Positions 1 to 64,000 of a stretch of DNA of 64,000 nt are shown piece by piece. Below the pieces are notes generated by a model, which did not search any database, was not told the DNA's origin, and worked only from the letters and a program-made list of their open reading frames with translations. Source of the DNA: Heterodontus francisci (taxonomy: Eukaryota); NCBI RefSeq assembly GCF_036365525.1, contig NC_090404.1, positions 12,428,550-12,492,549 on the forward strand, written 5' to 3'. A program made the position numbers and the translations under genes. How positions within the stretch are numbered: position 1 is the first letter of the stretch; every line of letters starts with the position of its first letter.

Positions 1-1285
1 GCAACATGGTTTTGTGCAGGGAAGGTCATGTCTTACCAACTTAATAGAATTCTTTGAGGAAGTGACAAAGTTGATTGATGAGGGAAGGGCTGTCGATGTC
101 ATATACATGGACTTCAGTAAGGCGTTTGATAAGGTTCCCCATGGCAGGCTGATGGAGAAAGTGAAGGCGCTTGGGGTCCAAGGTGCACTAGCTAGATGGA
201 TAAAGAACTGGCTGGGCAACAGGAGACAGAGAGTAGCAGTAGAAGGGAGTTTCTCAAAATGGAGACGTGTGACCAGTGGTGTTCCACAGGGATCCGTGCT
301 GGGACCACTGTTGTTTGTGATATACATTAATGATTTGGAGGAAAGTATAGGTGGACTGATTAGCAAGTTTGCAGACGACACTAAGATTGGTGGAGTAGCA
401 GATAGTGAAGGGGACTGTCAGAGAATACAGCAGAATATAGATAGATTGGAGAGTTGGGCAGAGAAATGGCAGATGGAGTTCAATCAGGGCAAATGCGAGG
501 TGATGCATTTTGGAAGATCCAATTTAAGAGTGAACTATACAGTAAATGGAAAAGTCCTGGGGAAAATTGATGTCCAGAGAGATTTGGGTGTTCAGGTCCA
601 CTGTTCCCTGAAGGTGGCAACGCAGGTAAATAGAGTGGTCAAGAAGGCATACGGCATGCTTTCCTTCATCGGACGGGGCATTGAGTACAAGAGTTGGCAG
701 GTCATGTTACAGTTGTATAGGACTTTGGTTCGGCCACATTTGGAATACTGCGTACAGTTCTGGTCGCCACATTATCAAAAGGATGTGGATGCTTTGGAGA
801 GGGTGCAGAGGAGGTTCACCAGGATGTTGCCTGGTATGGAGGGCGCTAGCTATGAAGAGAGGTTGAGTAGATTAGGATTATTTTCATTAGAAAGACGGAG
901 GTTGAGGGGGGACCTGATTGAGGTGTACAAAATCATGAGAGGTATAGACAGGGTGGATAGCAAGAGGCTTTTTCCCAGAGTGGGGGTTTCCATTACTAGA
1001 GGACACGAGCTCAAAGTGAAAGGGGAAAAGTTTAGGGGGGATATGCGTGGAAAGTTCTTTACGCAGAGGGTGGTGGGCACCTGGAACGCATTGCCAGCGG
1101 AGGTGGTAGATGCGGGCACGATGGAGTCTTTTAAGATGTATCTAGACAGATACATGAATGGACAGGAAGAAAAGAGATACAGAACCTTAGAAAATAGGCC
1201 ACATGTTTAGAGAGAGGATCTGGATCGGCGCAGGCTTGGAGGGCCGAAGGGCCTGTTCCTGTGCTGTAATTATCTTTGTTCTTTG
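1..1285 (+). mobile_element. CR1-family LINE, 3' part (RT domain and 3' tail), cut by window edge
   Basis: ORF 14-1210 has CR1 RT motifs ([48 protein letters not shown]); tail GGGCCGAAGGGCCTG followed by a TCTTTGT microrepeat. Confidence 0.95.
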
Positions 1286-1289
1286 TAAT

Positions 1290-3220
1290 ACAGGCCCAGT
1301 TTGCCCAATCTCTCTTCATAGTCCTGCCATCCCGCAAGCAAGTCTGGTGAACCTTCGTTGCACTCCCTCTATGGCAATAATATCCTTCCTAAGATAAGGG
1401 GACCAAAACTGCACACAGTACTCCAGGTGCGGTCTAACGAAGGTTCTTTTTGATCGACGCAAGTCTTCATTACTCCTGTACTCAAATCCTCTTGTGACAA
1501 AGGCTAACATACTATTAGCGTTCCTAATTGCTTGCTGCACCTGCATGTTAGCTTTCAGTGACATATTGACAAGGACACCCAGATCCCTTTGCACATGTGC
1601 TCTTTCTAAAGGCTTACCATTTAAGAAATACTCAGCACATCTATTCCTCCTAGCAAAGTGAAGGGCTCACATTTTCCCATATTATATTCCATCAGCCATG
1701 GTCATACCACTCACTACGTCTGTCCAAATCACCTCAGAGCCGCTTTTCATCTTCCTCACCACACACATTCCCAACTAGTTTTGTGTCATCCGCGAACTTG
1801 GAAACACTATATTTGGTCCCCACATCCAAATCATTGATATATATTGTGAACAGCTGGGGCCCATGCACTGATCCCTGCTGTACCCCACTAGTCGCAGCCT
1901 GCCAACTTGAAAATGACCAGTTTATTCCTACTCTGTGCTTTCTGACTGTTAACCAATCCTTAATACATGGCCAGTATATTATCTCCTATCCCACGTGCTC
2001 TAATTTTGCTAACCAACCTCCTGTGGGGGACTTTATCAAATGCCTTCTGAAAATCGAAGTATACCAAGTCCACCGCCTCCCCTCATCAATTCCGTTAGTA
2101 ACATCCTCAAAGAACTCCAACAGGTTCGTCAAACATGATTTCCCATTTATAAATCCATGTGGATTACACCCAATCGGATCATTATTATCCACATTTCCAT
2201 TTATCACATCCTTTAGAATAGATTCTAGCATTTTACCAACGACTGATTTAAGGCTAACAGGTCTGTAATTCCCTGTTTTTTCTCCCTCCCTTCTTAACTT
2301 GTGGGGTGACATATGCGACCTTCCAATCTGCACGAACCGCTCCAGAATCTATAGAATTTTGGAAGATATCACCAATGCATCCTCTATCTCCGTGGCTGCC
2401 TCTTTCAAAAGTCTGGATTGTTGAATATCAGGCTCTGGGGACTTATCAGATTTCAGCCCCATTAATTTCTCCAATACAACCTTCTTACTAATATTAATAT
2501 CCTTCAATTCTTCATTCTCCCGAATCCCTTGGATCTCCAATTCTGGGAGATTTCTTGTATCTTCTTCAGTGTAGACAGACACAAAGTAATCTTTTATCTT
2601 CTCTGCCATTTCTCTATTCCCCATTATAAATTCTCCTGACTCTGTCTGCAATGGACCTACATTTGTCTTCGCCAAATGTTTTCTTTTTAGGTACCTCTCG
2701 AAGCTTCTACAGTCCGTTTTTATATTTGTGCTAGCTTACATTCATATTCTATTCTCCCTTTCTTTATCAGTACCTTGGTTCTCCTATGCTGTATTCTAAA
2801 CTCCTCCCAATCCACAGTTTTACTCGTATTTCTGGCAAATTTATAGGCCTTCTCTTTTAATCATACACAATCCGTAACTTATTATGTTATCCATGGTTGA
2901 CTGCCTTTACATTTAGGGATTTTGTGCCATGAAGTAATGAACAGTTGTTGTAAATTGTAATATTTCTTTAAAGACTATCCATTTCCTATGTACTGTCATA
3001 CCTTTTTATGTATTTTCTCAATCCACCTCAGCCAATTTGCCCCTCATACCTTCATAATTTCTTGGTTCAAATTTAACACCCTCACCTTCAAACATAATGT
3101 AAAATTCAATCATAGTAAGGTCACTCATCCCTAAAGGTTCTTTTACAACAAGATTATTAATTAGCCCTTTCGCATTACACAATAGTAGATCTAAAATAGC
3201 CTGTTCTCTAGTCGGTAACA
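1290..3220 (-). mobile_element. degenerate CR1 LINE ORF2 fragment
   Basis: Broken minus-strand ORFs with RPHLEYCVQFWSP, NYRPVSL, HGFINGKSCLTNL, LDL and SD(H). Confidence 0.9.
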
Positions 3221-3224
3221 CTTG

Positions 3225-3856
3225 TACCTGAGGAGCCAGACAATGACCGTCTGCAACAAGAGAGAATCTAGACATCTCCCTTTGACATTCAACGGCATTA
3301 CCATCGCTAAATCCCCCACCATCAACATCCTGAGTGTTCACATTGACCAGAAAACTAACTGGACTAGCCATGTAAATACTGAGGCTGCACGAGCAGGTCA
3401 AAGGCTGGGAATGCTGTGGCGAGTAATTCACCTCCTGACTTTCGAAAGGCTGTCCACCATCTACAAGGTGCAAGTCAGGAGTGTGAAGGAATACTCTACA
3501 CTTGCCTGGATGAGTGCATCTCCAACACCATTCAAGAAGCTCGACACCATCCAGGACAAAGCAGCCCGCTTGATTGGCACCCGATCCATCACCTTGGTTA
3601 TTTAGTTAACCCAGCACCAAGGCACAGTGACAGCAGTGTGTACCATCTACAAGATGCACTGCAGCAACTTGCCAAGGCTCCTTCAGCAGCACCACCGTTG
3701 CTTGGTCAAAATCCTGGAACTCCCTTCCTAAGAATACTATGGGTGTATCTGCACCAGATGGCCTGTTCAAAAAACCATCTTCTCAAGGGCAATTAGGGAT
3801 GGGATGCAAATGCTGCCCTGATCTGAGACCCTCACATCCCATGAAAGAATAAAAAA
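3225..3856 (+). mobile_element. non-CR1 LINE 3' fragment (L2/Crack-like RT C-terminus)
   Basis: ORF 3222-3605 (IYKVQVRSVKEY..AW..KLDTIQDKAARLI); the same family recurs at 19403-20152, 40190-40950 and 42110-42455; clade assignment is tentative. Confidence 0.75.
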
Positions 3857-4545
3857 GACTGAGAGAGTGCTGCTGAGCGGAGACAGTCTCTGAGCAGCTT
3901 GGAGATCGAATCTGGGCCATCACAGGAGGTGGTGACTGCTCATCAATCAAAGATAGATTCAAGCAAAGAAAGGGAAAGAAGAAATTCTACTGGTCTCCGT
4001 GAAAACAGGCGGACAATAAATTTAACACCTAGAGTGATATATCAGACGGAAGAAAGTTTTTTTTTTATAATAGAAAGGACAGACGTTTGAAATATAGCGC
4101 CATTCACGGCCTCAGAACGTTCAAAAGCACCTTACAGCCAAAGAAGCCCCTTGCAGGTGTAGTGGATGTCCCAGTGCAAGAAATATTATTTACACAGAGT
4201 GAGGTGAGAAGGTTTAATTGTCTGACAGAAAGTTTTGCCAATCTGAATCCTTTGGAGGACTGAAGGGATTTGGAAGTCCAGGAACTTCCCAGATAGTTTC
4301 AATTTATGTTCAATAATGAAGCAACATCCGGTCACAAAACAATCGATACATTTGCTTGCCTGCTTGTCTGTTTATGTATTATTAAGTACCATTTTGAACG
4401 GGAAAATTTGTTATCCTTCATCTTCGGACTATAGAGTGACAGTGGATTCATGAAAAATATTGCTTACATCAGTTCACTATCTCAGTCAACTATGCCGTAA
4501 CACCTGTAATTTGCTATCGCTGTAAATACACTGCCATGTGCGGTG

Positions 4546-4660
4546 TCACCACACAGAAGTATTTCCTGTAATCTCCAGCTGTCACCTGTGAAACCAATAA
4601 AAACTGACGGGTCGACAAGATTTGGCCAAAGATGAGGTACTGGAGCGCCATCCAGTGACA
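4546..4660 (-). pseudogene. TCR V-segment relic (FR2-FR3 with internal deletion)
   Basis: Minus frame reads ALQYLIFGQILSTRQFLLVSQVTAGDYRKYFCVV, followed by a degenerate heptamer CACCGCA (4545-4539) and a weak nonamer ~23-24 bp away. Confidence 0.4.
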
Positions 4661-4988
4661 TCAGGGGGTAAATGGAATTCTGTCTGTGAAACATTTGGAT
4701 TCTCAATTTATTCGTGAAACTGCTGCATGATCATGTTGAACTGTTATTATATTAGTGAACTATAATTGTCATTGTTTATGTTTATTATCACTCCAGTTGC
4801 TGCAATTTTATTGTTTTACTGTTACTACCGTTAATATTTTGTATTAATTCTGAGATTTCGTGTCTCAGTTTTCTGTTGTGCCCAAGTCACTAACACACTA
4901 CATGCTCGTTTGCATACATTACACGGACTTCACGTTAATAATTGCTCAATTTATCTGACTGGATGTTTAATTGCATAAGTGCTGAGTG

Positions 4989-5088
4989 GTGGGAGGCACA
5001 GTGGTTAGCACCGCAACCTCACAACTCCAAACACCCGGGTTCGATTCTGGGTGCTGCCTGTGTAGAGTTTGCAAGTTCTTCCTGTAAC
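4989..5088 (+). mobile_element. tRNA-derived SINE 5' fragment (HE1-like)
   Basis: GGCACAGTGGTTAGCAC A-box and GGTTCGATTC B-box; matches the head of the SINEs at 9289, 39394, 48420 and 49278. Confidence 0.8.
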
Positions 5089-5262
5089 CATATACACTGT
5101 TGTATCAAACACTTTCAGAGCAGCTGCACTATGGGTTCGATACAGAGCAAAACTCCATTTTCAATGTTCCAGCAAACTCTCTGAGTGCAGGTACACCACG
5201 GGTCAGATACAGAGTAACTCCCTCTGCACTGTCCCATCAATCACTCCAGGGCAGATACAGCA
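5089..5262 (+). repeat. degenerate ~68-bp tandem repeat (~2.5 copies)
   Basis: Repeated GATACAGAG..AACTCC...CACTGT...ATCAA..ACT unit. Confidence 0.55.
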
Positions 5263-5520
5263 CGAGAGGCTGTGCCTGGATCGGGCAGGATTATGCATAA
5301 AATTGTGAAAAGTAAACGTATTTCCAAGTAAACAGTACGTTATTTTATTGTATTAAAAATAATTATACTGATGATGCAATTTACTCATTTAAATGATCTT
5401 ATTGTTGATTTTACTTGTATCGCACAAGCTTCTGTCACCTGTGAACTGCTGCTCTCCTCACCTCACACCCCATGCTCAGTGAGTTATTGTACAGGTTGTT
5501 CATCTCTATGTTTCACCATG

Positions 5521-5799
5521 TCTCACTAAGCTGTAATAGACCGCAGCGTCCGACTGCCGAGTTGTGTTAACGCTGAGTTGTGGAGCCTTTCTCACTGCCC
5601 GCAGATAATTTAAACCTTCTCTTAACTCTTTCATCTCTGAATGTGGAGATGAGATATTAGGGAGCTTGGTTGGAGAACTGCCCGTACTAGAATACAAAAT
5701 CACTTCTAGCGAAAGTAGCGTTGGGCTGAAGTGAAATGTTTTGTCCTTCGGTTCCTTGATGCTCCGACATCTGGAATGTCTCTGAGTGGCAAGGTACAC
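5521..5799 (-). pseudogene. TCR alpha/delta V pseudogene with 23-RSS
   Basis: Acceptor TTTGACAG at 5800; reads ..EGQNISLQPNATFARSDFVF*YGQFSNQAP*YLIS, then a frameshift to ..QSDAAVYYSLVR (both canonical Cys lost); RSS CATGGTG (5520-5514), 23-bp spacer, ACAATAACT (5490-5482). Confidence 0.85.
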
Positions 5800-5904
5800 C
5801 TGTCAAAGCAAGAACAAAAATTAATAGAATTATACATAAAAGGAGAATTCAACGCAGTGTGGTGGATACGGGCAAAATTGACTCATATACGCATTCTTCT
5901 GTCG

Positions 5905-6130
5905 ATCTATCTACCTATTTGTTGGTCTATCTATCGAAATATCTATCTATTTGCATATCTATCTACCTAGCTATTTCTATCTTTCTATCTATATATATTA
6001 ATCTATCTCACTCTTTCTCTTGCTCTACTTATCTATAGATGTATCCACGTATCTATATCTATCTCTCTAGCTGTATATATTAATCTATCCTCCTCTCGCT
6101 CTTCTTGTATTTATCTATCTATCTATCTCG
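5905..6130. repeat. degenerate (TATC)n microsatellite
   Basis: Direct inspection. Confidence 0.85.
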
Positions 6131-7043
6131 ATTGGTGTGATGCAGGAAGATTTGATCTTTGTTTATTTCTATCCCAAATGGTGAGCACGGTCTGAAATCA
6201 TCGAATTTTACAGCATTGTTCCAAACCTTATTTATCTGAACCTCTCAATGTTCCTCCTTGCTTACTCCCCCCACCCCACCACTGTGGTTGACAGGGCCCT
6301 CAACCGTGTCCGACCCATTTCCCGTACTTTTGCCTTCACCCCTTCCCCTCCCTCCCAGAATCGTGACAGAGGTCCCCTTGTCCTCACTTTCCACCCCACC
6401 AGCCTCCACATACAAAGGATTATCCTCCGCCATTTCTGCCACCTCCAGCATGATGCCACCACCAAACACATTTTCCCCTCCTCTCCCCTATCAGCATTCT
6501 GAAGGGATCATTCCCTCAACGACATCCTGGTCCACTCCACCATCGCCACCGACACCTCGGCCCCTTCCCTCTGCACCTTCCCGCGCAATTGCAGGAGGTG
6601 TAATACCTGCCCTTTTACCTCCTGTCTCCTCACCGTCCAGGGCCCCAAACACTCCTTCCAGGTGAATCAGCAATTTGCTTGTACTTTCTTCAAATTAGTA
6701 TACTGTATTCGTTGCTCACAATGTGGTCGCCTCTGTATTGGGGAGACCAAATGTATATTCGGTGACTGCTTGGCGGAACACCTCCACTCAGTCCGAAAGC
6801 ATGACCCCGAGCTTCCGGTCTCTTGCCATTTCAACACCCGCCCCTGCTCTCATGCCAACAGTTATGGCTTTGGGCTGCTCCAATGTTCCAGTGAACATCA
6901 ACGCAAGCTCGAGGAGCAGCACCTGATCTTTCGATTAGGTCCTCTACAGCCATGCAGACTGAACATTGAGTTCAATAACTTCACAGCATGACAGGCCTTT
7001 TCTTTATATTTTTATATTTTTTATTTTATTTTATTTTTCAACC

Positions 7044-7579
7044 TTTTCTTTGGCATCCTTATCTCGAGAGACAATGGGTAAGCGCCTGGAGGTGGTCAGT
7101 GGTTTGTGGAGCAGCGCCTGGAGTGGATATAAAGGCCAATTCTAGAGTGACAGGCTCTTCCACGGGTGATGCAGAAAAATTTGTTTGTCAGGGCTGTTAC
7201 ACAGTTGGCTCTCCCCTTGCGCTTCTGTCTTTTTTCCTGCTAACTGTGACGTCTTTTCGACTCGCCACACTTTAGCCCCGCCTTATTGGCTGCCCGCCAG
7301 CTCTGGTGAACGCCAGCAACTGACTCCCACGTCTTGTGATCAATGTCACAGGACTTCATGTCGCGTTTGCAGACGTCTTTAAAGTGGAGACATGGACGGC
7401 CGGTGGGTCTGATACCAGTGGCGAGCTCGCTGTACAATGTGTCTTTGGGGATCCTGCCATCTTCCATGCGGTTCACATGGCCAAGCCATCTCAAGCGCCG
7501 CTGACTCAGTAGTGTGTATAAGCTGGGGATGTTGGCTGTCTCGAGGACTTCAGTGTTGGAGATACGGTCCTGCCACCTG
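7044..7579 (-). mobile_element. RTE-clade LINE 3' fragment with 11-bp target-site duplication
   Basis: ORF RWLGHVNRMEDGRIPK..LYSEL..G.RP.GRP..FKD..KRD; TSD ATTTTTCAACC at 7033-7043 and 7580-7590. Confidence 0.85.
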
Positions 7580-7841
7580 ATTTTTCAACCATGTGCCTGT
7601 TTTTCTTCTGGGCAGGGCTGTTCATTATTCCACTGTTAACACTCTTTCTGAACTGATGCTTTGTCTTTCACCACAAGCATATACACATTCTTTGCCTTTG
7701 GCCCAGGACAGCTTTGTTATTTAATATCTCTGGCCCTCTGCCCTATAACACACCTCTCAGTTTGTATTCTCCCCGCCCCCACCCCCCACCCCCACCACCT
7801 TCTTCACTTGATTAAAACCTAATTATTTTCTAACTTTTGCC

Positions 7842-7878
7842 AGTTCTGATGAAAGATCACTGACCTGAAACGTTAACT
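7842..7878 (+). ncRNA. minimal type-I hammerhead ribozyme motif
   Basis: AGTT-CTGATGA-A-AGATCA c TGACCT-GAAA-C-GTT-AACT: stem I AGTT/AACT, CUGANGA and GAAA core, palindromic AACGTT stem III. Confidence 0.7.
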
Positions 7879-9288
7879 CTGCTTCTCTCTCCACAGTTGC
7901 TGCCAGACCTGCTGAGTATTTCCAGCACGTTCTCTTGTTATTTCCGATTTGCAGTATTTTTCTTTTCTTAACTTGATTAGAGGTCATAGAAACCTTACCT
8001 GAGTTTCTCTCTCCATAGATGCTGCCAGACCTGCTGCGTATTTCCAGCACTTACTGTTTTTATTTTAAACTCGTTCTCGGGATGTTGCTGTTGCTGGCAA
8101 TGCCGGCATTAATTGATTATCCCTACCTACCCCTGATGACTATCTAAACCTCCTTAATTGGGTTTTTAACAATGCAACCCATTATCTTTTATTTGTCTTG
8201 GTGAAATCACTACAACATTCAAGAAGCTCGACACCATCCAGAATAAATCAGCCCGCTTGATTGGCACCTCATCCACAAACATTCACTCCCTCCACCCCCG
8301 ATACACAGTGGCTGCAGTGTGTACCTAACATAATTTGTCTCAGAATCCGCCTGCATCGTTGGTCAATTCAGTAATCGACATTTCAATTTACCCGTGCCTG
8401 CTAAAGGCGGTCGGCTCTTCGAGTTTTGTTCCTCAGCATCCAATAATCAGACCCGATATTCCGTCTGGTTGGACTTGGTAAACGGCAAAAACGATTGGTG
8501 TCTATTCACTCTGATGTCGTAGTCATTTTCTCGCAATATGTGCAAAGCCAACCTTTTATCCTCTTGGACTCTGTGTTGAAATGTGACCCAGGCGAAGTGG
8601 ACAGAGGCTTCGTTTTGTCATGGGGTGACTAGTGTGAAAAGTGTCAGAAAGTTTAACCTATTAGGCACCAGGGGCTATCGAATCCCAAGGGGAAAAATAC
8701 AAGCAAGTGTAGCTGATGAAACAGAATAGAAACGTGCAAAGTATTGCACACAAGAAAGGAAATGGAGAACACATAGTCCTCCTGAGTGGTGTTGGAATAG
8801 CTATAGGTGAATGTGAAAGAGAGCCGAGAGTCCAGAGGCCTCGCATTTACAGGAATGCAGTGGAGAACACGTGGGATACTCGCCACAGTCAGGGTTCTCT
8901 TTGTTTGGGGATATTCACATTGACAGGGCAAAACAGAAGTAATATTTGTTGACGCTGTTTCCAACGCCCAGCTGTCCAGTGCATAGACAATGCAAGTGAG
9001 AGGAAATTACTTCAATCATAATGTACTCATTGCAAATGGTATAATTCCACTTCTCTATATGAACCGTGTTATTCCCAGGCTGGGAAAAGGATTGGTCGTG
9101 TTATTATTTAGCTACAAATGCCTTTACCACTCAGCTGAGTTTAGCTATAGGGGTGAAAGCAGATGTTGGATGACATAGAAAAATTCCACCCATTCCGAAT
9201 TGAAATTCTCAATAGCAAGTGTTTTTATTTCGAAACTGTCAGCATGACGTAACCAGCTCATTTGCGGTTAGATAATGTGTGAAATTAT

Positions 9289-9651
9289 TAGTTTAGTTTT
9301 TAGTTTAGTTTAGAGATACAGCACTGAAACATGCCCTTCGGCCCACCGAGTCTGTGCCGACCATCAACCACCCATTTATATTAATCCTACACTAATCCCA
9401 TATTCCTACCACATCCCCACCTGTCCCTATATATTTCCCTACCACCTACCTATACTAGGGGCAATTTATAATGGCCAACTAACCTATCAACCTGCAAGTC
9501 TTTGGCATGTGGGAGGAAACCGGAGCACCTGGAGGAAACCCACGCAGACACAGGGAGAACTTGGAAACTCCGCACAGGCAGTACCCAGAATCGAACCCGG
9601 GTCCCTGGAGCTGTGAGGCTGCAGTGCTAACCACAGCGCCACTGTGCCACC
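9289..9651 (-). mobile_element. full-length tRNA-derived SINE (HE1-like) with CR1-type tail
   Basis: A/B boxes at the 9651 end; tail GGGCCGAAGGGC..CAGTGCTGTATCTC(TAAAC)n. Confidence 0.9.
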
Positions 9652-9802
9652 TATTATTGTGCTAGTGAAGATATGATACTAATGAATATAAATGTAAGAG
9701 TTGAAAATCAATCTCTTGTCAATTTATGTAAAATCTAATGTTAGCCAGTATTAGTTGAGGTAACAGGACCGGTGGTGGTGCACAGCGGCCTGTCAGCGCC
9801 AT

Positions 9803-12800
9803 CCATAGTTAGGGGAACAGATAGGAGGTTCTGTGGGAACGAGAGAGACTCACGGTTGGTGTGTTGCCTCCCAGGTGCCAGGGTACGTGATGTCTCCGAT
9901 CGTGTTTTTGGGATCCTTAAGGGGGAGGGGGAGCACCCCCAAGTCGTGGTCCACATAGGCACCAACGACATAGGTAGGAAGAGAGATGGGGATTTAAGGC
10001 AGAAATTCAGGGAGCTAGGGTGGAAGCTTAGAGCGAGAACAACCAGAGTTGTTATCTCTGGGTTGTTGCCTGTGCCACGTGCTAGCGAAGAGAGGAATAG
10101 GGAGAGAGAGGAGTTGAACACGTGGCTGCAGGGATGGTGTAGGAGGGAGGGTTTTGGTTTCCTGGATAATTGGGGCTCTTTCTGGGGTAGGTGGGACCTC
10201 TACAAACAGGATGGTCTTCACCTGAACCAGAGGGGTACCAATATCCTGGGGGGGAGATTTGTTAGTGCTCTTCGGGGGGGTTTAAACTAAATCAGCAGGG
10301 GAATGGGAACCTAAATTGCAGTGCCAGTGTACAGGCTGTTGAGAGTAGTGAGGTAGGGGATAAGGTTACAGGGACGCAAGAGGGCACTGGCAAGCAAGAA
10401 CTTGGTTTAAAGTGTGTCTACTTCAACGCCAGGAGCATCCGGAATAAGGTGGGTGAACTTGCAGCATGGGTTGGTACCTGGGATCCTGATGTTGTGGCCA
10501 TTTCGGAGACATGGGTAGAGCAGGGGCAGGAATGGATGTTGCAGGTTCCGGGATTTAGATGTTTCAGAAAGAACAGAGAAGAGGGTAAAAGAGGGGGGGG
10601 GTGTGGCATTGTTAATCAAGGAAAGTATTACAGCGGCAGAAAGGACGTTTGAGGACTCGTCTACTGAGGTAGTCTGGGCCGAGGTTAGAAACAGGAGAGG
10701 AGAGGTCACCCTGTTGGGAGTTTTCTATAGACCTCCGAATAGTTCCAGAGATGTAGAGGAAAGGATAGCGAAGATGATTCTCGACAGGAGCGAGAGTAAC
10801 AGGGTAGTGGTTATGGGGGACTTTAACTTTCCAAATATTGACTGGAAATACTATAGTTCGAGTACTTTAGATGGGTCTGTTTTTGTCCAGTGTGTGCAGG
10901 AGGGTTTTCTGACACAGTATGTGGACAGGCCAACCAGGGGCGATGCCACATTGGATTTGGTACTGGGTAATGAACCCGGCCAGGTGTTTGATTTAGATGT
11001 AGGTGAGCACTTTGGCGATAGTGATCACAATTCGGTTAGGTTTACCTTAGCGATGGGCAGGGACAGGTATATACCGCAGGGCAAGAATTATAGCTGGGGG
11101 AAAGGAAATTATGACGCGATTAGGCAAGATTTAGGATGTGTAGGATGGGGAAGGAAACTGCAGGGGATGGGCACAAACGAAATGTGGAGCTTATTCAAGG
11201 AGCAGCTAATGCGTGTCCTTGATAAGTATGTACCTGTCAGGCAGGGAGGAAGTTGTCGAGCAAGGGAGCCGTGGTTTACTCAAGAAGTTGAAGCGCTTGT
11301 CAAGAGGAAGAGGGCGGCTTATGTTAGGATGAGACGTGAAGGCTCAGTTAGGGCGCTTGAGAGTTACAAGCTAGCCAGGAAGGATCTAAAGGGAGGGCTA
11401 AGAAGAGCAAGGAGAGGACACGAGAAGTCATTGGCGGATAGGATCAAAGAAAACCCTAAGGCTTTCTATAGGTATATCAGGAATAACCGAATGATAAGAG
11501 TTAGAACAGGGCCAATCAAGGATAGTAGTGGGAAGTTGTGTGCGGAATCAGAGGAGATAGGGGAAGCGTTAAATGAATATTTTTCGTCAGTATTTACAGT
11601 AGAGAAAGAAAATGTTGCCGAGGAGATTACTGAGATACAGCCTACTAGGCTAGATGGGATTGAGATTCACAAGGAGGAGGTGTTAGCAATTTTGGAAAGA
11701 GTGAAAATAGATAAGTCCCCTGGGCCAGATGGGATTTATCCTAGGATTCTCTGGGAAGCCAGGGAGGAGATTGCAGAGCCGTTGTTGTTGATCTTTAAGT
11801 CGTCATTGTCGACAGGAGTAGTGCCGGAGGACTGGAGGATAGCAAATGTTGTCCCCTTGTTCAAGAAGGGGAGTAGAGACAGCCCTGGTAATTATAGACC
11901 TGTGAGCCTTACTTCGGTTGTGGGTAAAATGTTGGAAAAGGTTATAAGAGACAGGATTTATAATCATCTTGAAAAGAATAAGTTCATTTGCGATAGTCAG
12001 CACGGTTTTGTGAAAGGTAGGTCGTGCCTCACAAACCTTATTGAGTTTTTCGAGAAGGTGACCAAACAGGTGGATGAGGGTAAAGCCGTGGATGTGGTGT
12101 ATATGGATTTCAGTAAGGCGTTTGATAAGGTTCCCCACGGTAGGCTATTGCAGAAAATACGCAAGTATGGGGTTGAAGGTGATTTAGAGCTTTGGATCAG
12201 AAATTGGCTAGCTGAAAGAAGACAGAGGGTGGTGGTTGATGGCAAATGTTCATCCTGGAGTTTAGTTACTAGTGGTGTACCGCAAGGTTCTGTTTTGGGG
12301 CCACTGCTGTTTGTCATTTTTATAAACGACCTGGATGAGGGTGTAGAAGGGTGGGTTAGTAAATTTGCGGATGACACGAAGGTCGGTGGAGTTGTGGATA
12401 GTGTCGAAGGGTGTTGTAGGGTACAGAGGGACATAGATAGGCTGCAGAGCTGGGCTGAGAGATGGCAAATGGAGTTTAATGCGGAGAAGTGTGAGGTGAT
12501 TCACTTTGGAAGGAGTAACAGCAATGCAGAGTACTGGGCTAATGGGAAGATTCTTGGTAGTGTAGATGAGCAGAGAGATCTTGGTATCCAGGTACATAAA
12601 TCCCTGAAAGTTGCTACCCAGGTTAATAGGGCTGTTAAGAAGGCATATGGTGTGTTAGCCTTTATTAGTAGGGGGATCGAGTTTCAGAGCCACGGGGTCA
12701 TGATGCAGCTGTACAAAACTCTGGTGAGGCCGCACCTGGAGTATTGCATGCAGTTCTGGTCACCGCATTATAGGAAGGATGTCGAAGCTTTGGAAAGGGT

Positions 12801-13248
12801 GCAGAGGAGATTTACTAGGATGTTGCCTGGTATGGAAGGAAGGTCTTACGAGGAAAGGCTGAGGGACTTGGGGTTGTTTTCGTTAGAGAGAAGGAGGAGG
12901 AGAGGTGACTTAATAGAGACATACAAGATAATCAGAGGGTTAGATAGGGTGGATAGTGAGAGTCTTTTTCCTCGGATGAGGATGGCAAACACGAGGGGAC
13001 ATAGCTTTAAGTTGAGGGGTGAAAGATATAGGACAGATGTCAGAGGTAGTTTCTTTACGCAGAGAGTAGTAGGGGCGTGGAACGCCCTGCCTGCAACAGT
13101 AGTAGACTCGCCAACTTTAAGGGCATTTAAGTGGTCATTGGATAGACATATGGATGTAAATGGAATAGTGTAGGTCAGATGATCGGCGCAACATCGAGGG
13201 CCGAAGGGCCTGTACTGCGCTGTAATATTCTAATTCTAATTCTAATTC
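9803..13248 (+). mobile_element. young 5'-truncated CR1 LINE (partial ORF1 esterase, ORF2, (TTCTAA)n tail)
   Basis: ORF1 SGNH motifs (VVVHIGTND, DGLHLN); ORF2 APE (NARSI, SETW, GDFN, SDH) and RT; tail at 13225-13248. Confidence 0.95.
10405..13173 (+). CDS. CR1 ORF2 (AP endonuclease + reverse transcriptase); single frameshift in the G-run at ~10593-10601
   Basis: 856-aa open frame 10603-13173; the N-terminal LKCVYFNARSIRNK..GKRGGG lies in another frame. Confidence 0.9.
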
Positions 13249-13569
13249 TGGTGGCCGGGTTTAATTAAACTGCTTTGAGCGTTTCTCACAGACACTGTTC
13301 ACTGTTTCTGTTCTCTCTGTTTCCATTTCTGGGTTTGATTCAGAGTGACGCACTGATGCTCTGACGCATGAGTTTTCCCCCTACTCTCCATCAATAGTGA
13401 GCTTGAACCTCCCTCACACTTCACTTTGTGAGCACAAGTCCCAGACACCCGCTGACACGGTGTCCTGGTGTCAGATTCACTTGGATGCAAAACAGCGCTG
13501 CCTTCTCCAGGAGCCTCTCTTCGCCTGGATCTGCCGACAGTTACTTTACACAAGTGGATAGGATCCAGC

Positions 13570-14102
13570 ATGAAGCTGAGCTTCACTTTAGTTATTATCT
13601 CCCTGGATTTCTTACTCTACCCTCCGTGTGAGTGTGGACACTATCTCTGTTTGTCAGGAATTCTTTACACACAGACACACACACATCTATCTATATCATG
13701 TTATGTTGCGTTAGATTGCACTTTGCTGGATATTCTATTGTATTCTGTTGTGTTGTATTTTATTGCGCTATGTTGTATTGTATTCTGTTATATTATATGA
13801 TTATATATTATATCTGCATATTCTTCTCAGATGCCACTGGCAGTGAAGAGGTATCGCAGTCTCCTGAGTCAGTAGTTGTTATCGAGGGAGACACTGCATC
13901 GTTGACCTGTTCCACCATAGTGGCAGGTCGGATCCTACAATGGTACAGACAATACGGGATTGAACCGTGCATTACCTGGCGACCGGTACCAGTGATCACA
14001 ACAGGATCACGTCTCAGTTCATTGCAGCAGACAAGGGCAACTGTCTGACTGCGAGCGACAGTCGAGTGACAGAAACCACCACCTATTTCTGTGCAGTGGA
14101 TA
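13570..14102 (+). pseudogene. TCR alpha/delta V pseudogene (leader 13570-13627, V exon 13831-14102)
   Basis: Leader MKLSFTLVIISLDFLLYPP with GTGAGT donor; V reads ATGSEEVSQSPESVVVIEGDTASLTC..LQWYRQ, frameshift near 13966, ..ETTTYFCAVDT; RSS CACAGTA (14103-14109), 23 bp, ACAAAAAAC (14133-14141). Confidence 0.9.
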
Positions 14103-14550
14103 CACAGTACAGCAAAGATCAGCAGGGACTGTACAAAAAACTGCCGGAGCGGTCCTCATCATTTGTGGCCTGTGCAGATATCAGGGAGATGGCAATTTTA
14201 TAGCACTCTCTCTGGGAAATGCCCCTCAGTCTTCCAATAAGTGAAGTTTCCCCTGATCTGAGTTCTGTCTTTCAAAACCGATAAAATATTCTGTTATTTT
14301 CTGTCGAACTCTAAACCAGACTCCATGCGTTCCCACATTCCTTACTGATAATAACTGATAATAACGCTCCATGCTGATCAAACAGAGATAGTGACCACAC
14401 TCACACAGAGGGCAGAGTAAGAAATCCAGGGAGATAATAACTAAAGTAAAGCCCAGCTGCTCGGTGAGTCTATGTTTAAATGGTCACTGTCTGTTTAATG
14501 CGTCACATTCAATCCCAGACTTAGACACATTCAGTGTTTTGTTACACGAG

Positions 14551-14800
14551 CAAATGGCGCAGAGTCAGTGTCCCAGGATCAGTCTGAGTTAATGGTTCCG
14601 GAAAAACAGAGCGTAATCTTCAGCTATAGATATTCCACTACTGAGAGCTTTTCCTACCACTATTGGTGCATCTCTATTCCGGGTAAGCTCTGAGATATTC
14701 ACTGAGGGGATATAACTCGAGACATATAAATAATTCTCAAGAATGCCCAGTCCGGTTCTCTTTTGATTTGGACAAGGATAAAGACAACAATATAACTGTT
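14551..14800 (+). pseudogene. 3'-truncated V relic without RSS
   Basis: Reads ANGAESVSQDQSELMVPEKQSVIFSYRYSTTESFSYHYW, then a frameshift to ..PVRFSFDLDKDK; upstream GTGAGT donor at 14464. Confidence 0.6.
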
Positions 14801-14944
14801 TGATATATAAACCTGGAAGTCTTCGTTCTCCATGAGCCCGGGATCATACTAACCCATAAATAAAGGTACCAAAGAACACTTAACGCAGCTGTAAGTACTC
14901 ACTGTGGTTTTTGTACGGGGTCTTGGCTTTCGTCTGACGCTGTG

Positions 14945-15472
14945 CCTCACCGCACAATAATAGCCAGTTCCGTCCTCCACACTCAGATCGCTTATATTGA
15001 GATAATCGTTCCTTTTAGACTTATCAGCAGCCGCCAGATATTGTCCTGAGATTTCGTTTCCCTTCAGTGCAACTAGTTTGCTAATAATTCAGCTTGGAGG
15101 CTGTGCTGGTTTCTGCTGATACCATTGCATGTAATCAATATTCAGGGTTGTATATTCGCAATCTAACTGCACCGAACCCCCTTCTGACACGGTTATTGTC
15201 ACCGGAGACTGAGTTACTGCATCTGCACATAGTCCGCCTGTGAATGTAGAGGAATAAAGAACAGGAGGTTAAGGAGGATCGGTCTAAAATTGTGTCTATC
15301 TGTGTAAGTGCGCGTAATCTTCCATCTACCAGGCTGTCCACCATATGGATCTTTCTGATCGCAAATTATACTAAACCCGAGAACAAGCTCTTAGCAGAAA
15401 TATGACGACGTGCCTATTGAACCTAATCCAGTACTTACTGTCCAACACAGCCGCCAGTATTATCAGAAACAT
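14945..15472 (-). pseudogene. TCR alpha/delta V with a single premature stop (leader 15472-15439, V exon 15237-14945)
   Basis: MFLIILAAVLD/SGLCADAVTQSPVTITVSEGGSVQLDCEYTTLNIDYMQWYQQKPAQPPS*IISK...DLSVEDGTGYYCAVR; RSS CACAGCG (14944-14938), 23 bp, ACAAAAACC (14914-14906). Confidence 0.92.
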
Positions 15473-15671
15473 ATCTGACTGAATCCCTCGCAGTGAATTG
15501 GAATGGAATGAGCCAGAGAGTGAGAAGGGGAGAGAGGTAAGCCGAGGCCTGTTGAGCTCACAGTTCCACCCACACACTGCAGGGGGCAGCCCCATTGTGA
15601 CCTCACTCAGGCTGCGAACTCTTTTGCCCTTGGCTGGCATCACGTGACTTTCTAATTGCCATGCTTGAGTT

Positions 15672-15690
15672 TGGCGCCCTCTGTTGGCGG
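15672..15690 (-). promoter_or_regulatory. CTCF-like motif
   Basis: CCGCCAACAGAGGGCGCCA, ~200 bp upstream of the V leader at 15472. Confidence 0.6.
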
Positions 15691-15879
15691 ATTCTGTTCA
15701 ATCCCCGGTTGAGAATAGGGTCATTAAGCACATTCAGGATTTATTAATTGACATTTCAAAACACAAATGCCAGACATTGTCTCCCAGGAAGCTAAATTGG
15801 AGCTGATTATACCTATTCTTTATTGTTGTTGATGTTTATGCCAGAAAGTGGTGTTTAACCTTTCTAAACCACTGTTTAG

Positions 15880-16130
15880 ACATCAGGGTTCTGTGTCCAA
15901 TTCTGGGCACCACTATTTAGAAAGAATATCAAGACATTGGAGAACGTGCCGAGGAGATACATCAGAATGGTAGCAGAGATGAGAGACTTTTATGTGAACA
16001 GACTAGGGAAGCTGGGATTGTTCACTCTATATCGAAGAAGTTCAAAATTATAAGTGGGTTTTATAAAGTAGATCGCACATAACTGTTTCCATTAAGCAGG
16101 AAATTTGGCGAACCTAGCACGTGGATTTAT
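15880..16130 (+). mobile_element. decayed CR1 3' fragment
   Basis: Remnants of CVQFWAP..LE..R.LGLF. Confidence 0.6.
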
Positions 16131-16196
16131 GAGATAAAAGCAATAAATGCTGGACATACTCAGAAGATCAGGCAGCATCTGTGGAGAGAGAAGCAG

Positions 16197-16233
16197 AGTT
16201 AACGTTTCAGGTCATTGACCCTTCATCAGAACT
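16197..16233 (-). ncRNA. minimal hammerhead ribozyme motif (same family as 7842)
   Basis: Minus strand AGTT-CTGATGA-A-GGGTCA a TGACCT-GAAA-C-GTT-AACT. Confidence 0.7.
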
Positions 16234-16349
16234 GGCAAATATTAGAAATGTAAAAGGTTTAAAGCAAGTAAAGTGAGATTGGGGCAAGAAATAACAAAGG
16301 AGAAGGTGTAGAGAGGACAAGGTCACAGGGAATAACTGACCAGAAGGTC

Positions 16350-17090
16350 ATGGAGCAACACATGTGGTGTCTGCCACTAACAGGATGCTGCCATCAACCC
16401 AAAAAGACGTTCTGCCTATCACACAAATGAGTAATGTGATATATGAATTTGAATGCCAGTGTGATGCTAGGTATATGGGCCATACGTCCCAAAGACTGGT
16501 GGATCGTATCAACATGTCCCTTCTACTGTTCGCAACGGGCAAGGTACGGGCCATACCCAACCAGCCAGTGCTTGCAAAACTCAAACACAGTGTCCAACAT
16601 TTGTTGTGATTCGATGATTGGACAACATTTGCTAAATAATCCACAGAGTGCTAAGAATTACGCTGACAACCCATTTAAAATTGTCAGTACGGCTCACAGT
16701 GTGGCGCATTTCCACGTACTGGAAGCTACATATTTTACTACACACGACCCTGTTCTTTGCAGACAGAAAGAACATGTACAAACATTGCTCCCATTTCAGC
16801 TGAACAAATTAAGTGACAGCCATTCGTTGGTTCACTTCTCAGGGCAATGCCTTGACCAATCGGTGTCAAGCTGCCTGGATTAACTTTTAAACAAAGCTTA
16901 ATTGAGAGTCACTGTAACCTGGTGCATTCGCCATGGCTACGCCTCTGCCGATTAGTGTTCACTTGCCAACCAATCAGCACTCTCTTCTCATCCGGTATAA
17001 GTTGTTGTTTTCCTTTACATTGGTTATTCTTGCGATTGTCCTGATGAGTGCAAGACGAAAAGCTTCGACAACATGTCTCTATTTTCAATA
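16350..17090 (+). mobile_element. second Penelope-like family 3' fragment (GIY-YIG) with terminal region
   Basis: SNVIYEFECQCDARYMGHTSQRL..R..IGQHL..F.IV..LEA..P.LCRQKE. Confidence 0.85.
17036..17071 (+). ncRNA. minimal type-I hammerhead ribozyme
   Basis: TTGTC-CTGATGA-GTGCAAGAC-GAAA-AGCT-TC-GACAA: perfect 5-bp stem I, complete core, palindromic AAGCTT stem III, UUC cleavage triplet. Confidence 0.8.
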
Positions 17091-18023
17091 TAATAGTGCT
17101 AGCAGTCCTATCCCGTGTCTGCTTTCCCCCAATATGTAATGAATGTGGCAGTACCGGAGCTCTTATAGAGAGGCAGAGTTATATAATTTCTCAAGAAGAT
17201 GTTATTATTGAATTCCGTTCATTACAAATGGCTACTGCTCCCAGTAACCCCGCCCTTTGCTGTCTCTCTGACCTGTGAGTGGAAGGAGTAGAAGATGTGG
17301 AAATGAATATTAAAATGTGACTGACACACACCCTGGGATCTGATTTCTGAATCCATCCACTCTACCGTTAGTGGAGATCGCTGTGAAAGGAGAGAAAGAC
17401 AAACCTAAACCGTCTGTATTTTGTTTCTTTTTCTGCTCGACACGTTTTTTCTTTCCTGAGCTAAAGTTATAAGGACAGTTTTTTCATGTCCTGCTGGTAT
17501 TGGGTTCTTGTTATGAGAATCCGCCCTACACCTCACCCTGGAGGCTCTGAACCCGCTCCCTGTGCTCTGCTCCCGCCACGTTTAGCCGATGAGCCGCAAA
17601 TTGCAAAAAATTAAAGCACCGATGCGCCGGTCCCTCACTTCCCTCTCTTCACAAGTCCAAAACCTGTAGATTATGGATATTTAAGTTAATCATTACGAAC
17701 ACAAAGAATGTCAGAATTCGACAGGAAGAATTTAATCAGCATTTCAAATTGAAACCAGGGAAGAGAGTGCTGAAAACGCTTTTTAAACTACAGCAAGGCT
17801 TCATTCTTTATGTCTGTTCACTTGTTTGTTCAGTTGCAGCAGATATCACCATTCCAATATGTAGGATCTATAAATCACTCCAGCAAAATACAGAATCATT
17901 GTTAGTTCATGCGTTAACTGATCGGTGAGGAAGATCTCACTGGAGTCACGGTTACCAGTGTCCTGAAGATGAAGATACTGGAATTTGAGAGGAAGAATTG
18001 ATGCCAGAATAAACAAAATCTAG

Positions 18024-18281
18024 TAACAATCCCATGTTTCTGGTTACAATAACCAGACAAGTTTCAGTCCCCCGCCGCACGTCTCTAACAACGGAACCAT
18101 TCCCCATATAAGGACAGTGACTGTCGCCCAGCTCGGGGTGTTTCCATTCACTGGAAGCCAGCTCGCCACCTACCGGTCTCACAGCACCACTGAGGACACA
18201 AGGAAGTGAGGTGGTGCGAGCATCTTGAGACATGATAGCAGATTATTGAGGGTGGGGATTAAAACGGGTGTCTTCAAATAT
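18024..18281 (+). repeat. left inverted-repeat arm flanking V (pairs with 19041-19276)
   Basis: CGGAACCATTCC..CAGCTC.CCACCTAC..CAGATTATTGA.GGTGGGGATTA..TCTTCAAATAT is mirrored at 19041-19276. Confidence 0.85.
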
Positions 18282-18313
18282 CTAACACCCGTTTTACAGA
18301 GCGGACAGCGAAA

Positions 18314-18783
18314 ATGCGGATACTCAGCATCTGGGTTGTGTGGGGAGCATTTCTGACAGGTAATTGTGGAATAAACACATTTCATCTTTTCTCTCATTTC
18401 TTAAACATGGTTTAAATCTGAATTTTAAACAACCGATGGCCTAATCTTTTCCTGTTCAAACATTTTGTTTTCAGATTGGAGTCATGGAGATTCTGTCACT
18501 CAGCAGCTGCCCTCAGATGTTAAGGCCGCAGGAGAAGCGGTGACTTTAAGATGTACATATGATACTACACAGAGCAACTATTATTTATACTGGTACCGGC
18601 AACACAAAGATATAGAGCCCGAGTTTATCCTGAGGAAATACTCAGGCAGTGGTGAATATAAAGCAGATTTTGCGAAAATCCGTTTCGTTGCTAAGCTCCA
18701 AAAATGGAATAAATGCATCAGTTTAACCATCTCGGGGCTGCAGCTGACTGACGCTGCCATGTATTACTGCGCTCTCCAGGACT
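18314..18783 (+). CDS. TRAV/TRDV: open TCR alpha/delta V segment (leader 18314-18359, V exon 18475-18783)
   Basis: MRILSIWVVWGAFLT/DWSHGDSVTQ..VTLRC..LYWYRQ..LQLTDAAMYYCALQD; phase-1 GT..AG intron. Confidence 0.95.
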
Positions 18784-18822
18784 CACAGTGATGGAAAGCA
18801 GTCACACCCCTGTACAAAAACT
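18784..18822 (+). promoter_or_regulatory. 23-RSS
   Basis: CACAGTG, 23-bp spacer, ACAAAAACT. Confidence 0.95.
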
Positions 18823-19040
18823 GCCTTTGGACAGTGGGTCGAAGCTAATGTCTGTTGGGGGTTGTGTAGAATCGCGGGCAGATGTGCAGCGACAATGTGC
18901 AGCACGCTGTCAGGCGTTCAAACACACACCGAGAGGAAACCAAATTAACCTCGGATCAAACTGTCACCCAACTTTTTCCAGGAGCGGCCAAGAAATCAAA
19001 CTGCAGAATCCAAATAGACAGACAGATCCAGCACAGAAAC

Positions 19041-19276
19041 ATATTTGAAGACACTCCTTCTAATCCCCACCTTCAATAATCTGCTGTCGTATCTCAAGTT
19101 GCTCTCCAGTGATACTATCAGGCCTGTAGGTGGTGAGCTGGCAGTAAGTGAATGGACACATCCCCGAGCTGAGCTGCAGTCACTCTCCTTAAAGGAGGAA
19201 TGGTTCCGCTGTTAAAAGCCAAGGTGGGAATGAAATCCTGGTCTGTTACTTATCCCCAGCAAGCTCAGGATTGTTA
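19041..19276 (-). repeat. right inverted-repeat arm flanking V
   Basis: Reverse complement of 18024-18281 with a small internal deletion. Confidence 0.85.
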
Positions 19277-19402
19277 ATGCTGACAGTAAACATTCCATCA
19301 CGAAGGAGACAAACTGAAGCACAATGGGCATTGAGGGAACTCTGTGTCTGGGGCTTGCTTGAAAGATCACAGACACTACCTTGGCAGATCCGTTCATTGG
19401 GT

Positions 19403-20152
19403 TTTTTTTCAAATCCTTTCATGGGATGTGGGTGCCGCTGACTCAGCCAGCATTTATTGCCCATCACTAATTGTGCTTGAGAAGGTGGTGGTGAGATACC
19501 TTCTGGAACCGCTGCAATCCATGGGGTGTAGGTGCATCTACAGTGCTGCTGGGAAGGAGGTCCCAGGACTTTGATCCAGCGACAGTGAAGAAAGGGCGAT
19601 ATTGTTCCAAGTCAGGATGGTGTGTGGCTTGGAGGGAACTTGTAGGTGGTGGTGTTCCCAGGCATCTGCTGCCCTTGTCCTTCTAGTTGGTAGATGTCAC
19701 GGGTTTGGAAGGCGCTGTCGAAGGACCCTTGGTGAGTTGCTGCAGTGCATCTTGTAGATGGTACACACTGCTGCCACTATGTGTCAGTGGAGGAGGGAGT
19801 GAATGGTGAAGACGGTGGATGGTGCCAATCAAGCGGGATGTTTTTTCCTGGATGAAGTCGAGCTTCCTGAAATGCTGTTGTACCTGCAGCCATCCAGGAA
19901 ACTGAAGAGTATTCCAACACACTCCTGACTTGTGCCTTGTAGATGGTGGACAGGCATTGGGGGGAGAGGAGGTGAGTTATTCGCAGAAGAATTCCTAGCC
20001 TCCAACCTGCTCTTGTAGCCGCAGCATTTACGTGGATGGTCCAGTTCAGTTTCTGGTAAATGGTAACCCGTTGGATGTTGATAGTGGGGGATTCGGCGAT
20101 GATAATGCAATTGAATGTCTAGGGAAGATATTTGGATTCTCTCTTATTTGAG
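19403..20152 (-). mobile_element. L2/Crack-like LINE 3' fragment
   Basis: Same family as 3225-3856, reverse orientation. Confidence 0.75.
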
Positions 20153-22630
20153 ATAGAAACATAGAAAATAGGAGCAGGAGTAGGCCTTCTCCGCCATTCT
20201 GTATGATCATGGCTGATCATCCAACTCAGTACCCTGTTCCCGCTTTCGCCCCATATCCTTTGATGACTTTAAACCCAAGAGCTATATCTAACTCATCCTT
20301 GAAAACATACAATGTTTTGGCTTCAACTGCTTTCTGTGGTAGTGAATTCCACAGGTTCCCCACTCTCTGGGTGAAGAAATTTCTTCTCATCTCAGTACTG
20401 AAAGGTTTACCCCGTAATCTGAGGCTACGACCTTGGTTCTGGGCTCCCCACCATCGGGAACATCCTTCCTACATCTACCCTGTCAAGTCCTGTTAGAATT
20501 TTATAGGTTTCTATGAGATCCACCTCACTCTTCTGAACTCCAGCAAATATAATCCTAACCGACTCAATCTCTCCTCATACCTCAGTCACGCCATCCCAGG
20601 AATCAGTCTGGTGAACCTTCACTGCACTCCCTCTATAGCAAGAACATCCTTCCTCAGATAAGGAGACCAAAACTGCGCACAATATTCCAGGTGTGGCCTG
20701 ATCAAGGCCCTGTATAATTGCAGCAAGACATCCCTGGTCCTGTACTCGAATCCTCTCGCTATGAAGGCCAACATACCACTTGCCTTTTTTGCTGCCTGTT
20801 GGACCCGCATGCTTACCTTCAGCGACTGGTGTACGGGAACACCCAGGTCTCGCTGCATATTCCCCTCTCTCAGTTTATAGCCATTCAGATAATAATCTGC
20901 CTTCCTGTTTTTGCTACCAAAATGGATAACCTCACATTTATCCACATTATACTGCATCTGCCATGCATTCGCCCACTCACTCAACTTGTCCAAATCACAC
21001 TGACGCTTCTCTGCATCCTCCTCACAACTCACCCTCCCACCCAGTTTTGTGTCATCTGAAAATTTGGAGATATTACATTTATTTCCCTCATCTAGATCAT
21101 TATATATATTGTGAATAGCTGGGGTCCTAGCTGTGGTACCCCACTAGTCACTGCCTGCCATTCAGAAAAAGATCCATTTATCCCTACTCTTTGTTTCCTA
21201 TCTGCCAGACAGTTTTCTATCCATCGCAATACACTACCCCCAATCCCATGTGCTTTAATTTTATACGCTAACCTCTTAAATGGGACTTTGTCGAAAGCCT
21301 TCTGAAAGTCCCAATAAACCACATCCACTGGCTCCCCCTCATCAACTCTACTAGTTACATCCTCGCAAAATTCTAGTAAATTTGTCAAGCATGATTTCCT
21401 TTCGTAAATCCATGCTGAATCTGTCCGATTCTACCACTGTTCTCCAAGTGTTCTGCTATAAAATCTTTGATAATGGACTCTAGAATTTTCCCCACTACCG
21501 ACGTCAGGCTGACTGGTTTCTCTCTACCTCCATTTTAAATAGTTGGGTTACATTAGCTGCCCTCCAATCTGTAGGAACCGTTCCAGAGTCTATAGAATCT
21601 TGGAAGATGACCACCAATGCATCTATTATTTCTAGGGCTACTTCTTTAAGTACTCTGGGATGTAGATTATCAGGCCCTCAGTCCCATCAATTTCACCAAC
21701 ACCATTTCTCTATTAATACTGATTTCCTTCAGTTTCTCCCTCTCACTAAACCCTGTGTTCCCCAACATTTCTGGTATGATATTTGTGTCCTTCTTTGTGA
21801 AGACAGAACCAAAGTATGCATTTAGTTGGTCAGCCATTTCTTTGTTCCCTAAAATAAATCCCCCTGCTTCTGACCTACATTTGTCTTCACTAATCTTTTT
21901 CTCTTCACATACCTATAGAAAATTTTACAGTCAATTTTTATGTTCCCCGCAAGCCTGCTGTCGTATTCTATTTTCCCCTCTTTAATCGGTCCCTTGGTCC
22001 TCCTTTGCTGAATTGTAAACTGCTCCCAATCCTCAGGTCTGTTGTTTTTTTCTGGCGAATTTATATGTCTCTTCCTTGGATCTAATGCTATCTCCAATTT
22101 CCCTTGTAATCCATGGTTTGGCTACCTTTCCCGTTTTACATTTGCACCAGACAGGGATAAACAATTGTTGCAGTTCATCCATGCGCTCTTTAAATGTTTG
22201 CCATTGTCTATCCACCTTCATCCCTTTAAGTAACGTTTCCCAATCCGTCACAGCCAATCCGTGCCTCATACCTTCATAGTTTCTTGTACTACGATTTAGA
22301 ATCCTAGTCTCAGAATCAACTACGTCACACTCCATCTTGATGAAGAATTCGATCATATTGTGGTCGCTCGTCCCCAAGGGGTCACACCACTGGATTGTCA
22401 ATTATTCCTCTCTCATTACACAATACCTAATCCATGATGGCCTGTTCTCTAGTTGGTTCCTCAATGTATTGGTCCAGAAAACCATCCCGTATACACTCCA
22501 AGAATTCCTCCTCTACAGTATTGTGACAAATTTGATTTGCCCAAACTATATGCAGATAAAACTCACCAATAATTACAGATGTTCCTTTATCGCATGCATC
22601 TCTAATTTCCTGTTTAATACCATTCCCAAC
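20153..22630 (-). mobile_element. degenerate CR1 LINE (APE end, RT and tail)
   Basis: Fragment ORFs with SDHNMI, TNLLEF, DFQKAFDKVP and RPHLEY. Confidence 0.9.
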
Positions 22631-23800
22631 ACCATTGCATGCAGTTTCCGTTGTTTGGCATGCAAGTAGTCCTGTGTTGTAGCTTCACCAGGTTTACACC
22701 TCATTTTAAGATATGCCTGATCCTGCGCTCTTCAGTAAACTCAGTTTGGTCCTGCAACTTGATGGTAATGGTAACGTGGGCCATGAGGTTACAGAGTGTG
22801 GTTGAATACAGGTCTGCTGCCGCTGATGGCTCACAGTGCCTCATGGATGCCTTGTTTTGAGTTGCTAGAACTGTTCGAAATTTATCCCATTTAACACAGT
22901 CGTGGTGTCACACAACACGATGGTGGGTATCTTTAAAGTGAAGATGGACTTTGTCTCCACAAAGACTGTGTGGTTGTCACTCTTACAATACTGTTATAAT
23001 CAATGCATCTTCGACAGGTAAATTGGTGATGTTCCCTCTTATTGGTTCCCTCACAACCTGCCACAGACCCAGCCTAGCAGCATTGTCCTTTCGGACTCGG
23101 CCAGCTCGGTCAGTAGCGGTGTTCCTGAGACGGTCCTGGTGATGGACCTTGAAGTCCCCTCCCAGAGTACATTCTGTGCCCTTGCCACCCTCAGTGCTTC
23201 TTCATGGAGACACACTGATTCACCAGCTGAGCGCGTGGGTGGGGGGTCAGGGAGTGATAATCAGCAGGAGGTTTCCTTGTCTATGTTTGATCTGATCCCA
23301 TGAGGAATCATAGGGTCCGGCATCAATGTTGAGGACTCCCAGCGCAACACCCTCCAGACTGTACTCTACTGTGCTACCTCATCATGTGGGTCTGTTCTGC
23401 CAGTGGGACAGGACATACCCTGGAATTGTAACGTTTGTGTCTGGGACTTGTCTATAAGATATGATTCACGTGTATGACTGTCAGGCTAACGCTTGAGGGA
23501 TCTGTGTGACAGCTCTCCCAATTTTGACACTAGTCCCCAGATGTTAGAAAGGAGAGCTTTGCAGGGTCGACAGGGCTGGGTGTGCTGTTGTCGTTTCCAG
23601 TGCATAGGTCGATGCCGGGTTGTCCATCTAGTTTCGTTCCTTATTGACTTTGTCGTGGTTTGATGCAACTGAGTGGCTTGCTCGGCCATTTCAGAGGGCA
23701 TTTAAGAGTCAACCACATTGCTGTGGGTCTGGAATCACATGTAGGCCAGACCAAGTAAGGATAGAAGATTTCTTTCCCTTAAGGACGTAGTGAACTTAAA
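22631..23800 (-). mobile_element. LINE 5'/endonuclease fragment, probably the upstream part of the element at 19403
   Basis: LLSNIWGLVSKLGELSHR and GDF-like remnants on the minus strand. Confidence 0.55.
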
Positions 23801-23924
23801 TGGGTAAGAACATGACTCGCTGGCTTGGAGCCGGGCATGGAATGCGAGCCCCTAGTGGACCAACGCTGTTTTATCCAGTAAAACGAATGATTAGAGGTCT
23901 TGGGACCGAAACGATCTCAACCTA

Positions 23925-24990
23925 TTCTCAATCTTCTTTGAATGAAACCGAGGCTTCAAATATACCGATGATTTTCAGCGGGTTGTCACTTTTGTAAATG
24001 AACATTTTCGTATACTCTGGTTTGCAGAGAATAGGGCAATTTTCAACTTTGTTGAAGATTTTGTCTCCAATGACATCTGTGTCAATGACAGTATCTACGT
24101 CCAAGCTGCCAATGGTTACTGTCACACGTGGCTGTTTGCTGTGTCTGAGAGAAAACAAAAGTATATTCAGGGCCATCCAACTTTTTCATGTGATGCACAT
24201 ACGTGACACCCTTCTGCTGGTATTGGTCTGAGTAGTTGATTTTGCTGATGAGCGACAAATACGAGCAAAGTGGTTGGGTTTTCCAAAAGCTTTGTACTGT
24301 GAGAGTTGTGAGTCTTTGGAACTCTCTTCCCCAGAGGTGGAGGCAGGGTCATTGAATATTTTTAAGTCAGAAGTAGCTAAATTCTTGAATAACAAAGGAG
24401 TCAAAGGGTATCGGGGTACTTGGGAAAGTTGGTTTGAGATCACAATCATATCAGCCATGATCTTATTAAATGGCACAGCAAGCTCATAGGGTCCAAATGG
24501 CCTACTTCTGCACTTAATTGGTACATTCGTATCTTCATACGTTTAACATTAGAAGGGCGCTCTGTCTGGTGTGAAAGCATTCTTTGGACAAGTCGCAGCT
24601 CTGTTTGTGAGACGGCTGTTGTCGCATTGCTGGTGGTTTCCAGGCACATGAGTGATGAATAGTCTTCACAGGAGTTGCACTTCGAGTGTGGTAGTTAATG
24701 TGAGCAGCCTCAACTTTAGGAGCTCTGGACTCTGACAGCGATAGTGATCTTGCTAACTCCAACAGCTCTGACAGCTTTCTATCGTTCTCGAGTGCTTTTT
24801 AGCCTAGTTGACTGGAGAAACAGCTTTTGATTATTTGTGTTTTGGTTTCCTGTTGCACTTGTTCAAAATTACTGAAGTGCTTGCTAGTTACCTTAATCAC
24901 GTGCAATATTGGCCAATTGTCTCATTTGCTTATTACTTAGTATGTCGGAATACAATGGTTTCATTCATGATTTGTTCTGTTTTATTTTCA
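23925..24990 (-). mobile_element. gypsy-like LTR retrotransposon relic (gag zinc knuckle and protease), with a CR1 tail inserted at ~24307-24525
   Basis: YKAFGKPNHFARICRSS (decayed CX2CX4HX4C); VTVTIG..V..VIDT..PLKIIGIF.ASV protease-like segment. Confidence 0.65.
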
Positions 24991-25021
24991 CTTTCCCGTT
25001 GCTGGTATGTGTGTTCTACAG

Positions 25022-25339
25022 CAGCCTCTAGAGTACACAATGCACAGTACAATTGCAATTTCAAAACACGACACCAGCTCCGACTGAATTAACGTTTCGG
25101 GAAGGACAGAGCATAACACTGGAATGTAGTTACTCGACAACCTACACTAACCCACCTCTGTTGTGGGAAATCCAATATCGCAGAGAAGCTCTGAGAGATT
25201 AATGAAGAGATTAGGCTATGAGCAGGGAGATAAGTTTCCAGATTTCTCCAACAAGTTCTCTGCTGATTTGCACAAAGGATGCAATTATTGCCGCGGTCCT
25301 TCTCTCCAACACCGTCGGGTGTTTCTGTGCCATGAGTGC
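25022..25339 (+). pseudogene. TCR V pseudogene
   Basis: ..TELTFREGQSITLECSYSTTYTNPPLLW..FPDFSNKFSADL..FCAMS with frameshifts and a stop; RSS CAAACTG (25340-25346), 25 bp, ACAAAAACC (25372-25380). Confidence 0.8.
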
Positions 25340-25402
25340 CAAACTGCTGCAGAGATGCAGGGGATTCCCAAACAAAAACCTACACTGACAGTTCCAATTA
25401 GT

Positions 25403-25420
25403 GCTCAGCAGAGGGCGCTC
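25403..25420 (+). promoter_or_regulatory. CTCF-like motif just 3' of a V RSS
   Basis: TCAGCAGAGGGCGC, ~24 bp past the nonamer. Confidence 0.55.
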
Positions 25421-26331
25421 TCGCACCGATAAACAGAATCAATAATTCAGCCGCAGGGTCACAGGGACCTTCCAAAAAGATCACAAAACAGCACAACACT
25501 CAACTAGAACAGGTTAGGACCGCTTGGGGAATTATGTTAGTTGATTTCAACTCGCATTTATACTAAAGCTGAACTTAATAAATCCATTTGTGGCGCTTTA
25601 ATTTACTTTTTGTCCTTTGCTGCCCTTTCCGTGCCTGCCTGCAATATTGAGAATCCCTTTCCCCATCTCCCCTGTCAGTTTCCATGAGCTTTTGGCCGCG
25701 GCCTCTTCACAGGGTTTGTGTGTTCAGAGTGTGTGGCTGGTGCAGAGACAGTTTATACACAATGAACATATTTCGCAAGGTATTGTCTGTGATCTTTAAA
25801 ACAAGCGCCAAGCATAGAGTTCCTTCAATGTCCAGTGTGCTTCAGGGTGTCTCCTTAATGCTGTCACCGTTAGCAATCCTGAGCTTGCTGGTGATAATTA
25901 ACAGACCAGGGTTTCATTCCTGCCCCTGGTTTCTAACAGCGGAACCATTCCCCCTATAAGGATAGTGAGTGTAGACTAACTTGGGGTGTTTCCACTCACT
26001 GGCAGCCAGCTCACCACCTACTGGTCTCACAGCTCCACTGGGGACACAAGAAAATTTGCTGAGAGCAACCTGAGATACAACAGCAGATTATTGAGGGTGG
26101 GGATGAGAACAGATGTCTTCAAATATGTTTCTGTGCTGGATCTGTCTGTCCAATTTGATTTTGCAGTTTGTTTTCTCGGCCGCTCCTGGAAACAGTTGGA
26201 TCCGAGCTTAATTTGGTTTCCTCTCGGTGTGTGTTTGAGCGCCTGACAGCGCGCTGCACATTGTGGCTGCACATCTGCCCGCGATTCTACACAACCCCCA
26301 ACAGACCGGAGCTCCCACCCAGTCTAAAGAC

Positions 26332-26370
26332 AGTTTTTGTACAGGGGTGAGACTGCTTTCCATCACTGTG
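26332..26370 (-). promoter_or_regulatory. 23-RSS
   Basis: CACAGTG (26370-26364), 23-bp spacer, ACAAAAACT (26340-26332). Confidence 0.95.
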
Positions 26371-26836
26371 AGGCTGAGAGCGCAGTAATACACGGCAGCG
26401 TCAGTCAGCTGCAGCCCCGAGATGGTTAAACTGATGAATTTAGTCGAGGTCTGGAGCTTTACAGAGAAACGGCTCTCAGCAAAATCTGCTTTAACTTCAG
26501 CACCGCCTGAGTATTTCCACAGTATAAACTCGGGCTGTGTATCTGGGTGTTGCCGGTACCAGTATAAATAATAGTTGCTCTGTGTAGTATCATAGGTACA
26601 GTTTAAAGTTACCGCTTCTCCCTCGGCCTTAACATCTGAGGACAGCTGCTGAGTGACAGAATCTCCATGACTGCAATCTGAAAAACAAGTTTAAACAGGA
26701 AAAGATCAGACCGACGACTGTTTAAAATTCAGATTTAAACCATGTTTGAGAAATAAGAGAAAAGATGAAATGTGTTTAATCCGCAATTACCTGTCAGAAA
26801 TGCTCCCCACACAACCCAGATGCTGAGCAGCTGCAT
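26371..26836 (-). CDS. TRAV/TRDV: open TCR alpha/delta V segment (leader 26836-26791, V exon 26677-26371); only its 3' tip appears in the ORF track
   Basis: MQLLSIWVVWGAFLT/DCSHGDSVTQQLSSDVKAEGEAVTLNCTYDTTQSNYYLYWYRQHPDTQPEFILWKYSGGAEVKADFAESRFSVKLQTSTKFISLTISGLQLTDAAVYYCALS, no stops. Confidence 0.95.
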
Positions 26837-28027
26837 TGTCGCTGTCCGCTCTGTAAAAGGGGAGTTGGATATTTGAAGACACCCGTTCTAATCCCCACCC
26901 TCAATAATCTGCTGTCGTGTCTCAGGATTCTTCTACCTCACTTCCTTGTGTCCTCAGTGGTGCTGTGAGACCGGTAGGTGGTGAGCTGGCTGTCAGTGAA
27001 TGGAAACACCCCGAGCTGGGCTTCAGTCACTGTCCCGATATGGGAAATGGTTCCGCTGTTAGAGACGTGGGGCGGGGACTGAAACCCTTGTCTGGTTATT
27101 GTAATCGGAAACATGGGATTGTCAATGAATTTGATTCGTTCTGGCGTCAATTCTTCCTTTCAAATTCCAGTAGCTTCACCATTATCACAGATCTTCCTCA
27201 CCGATCAGTTCACTAGCGAAATATCAATGATTCTGTATTTTGCCAGAACGATTTATAGATCCGTCATGTTGGAAGGATGATATCTGCTGTGACTGAACAA
27301 ACAACTGAACATACATAAATAGAATAAACACTTGGTGTAATTTAGAAAGCGTTTCCAGCACTGTGGTTGCATTTAAAATAATATTTACATTCTTTCTGTT
27401 GAATTCTGGCACTTCGTGTTCGTAATTGTTAATTTGCGATTTTGGATTTGTGATAAACGGGAACTGAGGGAAAGGCGCACCCCTGCTTTTTAAAAACAAT
27501 TTCCAGCTCGTCGGCTGCAAATGGGCGGGAGAAGAGCGCGGGGAGTGGGTTCAAATGCTCCAGGACGGGTTCTCATTAAAATACTCAACACCAGCAGGAC
27601 ATGAAAAACTGTTGTTACAACTTTAGCTCCGATTAGTGAAAAGGAATAGAGCAGAAAAAGACACAAACTACAAGTGGTATCAGTTTGTATTTCACGCCTT
27701 TAACATCGATCTCCACTGATGGTACAGTTAACGGCTCTAAAAATCCAATCCCAGAGTGTGTCTGCCATTCACATTTTAATATTCTTTCCCCAACTTCCAT
27801 ACCTTCCACTCACTTGTCCTGTTCACTGGTTAGTGCCAAAAGCCAATCCTTTGATCTGTGGATGCTTCTTTGGTGAGGACTATTGTCCGATGTACCTTCC
27901 CAATCCATTGAGGCAAGTTGATTTCAACTATTAAAGTTCAATACATTCCAAAATTTACTCAGATTTTGGAGAAACAGAACTCACCTCGCTGCCCGGGGTC
28001 CGATCCAAATAAAGGAACAGTGTTATC

Positions 28028-28046
28028 TGACGCCCTCTGGTGGCTA
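28028..28046 (-). promoter_or_regulatory. CTCF-like motif
   Basis: GCCACCAGAGGGCGTC, close to the consensus. Confidence 0.65.
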
Positions 28047-28482
28047 TATTGAGAAATATTCAGATGTCCGTGAACAAGGCGTGAGAAATTCTGTGTTGAG
28101 ACATTGCCTGATCTGCCAGTTCCTGTTTATAGAAAGAGCGATTGGAATGGTTCTGAATTTATATGCCGAAGGTTTAGAACCTTTAATCTGTAGTCTGCAA
28201 GAAGGAAATGTATTCAATTATGGGTAAATCGTGGAGACAGGTGATAATGAAGAACACATAGACAGGGTAAGGGTATAGTAAAAGTTGAAGGGAGTCAAGG
28301 CATTAAGGATTGAAGATAAAGTTCATTTTTCTTATAAATGCGCGTTGTAATCACAAACTGATATAACTGCACAAAGGAGAATCGACTGCTCTTGTTTATT
28401 TTTGTGTTTTATTGCAATTTTAAGAAGGTTCCTGCGACTCTCACAGAGGAGGCTGAATTATTGCTTCTGTTTATCGGTGTGA

Positions 28483-28500
28483 GGGCGCCCTCTGGTGAGC
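28483..28500 (-). promoter_or_regulatory. CTCF-like motif just 3' of a V RSS
   Basis: TCACCAGAGGGCGCC, ~23 bp past the nonamer; flank is paralogous to 25385-25450. Confidence 0.6.
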
Positions 28501-28561
28501 TGTAACTGGAATTCTCCAGTGAATTTTTGTCTGCAATCTGCTTTTTCTCTGCAGCAGTGTG

Positions 28562-29540
28562 AGGCTCATGGCGCAGAAATACAGGGCGGTGTCAGAGATC
28601 AGGGCGCTGTGGATCGTTAGCTGGATAATCTTGGCAATTTTACTGAACGTAGAAGAAAATCGGTCAGTGAAGTCGAGGTTCCAGTATCCAGTTTACTATC
28701 CCTCTATAGAGATAAAACACGTACTGTGAGGCTGCCTGGGGCGCTGACTGTTGTGCCTAATACGCACTTACTCTTAAAGAATCCACGGAATCCGATTGAT
28801 GAAAGGTATATCAATATTTTATTCACAAACTATATCATCAAATACAAGCTCTCACTAACATGCACAGTATCAAAACTCACCAAAGTATAAGCTCTCACTA
28901 CTTGCACCTTATCCTCCCCATCAAGGCACGAGGTGATCAGTCTCGCACTTGTGGCTGCTCTACTGAGCCATTGACTCAGGGGTATCTTCTCGAGAGTTCT
29001 TCCCCGGGGTTCTCGTGCCTTTCCCAGTTTCAGTCAGGGATTAAATCTTGTTTCCAAAACCCTCCCCTCTTACTTACTCATAGGGGCATAATGACATAAT
29101 GAAAATTCCTTATTTGGCTCAGTGAGAACCTGTTCAACATTTTACAATTTCCCATCGTCTACTATGAGTCTAATCATATCTGGTGTCCATGACGACTCCT
29201 TTATCTGCTACGTGCAAGGACAGTGTCTGGGATCACAATATGTCTTTTCTATACTGTCTACAATTCCTCAGCCATCCGTGTGCTGTGACGCCTTTCTACC
29301 CAGCCTCCCCGCACCCCCATGCTTTAACACACTGTTCATTGTTGTGTGACTTCCCCTTTGTTTAAACGAAGTTCTTATGTGTTTTTACTATATGTGTTTT
29401 TACTGGATCTACATGACTATACCAGAATATAGAAGGGTTAGCAGTTCTTGTTTTCAAGGAACAGGTTAGTGTGATATAACTTTCCTCTTCAACCATTATT
29501 TCAGGAAACTGCTGTTCCAATGTGTCTCGGTGGCTCCATT
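28562..29540 (-). pseudogene. TCR V pseudogene split by a solo LTR
   Basis: 5' half WSHRDTLEQQFPEIMVEEESYITLTCSLKTRTANPSIFWYS (29540-29414); 3' half QRPRQP..QYVF..DFTDRFSSTFSKIAKIIQLTIHSALISDTALYFCAMS; RSS CACACTG, 24 bp, ACAAAAATT (28561-28522). Confidence 0.88.
28749..29413 (-). mobile_element. solo LTR (665 bp)
   Basis: TG...CA termini; 4-bp TSD TGAC at 28745-28748 and 29414-29417; AATAAA on the minus strand near 28820; removing it restores V FR2 WYSQRP. Confidence 0.8.
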
Positions 29541-30104
29541 CTAATATACAAAAATATTAACAGTCACTATGAGAATCAACATCATCAACATCACCATCAC
29601 TATCTTTTTACCTATAATAACAGCTCTGCCACGGCAGACAGGGTGGAGAATAGATTCTTATTGAGAAGGGAGTACTTACTGAGAAGAGATGCAATAAAGA
29701 GATGCGGTGTCAGACAGTCCCACATGATGGATCCTGAGCCTGTAACTTTGCAGTCTGGAAAACGTTCTGTCAGAGCAGGAATACAGAACCCCGTCCCACT
29801 GTGTTTCCAATCTAACACCAAACAAGGAACAGCAGCATCAATCTCTCCAATAAAACAGGTCAGTAAAGAAAGATCAGAGAGAGCGAGAGCGAGAGAGAGA
29901 GCGAGCAGTAATCTAAAGCTATGGGTGAGGCTGCCACCAACTCCTGTTTGAGTTCACTCAAGATCCTGTGTGACAGCAGCAAGTGTGCGATGATGCTTAC
30001 ATGAACTCAGTGTTGAAGTGGAAAGGAAGGTGGTTGGATGCCAAATTTCTGTTGCCAGGCTGCTCCTGCTTACTGTTCAAGTGACTGGGAGAAAAATGAA
30101 GGGA

Positions 30105-30630
30105 ATTGAAGTATAAGATCATTGAGCACCGAATGATGCCATTCGGCCCATCATACCTGTGCCGGCTCTTTGAAAGAGATATCACCTTAGTCTTACTCTC
30201 CACGCTCTTTCCACACAGCCCTGCATTTTCCCCGATCAAGTACATATACAGTTCTCTTTTGAAAATTACGATTGACTTTGCTTCCTCCACGCTTTCGTGG
30301 AGTGCATCCCAAATCATGACAATGGCAATGTAAAACATAAATTTCCTTTCCCATGCCTTTTTTGTCCATTCCCTTAAACCTTGATCCTTGGGATATCAAA
30401 CTTCCAGCCATTGGAAGCAGTTACATGTAATATATTCTATCAAAAACCGATATCATTTTGATGCTCATAATTAAAACTCACTTAATCTTCTTTGATGTAA
30501 GGACAATAATTGCAGTTTCTCTACCTCCCCATAAATCCCTCATCCCTGGTCCAAGTCTATTCAATCTCCTCTGTATCCTCTCCAGGGCCTTGATAGCCTC
30601 CTTGAAGTGGGGATTGAAAGATCTTCAACC
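30105..30630 (-). mobile_element. decayed CR1 3' fragment
   Basis: Tail GGGCCGAATGGC and a WDAL..SVEEA.SI..FKREL remnant. Confidence 0.65.
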
Positions 30631-31730
30631 ATCCGTTATTTTGCCTTAACATTATTTACAAGGATTCGTGACCTCTTAAAATTGAGCTGTGCAGTAATGC
30701 GAGTATTATTAATATTCATCAAAGCAATTGTCCTTGCTCTGATAGTGCAGGCCTTGCCTTATGAGCTCCGCAACATTAGCCCCTGTAGGAATCATATTTC
30801 AATAGCCTCTCTGTCCCTACCTGCAGATGGGACGTTTCATTGCATTAAAGCCGCCATACAAATACAAATTATTGATGTAAACATGAGGAAAATCAATTTT
30901 ATGCAAAAAGTTTTTTATACCTGACAGGGCAGCTGAAGCAGATTCAATTGTAATATTCAATAGTACAGACAATTTGATGAATACTTGATGTGCAAAAATT
31001 ACGTATCAAGCAGACAGTTTGTGTATGTTCTTTGAAATTGTTCCGATCAGGCAGATGAACGTATTGTCTCCAGGTGGACATTAGGACCCTGCGGCAGCCC
31101 ATCCGTGCTGAGGTCAATTAAACCATCGGTCATGTTGATGAGGGCCTGTGCTCCTGAAGTTTCCTTTTCCCAGAGCAGCTGTGTCAGTTCTGTCAGTAGA
31201 GGCTGCCGCCCTCCTTTCCCCCACGGTAATGAGCTGGGAGGTCGCTCCATGTGTTTTTATTGGGTGGTGTTTGTTGAGGGTGGAATGTGGGCCCAGGACA
31301 CCGGGAGAATCCCTCCTCCCTGCTTTTATTCCAATAGTGCCGGTGATTCTTTAACATCTCCCTGAACGGGCTGGCGGGGCCTCGGTTAAACGTGAGACAG
31401 TCCAGTGACATTGTCAATATCCAGGCAGATATACAGAATATACACAAAGACTAATGTGGGAGGGGATTTCACATCGGGCTCACAGACTCAATGAAGCGAC
31501 AGAAAACTGCTGGTTCCCTCTTTAAACCAGTCGCTTATTCACACAACACACAGCCAGAGACCCGGGAACCATGCGGCCCATCAATGGTCTGCGGGACACT
31601 GTCCTCTGCAAATCAACTCGACCGCCTGAAGTATTTCAGTCCAGCTCTGAGGTCCAGTCTCCCAGAGCAGTCCAGGGCTGCAGTCTCCAGCTCCCCATCA
31701 TAGAAACCATCAGCTCCACGCAGCAGAACG

Positions 31731-32201
31731 ATGGGAATCCTTGTTTTCACCCTGTATGTCTGTTTACCCAGTGAGTACCGATCAAACACACCGACATTGT
31801 ATGAATTTAATATTAAGCTGCCCGAGTCCATCCGAATTACAGTCACTGTCTGGGGTTTGAGCCTCGTTGTGTGGTTCGGCTCTGATGGCCCACTAAACTC
31901 TCTGTTTAATTTCTAGTCTCTTTCAGTCAGTCAGTGACACAGACCCCGGAAGCGGTGACCAGGATGGAGTATCAGTCTCTCACCATCACCTGTGTTTACT
32001 GTGGTGGATTTTGGAATTATGATTTCCTAAATGGACGTTTCTTCAGACAAACCCACAAGGGACAGAGCGGGAGCGGATCTCCGGTGGAGGGCGATTTGAT
32101 GTGTCGGTGAATAAGGCAGAAAAGACATTTTCGCTGAAAATTCGGGATGAAAGTTGAAGACATCGCCACCTATTACTGTAAAGCTGAATACTTGTACAAC
32201 A
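31731..32201 (+). pseudogene. NAR-TCR (IgNAR-like) V segment, frameshifted (leader 31731-31770, V exon 31917-32201)
   Basis: MGILVFTLYVCLP/ISFSQSVTQTPEAVTRMEYQSLTITCVYCGGFWNYDFLNGRFFRQT/TERERISGGGRFDVSVNKAEKTFSLKIRD/KVEDIATYYCKA: VNAR-type loss of the CDR2 region, ISxGGR motif and YYCKA; frameshifts near 32058 and 32149. Confidence 0.9.
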
Positions 32202-32239
32202 CACAGTGATGGGCCTCGGCTTCCCATGGTACTAAAACT
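32202..32239 (+). promoter_or_regulatory. 23-type RSS (22-bp spacer) of the NAR V
   Basis: CACAGTG, 22 bp, ACTAAAACT. Confidence 0.85.
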
Positions 32240-32583
32240 CTCATTCCAGATTATCATAGAAACAAATGAAAAGGCGGAGTTAATCTGCAGTTAAACCTTA
32301 CAGTTCTGCCTCGCACCGTCTTTCCACAATCGCGATTAGAATGAGATTGGATTATTGCCATTAACATCTTGAGTTTTATATCTGCCCAGTGTGACAGTGA
32401 ATGGTGATGTCATTCCCGGCATTGGTGTCAGTGAATGGCGATTGGAAATGACTGATCCCAGTTACAAATCCAGTTGGGATCCTGATCTAACAGCTAGAAC
32501 GGGAACCGCATTCCCAACCATTTAACCAATGTCCCCACATCTCACCAAGTACCAGGAGATTTTCAGTTGAGTGAAACATTGTG

Positions 32584-32599
32584 TTTGCTTGGGAAAAGT
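32584..32599 (+). other. D gene segment (TTTGCTTGGGAAAAGT) with 12-type RSSs on both sides
   Basis: 3' RSS CACAGTG (32600-32606), 12 bp, ACAAATACC (32619-32627); 5' heptamer CATTGTG (32577-32583) with a weak nonamer AGATTTTCA 11 bp upstream. Confidence 0.8.
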
Positions 32600-32982
32600 C
32601 ACAGTGAATGAGACCTGAACAAATACCTCTGTGCAATTAATATATAAATTTCCCGGGACGGATCCTGAATTGTAGGGTTTGATGTTATTATCGCTGCAAT
32701 ATGGTCTAATTTTAGTGTCATTTCCTCCTTTATATTATCTTTGCCTGACATTTTTCCCCGTTTAGATGAAGCGCCCATCCCCAGCCCGCGTTCTTGGGAC
32801 ATCTTACTGAGAGCTCAGAGTCTCACAAAGAACAATTTGAACCGACAGGGAATGTGAAACGTGGAATATTGTTTAAAATCCATGGAATAATTGGGCAGCG
32901 CTGACTGTCTGGTGATGTGTGACCGGCAGATTGAGGTGTCGGTAGTTCTTGTATCGGGGTGACTGAAACCGGTGTCACTGTG

Positions 32983-33035
32983 TTACGAGACTAGATACGT
33001 GGATGGATCCGGGACGGTGGTGACTGTCACAGCCG
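32983..33035 (+). CDS. NAR-type J gene segment
   Basis: RSS AGTTCTTGT (32944-32952), 23 bp, CACTGTG (32976-32982); encodes YETRYVDGSGTVVTVTA; phase-1 donor GTAAGT at 33036. Confidence 0.92.
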
Positions 33036-33439
33036 GTAAGTGATTCTAAACCACGCCATGTTATGGACTAACCTGGTGAATGTTCACCCTCAGTTTAATA
33101 TCACGATAAATATCACCTCAATCCCTTGAAAATAAAACAGAGTAGTTTCCTAATGAACCTTTTCCATTGTAGTTTTAAATTCAGGGCAGACTGTGAACCG
33201 GCAGTAAGGTCTAGGTTTCAGTTTGGAAAAAGGACGTGTGAGATTCCCACAGAGAAGGCAGTCTGCGGGGTGCTGACACCATCTGGAACATCACCGGTTT
33301 AACGTGAACATCGGAGAATCCCCAAAACATCCCAGACTCTTTCTCACTCTGATCCACAGTTGGTTGAAATGAGCGCAGATTATCGATACTCCAGCTTCCG
33401 CTCCCGCTCTTCCCTGTGACTGAGGAAGCTCTGTCTGTT

Positions 33440-36050
33440 CCTGTGAGTACGGCACCTGTGGATTGGAAGGTAGTAAATGTAAACCAGTGGTTCAAGAAAG
33501 GAGGGAAAGAGAAAAGAGAACCATCTAGCATCAGGAATGTAGAAAATATTAAAATCTATTATTAGAGTAATGGTAATAGTGCAATTGGAAAATCGTAATT
33601 TGTTTAGGCAGAATCGACATGGATTTATAAAAGAGAAAGGCAAATTTATTCGAGCTTTTTGAGGTTTCACTCGGAGGATAGTTAAAAAGGAACCAGTGGA
33701 TGCAGTATATTTGGATTTCCAGAAGGCATTCAATAACGTGCCACACAGGATTAGGACTCATGGGATTGGGAGTAATATTTTAGCATAGATTTAGGATTTG
33801 TTGAGTGATAGGAAATAGGGAGTAGGAAATAAACAGGCCATTTTGGGGATGGCAGTGTGTAACTAGAGGCGTGACACTAGTATCTATGCGTGGGCCTTAG
33901 CTATTTCCTAACTATATCAGTGACTTAGATTAGGGTAGCGAGGGTAATACATCCAAATTTGCTAACAATAGAAAGATGAGAGGTAAGTAAGTTGTGAGGA
34001 GGATGCAAAGAAGCTGTAAAGGGATAAAGATAGGTTAAGTGAATGGGCAAGAAAGTGGCAGGTTGAGGATAATGCGGGAAAATGTGAAATTATTGCATAT
34101 GCAGGATTACATAGGAAATACGGCACAGAAACAGGCCATTTGGCCCAACCAGTCCATGCTGGCCTTTATGCTCCAATTGAGCCTCCTCCCATCTTTCCTC
34201 ATCTAAATCTATCATCGTAACTCTCTATGCCCTTCTCCCTTATTGCATGTCGATCTTCCTTGTAAATGCATCTATACTATTCGTTTCAACCACTCCCTGT
34301 GGTGGCGAGATTCACTTTCTCGCCACTCTCTGAGTAAAGAAGATTCTTCTGAATTCCCTATTGCATTTCTTTGTGACAATCTTATATTATTCTACACAAG
34401 TGGAAATATTCTCCCTGCATCCACTTTATCAAATCCTTCCATAATTTCAAAGGCGTCTATTCGGTCACACTTTGGCCTTCTTTTATCAAGAAAAAAGAGA
34501 CTCAGCCTATTCATCCTTTCCTGATATGTACACCCCCACATTTCTGTTATCATCCTTATCAATTTTCTCTGCATCCTCTCCATTGCCTCCATATACTTTT
34601 TTATAATATGGCGACCAAAACTGCACACTGTACTTTAAGTGGGTCTAACCAAGGTTTAGCATAACTTCCCTACTTTGTAATTCTAGCCCTCTAGAATTGA
34701 AGCTTCGGGCTTGGTTTGCTTTTATGCCCTTGCTAACCTGAGATGCAAATTTTAGTGTTTGATATATTGGTAATTCGAAGTACCTTTGTCCTCTACCCAA
34801 CCTAGACTCGCATTTTCCAAGTAATAAGTGATTTCCCTATTCTTGCTTCCAAAGTGTAATACCTCACTTCTTTCTGTGTTGAATTTCATTTTCCAATTAT
34901 TTTCCCATTATGCAGTGTCCTCCTGTAATATGTTACGGTCCACCTCAGGATTAACTACCCCCTCACCCCATACACATCCCACCCCACATAATTTGGTGTC
35001 AAATTTTGAAATTGTGCTTTTGATTCCAAAGTCCAATCGTTAATGTAAACTGAGAACAGCAGTGGTCTCAGCACTGATATATAATACCACTTCTTACTTT
35101 CTGCCACTCTGAATAAATACCCTTCACTCCCACGATCTGCTTTCTGTCTCTAAGTAAGCTGACAATCTATGCTGTCACTAGTTTCTTGACTCCACATTCT
35201 CTGACGTTATTCTTTAGTCTATTATGGGATACTTGATCGAAGGTCTCTTCATTTTATTTATTTTTGTTGAAAATGCAGAGAAATTACATCTACTGCATTT
35301 CCATTGTTTATTCTCACTGTTACCTCCTCAAAACTTCAACAATCCTATCCACTTTGATAGGAAGAATGGAAAACTGAATATTTGTAAAAGGTGAGAGAGT
35401 AGCAAATATTGTTATTCAGAGGGATTTGGTGTAACTTGTACAGGAATCATCATCACAGAACGTTGACATGCAGGTACAGCAAACAATTAGGAAGGGAATT
35501 AGTATGTTAGCCTTTATTGCAAGATCCTTGGAGTATATGAGTGCAGAAGTCTTGTAGCAATTCTCCAGTGCTTTGCTGAGTCCGAACCTGGTGTGGTAAT
35601 TGACTGAACATCCAGAGCCCTCTAGGTTAGACAAGTCCAATGATTCACAATTGTCTGAGTGAAGAAATGTCTCCTGACCCCAATCCGAAATGAGTCACTC
35701 CTTATCCTCGGACTTTGACTCTTAGTTCTCGGCTCTCCACATCGGCCATGTGGCTGGCTATTGGTCATCTCTCATGTTATTAACTTTTATTCTTAATAAC
35801 ACCATAAAACAATTCAGGAGAAACTTCACCTCGCAGGCAGTGGTTGGAATGTGAAACTTGTTATCGGGTGGAGTAGTTGAGGTGAACAGGTCAGTGCATT
35901 CAAGGCAAAGCTCCCGTAACATTTGAGGGTGCAAACAATAGAATGATATCATGATAGGGTGAGATGAATAGCTTTAATGGAGGCTCGTGTGGAGCATAAA
36001 CATTGGCATGGACCAGTTGGGCCAAATGGCCTAGTTCTGTGCTATACATT
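33440..36050. mobile_element. patchwork of decayed CR1 fragments in both orientations
   Basis: DFQKAF, ERMQRK..R and RRPKCD remnants, plus several CR1 tails. Confidence 0.7.
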
Positions 36051-36311
36051 CTGTGATAATCTATCTGATACGTATTTTTCATGTATAAGAGATAGATTTG
36101 CAGGAATGCATCTGCATCCTTGGTGACTGTTAATTGAAGTAACAGTGGGCAGTGAATGAGTGAGAGCGAGGACCTCATGTTCTTGCAAAAGGAGCACAGG
36201 AACAGCTGAGGGAATGAGTGCAGACCGGAAGAAAGTCCATTTGGAGCAAGCAATTAATCAGTCAATGAAAGGGAGAGACATATCGGACTTCACTGGCTGG
36301 GCAGGAGTCTG

Positions 36312-39300
36312 GAGACATAGAAATATAGGAAGAGCAGTAGGCTATTCTGCCCATCGAGACAGCCCCGCCATTCAATATGACCATGGCTGATCATCCACAT
36401 CAATGTATTGTTCCCACACTGTCCTCATATCCCCTAATGTCATTGGTATTTAGAAATCTGACAATCTCTGCTTTAAACATACTCAATGACTGAGCTTCCA
36501 CAACCCTCTGGGGTAGAGAATTCCAAAAATTCACAACCCTCTGAGTAAAGAAATTTCTCGTCAGCTCTGTCCTAAGTGGCTTCTCCCTTATTTCAAAATT
36601 GTGTCCCCTGGTTCTAGACTCCCCAACCAGGGGAAACATCTTACCTGAATCAAACTGTCTACCCCTTTAAGTATTTTGTAGGTTTCACTGAGATCGCCCC
36701 TCATTTTTCGAAACTCTAGAGAATACAGGCTCGGTTTCCCCAATCTCTCTTCATAGGACAGTCCGGCCATCCCAGTAACAAGTCTGGTGAACCTTCATTG
36801 CGCTCCCTCTATGGAAATAATATCCTTCCTCGGGTAAGGGGGGCAAACTTGCACACATTACTCAAAGTGTGGTCTAACCACCATTCTACACCTTTGATAC
36901 AAGACTTCGCTACTTCTGTACTCAAATTCTCTTGCGATAAAGGCTAACATACTACTGGCCTTCCTAATTGCTTGGTGCACTTGCATGTTAGCTTTCAGTG
37001 ACTTATTGACAAGGACACCCAGATCTCTGTACATCTACACTTTCTAATCTCTTACCATTTAAGAAACATCTATTCCTCCTACCAAAATGGATAACCTCAC
37101 ATTTTGCACATTATATTCCATCTACCACGTCCTTGCCCATTCACTACGTCTGTCCAAATCACCTTGGAGCTGCTTTGCAACTTCCTCACAACACACATTC
37201 CCACCCAGTTGTGTGTCATCTACGAACGTGGAAATATTACATTTGGCCCCCATATCCAAATCATTGATATATATTGTGAACAGCTGAGGCCCAAGCACTG
37301 ATCCCCACGGTACCCCACTAGTCACAGCCTGCCAACGCGAGAATGAACAGTTTATTCCTACTCTTTGCTTTCTGCCTGTTAACCAATCCTTAATCCATGC
37401 TAGTATATTACCTCCTATCCCACGTGCTTTAATTTTGCTAACCAACATCCTGTGGGGATCTTTATCAAATGCCTTCTGCAAATCCAAGTATACCAAGCCC
37501 ACCGATTCCCCATTATCAATTCTGCTAGTCACATCCTCAGAAAAGTCCAACAGGTTCGTCAAACATAATTTCCCATTAATAAATCCATGTTGACTATGCC
37601 CAATCAGATCATTATTATTCAAGGGTTCATTTATCACATCCTTTAGAATTGATTCCAGTATTTTTCCAACGACTGATTTAAGGCTAACGGGTCTGTAATT
37701 CCCTGTTTTCCCTCTCCCTCCCTTCTTAAATTGTGGGGTAACATTTGCGACCTTCCAATCTTCAGGAACCGCTCCATAATATATTGAATTTTGGAAGATG
37801 ATCACCAATGCATCTACCATCTTCTTAGTTACCTTTTTCAACGCTCTCGGATGTAGAACAAAGGTCTTGGGGATTTATTAACCTTCAGCCCATTAATTTC
37901 TCCAATACAACCTTCTTACCATTACTAATTTTCTTCAATTCCTCATTCCCCATAATTCATTGGATCTCAAATTGTGGGAGATTTCTTGTATCTTCCTCAG
38001 TGAAGACAGACACAAAGTAATCATTTAGCTTCTCTGCCATTTCTCTGTTCCCCATTATAAATTCTCCTGATTCTGCCTGTAATGGACCCACATTTGTCTT
38101 AGCCAAACGTTTCCTTTTTACGTACCTGTAGAAACTTTTACAGTACGTTTTTATGTCTTTTGCTACCTTACCTTCATATTCTATTCTCCCTTTCTTTATC
38201 TGTTTCTTGGTCCTCCTTTGCTGTATTCTAAAATCCTCTCAATCCGCAGGTTTACTGCTATTTCTGGCAATTTTATAGGCCACCTCTTTTAATCTTACAC
38301 AATCGGTAACTTATTTTGTTATCCATAGTTGACTGCGTTTACTTTTGGAGGTTTTGTGCCTTGAAGGAATGTATAGTTGCTGTAAACTATGGAATATTTC
38401 TTTAAAGACTATCCATTGCCTATGTACTGTCATGCTTTTTCATGTATTTTCCAAATCCACCTCAGCTAATTTGCCCCTCCTACCTTCATAATTTCCTTTG
38501 TTCAAATTTAACACCCTGGCTTCAGATTGAACTACATCACCTTCAAACATATTGTAAAATTCAATTATGGTCACTTATCCCTAAATGTTCTTTTACAACT
38601 AGATTATTAATTAGCCCTTTCTCATTACATAAAATTAGATCTAAAATAGCCTGTTCTCCAGTCGGTTCCTCAACATATTGTACTAAAACACCATCCCTAA
38701 CACACTCCAGAAACTCCTCCTCCACAGCATTCGTGCTCATTAGGTTTACCCAGTCTATATGAAGATTGATGTCACCCATGATTAGTGTATTATCCATGCC
38801 ACATGCTTCTCTAATCTCCTGATTAATACCATGCCCCACTACTGTTTGGTGGCCTATGAACAACTCCTATCAATGTTTGCTGCCACTTGCTGTTTCTTAG
38901 CTCCACCCAAACAGATTCCAGATTTTGTTCTTCCGATCTGATATCCTCCCTTACTAATGGGCTAATCCCATCCCTTATTATCAGCGCAACACCACTTCCT
39001 TTTCCTTTTTGCCTGTCCTTCCTAAATGTCAAATATCCTTGAATATTCAGTTCCCAGTCTTGGTCACTTTTCCGTAATGGCAATTAGATCATACCCATTT
39101 ACCTCTGTTTGGGCCTTTAAATCATCTACCTTGTTGCAGATGCTGCATGTATTCAGGGAGAGGGCCCTTAGCCTTCTCTTCTTGACATTCTGCATTCTAA
39201 GCCTAGTTGATGTTCTTTTTCCGCCTGACTTCTAATATCACTTTCTACTTTTCTACCTCCTGTTACACGCTTTACTTCCTTCCAATTTCAGCTATCCCTC

Positions 39301-40180
39301 AGGTTCCCATCCCCCTGTCAAGCTAGTTGAAACCATCCCCAGCAGCACTAGCAAATCACCTAGTGAGGATATTAGTTCCGGTCATTGTAAAGGTTTAGTT
39401 TAGTGATACAGCACTGAAACAGGCCCTTCGGGCCACCGAGTCTGTGCCGACCATCAACCACCCATTTATACTCATCCTACACTAATCCCATATTCCTATC
39501 ACATCCCCACCTGTCCCTAGATTCCCCTACCACCTACCTATACGAGGGGCAATTTATAATGGCCAATTAACCTATCAACCTGCAAGTCTTTGGCATGTGG
39601 GAGGAAACCGGAGCACCCGAAGGAAACCCACGCAGACACAGGGAGAACTTACAAACTCTGCACAGGCAGTACCCAGAATCGAACCCAGGTCCCTGGAGCT
39701 GTGAGACTGCGGTGCTAACCACTGTGCCGCCCGTCCATCATGTACAGGTCCCACCTGCCCAAGAACTGGTCCCACTGCCTCAGAAATCTGATGCCCTCCC
39801 TCCTACACCAATCCTCCAGCCATGTGTTCAATCGATCAATTCTCCTCTTACTATGCTAACTAGCACGTGCCACTGGGAGTAATCCTGAGATTACTGCTTT
39901 GGAGGTCCTGCTTTTTACTTTCCTTCCTAACTCCGTAAAAGCTGCTTTCAGAACCTCATCCCTCTTTCTACCTTTGTCTTTGGTACCAATGTGGACACCC
40001 TCCCGCAGAAGGATGTCTTGCAGCTGCTCCGTGACATCCTTGACCCTGGCACCAAGGAGGCAACACACCATTCTGGAGTGACGTTTACTGCCACAGAAAC
40101 ATCAGTCTTATCCCCTGCCTATTGGATCCCCTATCACTATTGCTCTTCCACTCTTCTTCCTCCCTTCCTGTGCAGCTGAG
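36312..40180 (-). mobile_element. degenerate long CR1 LINE (ORF1 esterase, ORF2, tail) with a nested SINE
   Basis: ORFs 37122-37841, 38561-39083 and 39856-40071. Confidence 0.9.
39394..39732 (-). mobile_element. tRNA-derived SINE (HE1-like)
   Basis: Near-identical to 9289-9651. Confidence 0.9.
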
Positions 40181-40189
40181 CCGCATCAT

Positions 40190-40950
40190 GGAGCCCTGGC
40201 CAAACTGGAGTCAATGGGAATCAGGGGGGAAACCCTCCGCTGGTTGGAGTTATACCTAACACAAGTGAAGATGGTTGCTGTTGTTGGAGGCCAATCATCT
40301 CAGCTCCAGGACATCACTGCAGGAGTTCCTCAGGGTAGTGTCTGAGGCCCAACCATCTTCAGCTGCTTCATCAATGAGCTTCCTTCAATCATAAGGTCAG
40401 AAGAGGGGATGTTCGCTGATGATTGCACGATATTAAGCACCATTTGCGACTCCTCAGTTACTGAAGCAGTCCGTGTCGAAATTCAACAAGACCTGGACAA
40501 TATCCAGGCTTGGGCTGATAAGTGGCAAGTAACATTCGCACCACACAAGTGCCAGGCAATGACCACCTCCAACAAGAGAGAATCTAACCATCTTCCCTTA
40601 ACCTTTAATGGCATTAGCATCGCTGAACCCCCACTATCAACATCCTAGAGGCTACCATTGACCAGAAACGGAACTGGAAAAGCCATATAAATACCTTGGC
40701 TACAAGAGCAGGTCAGAAGCTAGGAATCCTGTGGCCAGTAACTCACCTCCTGTCTCTCCAAATCCTGTCCACCATCTACAAGGCACAAGTCAGGAGTTCG
40801 ATGGAATACTCTCCACTTGCCTGGATGGTTGCAGCTCCAACAAGAAGCTCGACACCATCCAGAACAAAGCAGCCCGCTTAATTGGCACCCCATCCACAGA
40901 CATTCACTCCCTCCACCACCGAGGTACAGTGGCAGCAGTGTGTACCGTGT
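40190..40950 (+). mobile_element. L2/Crack-like LINE RT fragment
   Basis: GVPQGSV, MFADD..QQDLDNIQAWADKW. Confidence 0.8.
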
Positions 40951-41429
40951 AAATAACTTCTTCCTAATGTCTTTACTTGTTCTGTCTGTGACTGTCTTTT
41001 ATTTATGGCGCTTTGTTCTGGACTCACTGACAATTGAAAACATTTTTCCCACTTGTACCCCTTGGAACTTTAGCATTTTAATTATGTCCGACCGGTCTCC
41101 TCGTTGACATCTCTTTTCCAGAGACAAGACCCTCAGGCTGTTCAATCTTTTCAGATAGGTGTGGATTGCTGTTGATGTCTTTTTTCAGGGATATTAGAAA
41201 TACAAGTTTGATAAAAGGTCTGGAATCCAATCACCACCCGTCCCTCCAGTAGAGCTCACTTCCCGGTGTCGGATTGTAATTTGAACAACCCTGGGACTAG
41301 TTTTTGTTTTGTTTACATCGATCAAGTAATTGGAATTCCTTTTTCAGTTAAGAGGTACGTTACCTTTCTTGCAGTTTTAAACAGGGGTATACTAACACTC
41401 TGAGAGTATCTGTCGCTAGTTAATTAGAT

Positions 41430-42100
41430 AGCTAGCTGAAACTGGTTTCTGAGCTGCAGCAGAGCTGATACAGCATTGTTTCAGAGTATAAATGCAGGGG
41501 GATCTCAGTGCTGCTTGTATGCATTGAGTTCTGCTGGAGGACACAGAGTGTGAAGATGAGAGTTTGGCAATTGAGGGCGCTTGGTAAGGAGGGGAAGTAA
41601 AAATTAAGAAGAAAATACATTTGAGTGCACAGAGTGTAAAGTTGGAGTTGGGTGCGTGAGGGTGGGTCCTTTCGTTCTTTCTTTCTTCTACCCTTTTTCA
41701 GTCGCCTTTCTTTTCGGTAGAGGGGAAGAAGTTGATTGGTGAGTAACTGATAAGTTATTTTGCTTCTCATTGTAATAAAAGGTTTTTTAAAGTTACATTA
41801 TGGCAGGTCAGCTTGGCCAAGTGGAATGTACGTCCTGTGGCATTTGGGAAGTCATGGACACACTACTTGTCCTCGTCGAACACATCTGCTGGAAGTGTCA
41901 CCGACTGCAGAAGCTTCAGCTCCGGGTTTTGGAAATCGAGCGGCGGCTGGAGTCACTGTTGTGCATCCATGAGGCAGAAGACTACATGGATAGCACGTAT
42001 AGGGAGGTGGTCGGACCGCAGGTTAGGAGCTTACAGGCAGAGAGGGAATGGGTGACCACTAGGAAATGTAAGACAGGCAGTGCAGGAGTCCCCTGAGTCT
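41430..42100 (+). mobile_element. CR1 5' UTR and ORF1 N-terminus
   Basis: ORF 41800-42096 (VECTSCGIWE..HICWKC..L..RV.E.E.L). Confidence 0.75.
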
Positions 42101-42109
42101 ATCTTGCTT

Positions 42110-42455
42110 TTTTTTTATTCATTCATGGGATGTGGGCGTCGCTGGCTAGGCCAGCATTTATTGCCCATTCCTAATTGCCCTTGTGAAGGTAGTGGTGAGC
42201 TGCCTTCCTGAACCGCTGCAGTCCATGTGGGGTAGGTACACCCACAGTGCTGTTCGGAAGGGAGTTCCAGGATTTTGACCCAGCGACAGTGAAGGAACGG
42301 CGATATAGTTCCAAGTCAGGATGGTGTGTGACTTGGAGGAGAACTTGCAGGTGGTGGTGTTCCATGTATTTGCTGCCCTTGTCCTTCTCAGTGGTAGAGG
42401 TCGTAGGTTTGGAAGGTGCTGTCTAAGGAGCCTTGGTGCGTTGATGCAGTGCATC
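42110..42455 (-). mobile_element. L2/Crack-like LINE 3' end
   Basis: Matches the 3' ends at ~3700-3856 and 19403-19750; poly-T at 42107-42116. Confidence 0.8.
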
Positions 42456-43668
42456 GTGTATTTACACAGAGGGAAGTCAGAAACGTGGAAATCGCTGCCA
42501 GAGGGAATAGTTGGAGAATATGGCATTCACGCACTGTCGGGGAGGCGTGAAAATACTAAAGGAAGAAAGGAATAAAGGGACAAAGAGGTCAGGACGGGAA
42601 GAGGTTATTGAAGTGGGAGGTGGCTCTTGTGGAATATAAAATCCGGCACATACCAGTTGGGCCGAATGGCCTACTCCTGTTCTGCAGATTCAGGATAATA
42701 TTAAACTTAGAGAAACTCCCCTTTGGGAACAGGGTAGATACTCAGCCAATGGGCTGTGTGAATTGAAATTGTCAGTCAGCCGGAAGAGCAGGTTCTCAGT
42801 AAGTAACAGTAAAACCAATGCGGAAACTGCACAAACTGAACCCAACTGACAACTGAGAGACTTTGGGACAAGTTCCCAATACGGCAAAAAGCGCAACTAG
42901 TACAAAATGAGCGACCCAGATGTAGAAATAAAACAAAAAATACCCGTATAAATCCGAGATTAAAGTGAAACTGAACAAAGCGGGCCCTGTACTGGGAAAA
43001 TATAAACAAAGAGAGCTTGAGGTAGGCAGGAACTCCCTTGAAGCGTGAAACTGTAGTGAAACTCTGATCTTTTAAACAAAGACGTCAAGCGTCACTTCGC
43101 TCAATCGCTCTCATGTATCTCACTGCTTTCTGTTGCATCTTGCATCATAAACATAACACAACTGCGCTACTATCAGTCTACCACTTCTTTTTGCAAGGTG
43201 ATTGTCTCCGCGAGGAGAATAGACGATTCAATTGTTTCCACTGTCTGTCTTTCACCAAGAAAAATAGAAGCAGAAATTTAAGAATGATACAACACGGAAT
43301 GAAATCATTCAGCCTATCTTGTATGTTAAAGAGCTATTCAATTAGTCCCACTCGCCCTGGTATTTTTCCACCCCGCTAACAATTCCTCCTTCTCCAGTAT
43401 CTATCCAATTCCCTGTTGAAAGCTGTTATTGAATCTGCTTCCACCACCTTTTCAGACAGTGCATTCCACATCACAACAACTCGCTGTATAAATAGATTTC
43501 TCCGGAGCTCCTAGTTTGTTCTTTTGCCAATTAAAATCAATAAAGTTCGAACGGACTTCAGATGAAGAACAGCATTACCGCGGAAGGCAGAGCTCTGCCT
43601 GTGATTGACAAGTGTCTCCGGGTAAACAGCAACTAAAGACATAATAATACTACATTTTTATCCTGCAG

Positions 43669-43974
43669 ATTCCAGTTCCCTGGTGTCCCAGAGTACGCCT
43701 CAACAAACTTCTGCTGCCGGCAACACCGTTACTTTAAGCTGCGAATATTCAGGGTTCTGTCAGTGCACAGTACACTGGTACCGTCAGTCCCCAGGGCAGG
43801 CTCCGAAATACCTGATTCAGACATACACTTCAGGAAAGCAGAATGAAGATAATGCAGCCGGGGGACGAATTTCTGCTTCTCTCGATCCTGCCGAGAAAAT
43901 CAGCCAGTTAAAAATTGCCAAATTGCAACTGAGCGACTCCGCTGTTTATTACTGTGCACTGAGTCAGCGTGAAG
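43669..43974 (+). CDS. TRDV: open 'supporting' TCR delta V of the NAR-TCR cassette (no conventional leader)
   Basis: Acceptor TCCTGCAG in the same phase as the J donor; DSSSLVSQSTPQQTSAAGNTVTLSCEYSGFCQCTVHWYRQ..LQLSDSAVYYCALSQRE; non-canonical CDR1 Cys; no typical leader nearby. Confidence 0.88.
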
Positions 43975-44270
43975 CACAGTGACACAGAGCACGGAGAGAG
44001 CTGTACAAAACCCTGAACATTGTAGGGATTACAGACACACAGTGACACAGAGCACGGAGAGAGCTGTACAAAAACCTGAACATGGTGGGGTTTGCAGCCA
44101 TACAGTGATGCAGAGCATGGAGAGAGCTGTTCAGAAACCTGAACATAGTGGGGATTACAGCCATAGAGTGATACAGAGCACGGAGAGAGCTGTACAGAAA
44201 CCTGAACATAGTGGGGATTACAGCCATAGAGTGATACAGAGCACGGAGAGAGCTGTACAGAAACCTGAAC
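43975..44270 (+). repeat. tandem array of five 23-RSSs (63-bp period)
   Basis: Heptamers at 43975, 44038, 44101, 44164 and 44227; nonamers at 44005, 44068, 44131, 44194 and 44257; all spacers 23 bp. Confidence 0.95.
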
Positions 44271-46554
44271 AGAGAACAACCACAGAAAAAATACGGCATG
44301 GAAGGAGGCTATTCAGCCAGTCGTGTCAGTGCTGGCTGGGAAAAAAAACTCGCCGCCCCATCTAATCCCACCTTCCAGCACCTGGTCCATAGTCTTGCTG
44401 GTTGCAGCACTTCAGGTGCCTGTCCAGATTCCTTTTAAAAGAATTGAAGTTTCTGCCTCTACCACCGTTCCTGGCACTGAATTCCAGACACCCTCTGGGT
44501 GAAAATGTTTTCCTCATGTCCCCTCTAATCCTTCTACTAACCACCTTAAATCTGTGCCCTCTGGTAATTGATCTCTACGCTAGGGGAAACAGGTCCTTCC
44601 TGTCTACTCTATCTAGGCCCCTCATATTTTCATACACCTCTATTAAATCACCCCTCAGCCTCCTCTGTTCGAAGGAAAACAACTCTAGCCTATCCAATCT
44701 TTCCTCATAGCTGCAACTTTTGAGTCCTGGCAACATTCTTGTAAATCTTCTCTCTATTCTCTCCAGAGCAATGATGTCCTTTCTGTAATGTGGTGACCAG
44801 AACTGTGCACAATACTCCAACTGTGGCCGAACCAGTGTTTTACACAGTTCCAGCATTACATCCCTGCTTTTGAATTCTATACCTTGGCCAATAAAGGAAA
44901 GCATTCCATATTCCTTCTTCATCACTCTATCTACCTGTCCTGCCACCTTCAGGGACCTGTGGACATGCACTCCAAGGTCTCTCACTTCTTCTACCCCTCT
45001 CAGTATCCTCTCTTTTATTATGTATTCTCTAGCATTATTTGTCCTCCCCAAATGCATTACCTCACACTTTTCTGGATCGAATTCCATTTGCCACTTTTCC
45101 GCCCACTCAACTAATCAATTGATATTTTTCTGGAGTCTAAGGCTATCCTCTTCACTATCAACTACACAGCCAATTTTTGTGTCATCGGCAAATTTCCCAA
45201 TTATGCCTCCAACATTTAAGTCCAAATCATTAATATATATCACAAACAGCAAGGGACCCAACACTGAGCCCTGTGTAACGCCACTGGAAACAGATTCCCA
45301 TTAACAAAAACATCCTTCTACCACTACCCTTTGTTTCCTGTCCCTGAGCCAATTCTAGATCGAGCCTGCTACATTACCCTGTATCCCATGGGCTTTCATT
45401 TTACTGACCAGTCTGCCATGTGGGACCTTGTCAAATGCCTTACTAAAATCCATGTGGATCAAATCCACTGCACTACTCTCATCAATGCTTCTTGTTACTT
45501 CTTCAAAAAACTCAATTGAGTTAGTAAGACATGACCTTCATTTAACAAATTCATGCTGACTATCCCTGATTAATCCTTGCCTTTCTAAATGGCAGTTTAT
45601 CCTGTCCCTCAGAATCGGTTCTAACAATTTACCCAGCACCGAGGTCAGACTGACTGGCATATAATTATCTGACCTATCCCTAGCACCCTTTTTAAACAAT
45701 GGTACAACATTCGCAGACCTCCTATCATCTGATAACTTTCCTTTATCTGGTGAGGATTTGAAGATAATTCTCAGCGCATCTGTTATTTCCTCCCTGGCTT
45801 CCTTTAACATCCTGGGATGCAATCCATCTGGCCCTGGCGTTTTATCCACTTGCAAAAATGACAGACCCTTTAGTACTTCCTCTCTCATTATGTTTATCGC
45901 ATCCAATATTTCACACTCCTCTTTAACCACAATGTCTACATCAACCCGCTCCTTTGTGAAGACAGAGACAAAAAGCTAATTATGAACCCTGACCACATCT
46001 TCTGCATCCACGCATAAGTTCCCTTCTACATCTCTGATAGGCCCGACCCTTTCCTTAGTTATCCTCTTGCTCTTAATGTACTGATAAAACATCTTTGGGG
46101 TTTCCTTAATTTTACCTGCCAATAATTTTTCATGTCCTCTCTTTGCTTTTCTAAATTCATTTTTTACTTCACCCTTGCACTTTCTGCTCTCCTCTAGGCT
46201 TTCTAAAGTATTAAGATTTTTGTCATCGTCATAAGCTTTCTTTTTCTGCTTCAACATAACCTGTAAGCTTCTAGATACCAGGGGCTCTCGAATTGGCAGT
46301 ACCACCCTTTATCTTTGTGGGGACATGCCGACACTGTGCCTGTAGTGTCTCGCTTTTGGATGCCTCCCACTGGTTTGCCACTGATTTTCCTCCAAGTAGC
46401 TGTATCCAGTCCTCTTTTACCAGGTCACCTCTCGGTTTCTCAAAATTTGCCTTCCACCAATTTAGAACTTTTACTCCTGTTTTATTTTTGTCCTTTTCCA
46501 TGATTATGCTAAAACGTACTGTATTGTGGTCACTATCTCCAAAATAGTCACCCA

Positions 46555-47137
46555 TCATTGAGTACAAGAGTTGGGACATCATGTTACAGTTGTACATAAC
46601 GTTGGTTAGGCCGCATTTGGAGTACTGTGTGCACTTCTGGTCACCGCACTACAGGAAAGATGTGATTAAGCTGGAGAGGGTGCAGAAAAGATTCACAAGG
46701 ATGTTGCCTGGTTTGGAGGGCTTGAGTTATAAAGAGGGATTGGATAGGCTGGGTCTGTTTTCCTTAGAGCGAAGGAGGCTGACAGCGGACATGATAGAGG
46801 TATATAAAATTATAAAATAGCCGGAGTCTGTTTCCCATGGTAGGGGTGACTCAAACTAGAGGGCATACATTTAAAGTGAGAGGGAGGAGGTTTAAAGGGG
46901 ATCAAAGGGGTAAATTTTTCAAACAAATAATAGTGGGTATCTGGAATGAGCTGCCTGAGGAGGTGGTAGTGGCAGGAACAGTAGCGACATTTAAGAGGCA
47001 TCTGGACAGGTACTTGAATGAGCAAGTCATAGAGGGATATGGAATTAATGCAGGCAGTTGGGATTAGTATTGATAGGCATTATGGATGCGATGGGCCGAA
47101 GGGCTTGTTTCTATGCTGTACGACTCTATGACTCTAT
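46555..47137 (+). mobile_element. CR1 3' fragment nested in the opposite orientation
   Basis: ORFs 46581-47067 and (GACTCTAT)n tail. Confidence 0.85.
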
Positions 47138-48419
47138 TGTTACTTCCTCCACTTGCCCAGCTTCATTACCGAAGACTAAATCTAGGATTGCGGCCCCTCG
47201 CATTGGGCTTGTTACGTGCTGGATAAAAAATGTTCTCTTGAATGTAGTTCAAGAATTTTATGCCTGCTGTGTGCTTCACACTGTTTGTATCCCAGTTGAT
47301 ATTGGGGTAGTTGAAATCCCCAACTATTATTGCCCTATAGCTTTTGCACTCAGAAAGTTGCCCACATATTTGTTCATTTACCTCCCTCTCATTATTTCGG
47401 GGCTTATAGTACACTCCTAGTGTGGCTACCCCTTTTTTATTTCTGAGCTCCACCCATATGGCCTCATTTGATGATTCATTTAGCATGTCATCCCTCCTCA
47501 AATCTGTTATTGATTGCTTAACTAATAATGTTATACGCCCTCCTTTTTATCTCCCTCTCCATCCCGCCTGAAAACTCTGTTTCCAGGGATGCTGAGTAGC
47601 CACTCTTGCCCCTCCTTAAGCCACGTTTCCATTGTAGCAACGATATCATGTTGCCATGTGTCTATCTGTGCCCTCAGCTCAACGGCTTTACTTACTATAC
47701 TCTTTGCATTTAAATAAATACCCTTTAATACTGCCAAATTCTTGTGTTGCACACTTTTTAACCTTTGCTTCTTCTGTCTTTCAGAATCACTCGCTAATTT
47801 TCTACCTCCTGTTCCCTGCCCTGCAATTGTCCGATCTAACACTGTGCTCAGGTTTCCATCCCCCTGCCAAGTGAATTTAAACCATCCCCAACAGCATGAG
47901 CAAACCTCCCTGCAAGGATATTTGTCCCAGTCCTGTTCAGGTGCAGACTGTCTGGCTTGTACAGGGCCCACCTTCCCCAGAACCGATCCCAATGCTCCAG
48001 AAATCGGAAGCCCTCCCTACTGCACCATGTCTCCAGCCATGCATTCATCTGGTGTATTTTCCTATTTCTATACTCACTAGCATGTGGCCTTGGGAGCAAT
48101 CCGGAGATTACTATCTTTGAGGTCCTGCTTGCTAATCTCGTTCCTAACCCCCTAAACTCAGCCTGCAGGACTGCATCCCTCTTTCTTTCTATATCGTTGG
48201 TAACAATGTGGACCACGACCTCTGGCTGTGCACCCTCGCCCTCCAGAATGCCCTGTAGCCTCTCAGTGATGTTCATGACCCTTGCATTAGGAATCACGTC
48301 TGCGACCACAAAAACGCCTATCTGTTCCCTAACTTTCGAATCCACTATTACTATTGCTGTTTTGTCCTTTCCCCTCCCTCCCTGCACATCTGCACCACCC
48401 ATGGTGTTCTGGTTATGAC

Positions 48420-48759
48420 TTTAGTTTAGAGATACAGCACTGAAACAGGCCCTTCGGCCCACTGAGTCTGTGCCGACCAACAACCACCCATTTATACTAA
48501 TCCTACACTAATCCCATCTTCCTACCACATCCCCATCTGTCCCTATATTTCCCTACCACCTACCTATACTAGGTGCAATTTATAATGGCCAATTTACCTA
48601 CCAAACTGCAAGTCTTTTGGCTTGTGGGAGGAAACCGGAGAACCCGGAGAAAACCCACACAGACACAGGGAGAACTTGCAAACTCCACACAGGCAGTACC
48701 CAGAATTGAACCCGGGTCGCTGGAGCTGTGAGGCTGCGGTGCTAACCACTGCGCCGCCC
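48420..48759 (-). mobile_element. tRNA-derived SINE (HE1-like)
   Basis: Near-identical to 9289-9651. Confidence 0.9.
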
Positions 48760-49277
48760 TGTTGATAAGTGACTCTTGCACTTTCCAGCATAACCCTCTC
48801 CCCCAGCAGAACTGAACACTGGTTAGAAAGTGGGATGCCCTCTGGGGACTCCTGCACTACCTACTTGTCTGTCTGGCAGCCACCCAGTCCTTCTCTGTCT
48901 GTGCTCTCTTAAGCTCCAGGATGACTACTTCCTGAAACGTGCTATCCACGTAGTTCTCTGCCTCACAGATATGTCAGAGTGACTCCAGCTGCTGCTCGAA
49001 TTCTGAAACCCAGAGATCAAGCTTCTGCAGCCAGTGACACTTGGTGCAGATGTGTTTGTCAAGGACACACGGTGCGTCCACGACTTCCCACTTGCCACAG
49101 GAGGCACATTCCACTTGGCCGAGCTGCCCTGCCATTACTTAGCTTTACAAATTAACTATTGCTAATGCAATAAGTGGATTAACTTACTAGTTACTAGCCA
49201 ATCAGCTTCTTCCCCTGTAACATGAAGGCTGAAAAGGCAGAAAGGAAAGGAAAGACTGCAAACAGCACCTCCTTCCC

Positions 49278-49622
49278 GCACAGTGGCACAGTGGCAAGCA
49301 CTGCAGCCTCACAGTTCCAGCGACCCATGTTCAGTTCTGGGTACTGCCTGTGTGGAGTTTGCAAGTTCTCCCTGTAACCGCGTGGGTTTCTGCTGGGTGC
49401 TCTGGTATCCTCCCACAGCCAAAGACATGCAGGTTGATAGGTAAATTGGCCATTGTAAATTGCCACTAGTGCAGGTAGGTGGTAGGCGATTTGAGGGAAG
49501 AGGGGATGTGGTGTGGAATATGGGATTAATGTAGGATTAGTATAAATGGGTGGTTGATGTTCAGCACAGACTCAGTGGGCTGAAGGGCCTGTCTCAGTGC
49601 TGCATCTCTCTATTCACTCTAT
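49278..49622 (+). mobile_element. tRNA-derived SINE (HE1-like), older copy
   Basis: Same family on the plus strand, more diverged. Confidence 0.85.
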
Positions 49623-49899
49623 TCCACTCGATACTCAGTAGCCTCTCTGTGTCCAAACTGCACTAATCGAATTAGTAATTATTAATAAATTACACGAATT
49701 CAAACAAAGCCTTAGTGGCACTAACCTTATCACTTACAAGGTAGCTATTTGAGTGTTTAAAAAAAATTCTTCCTGATTTTTAAGCTATTTAGAGGTTACT
49801 TATTGTTACTTACCAACCAATCTGCTTACAGATCTCCTGTAATGTCACTGGTAGTTGTTTTCATCTTTTGAAACCCAGCATGTGCCGACACAGCAAGAG

Positions 49900-50600
49900 A
49901 GCCTATCGCCAACTGCCGCTGCTCCGGTCTCAGGTAGGTGTAGGCTACGAGCCCCACTCTTTATTTCCACAAGTACCGTTCTGGATCCGCCTACTCTCAG
50001 GTCCGCCATCGGCTGCTGCTGCTCCAGTCTAAGGAGGGAAGGGCCTCAAGCCCTGCTTTTTATTTCCACATGTCCCACTCTGAATCCAACTCCTCCCAGG
50101 TCCTCTGCCAAATGCTGCTGCTCCAGTTTAAGCTAGGTGTAGGCCTTGAGCCACACTTTTTATTTCCACAGGTCCTACCCTGCATCTGCCTCCTCCCAGG
50201 TCCACCGCTGACAGCCGCTGCTCTGGTCTAAAGTAAGTGTAGGCCTCGAGCCCCACTCTTTATTTCCACAGGTTTCCCTCTGGATTCGCCTCTTCCCAGG
50301 TCTGCCGCTCAAGTCTAAATTCGGTGTAGGCATCACACCCTGCTCTTTATTTCCACAGGTCCCACTCTGCATCCACATCTTCCCAGATCCTCTGCCAAAT
50401 GTCACTGCTCCGGTCCAAGCTAGGTGTAGGCCTTGAGCCTCGCTTTTTATTTCCACAGGTCCCGCTCTGGATCTGCCTCTTTCAGGTCTGCCGCTGACAG
50501 CTGCTGCTCCAGTCGAAGGTAGGCGTAGGCCCCGAGCCCCGCTCTTTATTTCTGCAGGTCCCGCTCGAGATCCGCCTCCTCCCAGGTCTGCTGCTCTGTT
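49900..50600 (+). repeat. ~85-100-bp minisatellite, left part (~7 units)
   Basis: Recurring AGGTGTAGGCCTCGAGCCCCACTCTTTATTTCCACAGGTCC. Confidence 0.9.
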
Positions 50601-50602
50601 CT

Positions 50603-53600
50603 TTTAAAATTAGAACATTACAGCACAGTACAGGCCCTTTGGCCCTCGATGTTGTGCCGACCTGTGAAACCATCTGACCTACACTATTCCATTTTCATCC
50701 ATATGTCTATCCAACGACCACTTAAATGCCCTTAAAGTTGGCGAGTCAACTACTTTTGCAGGCAGGGCGTTCCACGCCCCTACTACTCTCTGAGTAAAGA
50801 AACTACCTCTGACATCTGTCCTATATCTATCACCCCTCAACTTAAAGCTATGTCCCCTCGTGTTTGCCATCACCATCCGAGGAAAAAGACTCTCACTATC
50901 CACCCTATCTAACCCTCTGATTATCTTATATGTCTCTATTACGTCACCTCTCCTCCTCCTTCTCTCCAACGAAAACAACCTCAAGTCCCTCAGCCTTTCC
51001 TCGTAAGACCTTCCCTCCATACAAGGCAAAATCCCAGTAAATCTCCTCTGCACCCTTTCCATAGCTTCCACATCCTTCCTATAATGTGGTGACCAGAACT
51101 GCACGCAATACTCCAGGTGCGGTCTCACCAGAGTTTTGTACAGCTGCAGCATGACCTCGTGGCTCCAAAGCTCGACCCCCCTACTAATAAAAGCTAACAC
51201 ACCATATGCCTTCTTAACAGCCCTATTAACTTGGGTAGCAACCTTCAGGGATTTATGCACCTGGACACCAAGATCTCTCTGTTCATCTACACTACCAAGA
51301 ATCTTCCCATTAGCCCAGTACTCTGCATTCCTGTTACTCCTTCCAAAGTGAATCACATCGCACTTTTGCGCATTAAACTCCATTTGCCATCTCAGCCCAG
51401 CTCTGCAGCCTATCTATGTCCCTCTGTACCCTACAACATCCTTCGGCACTATCCACAACTCCACCAACCTTAGTGTCATCAACAAATTTATTAACCCACC
51501 CTTCTACACCCTCTTCGAGGTCATTTATAAAAATGACAAACAGCAGTGGCCCCAAAACAGATCCTTGCGGTACACCACTAGTAACTAAACTCCAGGATGA
51601 ACATTTGCCATCAACCACCACCCTCTGTCTTCTTTCAGCTAGCCAATTTCTGATCCAAAGCTCTAAATCACCTTCAACCCCATACTTGCGTATTTTCTGC
51701 AATAGCCTACCGTGGGGAACCTTATCAAACGCCTTACTGAAATCCATATACACCACATCCACTGCTTTACCCTCATCCACCTGTTTGGTCACCTTCTCGA
51801 AAAACTCAATAAGGTTTGTGAGGCACGACCTACCCTTCACAAAACCGTGCTGACTATCGCTAATGAACTTATTCTTTTCAAGATGATTATAAATCCTGTC
51901 TCTTATAACCTTTTCCAACATTTTACCCACAACCGAAATAAGGCTCACAGGTCTATAATTACCAGGGCTGTCTCTACTCCCCTTCTTGAACAAGGGGACA
52001 ACATTTGCTATCCTCCAGTCTTCCGGCACTATTCCTGTTGACAATGACGACATAAAGATCAAGGACAAAGACTCTACAATCTCCTCCCTAACTTCCCAGA
52101 GAATCCTAGGATAAATCCCATCTGGCCCAGGGGACTTATCTATTTTCACACTTTCCAAAATTGCTAACACCTCCTCCTTGTGAACCTCAATCCCATCTAG
52201 CCTAGTAGCCTGAATCTCAGTATTCTCCTCGACAACATTTTCTTTCTCTACTGTAAATACTGACGCAAAATATTCATTTAACGCTTCCCCTATCTCCCCT
52301 GATTCCACACACAACTTTCCACTACCTCCTTGATTGGCCCTAATCTAACTCTAGTCATTCTTTTATTCCTGATATACCGATAGAAAGCCTTAGGGTTTTC
52401 CCTGAACCTATCCGCCAATGACTTCTCGTGTCCTCTCCTTGCTCTTCTTAGCTCTCCCTTTAGATCCTTCCTGGCTAGCTTGTAACTCTCAAGCGCCCTA
52501 ACTGAGCCTTCACGTCTCATCCTAACATAAGCCGCCTTCTTCCTCTTGACAAGCGCTTCAACTTCTTTAGTAAACCACGGCTCCCTCGCTCGACAACTTC
52601 CTCCCTGCCTCACAGGTACATACTTATCAAGGACACGCAGTAGCTGCTCTTTGAATAAGCTCCACATTTCGATTGTTCCCATCCCCTGCAGTTTCCTTCC
52701 CCATCCTACGCTTCCTAAATCTTGCCTAATCGCATCATAATTTCCTTTCCCCCAGCTATAATTCTTGCCCTGCGGTATATACCTGTCCCTGCCCATCACT
52801 AAGGTAAACCTAACCGAATTGTGATCACTATCACCAAAGTGCTCACCTGCATCTAAATCTAACACCTGGCCGGGTTCATTACGCAGTACCAAATCCAATG
52901 TGGCATCGCCCCTGGTTGGCCTGTCTACATACTGTGTCAGAAAACCCTCCTGCACACACTGGACAAAAACTGACCCATCTAAAGTACGCGAACTATAGTA
53001 TTTCCAGTCGATATTTGGAAAGTTAAAGTCCCCCATAACAACTACCCTGTTACTCTTGCCCCTGTCGAGAATCATCTTCGCTATCCTTTCCTCTACATCT
53101 CTGGAACTATTTGGAGGTCTATAAAAGACTCCTAGCGGGGTGACCTCACCTCTCCTGTTTCTAACCTCGGCCCATACTACCTCAGTAGACGAGTCCTCAA
53201 ACGTCCTTTTTGTCGCTGTAATACTCTCCTTGATTAACAATGCCACACCCACCCCCCCCCCCCCCTCTTTTACCATCTTCTCTGTTCTTACTGAAACATC
53301 TAAATCCCAGAACCTGCAACATCCATTCCTGCCCCTGCTCTACCCATGTCTCCGAAATGGCCACTACATCGAGATCCCAGGTACCAACCCATGCTGCAAG
53401 TTCACCCACCTTATTCCGGATGCTCCTGGCGTTGAAGTAGACACACTGTAAACCAGGTTCTTGCTTGCCAGTGCCCTCTTGCGTCCTTGTAACCTTATCC
53501 CTGACCTCACTACTCTCAACATCCTGTACACTGGAACTACAATTTAGGTTCCCATCCCCCTGCTGAATTAGCTTAAACCCCCCGAAGAGCACTAGCAAAT

Positions 53601-54850
53601 CTCCCCCCCCCAGGATATTGGTACCCCTCTGGTTCAGGTGAAGACCATCCTGTTTGTAGAGGTCCCACCTACCCCAGAAAGAGCCCCAGTTATCCAGGAA
53701 ACCAAAACCCTCCCTCCTACACCATCCCTGCAGCCACGTGTTCAACTCCTCTCTCTCCCTATTCCTCGCTTCGCTATCACGTGGTACGGGCAACAACCCA
53801 GAGATAACAACTCTGTTTGTTCTTGCTCTAAGTTTCCACCCTAGCTCCCTGAATTTCTGTCTTAAATCCCCATCTCTCTTCCTACCTATGTCGTTGGTGC
53901 CTATGTGGACCACGACTTGGGGCTGCACCCCCTCCCCCTTAAGGATCCCAAAAACACGATCCGATACATCACGAACCCTGGCACCTGGGAGGCAACATAC
54001 CAACCGTGAGTCTCTCTCGTTCCCACAGAACCTCCTATCTGTTCCCCTAACTATGGAGTCCCCAATGACGAATGCTCTGCTCCTCTTCCCCTTTCCCTTC
54101 TGAGCAACAGGGACAGACTCTGTGCCAGATACCTGTACCCCATTGCTTACCCCTGGTAAGTCGTCCCCCGCAACAGTATCCAAAACAGTTTACCTGTTGT
54201 TGAGGGAAACGGCCACAGGGGATCCCTGCACTGCCTGCTGGTTCCCTCTCCTTCCCCTGACGGTAACCCATCTACCTACTTCTTTTACCTGAGGTGTGAC
54301 TACATCCCCATAACTCCTTTCAATAACCCCATCCGCCTCCCGAATGATCCGAAGTTCATCCAGCTCCAGTTCCCTAACGCGGTTCTCGAGTAGCTGGAGT
54401 TGGGTGCACTTCCCGCAGATGCAGTCAGCAGGGACACTCTTGGCGACCCTTACCTCCCACATTCTGCAGGAGGAACATACAACTGCCTTAACCTCCATTC
54501 CCTCTATTCTAAATTCCCAACAAATCTACTGAAAAACCAAAAAAAAAAATTGTCAGAACTTGTTAGGTTAGCAATCCAACGGACAGAACTTCTTAAATAA
54601 AAAGCTTACCTTAGCAACACAACAGAGTCCTTTTTTTTTGGTTAGAGGAGGAGGGTAGGTGGGAGACCCTACACGCGTGCTGTCTCGGGTACAGCCACCA
54701 CCCAAATATATAGTTTTTACTTACCCTGCAGTCCCCTGGTCCTCCGAAAACAAAAGGGAATTAACTTCTAAACTTCCACTGAAATTGACTTCCCAGCTGT
54801 TAGCTCGCTCTCGCACCTCCGCTACAGTCAAGCTGCAGTCACCAAAACCC
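50603..54850 (-). mobile_element. essentially full-length young CR1 LINE (5' UTR, ORF1 zinc finger + SGNH esterase, ORF2 with a few frameshifts)
   Basis: ORFs 54190-54498, 53197-54183, 52290-53276, 51373-52314 and 50679-51383; same family as 9803-13248; inserted within the minisatellite. Confidence 0.95.
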
Positions 54851-55240
54851 TAAGGTAGGTGCAGGCCTCGAGCTCTGCTCTTTAATTCCACAGATACCAC
54901 TCTGTATCTGTCTCCTCCCAGGTCCTCCGACAAATGCCGCTGCTCTGGTCTAATCTAGGTGTAGGCCTTGAGCCTCGCTTTTTATTTCCACAGGTCCCAC
55001 CCCGGGTCTGCCACCGACAGCTGCTGCTCCAGTCTAAGGTAGGCATAGGCCTCGAGCCCCACTCTTTATTTCGATAGGTCCAACTCAAGATCCGCCTCCA
55101 GCCAGGTCCATTGCAGACTGCCGCTGCTCTGCTCGAAGGTAGCAAAGGGCCTCAAGCCCCACTCTTTATTTGTCCAGGTCCTACTCTGGGATCCGCCTCC
55201 TCCCATGTCCACCGCTGACTGCTGCTGCTCTGGTCTAAGG
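54851..55240 (+). repeat. ~85-100-bp minisatellite, right part (~4 units)
   Basis: Same unit as 49900-50600. Confidence 0.9.
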
Positions 55241-56235
55241 GTTCCTGTGTAACCCTGCCCCTCAGTGCTAGTTCCTGTGTCTACATGCTCATAGTGTGCG
55301 TTCCTGTGTATACATGCACCGCAGTTTGAGTTCCTGTGTATCCCCTTCCCGCACTTCTAATTCCTGGGTATACCTTCCCTGCAATGCGAGTTCCTGTGTA
55401 TACCTGCCCCACCGTGTGAGTTCCTGTGTATCCCCGCCCCACAGTGCTAGTTGCTCTGTATACCTGCCTGTGTATCCCTGCCCTGCAGTGCTAGATCCTG
55501 TGTATAATTGTCCCACAGTGCTAGTTCCCCTGTATACCTGCCCCGCAGGGCTAGTTCCTGTGTATATCTGCCCCGCAGCCCGAGTTCGTGGGTATCTCTG
55601 CCGGGCAGTGCTAGTTCCTGTGTATACCTGCCCAGCAGAGCTAGTCCCTGTGTATCCTCGCCCCGCAGTGCTAGTTCCTGTGTATACCTGTCCCACAGTG
55701 CTAGTTCTCCTATATACCTGCCCCGCAGGGCTCGTTCCTGTGTCTCTCTGCTCTGCCGTGCCAGTTCCTGGGTACCACTGGCCCACAGTGCTAGTTCCTG
55801 GGCATTTCCTGCCCACAGATCTGGTTCCTGTGTATACCTGCCCTACAGTTCAATTCCTGTGTATATCTGCCCCATTGCCCTAGTTCCTGGGTATCTCTGC
55901 CCCACAATGCTAGTTCCTGTGTATACCTGCCCCACCATGCTAGTTCTTGGGTATACCTGCCCCGCAGTGCTAGTTCTTGGGTATATCTGCCCTGCAGTAC
56001 TAGTTCCTGTGCATATTTGTCCCGCAGTGCTAGTTCATAGGTACATCAGCCCCGAAGAACTAGCTCCTGGGTATATCTGCCCCGCAGTGAATAGGATCCC
56101 GGGTATCTCTGCTGCGCAGTGCTAGTTCCTGGGTATACCTGCCCTGCAATGCTATGCCCTGTGTATACCTGCCCTGCAATGCTATGCCCTGTGTATACCT
56201 GCCCCGCAGTGCTAGTTCCTGTGTAAACCTGTCCA
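55241..56235 (+). repeat. 30-bp minisatellite (~33 units)
   Basis: Unit CAGTGCTAGTTCCTGTGTATACCTGCCCCG. Confidence 0.95.
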
Positions 56236-56677
56236 GCTTCGGTTGTCAGAACTGAAACATGGTGAATTGGTCCATGAATCTCACATCCTGGAATCGTGAT
56301 TTTGAGAATGTGCGGTTGAGACGATGCGAACCCACTTTCATAACAAAACTCTCCCCATTGACAGGATTAGAATGGCGTTTCCCGGAGGTGGAGGGCGGCC
56401 GATTTCCATCCAAATGGATCCTATTGACAGTGATCTGATTCCGAAGACTCAGGGAAGGAAATATGAAGCTCCTTCGGCAGTTTGAAAACTTTGTAATGGA
56501 TATTTTCCCGTGTGACTTGTGTGGTTTGGAATGGTGAAATGTTTGTTACAGTGAGTGAGTGCAGAGGATTCAGTATTTCACCTTTTTCCTCAGCACTTTC
56601 TCTGAGCTGGGACCAAGAGGTTAGATGTTTATGTAGTGTTGCTGATATCAGCTTCACCTGACACGGGAAAGGTCTCT

Positions 56678-56757
56678 GGTTATTTGAGATACATTTCCTG
56701 CTGTGTGTAACAGGATGTGTTTTTTCGTAACTGTGATGAAAACAATTGTCCTTCATC
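56678..56757 (+). pseudogene. J-alpha-like pseudo-segment with 12-RSS
   Basis: GGTTATTTG, 12 bp, TGCTGTG, then CNRMCFFVTVMKTIVLH (a decayed FGTGTKxIVLP); no splice donor. Confidence 0.45.
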
Positions 56758-57582
56758 AGAACAGTTTATAAAATGCTTTGTTAAAAAGACTTCCTTGTCC
56801 ATCGAACTCTAATCACTAGACCATTAAAGAATGATATTTGCAAGCTTTGCGAACGTTGTTTTTGTAATTAAAGGTGCCGGTGGTAATTTGGATATAACTT
56901 TGACTTTTTGTGCTGGATGTAAATCTATTTCACAAGTCTGCTGCTTACAGATCCATTTACATGTGTCTATATTCCTCATTTATTTAGTCAGCTGAATCAG
57001 TCTTCATTCAGAAAGTACTTTCTACCTATTTACATCTCTCTTACTTTTCATTTATACACAAACACATTGAGAAATAACATACATATATTCAAAACTATCA
57101 CACTCATACACCGATTGGATTTGAAAGCTAAAGAAAATGCATTGCTTTGAGTTCAGCTCTCAGTGAAAATTCCATAGTCGCTTTCCATCACTTGCTATCA
57201 GCAAGACTGGAACAAATTCAGCCAGGGACTCTGAGTTTACAGCAGCAGAGATGAAGTTATTTGATGCAGGTAAAACATCATTATAATGGAGCCCCGTGTT
57301 CAGAATTGCCTTTTCTTAATACCCGCTGTACAATAGCCCCATATTGTGCATTCATATAATCAATTTCCATTCGTTCCATTGAAGCCAATAACTTAATATC
57401 TTTCGAATGGTGCATTTATTTACTGTTTTTTCTCGCTCACTTCAATTGAAATAAATACTGGTGCAAACTGACTGCATCGGAGCAGAGGTGGTAACCTTTC
57501 AGGAATAGTTTTTTGCAGCCGAAGCACACAGTGATAGCCTCAAACTGTACGGCAAAGCATGCTGACGGGGGGAGAAAACTGT

Positions 57583-57655
57583 CGGAGGCACCTTGCTTGA
57601 ACGAATAACCTTTCAGGTAACAGCCAAACGCCCTAGCCAATTGCGCCATAGAAGC
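57583..57655 (-). pseudogene. tRNA-Asn(GTT)-derived pseudogene
   Basis: GCTTCTATGGCGCAATTGGCTAGGGCGTTTGGCTGTTACCTGAAAGGTT..GTTCAAGC resembles vertebrate tRNA-Asn; T-arm and acceptor stem are broken. Confidence 0.65.
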
Positions 57656-58419
57656 TGACACGACCAAAGCTTGCAAGACACTCCAAAGTAGCGTGTCAGT
57701 AAATTAAAATTTCAGTTGTGCGCTTTGTATAATCCTGGCAGAGATCAGCTTTTCCAGAAAGCTGCTGCAGGATCATTCCTGGGGGTTTTACTGCCATCTG
57801 ATGGAATAGATCAGAATTTCTCCCCAGCCAATTTTCCTGCCATCGGAGAAATATTGTCTCCGAATTTCCTTTGTAAGGCATCCAGAAGGAGACAACACCA
57901 AAATGATTGTGGAAATTAAACAGTTGTATTTCGTACAAAATAAAGCCAATTTAACAGTGGTCAGATGAGCAAACAAAAAAATCTTAAATCGAAGCAAAAT
58001 ACTGCGGATGCTGGAAATCTGAAATAAAAACAAGAAACGCTGGAAATGCTCAGCGAGTCTGTAAATTGATACAACAGGGCGGAGATTTTCAATGGTGTGC
58101 GTGTGAGGACAGTGTGTGATACAGAGAGAATCCATGAGGAGGAAGATTGTTAAAGGTGTGTGTGTGAGAGAGGACAGATTGTGATTCAGGGATCCTCACT
58201 CAGCCTCTGCACTGAACAACTTCTGCTCAGTAATTTCAACCTCCATTCTATCTCTTCTCTCTCACTCTCCTCTAATCTCACTACCCTCCGCTCCAACCTA
58301 AATCTCTCCCCTGACATATAAAATCTCGGCCATATTTCCACCCTATCCCAGACCTCCACCCTCCCCTTTCTCCCTGCCTCTGGACTCACATTCAACCTGT
58401 TACATGTCGAACCTTAAAG

Positions 58420-58730
58420 TAAAAGCAAAATAGTGCAGCTGCTGGAAATCTGAAATAAAAACAAGAAATGCTGAAGATACTCTGCAGCTCTGGCAGCATC
58501 TGTGGAGAGAGAAACTGAGTTAATGTTTCAGGTCAGTCACCCATCATCAGAACTGTGTATTTCCATCAGTTCTTGGTTTTTTTTACATCTCTAACCTTTA
58601 TCCAGTTCTGAAGAAAGGCCACCTACCTGAAGTGTTTCTACAGATTTGCTATCAGACCTGCTGAGGATTTCCAGCATTTTCTGTTTTCATTTCAGATTCC
58701 TAGCTTCCGCAGTGCATTGGCTTTTGCGCT
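58420..58730. mobile_element. Penelope-associated terminal-repeat fragments in inverted arrangement, with decayed hammerhead motifs (58518-58554 minus; 58604-58632 plus)
   Basis: Same sequence family as 7840-7960 and 16135-16240. Confidence 0.6.
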
Positions 58731-61429
58731 CAAATGGTTGAACGATCATCTCTAGGCACCTACCATTAGACCCAGCTCCCCAAGGAAAGAGGCTTCATTC
58801 AGGACATGGCAGAAGGTCCATCACCCCTCCCGGATTCAGTCAGATTCAGTTTGGACTCTCCCATACCTGGGGGACAAGCTGCTACCTGGTAGGTGACTCA
58901 CTCTGGGCTGGGTGGAGTGTGGTTTGAGTGACAGGACTCATGCTATATCAGGACTAGTCAGAGCCCTTGTTCCATCTTTTATTCCTGGAATGGACAGATG
59001 CAGTCAGGTTGGTGAAGGTCTCTGGTTTTCAAATCTGTCTCAACAGGTATTTTAAGTATGTTGTGGGTCTGCGTGCGTTTGTGTGTCTCTGAATCGTGTT
59101 GTGAGACTGTGTGAGTTTGTGAGTGTGTCTCTGGGACTGTGTGAGTTTCGGTGTATCTGAATCTTACACTTTGAACTGCTTCCCCCACCCCACTCCAATC
59201 CCAGTATAATTACCCTCGTCATATGACTTGATGCAATAGTGTAAACTGGGTGGTTGTGAACCAGCCGCTCGGTTCACATCTCTGCCCTGTTCTTACATTA
59301 ACGCGAGTAAAACTCGGGAGAGATGGAAAGCAGGATCCCGGTTCATTATCACCTGTACAACAACACGGCACTGAGTCCAAATCTCCCCCCAGTGAGAGGC
59401 ACTGAGACACAGTAACTAGAGATCCAGGGAGAAGGACAGAACTGAGTGAGAGAGAAATAAACAGAGAGGGAGGGAGGAACGAGTGGGAGGAACTGAGAGC
59501 GGAAGGCTGAGATACCGAACAATCGACATGCACACGTATGGAGAGGCAGAGAGAGAAAGGATGTCGAGAGATAGAGAGGCAGAGATGTGAAGAGAGACGT
59601 GGAGATGCTGAGATATGAACAGCCAGGGAGGTGCAGAGATAAAGTTGCAGGAAGACATGGAGAGGGTGAAATATACAGGTTACATTGGGGGTTCTGGAGC
59701 AGCGGTTCTCAACCTTTGTGTTTCCTCCCGTTAATCAAAATATTTCAAAATCCCGAAAACATTTTCTTTAGGGAAAAATGAGTGACGTATATCTTTATTA
59801 TTATTTCCCTCTGCAAGACTCTCTTGTCCAAGGTTTCCTCTTGCGAAAACACACACTCTCTGCATTGACATGTTGCAACTCATAACAAATTTGCTGTCGA
59901 AAGAGAAATAAAACCTTGAAGTAAACCAGGCAAAACGTTAAAATAAAAGTCACTGCGAGATCCCAGAATACTTTTTCTCTCTGTCACTCACTAACATGGG
60001 CAATCTCAGCAACACCATTTACACATTCCCCTCCATAAAGAGGGAACAAATTAAAAATATGAGAGGGGCTATTAGATGCTGAGATCTTGCCCATTATCAT
60101 GTTAATCCAGGTACCATGGCTGCTTTGACCAGAGACATTCCAGGGAGCTGCTTTTTGATGATCTGTGAACATATCCCGACGACAAGGCCATTGTTGAGAA
60201 CATTTGATGCATCTTGCAGCTAATTAACAGGAGCACAATGACATGACTAGGTGCCAGTCTGTCCTGAACACACACAAGAAATAGGAGCAGACGTAGACCA
60301 TATGGCCCATTGAGCCTGCTCCACCATTCAATCTTGGCCTTCATTTTCACTTTCCTGCCCGTTCCCCATATGCCTTGATTTCCCCGTGAGACCAGAAATC
60401 TTATCCTTGCTGAAAAACTGCCTTAAGTTGTTAATTCCTCATCATTGTCCCAGGATTTATAATGACAAATCAGACCTTCAGGAAAGGGCTGAGAAGTGGG
60501 ATCTTCCTTACAAAAGCTGAGAGCTGGGCTGTCTCTAAACATTGGAGACCCCGAGAGCCTGTCTCTTTCCTTCTCTGTTTAACCTGTAATTTCAGTTTGA
60601 TTCTATTCGTCTATTTCTCTCTGTGTCTCACCATTTGTTTATGCCTCGTTGTTGAATCACACTAGTGACCCCCATCCCTCTCCTGTTCAATATCCATGTA
60701 CGCACTCAGTCCAGGATTGGTGTTTTGTGCATTCAATGTATCAGTGGGAAGAAGCTGTGGATTCCTTCAGCAGCCCTTTTAAAATCACTGGCCCGGGATT
60801 TATTTGCGCAAATCAGCCCTTCTGAAATGGTGTGGCTGAGGGGATTTACTCCAGAGGTGGTAATACGGGCAGTGCCGACACACTGGAGATCCCCAGATCC
60901 TGTGTCGCTTCATCCCCCTATCCCTCTGTTTTGCTGTCTCTCCCACTGTTTCCCTCACGCTCTACTTTCTCTCTTTGTCTCTTCCGTTTCTCCCATTCAG
61001 AGAGCGAATGAAATGCACGACCAGCCACTAAGTAAAATGAGTTAAAATGGCGGCTGCTCCCTGCATTTATACTTCAAATTTCATCGCACTGACTCCAACA
61101 TAAACATTATTCAGGAATTATAAAAAATCTTGTGAAAACACTCCTGACGTTGTGAAATTAGAAAATCAATTAATTTTTGAAACGCAATAATTGTTGCAAA
61201 GCCCAAAACTCTGAAGGCAATTTGTGCACAGCAAGATCCCACAAATACCAATATAATCGCAGTCAAATAAATCTGTTTTCGGTTGGAATTGATTGAAAGT
61301 CAAGGCAGAAATATTTTAAAACCAAATAGCGCTGCAAGACCCCAGGATCCCTTTCTCTGCTGTACAGACAATTTCTCAGCAACATCCAAATGCAAGTCAC
61401 ACTTAAAAACCAGGGGCTTAAAGGATTAA

Positions 61430-61620
61430 CACCATCTGTGGAGAGAGAAGCAAAGTTAACGTTTCAGCTCTGACCTTTCATCAGAACTGCTGACAGTTCT
61501 GAAATTCACAGAGATGAAACGTTAACTTTGTTTCTCTCTCCACAGATGCTGCCATACCTGCTGAGTATTTGCTGCACTTTGTGTTTTTGTTTCAGTTTTC
61601 CAGCATTTGCAGTTTTTGCT
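61430..61620. mobile_element. fold-back pair of Penelope-associated terminal repeats; hammerhead motif at 61454-61488 (minus)
   Basis: CATCTGTGGAGAGAGAA..GTTAACGTTTCA is mirrored by TGAAACGTTAAC..TTCTCTCTCCACAGATG. Confidence 0.65.
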
Positions 61621-62089
61621 TTTAGCTTAAAAGCTTTAAACTGTCAACTGCACCGAGTGTGTATCCCTCTTGTCTGTTTAATCTGTGTCTCTTCTTTCCC
61701 TCTCTGTTCCTGTCTCTTCCTAATTCTATACTCCAACATTTCTATCTTAGTTGCATCTCTGCTGCTGTTTCTCATTCTTTCTCGCCCTCTCTCTCCGTCT
61801 ATATCTCTGCCTCTTTCTGTCTATCTCAGATGCAGACTTAATTGAAATGTGTTGTCAAATATTTCTGTCAAAGTATTTGACAAAATAACATCAGATTGCT
61901 GTGGGTGGCATGTTTTTCTTGTCTTAAAGATTTCAAGCAGGGAGACAGTGAAAGAGAAAGCATCTGATCAGTCATTCAACAAGATTGTTACTGATCTACC
62001 TGCCACCCACCCTCCAACAGTTTCCCCAGGATCTTTGATTCACCTAGTATCCAAAAATATATCCCTCACTGTCTTCAATATACTCAAGG

Positions 62090-62360
62090 ACTGAGCATCC
62101 ACAGCCTCCTGTTGTAGAGAATTTCAATCCTGAGTCATAAATGCCTGACGCCTTATTCTGAGACTGTGACTACTGGTGCTGGAACCCCCAACCAGGAGAA
62201 ACATCTTTCCAGTAGCTACCGTGTCAAATCTCTTAAGAGTATTATATGTTTCAATATTATCACTTCGAATTCTTCTAAACTCGAGTGAATAGAGGCCTAG
62301 TCTACTCAGTTTCTCCTCATAGGACAATCATAGAATCAGTCTAGTGAATCTACATTGCAC
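62090..62360 (-). mobile_element. older CR1 3' fragment
   Basis: ORF SYEEKLSRLGLYSLEFRRIRSD. Confidence 0.75.
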
Positions 62361-62361
62361 T

Positions 62362-63696
62362 CAAAGAACAAAGAACAAAGATAATTACAGCACAGGAACA
62401 GGCCCTTCGGCCCTCCAAGCCTGCGCCGATCCAGATCCTCTCTCTAAACATGTCGCCTATTTTCTAAGGTTCTGTATCTCTTTTCTTCCTGCCCATTCAT
62501 GTATCTGTCTAGATACATCTTAAAAGACTCCATCGTGCCCGCATCTACCACCTCCGCTGGCAATGCGTTCCAGGTGCCCACCACCCTCTGCGTAAAGAAC
62601 TTTCCACGCATATCCCCCCTAAACTTTTCCCCTTTCACTTTGAACTCGTGTCCTCTAGTAATTGAAACCCCCACTCTGGGAAAAAGCCTCTTGCTATCCA
62701 CCCTGTCGATACCTCTCATGATTTTGTACACCTCAATCAGGTCCGCCCTCAACCTCCGTCTTTCTAATGAAAATAATCCTAATCTGCTCAACCTCTCTTC
62801 ATAGCTGGCGCCCTCCATACCAGGCAACATCCTGGTGAACCTCCTCTGCACCCTCTCCAAAGCATCCACATCCTTTTGATAATGTGGCGACCAGAACTGT
62901 ACGCAGTATTCCAAATGTGGCCGAACCAAAGTCCTATACAACTGTAACATGACCTGCCAACTCTTGTACTCAATGCCCCGTCCGATGAAGGAAAGCATGC
63001 CGTATGCCTTCTTGACCACTCTATTTACCTGCGTTGCCACCTTCAGGGAACAGTGGACCTGAACACCCAAATCTCTCTGGACATCAATTATCCCCAGGAC
63101 TTTTCCATTTACTGTATAGTTCACTCTTGAATTGGATCTTCCAAAATGCATCACCTCGCATTTGCCCTGATTGAACTCCATCTGCCATTTCTCTGCCCAA
63201 CTCTCCAATCTATCTATATTCTGCTGTATTCTCTGACAGTCCCCTTCACTATCTGCTACTCCACCAATCTTAGTGTCGTCTGCAAACTTGCTAATCAGTC
63301 CACCTATACTTTCCTCCAAATCATTAATGTATATCACAAACAACAGTGGTCCCAGCACGGATCCCTGTGGAACACCACTGGTCACACGTCTCCATTTTGA
63401 GAAACTCCCTTCTACTGCTACTCTCTGTCTCCTGTTGCCCAGCCAGTTCTTTATCCATCTAGCTAGTACACCTTGGACCCCAAGCGCCTTCACTTTCTCC
63501 ATCAGCCTGCCATGGGGAACCTTATCAAACGCCTTACTGAAGTCCATGTATATGACATCGACAGCCCTTCCCTCATCAATCAACTTTGTCACTTCCTCAA
63601 AGAATGCTATTAAGTTGGTAAGACATGACCTTCCCTGCACAAAACCATGTTGCCTATCACTGATGAGCCCATTTTCTTCCAAATGGGAATAGATCC
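62362..63696 (-). mobile_element. young 5'-truncated CR1 LINE, near-identical to 1-1285
   Basis: 412-aa open RT frame 62444-63682; 7 aa differences from ORF 14-1210; (AAAGAAC)n tail. Confidence 0.95.
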
Positions 63697-64000
63697 TTCT
63701 CAGGCAAAGCTGTTATTAATGTAGGACTCAACTATCGAAGAGTGCCTATGCACTTGGGTTTTTGTATGGGTAGTTTGTTAATTTCATCTCCATTTTATTA
63801 CAAAAGATCATGATCTCTTCCCGAATTAGTAGTTTGAATGGCGGCGCTTTTACCCAGCATTCCCCGTGAAATTGAATGTGCCTGATTGACGCTGCAGGAG
63901 GACATATTGCAGGCGCAGCGCTGGACTGCATCTGGAGCATGAGCAGTATCATGGATGAGAGCTGTGCGAGTGTTCGTGGTTCTTTTGCAGCGGGTGAAAG

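Follow-up and report, generated by a model that had tools for sequence, protein, structure and literature searches.

The window, that is, the whole stretch of 64,000 nucleotides from Heterodontus francisci that was analysed, contains a V gene of the TCR alpha/delta type that is enclosed by an inverted repeat, and this arrangement is real and subfamily-wide. Comparison of the copies in the locus indicates that the downstream arm of the repeat most probably derives from a paralogous V gene in the opposite orientation, whose orphaned and now decaying promoter was left behind when the gene was deleted.

The V gene, its two arms, and a second cassette

The two arms (18024..18281 on the forward strand and 19041..19276 on the reverse strand) share 185 of 230 aligned bases (80%) in a global alignment with a score of 230, while the best of 200 shuffles scored -10. 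The blastn core of the pair (18086-18281 against 19214-19041) shows 73% identity with an E value of 5e-30, and the downstream arm has a 23-bp deletion relative to the upstream arm. An earlier note on this DNA had claimed that inverted arms bracket the leader, the V exon, and the RSS, with one arm ending 32 bp before the ATG, the other lying about 220 bp past the RSS, and a loop of about 760 bp between them. The alignment bears out the bracketing, and the measured distances agree: there are 32 bp between the upstream arm and the leader ATG (18314), 218 bp separate the nonamer from the downstream arm, and the loop is 759 bp long.

The upstream arm occupies the promoter position, and its position and conservation suggest a promoter role. 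It is followed on the forward strand by a leader exon (18314..18359) of 15 codons and one base with a GT donor, an open V exon (18475..18783) in which Cys, Trp, and YYC are present, a canonical 23-RSS with a 23-bp spacer (18784..18822), and an ancestral post-RSS flank (18823..19040), which predates the downstream arm. The latter is an inverted, decaying copy of the upstream arm. The flank preceding the upstream arm (17275..18023, forward strand), referred to here as "up", is common to the subfamily, and in several paralogs it joins a preceding family-C V gene to the family-A promoter arm. The outer flank of the downstream arm (19277..19402, reverse strand), referred to as "down", lies elsewhere in the locus on the 3' side of a family-B V gene whose orientation is that of the arm; in the window its match stops at 19402, where a repeat starts. 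The V exon encodes a V-set domain (E value of 9.5e-15) and is 67% identical to a sawshark protein, its best named relative. The nearest relatives of this domain are TRAV/TRDV domains, and relatives of the V gene (18314-18783) occur within rearranged V-J-C chains. The locus can thus be read as shark TCR alpha/delta.

The whole cassette with both arms is found again, in inverted orientation, at 25757-27813 (80% identity), and homologous flanks (17275-19402) continue past both arms between the two cassettes of the window; both features were missed in the earlier note. The second cassette consists of a downstream arm (25874..26126, forward strand), a family member with leader, intron, open V exon, and 23-RSS (26332..26838, reverse strand), and an upstream arm (26869..27121, reverse strand), which pairs with the downstream arm at 81% identity. 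It is enclosed by two nested inverted repeats, the inner of which is formed by these arms. The outer one (72%) is formed by 25298..25579 on the forward strand, which comprises a V end, an RSS, a CTCF-like motif (25405-25418), and flank, and 28316..28603 on the reverse strand, which belongs to a broken family-C V gene located upstream of the second cassette and holds the end of this gene with its RSS and CTCF-like motif. Upstream of the second downstream arm and in its orientation lies a decayed family-B V exon with a degenerate RSS (25080..25380, forward strand; the exon itself spans 25080-25334), a remnant of a mirrored block.

The two cassettes of the window lie tail to tail with about 6.4 kb of repeats between them. 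At another place on the contig (9.327-9.330 Mb; L072:2920-5631), two complete two-arm cassettes lie tail to tail only 280 bp apart and form a 2.7-kb imperfect palindrome with four arms. The window also contains a divergent V exon (14945-15226, reverse strand) with 31% identity to families A and C, a family-C V gene split by an insertion (28567-29538, reverse strand), and long inverted pairs at 1-1286/62368-63653 (99%) and 9802-13239/50604-54057 (95%), which are probably recent retroelement copies.

Distribution of the arms and the shared junction

The genome-wide DNA search scored only the best candidates, and the best 40 of 70 candidate arm matches are all in the V locus of one contig. The same locus holds all 26 of the 26 exact matches to a 22-mer of the arm in the 6.0 Gb searched, all 42 of the 42 matches to a downstream-side query, and the best 40 of 47 candidates for the "down" flank, which is therefore locus-specific. 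A dispersed repeat was rejected as an identity of the arm because the scored arm, 22-mer, and downstream-side matches all fall within the V locus. An RSS pattern of the family gave 33 matches, 32 of them on the V-locus contig, with 16 forward and 17 reverse. Sixty larger stretches were taken, and 36 RSS-anchored cassettes were analysed, so that the family size is a lower bound. Twenty-seven of these cassettes have the upstream arm, eight belong to a distant subfamily with another promoter, and one is a fragment on another contig. This fragment (L082), an orphan outside the locus, retains a V 3' end, the RSS, and 113 bp of the flank that follows it.

The post-RSS flank is common to all members up to about 256 bp from the heptamer. 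The downstream arm is present in 22 of the 27 subfamily members and is joined in all of them at one point, 256 bp after the heptamer. Four of the 27 instead keep at this junction the sequence found in all eight distant members (one of the four with a deletion there), and the remaining one is uninformative because it is cut earlier. Since the armless members share the older flank with the distant members, the downstream arm is derived. The inner breakpoint of the arm corresponds to a position that, in a normal promoter, is 32 bp upstream of the ATG. As read from the alignments, no RSS is present at the breakpoint and microhomology amounts to about 1 base, and a RAG-made junction was rejected on these grounds. 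In all four armless members the V frame is open and the RSS canonical. The earlier note would have abandoned its proposal for a common dispersed repeat or for a family in which most V genes lack an arm; the arm is restricted to the V locus and most members carry it on the downstream side, and the feature is thus family-specific, though of simpler origin than had been supposed.

One of the origins considered in that note was a TIR or fold-back transposon that captured a V gene and moved it around the locus. Long imperfect inverted repeats that enclose a cargo and occur in many copies and in both orientations are features expected of such an element. However, a target-site duplication was found at the outer arm ends in none of the eight cassettes checked, and in all eight the same flanks adjoin the arm ends. 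Homology extends past the arms for about 750 bp on one side and for at least 125-730 bp on the other, no arm copies were found outside the V locus in the search described above, and armless and single-arm members exist. The arms were rejected as transposon ends because common flanks beyond both of them refute an arm-bounded unit, and transposition of the cassette is accordingly given next to no weight here.

The orphaned-promoter origin, by contrast, predicts a neighbouring gene on the strand of the downstream arm, and the outer flank of this arm runs colinearly into a V-RSS-CTCF unit on that strand. In L101, "down" lies 3' of a family-B V gene, and the run continues through the exon, RSS, CTCF motif, spacer, and first arm bases; this run aligns with the second cassette of the window over 818 columns (76%) and with L080 over 632 columns (79%). 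The same type of V-RSS-CTCF unit precedes the upstream arm in L081 and L072. In L097, the "down" flank, arm, and leader are contiguous on another V exon, but with its mixed diagnostic sites this locus could be a recombinant instead of a surviving donor. The loci taken yielded partial donor blocks (L097, L104, and L101) and no intact one.

A probable course of events, and the simplest one, can be proposed from the shared junction, the mirrored V remnant, the grouping of arms by position, and the higher substitution load of the downstream arms. A two-gene block, composed of a family B/C V gene, its RSS, a CTCF motif, a spacer, the promoter arm, and a family A V gene, may have come to lie in both orientations, tail to tail. 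One deletion could then have taken the second A gene and fused the flank of the first gene, 256 bp after its heptamer, to the promoter of the second, 32 bp before the ATG of that gene. Next, the one-gene, two-arm cassette would have been duplicated across the locus, with its 3' flank swapped among paralogs, and the stranded arm would no longer have been under constraint.

The outer side of the downstream arms indicates further changes. The arm adjoins the "down" flank in 17 of 22 cases; in the other five it adjoins an upstream-type family-C flank and lacks the outer 110 bp (L077 was aligned), which suggests a later rearrangement or a second donor. Likewise, the two groups of downstream arms (11 and 3) may reflect two donors or an old conversion. 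On a tree of intron plus V exon, the label with or without arm changes five times, and armless L063 is sister to armed L061 (support 99/92). Inheritance of the arm was therefore not simply vertical, and 3' flanks were exchanged among paralogs.

Several rearranged relatives were also observed. L028, L030, L097, L098, L099, and L100 are chimeric pseudogenes in which either the 3' portion of another V exon is joined to the arm, at or close to the inner end of the latter, or a V of another family bears the leader that belongs to the arm; the inner end of the arm is a recurrent breakpoint in these pseudogenes. L110, L112, and L107 represent a divergent V family (about 28% identity to family A) with a long exon end and a canonical heptamer, which lies head to head with family-C genes and has flank pieces in common with family A.

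Evolution of the arms and their possible functions

A tree of 47 arms, each of at least 190 bases, groups the arms by position and not by gene: the downstream label changes twice, compared with 12.3 times when shuffled. Eleven downstream arms form a supported clade and three stand apart, both window copies among these three. In no case are the two arms of one cassette sisters.

These data bear on the proposal of the earlier note that the arms recombine with each other and flip the V gene. Such a flip, whether in the germline or somatic, would switch the gene between joining by deletion and joining by inversion. The arms would offer a substrate for this exchange, with about 250 bp of inverted homology separated by 759 bp, and a predicted single-strand fold pairs 183 bases between the arms (a figure without a shuffle control). 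The RSS matches of the family occur in both orientations (16 forward, 17 reverse), and L097 provides one ambiguous case of a downstream-type flank on a leader-bearing arm. A flip should leave "down" before the leader and "up" after the RSS; such swapped outer flanks occur in 0 of 22 two-arm cassettes in the one assembly analysed, in which somatic flips and flips segregating in the population are invisible. The 18 diagnostic sites show no clean upstream/downstream crossover, and orientation changes carry the flanks along. Among the eight matched cassettes, identity within a pair exceeds the mean identity with the arms of other genes in four and the best other arm in two, by less than 1 point, and in neither these cassettes nor the 47-arm tree are the arms of one unit homogenised or chimeric, L097 being ambiguous. 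An identity of 80% is, moreover, poor for homologous recombination. Flipping between the arms is therefore considered improbable, and the proposal is not supported in this assembly.

The downstream arm, on the other hand, diverges in the manner expected of an orphaned promoter. In the eight matched cassettes, from which near-identical duplicates were excluded, deviations from the commonest letter amount to 210/1992 in downstream arms and 79/2020 in upstream arms, that is, 2.7 times as many. The downstream load is 137/1361 (10.1%) at the 176 columns that are invariant upstream and 73/631 (11.6%) at the 80 variable ones; because these loads are similar, columns kept upstream are not spared downstream. 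Mean p-distances (36 pairs of nine cassettes; L080 minus and near-identical duplicates left out) are 0.087 for the upstream arm and 0.152 for the downstream arm, compared with 0.159 and 0.211 for the flank of the latter, 0.103 for the intron, 0.110 for the V exon, and 0.063 for the first 160 bp after the RSS. Truncated or internally deleted arms number 7 of 22 downstream and 2 of 27 upstream, which correspond to about 3-4 and 2 independent events, respectively. The downstream arms thus appear to be under relaxed constraint, with conversion among upstream arms as a confounder: the lower divergence of the upstream arms could reflect gene conversion and not selection.

A mirrored promoter firing antisense across the RSS was also put forward in the earlier note. 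Its descent and orientation stand, as the arm is a copy of promoter-position sequence directed antisense toward the RSS; its retention as a promoter fares less well, as the arm evolves like its flanks. Whatever its origin, the arm may nevertheless have been retained to make the RSS accessible to RAG, as an antisense promoter or enhancer that is lost on rearrangement; we regard this as unlikely but as deserving more weight than flipping. Promoter-position sequence points at the RSS from 218 bp away in a cassette type found in 22 of 27 members, and all 18 of the 18 diagnostic sites that distinguish the arm types lie in arm positions 11-95, so that the inner two thirds contain no separating site. 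In mouse, elements downstream of VH genes govern recombination, as stated in the available portions of PMC4914699 and PMC10390877. Against retention, the downstream load is similarly high at upstream-invariant and variable columns (10.1% vs 11.6%) and the same as in the flank, the V genes of the four armless members are open with canonical RSSs, and the conserved sequence downstream of the V gene is the 160 bp between the RSS and the arm, which is older than the arm. Furthermore, the V translation of L075, an armless distant member, is identical to that of a rearranged V-J-C chain (P0029) in the protein collection; together with the four open armless members, this implies that the arm is not needed in the wider family. 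The occurrence of the arm in 22 of 27 members is compatible with drift and would also be expected under selection. A more specific version, to which we likewise assign a low probability, is that the stranded promoter copy was recruited by the subfamily as a built-in promoter that is directed antisense at the RSS and, together with a conserved post-RSS enhancer, opens each gene for RAG; if true, this recruitment would explain the two-arm cassette in 22 of 27 members.

Two further roles of the arm were rejected. The first is that of a promoter for a separate antisense gene, as a leader-sized hydrophobic stretch (ATG at 19040-19042, 15 hydrophobic codons) begins at the inner end of the downstream arm. 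However, this stretch is ordinary post-RSS flank that is also found in armless and distant members, the ATG was created by the junction, and in this gene the stretch lacks a GT donor after it and the frame reaches a stop after 28 codons; an antisense leader exon was therefore rejected, and a separate gene can hardly be credited. The second is that of paired CTCF sites: in the six cassettes scanned, the best match to CCASYAGRKGGCRS has 2 mismatches (upstream arm at 18024-18281), and the other arms have at least 3.

RSS-adjacent elements and comparison with known systems

Three features next to the RSSs look more promising than the inverted repeat and may repay closer attention. The first 160 bp after the RSS (18823-18985 in the window, present in all members) are 92% identical between the two subfamilies (48 pairs), whereas their V exons are 69% identical and their promoters do not align (49%, the random level). 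This segment is a candidate V8E-like enhancer or a gene-conversion tract. By eye it contains what we take to be Runx-, E-box-, Ets-, and STAT5-like motifs.

The second feature is a CTCF motif of family B/C V genes. A consensus match with at most one mismatch lies about 25 bp after the nonamer in 12 of 15 V-ending pattern matches, while 407 kb of shuffled sequence gave 0 matches. These motifs are located at 25405-25418 (forward strand) and near 28497 (reverse strand) in the window and in L064, L066, L067, L072, L077, L080, L099, L101, and L109.

Third, a V exon of another family (43683-43970) is followed at 43976-44271 by 4.7 tandem 63-bp units, each with a 23-RSS or its remains, the second unit being a canonical RSS. 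The 56 matches to a spacer pattern all lie on this contig, many of them at 61-63-bp steps and including one array of about 13 periods, and stacked RSSs are thus family-wide. The first heptamer of the array puts a TGA in frame, so that joining at a later RSS would be non-productive yet would leave an RSS for a second try. The phrase "tandem RSS" was absent from the literature matches listed.

The B/C motifs parallel the RSS-associated CTCF sites of mouse proximal VH genes, which the accessible part of PMC6746451 places about 18 bp past the RSS with the consensus CCASYAGRKGGCRS. No description of RSS-adjacent CTCF motifs in shark was found in the literature searched. The downstream arm itself resembles V8E elements and other elements downstream of VH genes only in its position, being family-specific sequence just 3' of the RSS that is parted from the V gene on rearrangement. 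In the passages available, V8E elements are conserved and open without H3K4me3 (PMC10390877), and regulation downstream of VH RSSs involves CTCF/RAD21 and PAX5/IRF4 states (PMC4914699). Unlike V8E, which is conserved and is not described as a promoter copy in the available text of PMC10390877, the downstream arm is a promoter copy and is unconserved; the family-wide conservation expected of a V8E-type element is absent from it (0.152 against 0.159 for its flank). The better look-alike of V8E is the 160 bp between the RSS and the arm.

In mouse Igh, antisense transcription arises from PAIR elements. These elements are similar to the arm in being repeated and V-family-associated, and the part of PMC10390877 available links them to V recombination. 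However, PAIRs are separate intergenic elements and not mirrored V promoters. As far as PMC4914699 is accessible, antisense transcription is a weak predictor of VH use. The shark gene also shares a V-set exon and a 23-RSS with shark TCR alpha/delta V genes, as far as these are covered in the available text of PMC5931798 and, for locus linkage, PMC12227049; the accessible portions of these two papers contain no description of germline V flanks. Rearranged shark V genes undergo hypermutation according to the part of PMC5931798 available, and the downstream arm, being separated from the V gene by the rearrangement, cannot be what drives this process. No description of a V gene flanked by a mirrored promoter was found in a literature search made largely without subscription papers and without supplements, and the subfamily-wide arrangement is apparently undescribed in the literature searched. 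It offers a natural experiment, as a single locus contains near-identical V genes with the arm (22) and without it (4), in which V usage can be compared with the presence of a convergent promoter beside the RSS. If it is true that the arm alters V usage, this would represent a new way of licensing individual V genes for recombination.

Like TIR, fold-back, and Pack-type transposons, the shark cassettes have a host-gene cargo enclosed by long inverted repeats. In contrast to these, they show no target-site duplication, no dispersal, and homology past the arm ends, a caution that V genes may be bracketed by long inverted repeats that are not the ends of a transposon. Closer parallels are found in antigen-receptor loci themselves. 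According to the accessible text of PMC5859386, Igk and TCR alpha/delta each contain V genes and CTCF sites in either orientation, and in mouse Igk about half of the Vkappa genes point away from J and are joined by inversion. The shark locus resembles mouse Igk and other loci of the birth-and-death type in that V blocks were copied in both orientations and fragments were left behind. Under the birth-and-death model, V genes of antigen receptors arise by duplication and are lost by decay or deletion. Unlike the usual relics of this process, the shark relic consists of a promoter that lacks leader and exon, breaks off 32 bp upstream of the ATG, and lies beside a live RSS in most subfamily members, and as such it would record the rebuilding of the shark TCR alpha/delta locus by inverted duplication, deletion, and flank swapping.

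Follow-up and report, generated by a model that had tools for sequence, protein, structure and literature searches.

The region studied here is a NAR-TCR cassette with a broken first V gene, a reading to which we assign a probability of about 0.9. It lies in a 64-kb window (the whole stretch of DNA analyzed, C34:12,428,550-12,492,549) of a 6.0-Gb shark genome. NAR-TCR is reportedly a doubly rearranging TCR-delta of cartilaginous fish, said to go back to Criscitiello in 2006. By itself, the window cassette would only add another dead member to a system that has been known for that long; its value lies in the entry that it gives to the family.

A NAR-TCR cassette in the window

We located the parts of the cassette by direct reading together with a scan for recombination signal sequences (RSS). 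Positions are those of the window.

31731..31770, plus strand: leader exon, 13 codons plus 1 nt, with a phase-1 GT donor
31917..32201, plus strand: NAR-TCR (VNAR-like) V exon, a pseudogene (-1 near 32058, -2 near 32148, Tyr at 31970)
32202..32239, plus strand: V RSS, with the heptamer at 32202, a 22-nt spacer, and a nonamer with two mismatches
32556..32583, minus strand: 5' RSS of the D, degraded (12-nt spacer minus 1 nt, hence 11-spaced; nonamer altered)
32584..32599, plus strand: 16-nt D segment, with all three frames open
32600..32627, plus strand: 3' RSS of the D, good, with a 12-nt spacer
32944..32982, minus strand: J RSS, with a 23-nt spacer
32983..33035, plus strand: NAR-TCR J segment, with a phase-1 GT donor at its end
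33036..43668, plus strand: intron between the J and the supporting V, 10.6 kb, mostly high-copy repeats
43669..43974, plus strand: leaderless supporting V-delta exon, open, with an AG acceptor phase-matched to the J donor
43975..44271, plus strand: tandem RSS array of about five (4.7 copies) 63-bp units, each a 23-RSS plus a 24-nt linker

The leader, the VNAR-like V with its 22-spaced RSS, and the 23-RSS J with a phase-1 donor were all found where the original prediction had put them, as was the open, phase-matched V exon 10.6 kb 3' of the J. The 22-nt spacer is the norm across the NAR-TCR V family, and the leader exon is one codon shorter than in sister copies. A motif scan of the intron at 33036..43668 detected no V exon inside it. 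The predicted 12/12 D stood for the 3' signal but not for the 5' signal. The supporting V carries its canonical cysteines at 43740 and 43953. The plural CDR1 cysteines attributed to it reduce to one that belongs to the family (43758), while the other (43764) is a private extra of the window copy. Calling the cassette complete was accurate as a list of parts but understated the pseudogene status of a copy broken by frameshifts. That earlier account did not include the array of RSSs that follows the supporting V. We found eight perfect-heptamer RSSs in the 64-kb window, five of them within 31.7-44.3 kb, compared to a simulated mean of 0.03 (60 windows); the clustering in this interval is not chance.

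We assigned the cassette to NAR-TCR on the basis of published features and automated gene models. In PMC1845163, NAR-TcRV is defined by a leader, an a-b loop cysteine, and the lack of the WYRK tryptophan, and the associated V-delta by the lack of a leader and a CDR1 cysteine. NAR-TCR as described in PMC1845163, PMC3457774, PMC5931798, PMC6795676, PMC3149040, and PMC12227049 resembles the window region in its place in the TCR-delta locus and in having a leader-bearing VNAR-like V without the WYRK tryptophan, its own D and J, and a leaderless V-delta with a CDR1 cysteine; unlike it, the window copy is frameshifted and without the a-b loop cysteine. At the WYRK position the window V reads FFRQ, with no tryptophan, and FFRQ or FFRK occurs in 38 of the 39 family matches, a count that reflects a search pattern that itself required the motif.

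Sequence comparisons point the same way. The top PDB matches of an intact sister V (L005) were VNAR domains (E 1e-18), and a PDB search with the supporting V returned generic multi-V constructs only. In a phylogeny built by a quick method (72 rows; nine near-duplicates thinned, 15/30 ordinary Vs, P0032 left out), the window first V fell among the first domains (SH-aLRT 99) of two-V protein models from other sharks and a sawfish. The V at 43669 grouped with the second domains of those models (support 95), and both stood apart from the ordinary, leader-bearing Vs included in the tree. Neither of the groupings that the original prediction had named as refuting it (the first V with ordinary TRAV or IgH V, the second with conventional leader-bearing TRDV) was obtained. 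This second V is 61-83% identical to its own group and 33-41% identical to ordinary Vs, which were mostly of one family. The two-V layout recurs in public models of several sharks and a sawfish, some of which reach a C domain; no named nurse shark NAR-TCR protein was among the protein search matches. The VNAR matches of the intact sister and the tree placement, along with the leaderless paired V and the splicing of sister copies described below, bear out the NAR-TCR identity first proposed.

A family of paired V genes on one contig

To place the window copy among its relatives, we draw on a DNA search of the 6.0-Gb genome. It returned 39 first-V matches, all of them within the 3.66 to 13.65 Mb interval of C34, and 26 supporting-V matches, also on C34. 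For one shark, this provides a genome-level census of NAR-TCR, with 39 V matches over 10 Mb and a history of birth and death. A supporting V was found on the same strand within 17 kb of 28 of the 39 first Vs, and 25 of the 26 supporting Vs were paired in this manner. By count, 16 of the 39 matches have an open V together with a called RSS, D, and J, and in 13 of these the supporting V is likewise open and carries both canonical cysteines. Each NAR-TCR cassette has a single D. The window V is 81% identical to its nearest sister.

The two V types differ in their leaders. Using one script, we found a leader within 600 bp upstream of 18/20 first Vs and 28/30 ordinary Vs, compared to 0/25 supporting Vs. 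A CDR1 cysteine was present in all 23 full-length reads among the 25 supporting Vs.

Tandem recombination signals behind the supporting V genes

In the window, units 1 and 2 of the array are near consensus, and the CAC start is lost in units 3 to 5. Across the family, arrays of 2 to 14 units follow 20 of the 26 supporting Vs, and a single unit follows five. No such repeat was detected behind 30 ordinary Vs (one family) or 20 first Vs. In ten of the 30 ordinary Vs, a second match, weak and unrelated, occurs some 105 nt further on. Searches of the whole genome with exact tandem patterns yielded 23 and 25 matches, every one of them the 63-bp unit on C34; the set of 25 comprises 22 at supporting Vs and three at two arrays without a V.

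The array is not confined to this assembly. In organisms C and F, contigs run from unit 1 into unit 2; organism D has depth over the array, with no bridging piece among those listed. Furthermore, read-through of two or three units can be recognized in protein models of Stegostoma (the sole pattern match among 52 models) and of Hemiscyllium and Pristiophorus (both read by eye). The presence of the units in models of other shark genera indicates that the array is old.

We compared the signals of these units with their spacers. Among 25 first units, heptamer and nonamer bases departed from consensus at 1.25% of positions, compared to 6.1% for spacers (P = 1e-4), whereas in 67 distal units the corresponding values were 6.6% and 7.1% (P = 0.69). 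The array copies are related rather than independent, which makes these P values rough, and the first-unit contrast weakened to P = 0.08 when two polymorphic spacer columns were removed. Within arrays, signal and spacer classes vary alike.

Because sequence decay is no slower in the extra signals than in the spacers, we think it likely that the array is an old passenger minisatellite in which selection would keep the first signal alone. Two observations sit poorly with this reading: the array has been kept in distant sharks, and 48 of the 67 distal units are still near consensus, neither of which a neutral repeat needs. Such near-consensus distal signals could still be cuttable.

It is possible, though doubtful, that the arrays are functional, with extra 23-signals raising RAG capture over megabases and leftover signals allowing a second, short-range J join. 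The restriction to 20 of 26 supporting Vs, with none at the ordinary or NAR Vs, would fit such a role, as would the fact that all 25 exact tandem matches in 6 Gb are the 63-bp unit, 22 of them at supporting Vs. The presence of arrays in organisms C and F and in models of three shark genera, and the 11 to 19 J segments with a 12-RSS on offer per cluster, are also consistent with it. However, a single origin in the family ancestor accounts for the specificity, five supporting Vs carry just one signal, two arrays persist without a V, and heptamers and nonamers are not extra-conserved in distal units. In addition, a distal cut would leave a stop inside the first unit in 24 of 25 supporting Vs, which also led us to reject a germline CDR3-length switch by distal signals as a general rule. 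We therefore favor the passenger minisatellite over a RAG bait.

A literature search on tandem or repeated RSSs, crowded in part by other meanings of RSS, listed no paper on such arrays, and primary NAR-TCR papers may already show the RSS geometry, the arrays, or germline joins. The available parts of NAR-TCR accounts make no mention of RSS arrays, germline-joined segments, or leaderless middle NAR Vs. The arrays range from 1 to 14 signals among Vs that are otherwise alike and offer a natural test of whether the number of signals alters how often a V is used.

Pseudogene status of the window copy

Compared with three intact sisters, the first V of the window is short by 1 nt near 32058 and by 2 nt near 32148. 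Its reading frame is not open: between the two frameshifts, the shifted frame meets TGA stops at 32108 and 32135. The a-b loop cysteine codon (31970) encodes tyrosine in the window copy and cysteine in the other 37 of 38 parsed copies. We read this loss as private to the pseudogene; it bars the copy from being a working member and not from descent from the NAR-TCR family. The 5' D signal has lost 1 nt of spacer relative to the sisters, and contigs from runs X1 and X5 cover this lesion with zero differences, although these are short-read contigs, possibly from the assembly's own sample. The frameshift sites (32058 and 32148) were uncovered among the X1 and X5 contigs listed.

Because its first V is frameshifted, the window copy likely makes no receptor. 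The supporting V is leaderless and there is no other first V nearby upstream, so the whole cassette is likely dead. That the cassette is instead functional or polymorphic, with the frameshifts being assembly errors or features of one allele, is in our judgment very improbable. The indels do total -3, so that the frame is regained; no lesion marks the leader, the J, the splice sites, or the supporting V, and three of the four cassette signals are likewise undamaged; and the contigs listed do not reach the frameshift sites. Against this stand the independent lesion at the a-b loop cysteine, which among 38 parsed copies is missing in the window copy alone, the contigs that match the D-signal deletion, and the spliced contigs, whose bases are those of sister copies. 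We thus retain the reading of a dead NAR-TCR copy.

Splicing and inferred rearrangement in sister copies

None of the sequencing runs listed was recorded as RNA, and run X5 was guessed to be RNA. Contigs from X5 join 31769 to 31918, and the two letters in between are sister-copy bases at the exon borders. In two further respects X5 bears on the second splice: two of its contigs run from the supporting-V acceptor of L028 straight into the end of a NAR-TCR J, and the J variant in these contigs differs from the window J. Joints at both exact exon borders argue that X5 is RNA. We left out exact-match X5 contigs over window-copy introns, which may be DNA or sterile transcripts. J-to-supporting-V splicing, which the original prediction proposed to look for, was seen in contigs of a sister copy, but the J of the joint is not the J of the window. 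In the window copy, the J donor and the supporting-V acceptor are intact and phase-matched.

The joint also separates NAR-TCR from IgNAR. A D flanked by two 12-signals, with 23-spaced V and J, is the IgH-type geometry. IgNAR has several D segments per cluster, and its J is spliced to IgNAR constant exons. The IgNAR V (VNAR) is the best structural-sequence match of the first V and shares its cluster-like V-D-J arrangement; unlike IgNAR, the NAR-TCR J splices to a TCR V instead of Ig constant exons, and there is one D. The notion that the V-D-J is an orphan IgNAR-type cluster lying by chance near an unrelated TCR V would suit a VNAR-like V and a 12/12 D with 23-spaced V and J, but it is largely refuted by the J-to-V joint in the sister copy and is hardly credible given the steady pairing with a leaderless V, the single D, and a family without the WYRK tryptophan and with the a-b loop cysteine, features that PMC1845163 gives for NAR-TCR.

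Two C exons were found on C34, at 3.30 Mb (minus strand) and 3.46 Mb (plus strand), in head-to-head D-J-C clusters. Each cluster contains a single D with a 12 signal and a 23 signal on its flanks; J-like motifs number 19 in the minus-strand cluster and 11 in the plus-strand cluster. We take this D geometry to be delta-like. TCR-type PDB matches of the query chain include chains named TCR delta and one named TRA@. Together, the two head-to-head clusters serve both cassette orientations. From its place on the plus strand, at a distance of about 9.1 Mb, the window cassette would yield a chromosomal product only by inversion; from this orientation, we infer that the window copy would be joinable only to the minus-strand cluster.

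The signals satisfy the 12/23 rule at both rearrangement steps. In working sisters, local joining of V, D, and J by RAG would follow this rule, and in a second, independent rearrangement, which is also described in the literature, the supporting V would be joined to D-J-C-delta. Splicing connects the leader with the V and the J with the supporting V, both joints being present in sister-copy contigs. The a-b loop cysteine of the first V may then bond to the CDR1 cysteine of the supporting V, a bond that is putative in print.

Germline-joined NAR V exons elsewhere on the contig

Outside the window, several NAR Vs are already joined in the germline. At C34:11,269,688, a leader-bearing V is fused to a D in an open frame. 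At C34:7,806,962, 0.8 kb 3' of the J of a cassette that has a leader, a leaderless V with an intact RSS precedes a fused D-J. About 4.6 Mb from the window, an intact cassette is separated from its supporting V by two VDJ exons that have no leader and are fully joined in frame; the one at C34:7,875,274 contains a stop, and the one at 7,874,149 is open. These two units share the same junction despite 106 differences over about 1110 bases, indicating that the join is older than the duplication and was inherited.

The three middle leaderless NAR Vs, each placed between a J and the supporting V of that J, have a phase-1 acceptor and donor, an a-b loop cysteine, and a CDR1 cysteine, and their joined CDR3 is without cysteine. 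Among leader-bearing copies, 2 of 34 parsed have a CDR1 cysteine. Judged by sequence, this is the anatomy that the middle storey of a three-V chain would need, and its two cysteines could bond up and down. Even so, we consider it unlikely that some cassettes encode three stacked Vs (a rearranged NAR V, a leaderless NAR V joined in whole or in part in the germline, and the supporting V-delta), with arrays that would tune supporting-V capture. The three middle Vs share one origin, their CDR1 cysteine could stem from the Arg codon of their relatives through one common change, and one joined unit has a stop. Hints from outside are limited to automated models: P0004 and, in Carcharodon, P0005 have two V-J units before the supporting V, and the second V of P0005 is without the CDR1 cysteine. 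A single-sequence fold of P0007 gave a pLDDT of 36.7, too low for a disulfide reading. A literature search for germline-joined, leaderless, or three-V cassettes, judged by titles and the starts of abstracts, found nothing, and a term search in one PMC3964593 supplement gave no match.

If the middle exons were used, the result would be a three-V receptor chain, beyond the known limit of two stacked Vs. Such a chain, if true, would have a parallel in marsupial TCR-mu, where the supporting V is joined in the germline. According to PMC3457774, TCR-mu places an antibody-like V on a supporting V, which in marsupials is germline-joined and in this resembles the leaderless, pre-joined NAR exons. By the same account, mammalian TCR-mu differs from NAR-TCR in its independent origin, its VH-like V, and its separate locus. 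Apparent conserved junctions in models of other sharks (P0013 and P0017 among them) seem to reflect gene models that read through the J signal, and we set them aside.

Germline-joined segments on C34

Two leaderless NAR VDJ exons on C34, the contig containing the window, are joined in the germline (C34:7,874,149 and 7,875,274; L060, L144) and are flanked by an intact cassette and that cassette's supporting V. Both carry the CDR1 cysteine and share the same in-frame junction; the reading frame is open in one and contains a stop in the other. It is possible that these exons represent a third V domain.

A leaderless NAR V with the CDR1 cysteine and an intact RSS was found at C34:7,806,962 (L018, L145), with a germline-joined D-J downstream. 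This unit sits within the J-to-supporting-V intron of cassette L051, in which the heptamer 3' of the cassette's own D is damaged. At C34:11,269,688 (L061, L146), a leader-bearing V with an open frame is joined to D in the germline. The D keeps its 3' 12-RSS, the J is unjoined, and an open supporting V lies 4 kb downstream.

Cysteine variants and RSS arrays

In the window's pseudogene cassette, the first V has lost its a-b loop cysteine and gained one in CDR1 (31997-31999), while the supporting V has gained a second CDR1 cysteine (43764). These changes probably reflect drift following pseudogenisation. Elsewhere, supporting Vs L031, L036, L040, and L046 retain the CDR1 cysteine and have tyrosine in place of the first canonical cysteine, a position occupied by tryptophan in Scyliorhinus and Hemiscyllium models. 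RSS arrays, the tandem 23-RSS units 3' of supporting Vs, also occur without a V exon immediately upstream at C34:5,489,963 and 10,427,415 (L074, L086), one of them after a repeat insertion.

Other features of the locus

Two delta-type D-J-C clusters are arranged head-to-head at C34:3.30-3.46 Mb (L124-L141). About 12 V segments lie between them, several of which have VH-like framework motifs and point toward the nearer cluster. The window itself holds further V genes and tandem repeats:

13830-14141, + strand, broken V gene
14906-15240, - strand, broken V gene
18470-18822, + strand, V
26332-26680, - strand, V
~28520-28860, - strand, V
49907-50596, tandem repeat, unit of ~100 bp, 7 copies
55241-56231, tandem repeat, unit of ~30 bp, >25 copies

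The two broken V genes are unrelated and lie tail to tail, their 23-RSSs facing each other ~840 bp apart. Among the other three Vs, one is decayed and two are open, leader-bearing members of a single family, which has 40 matches on C34.
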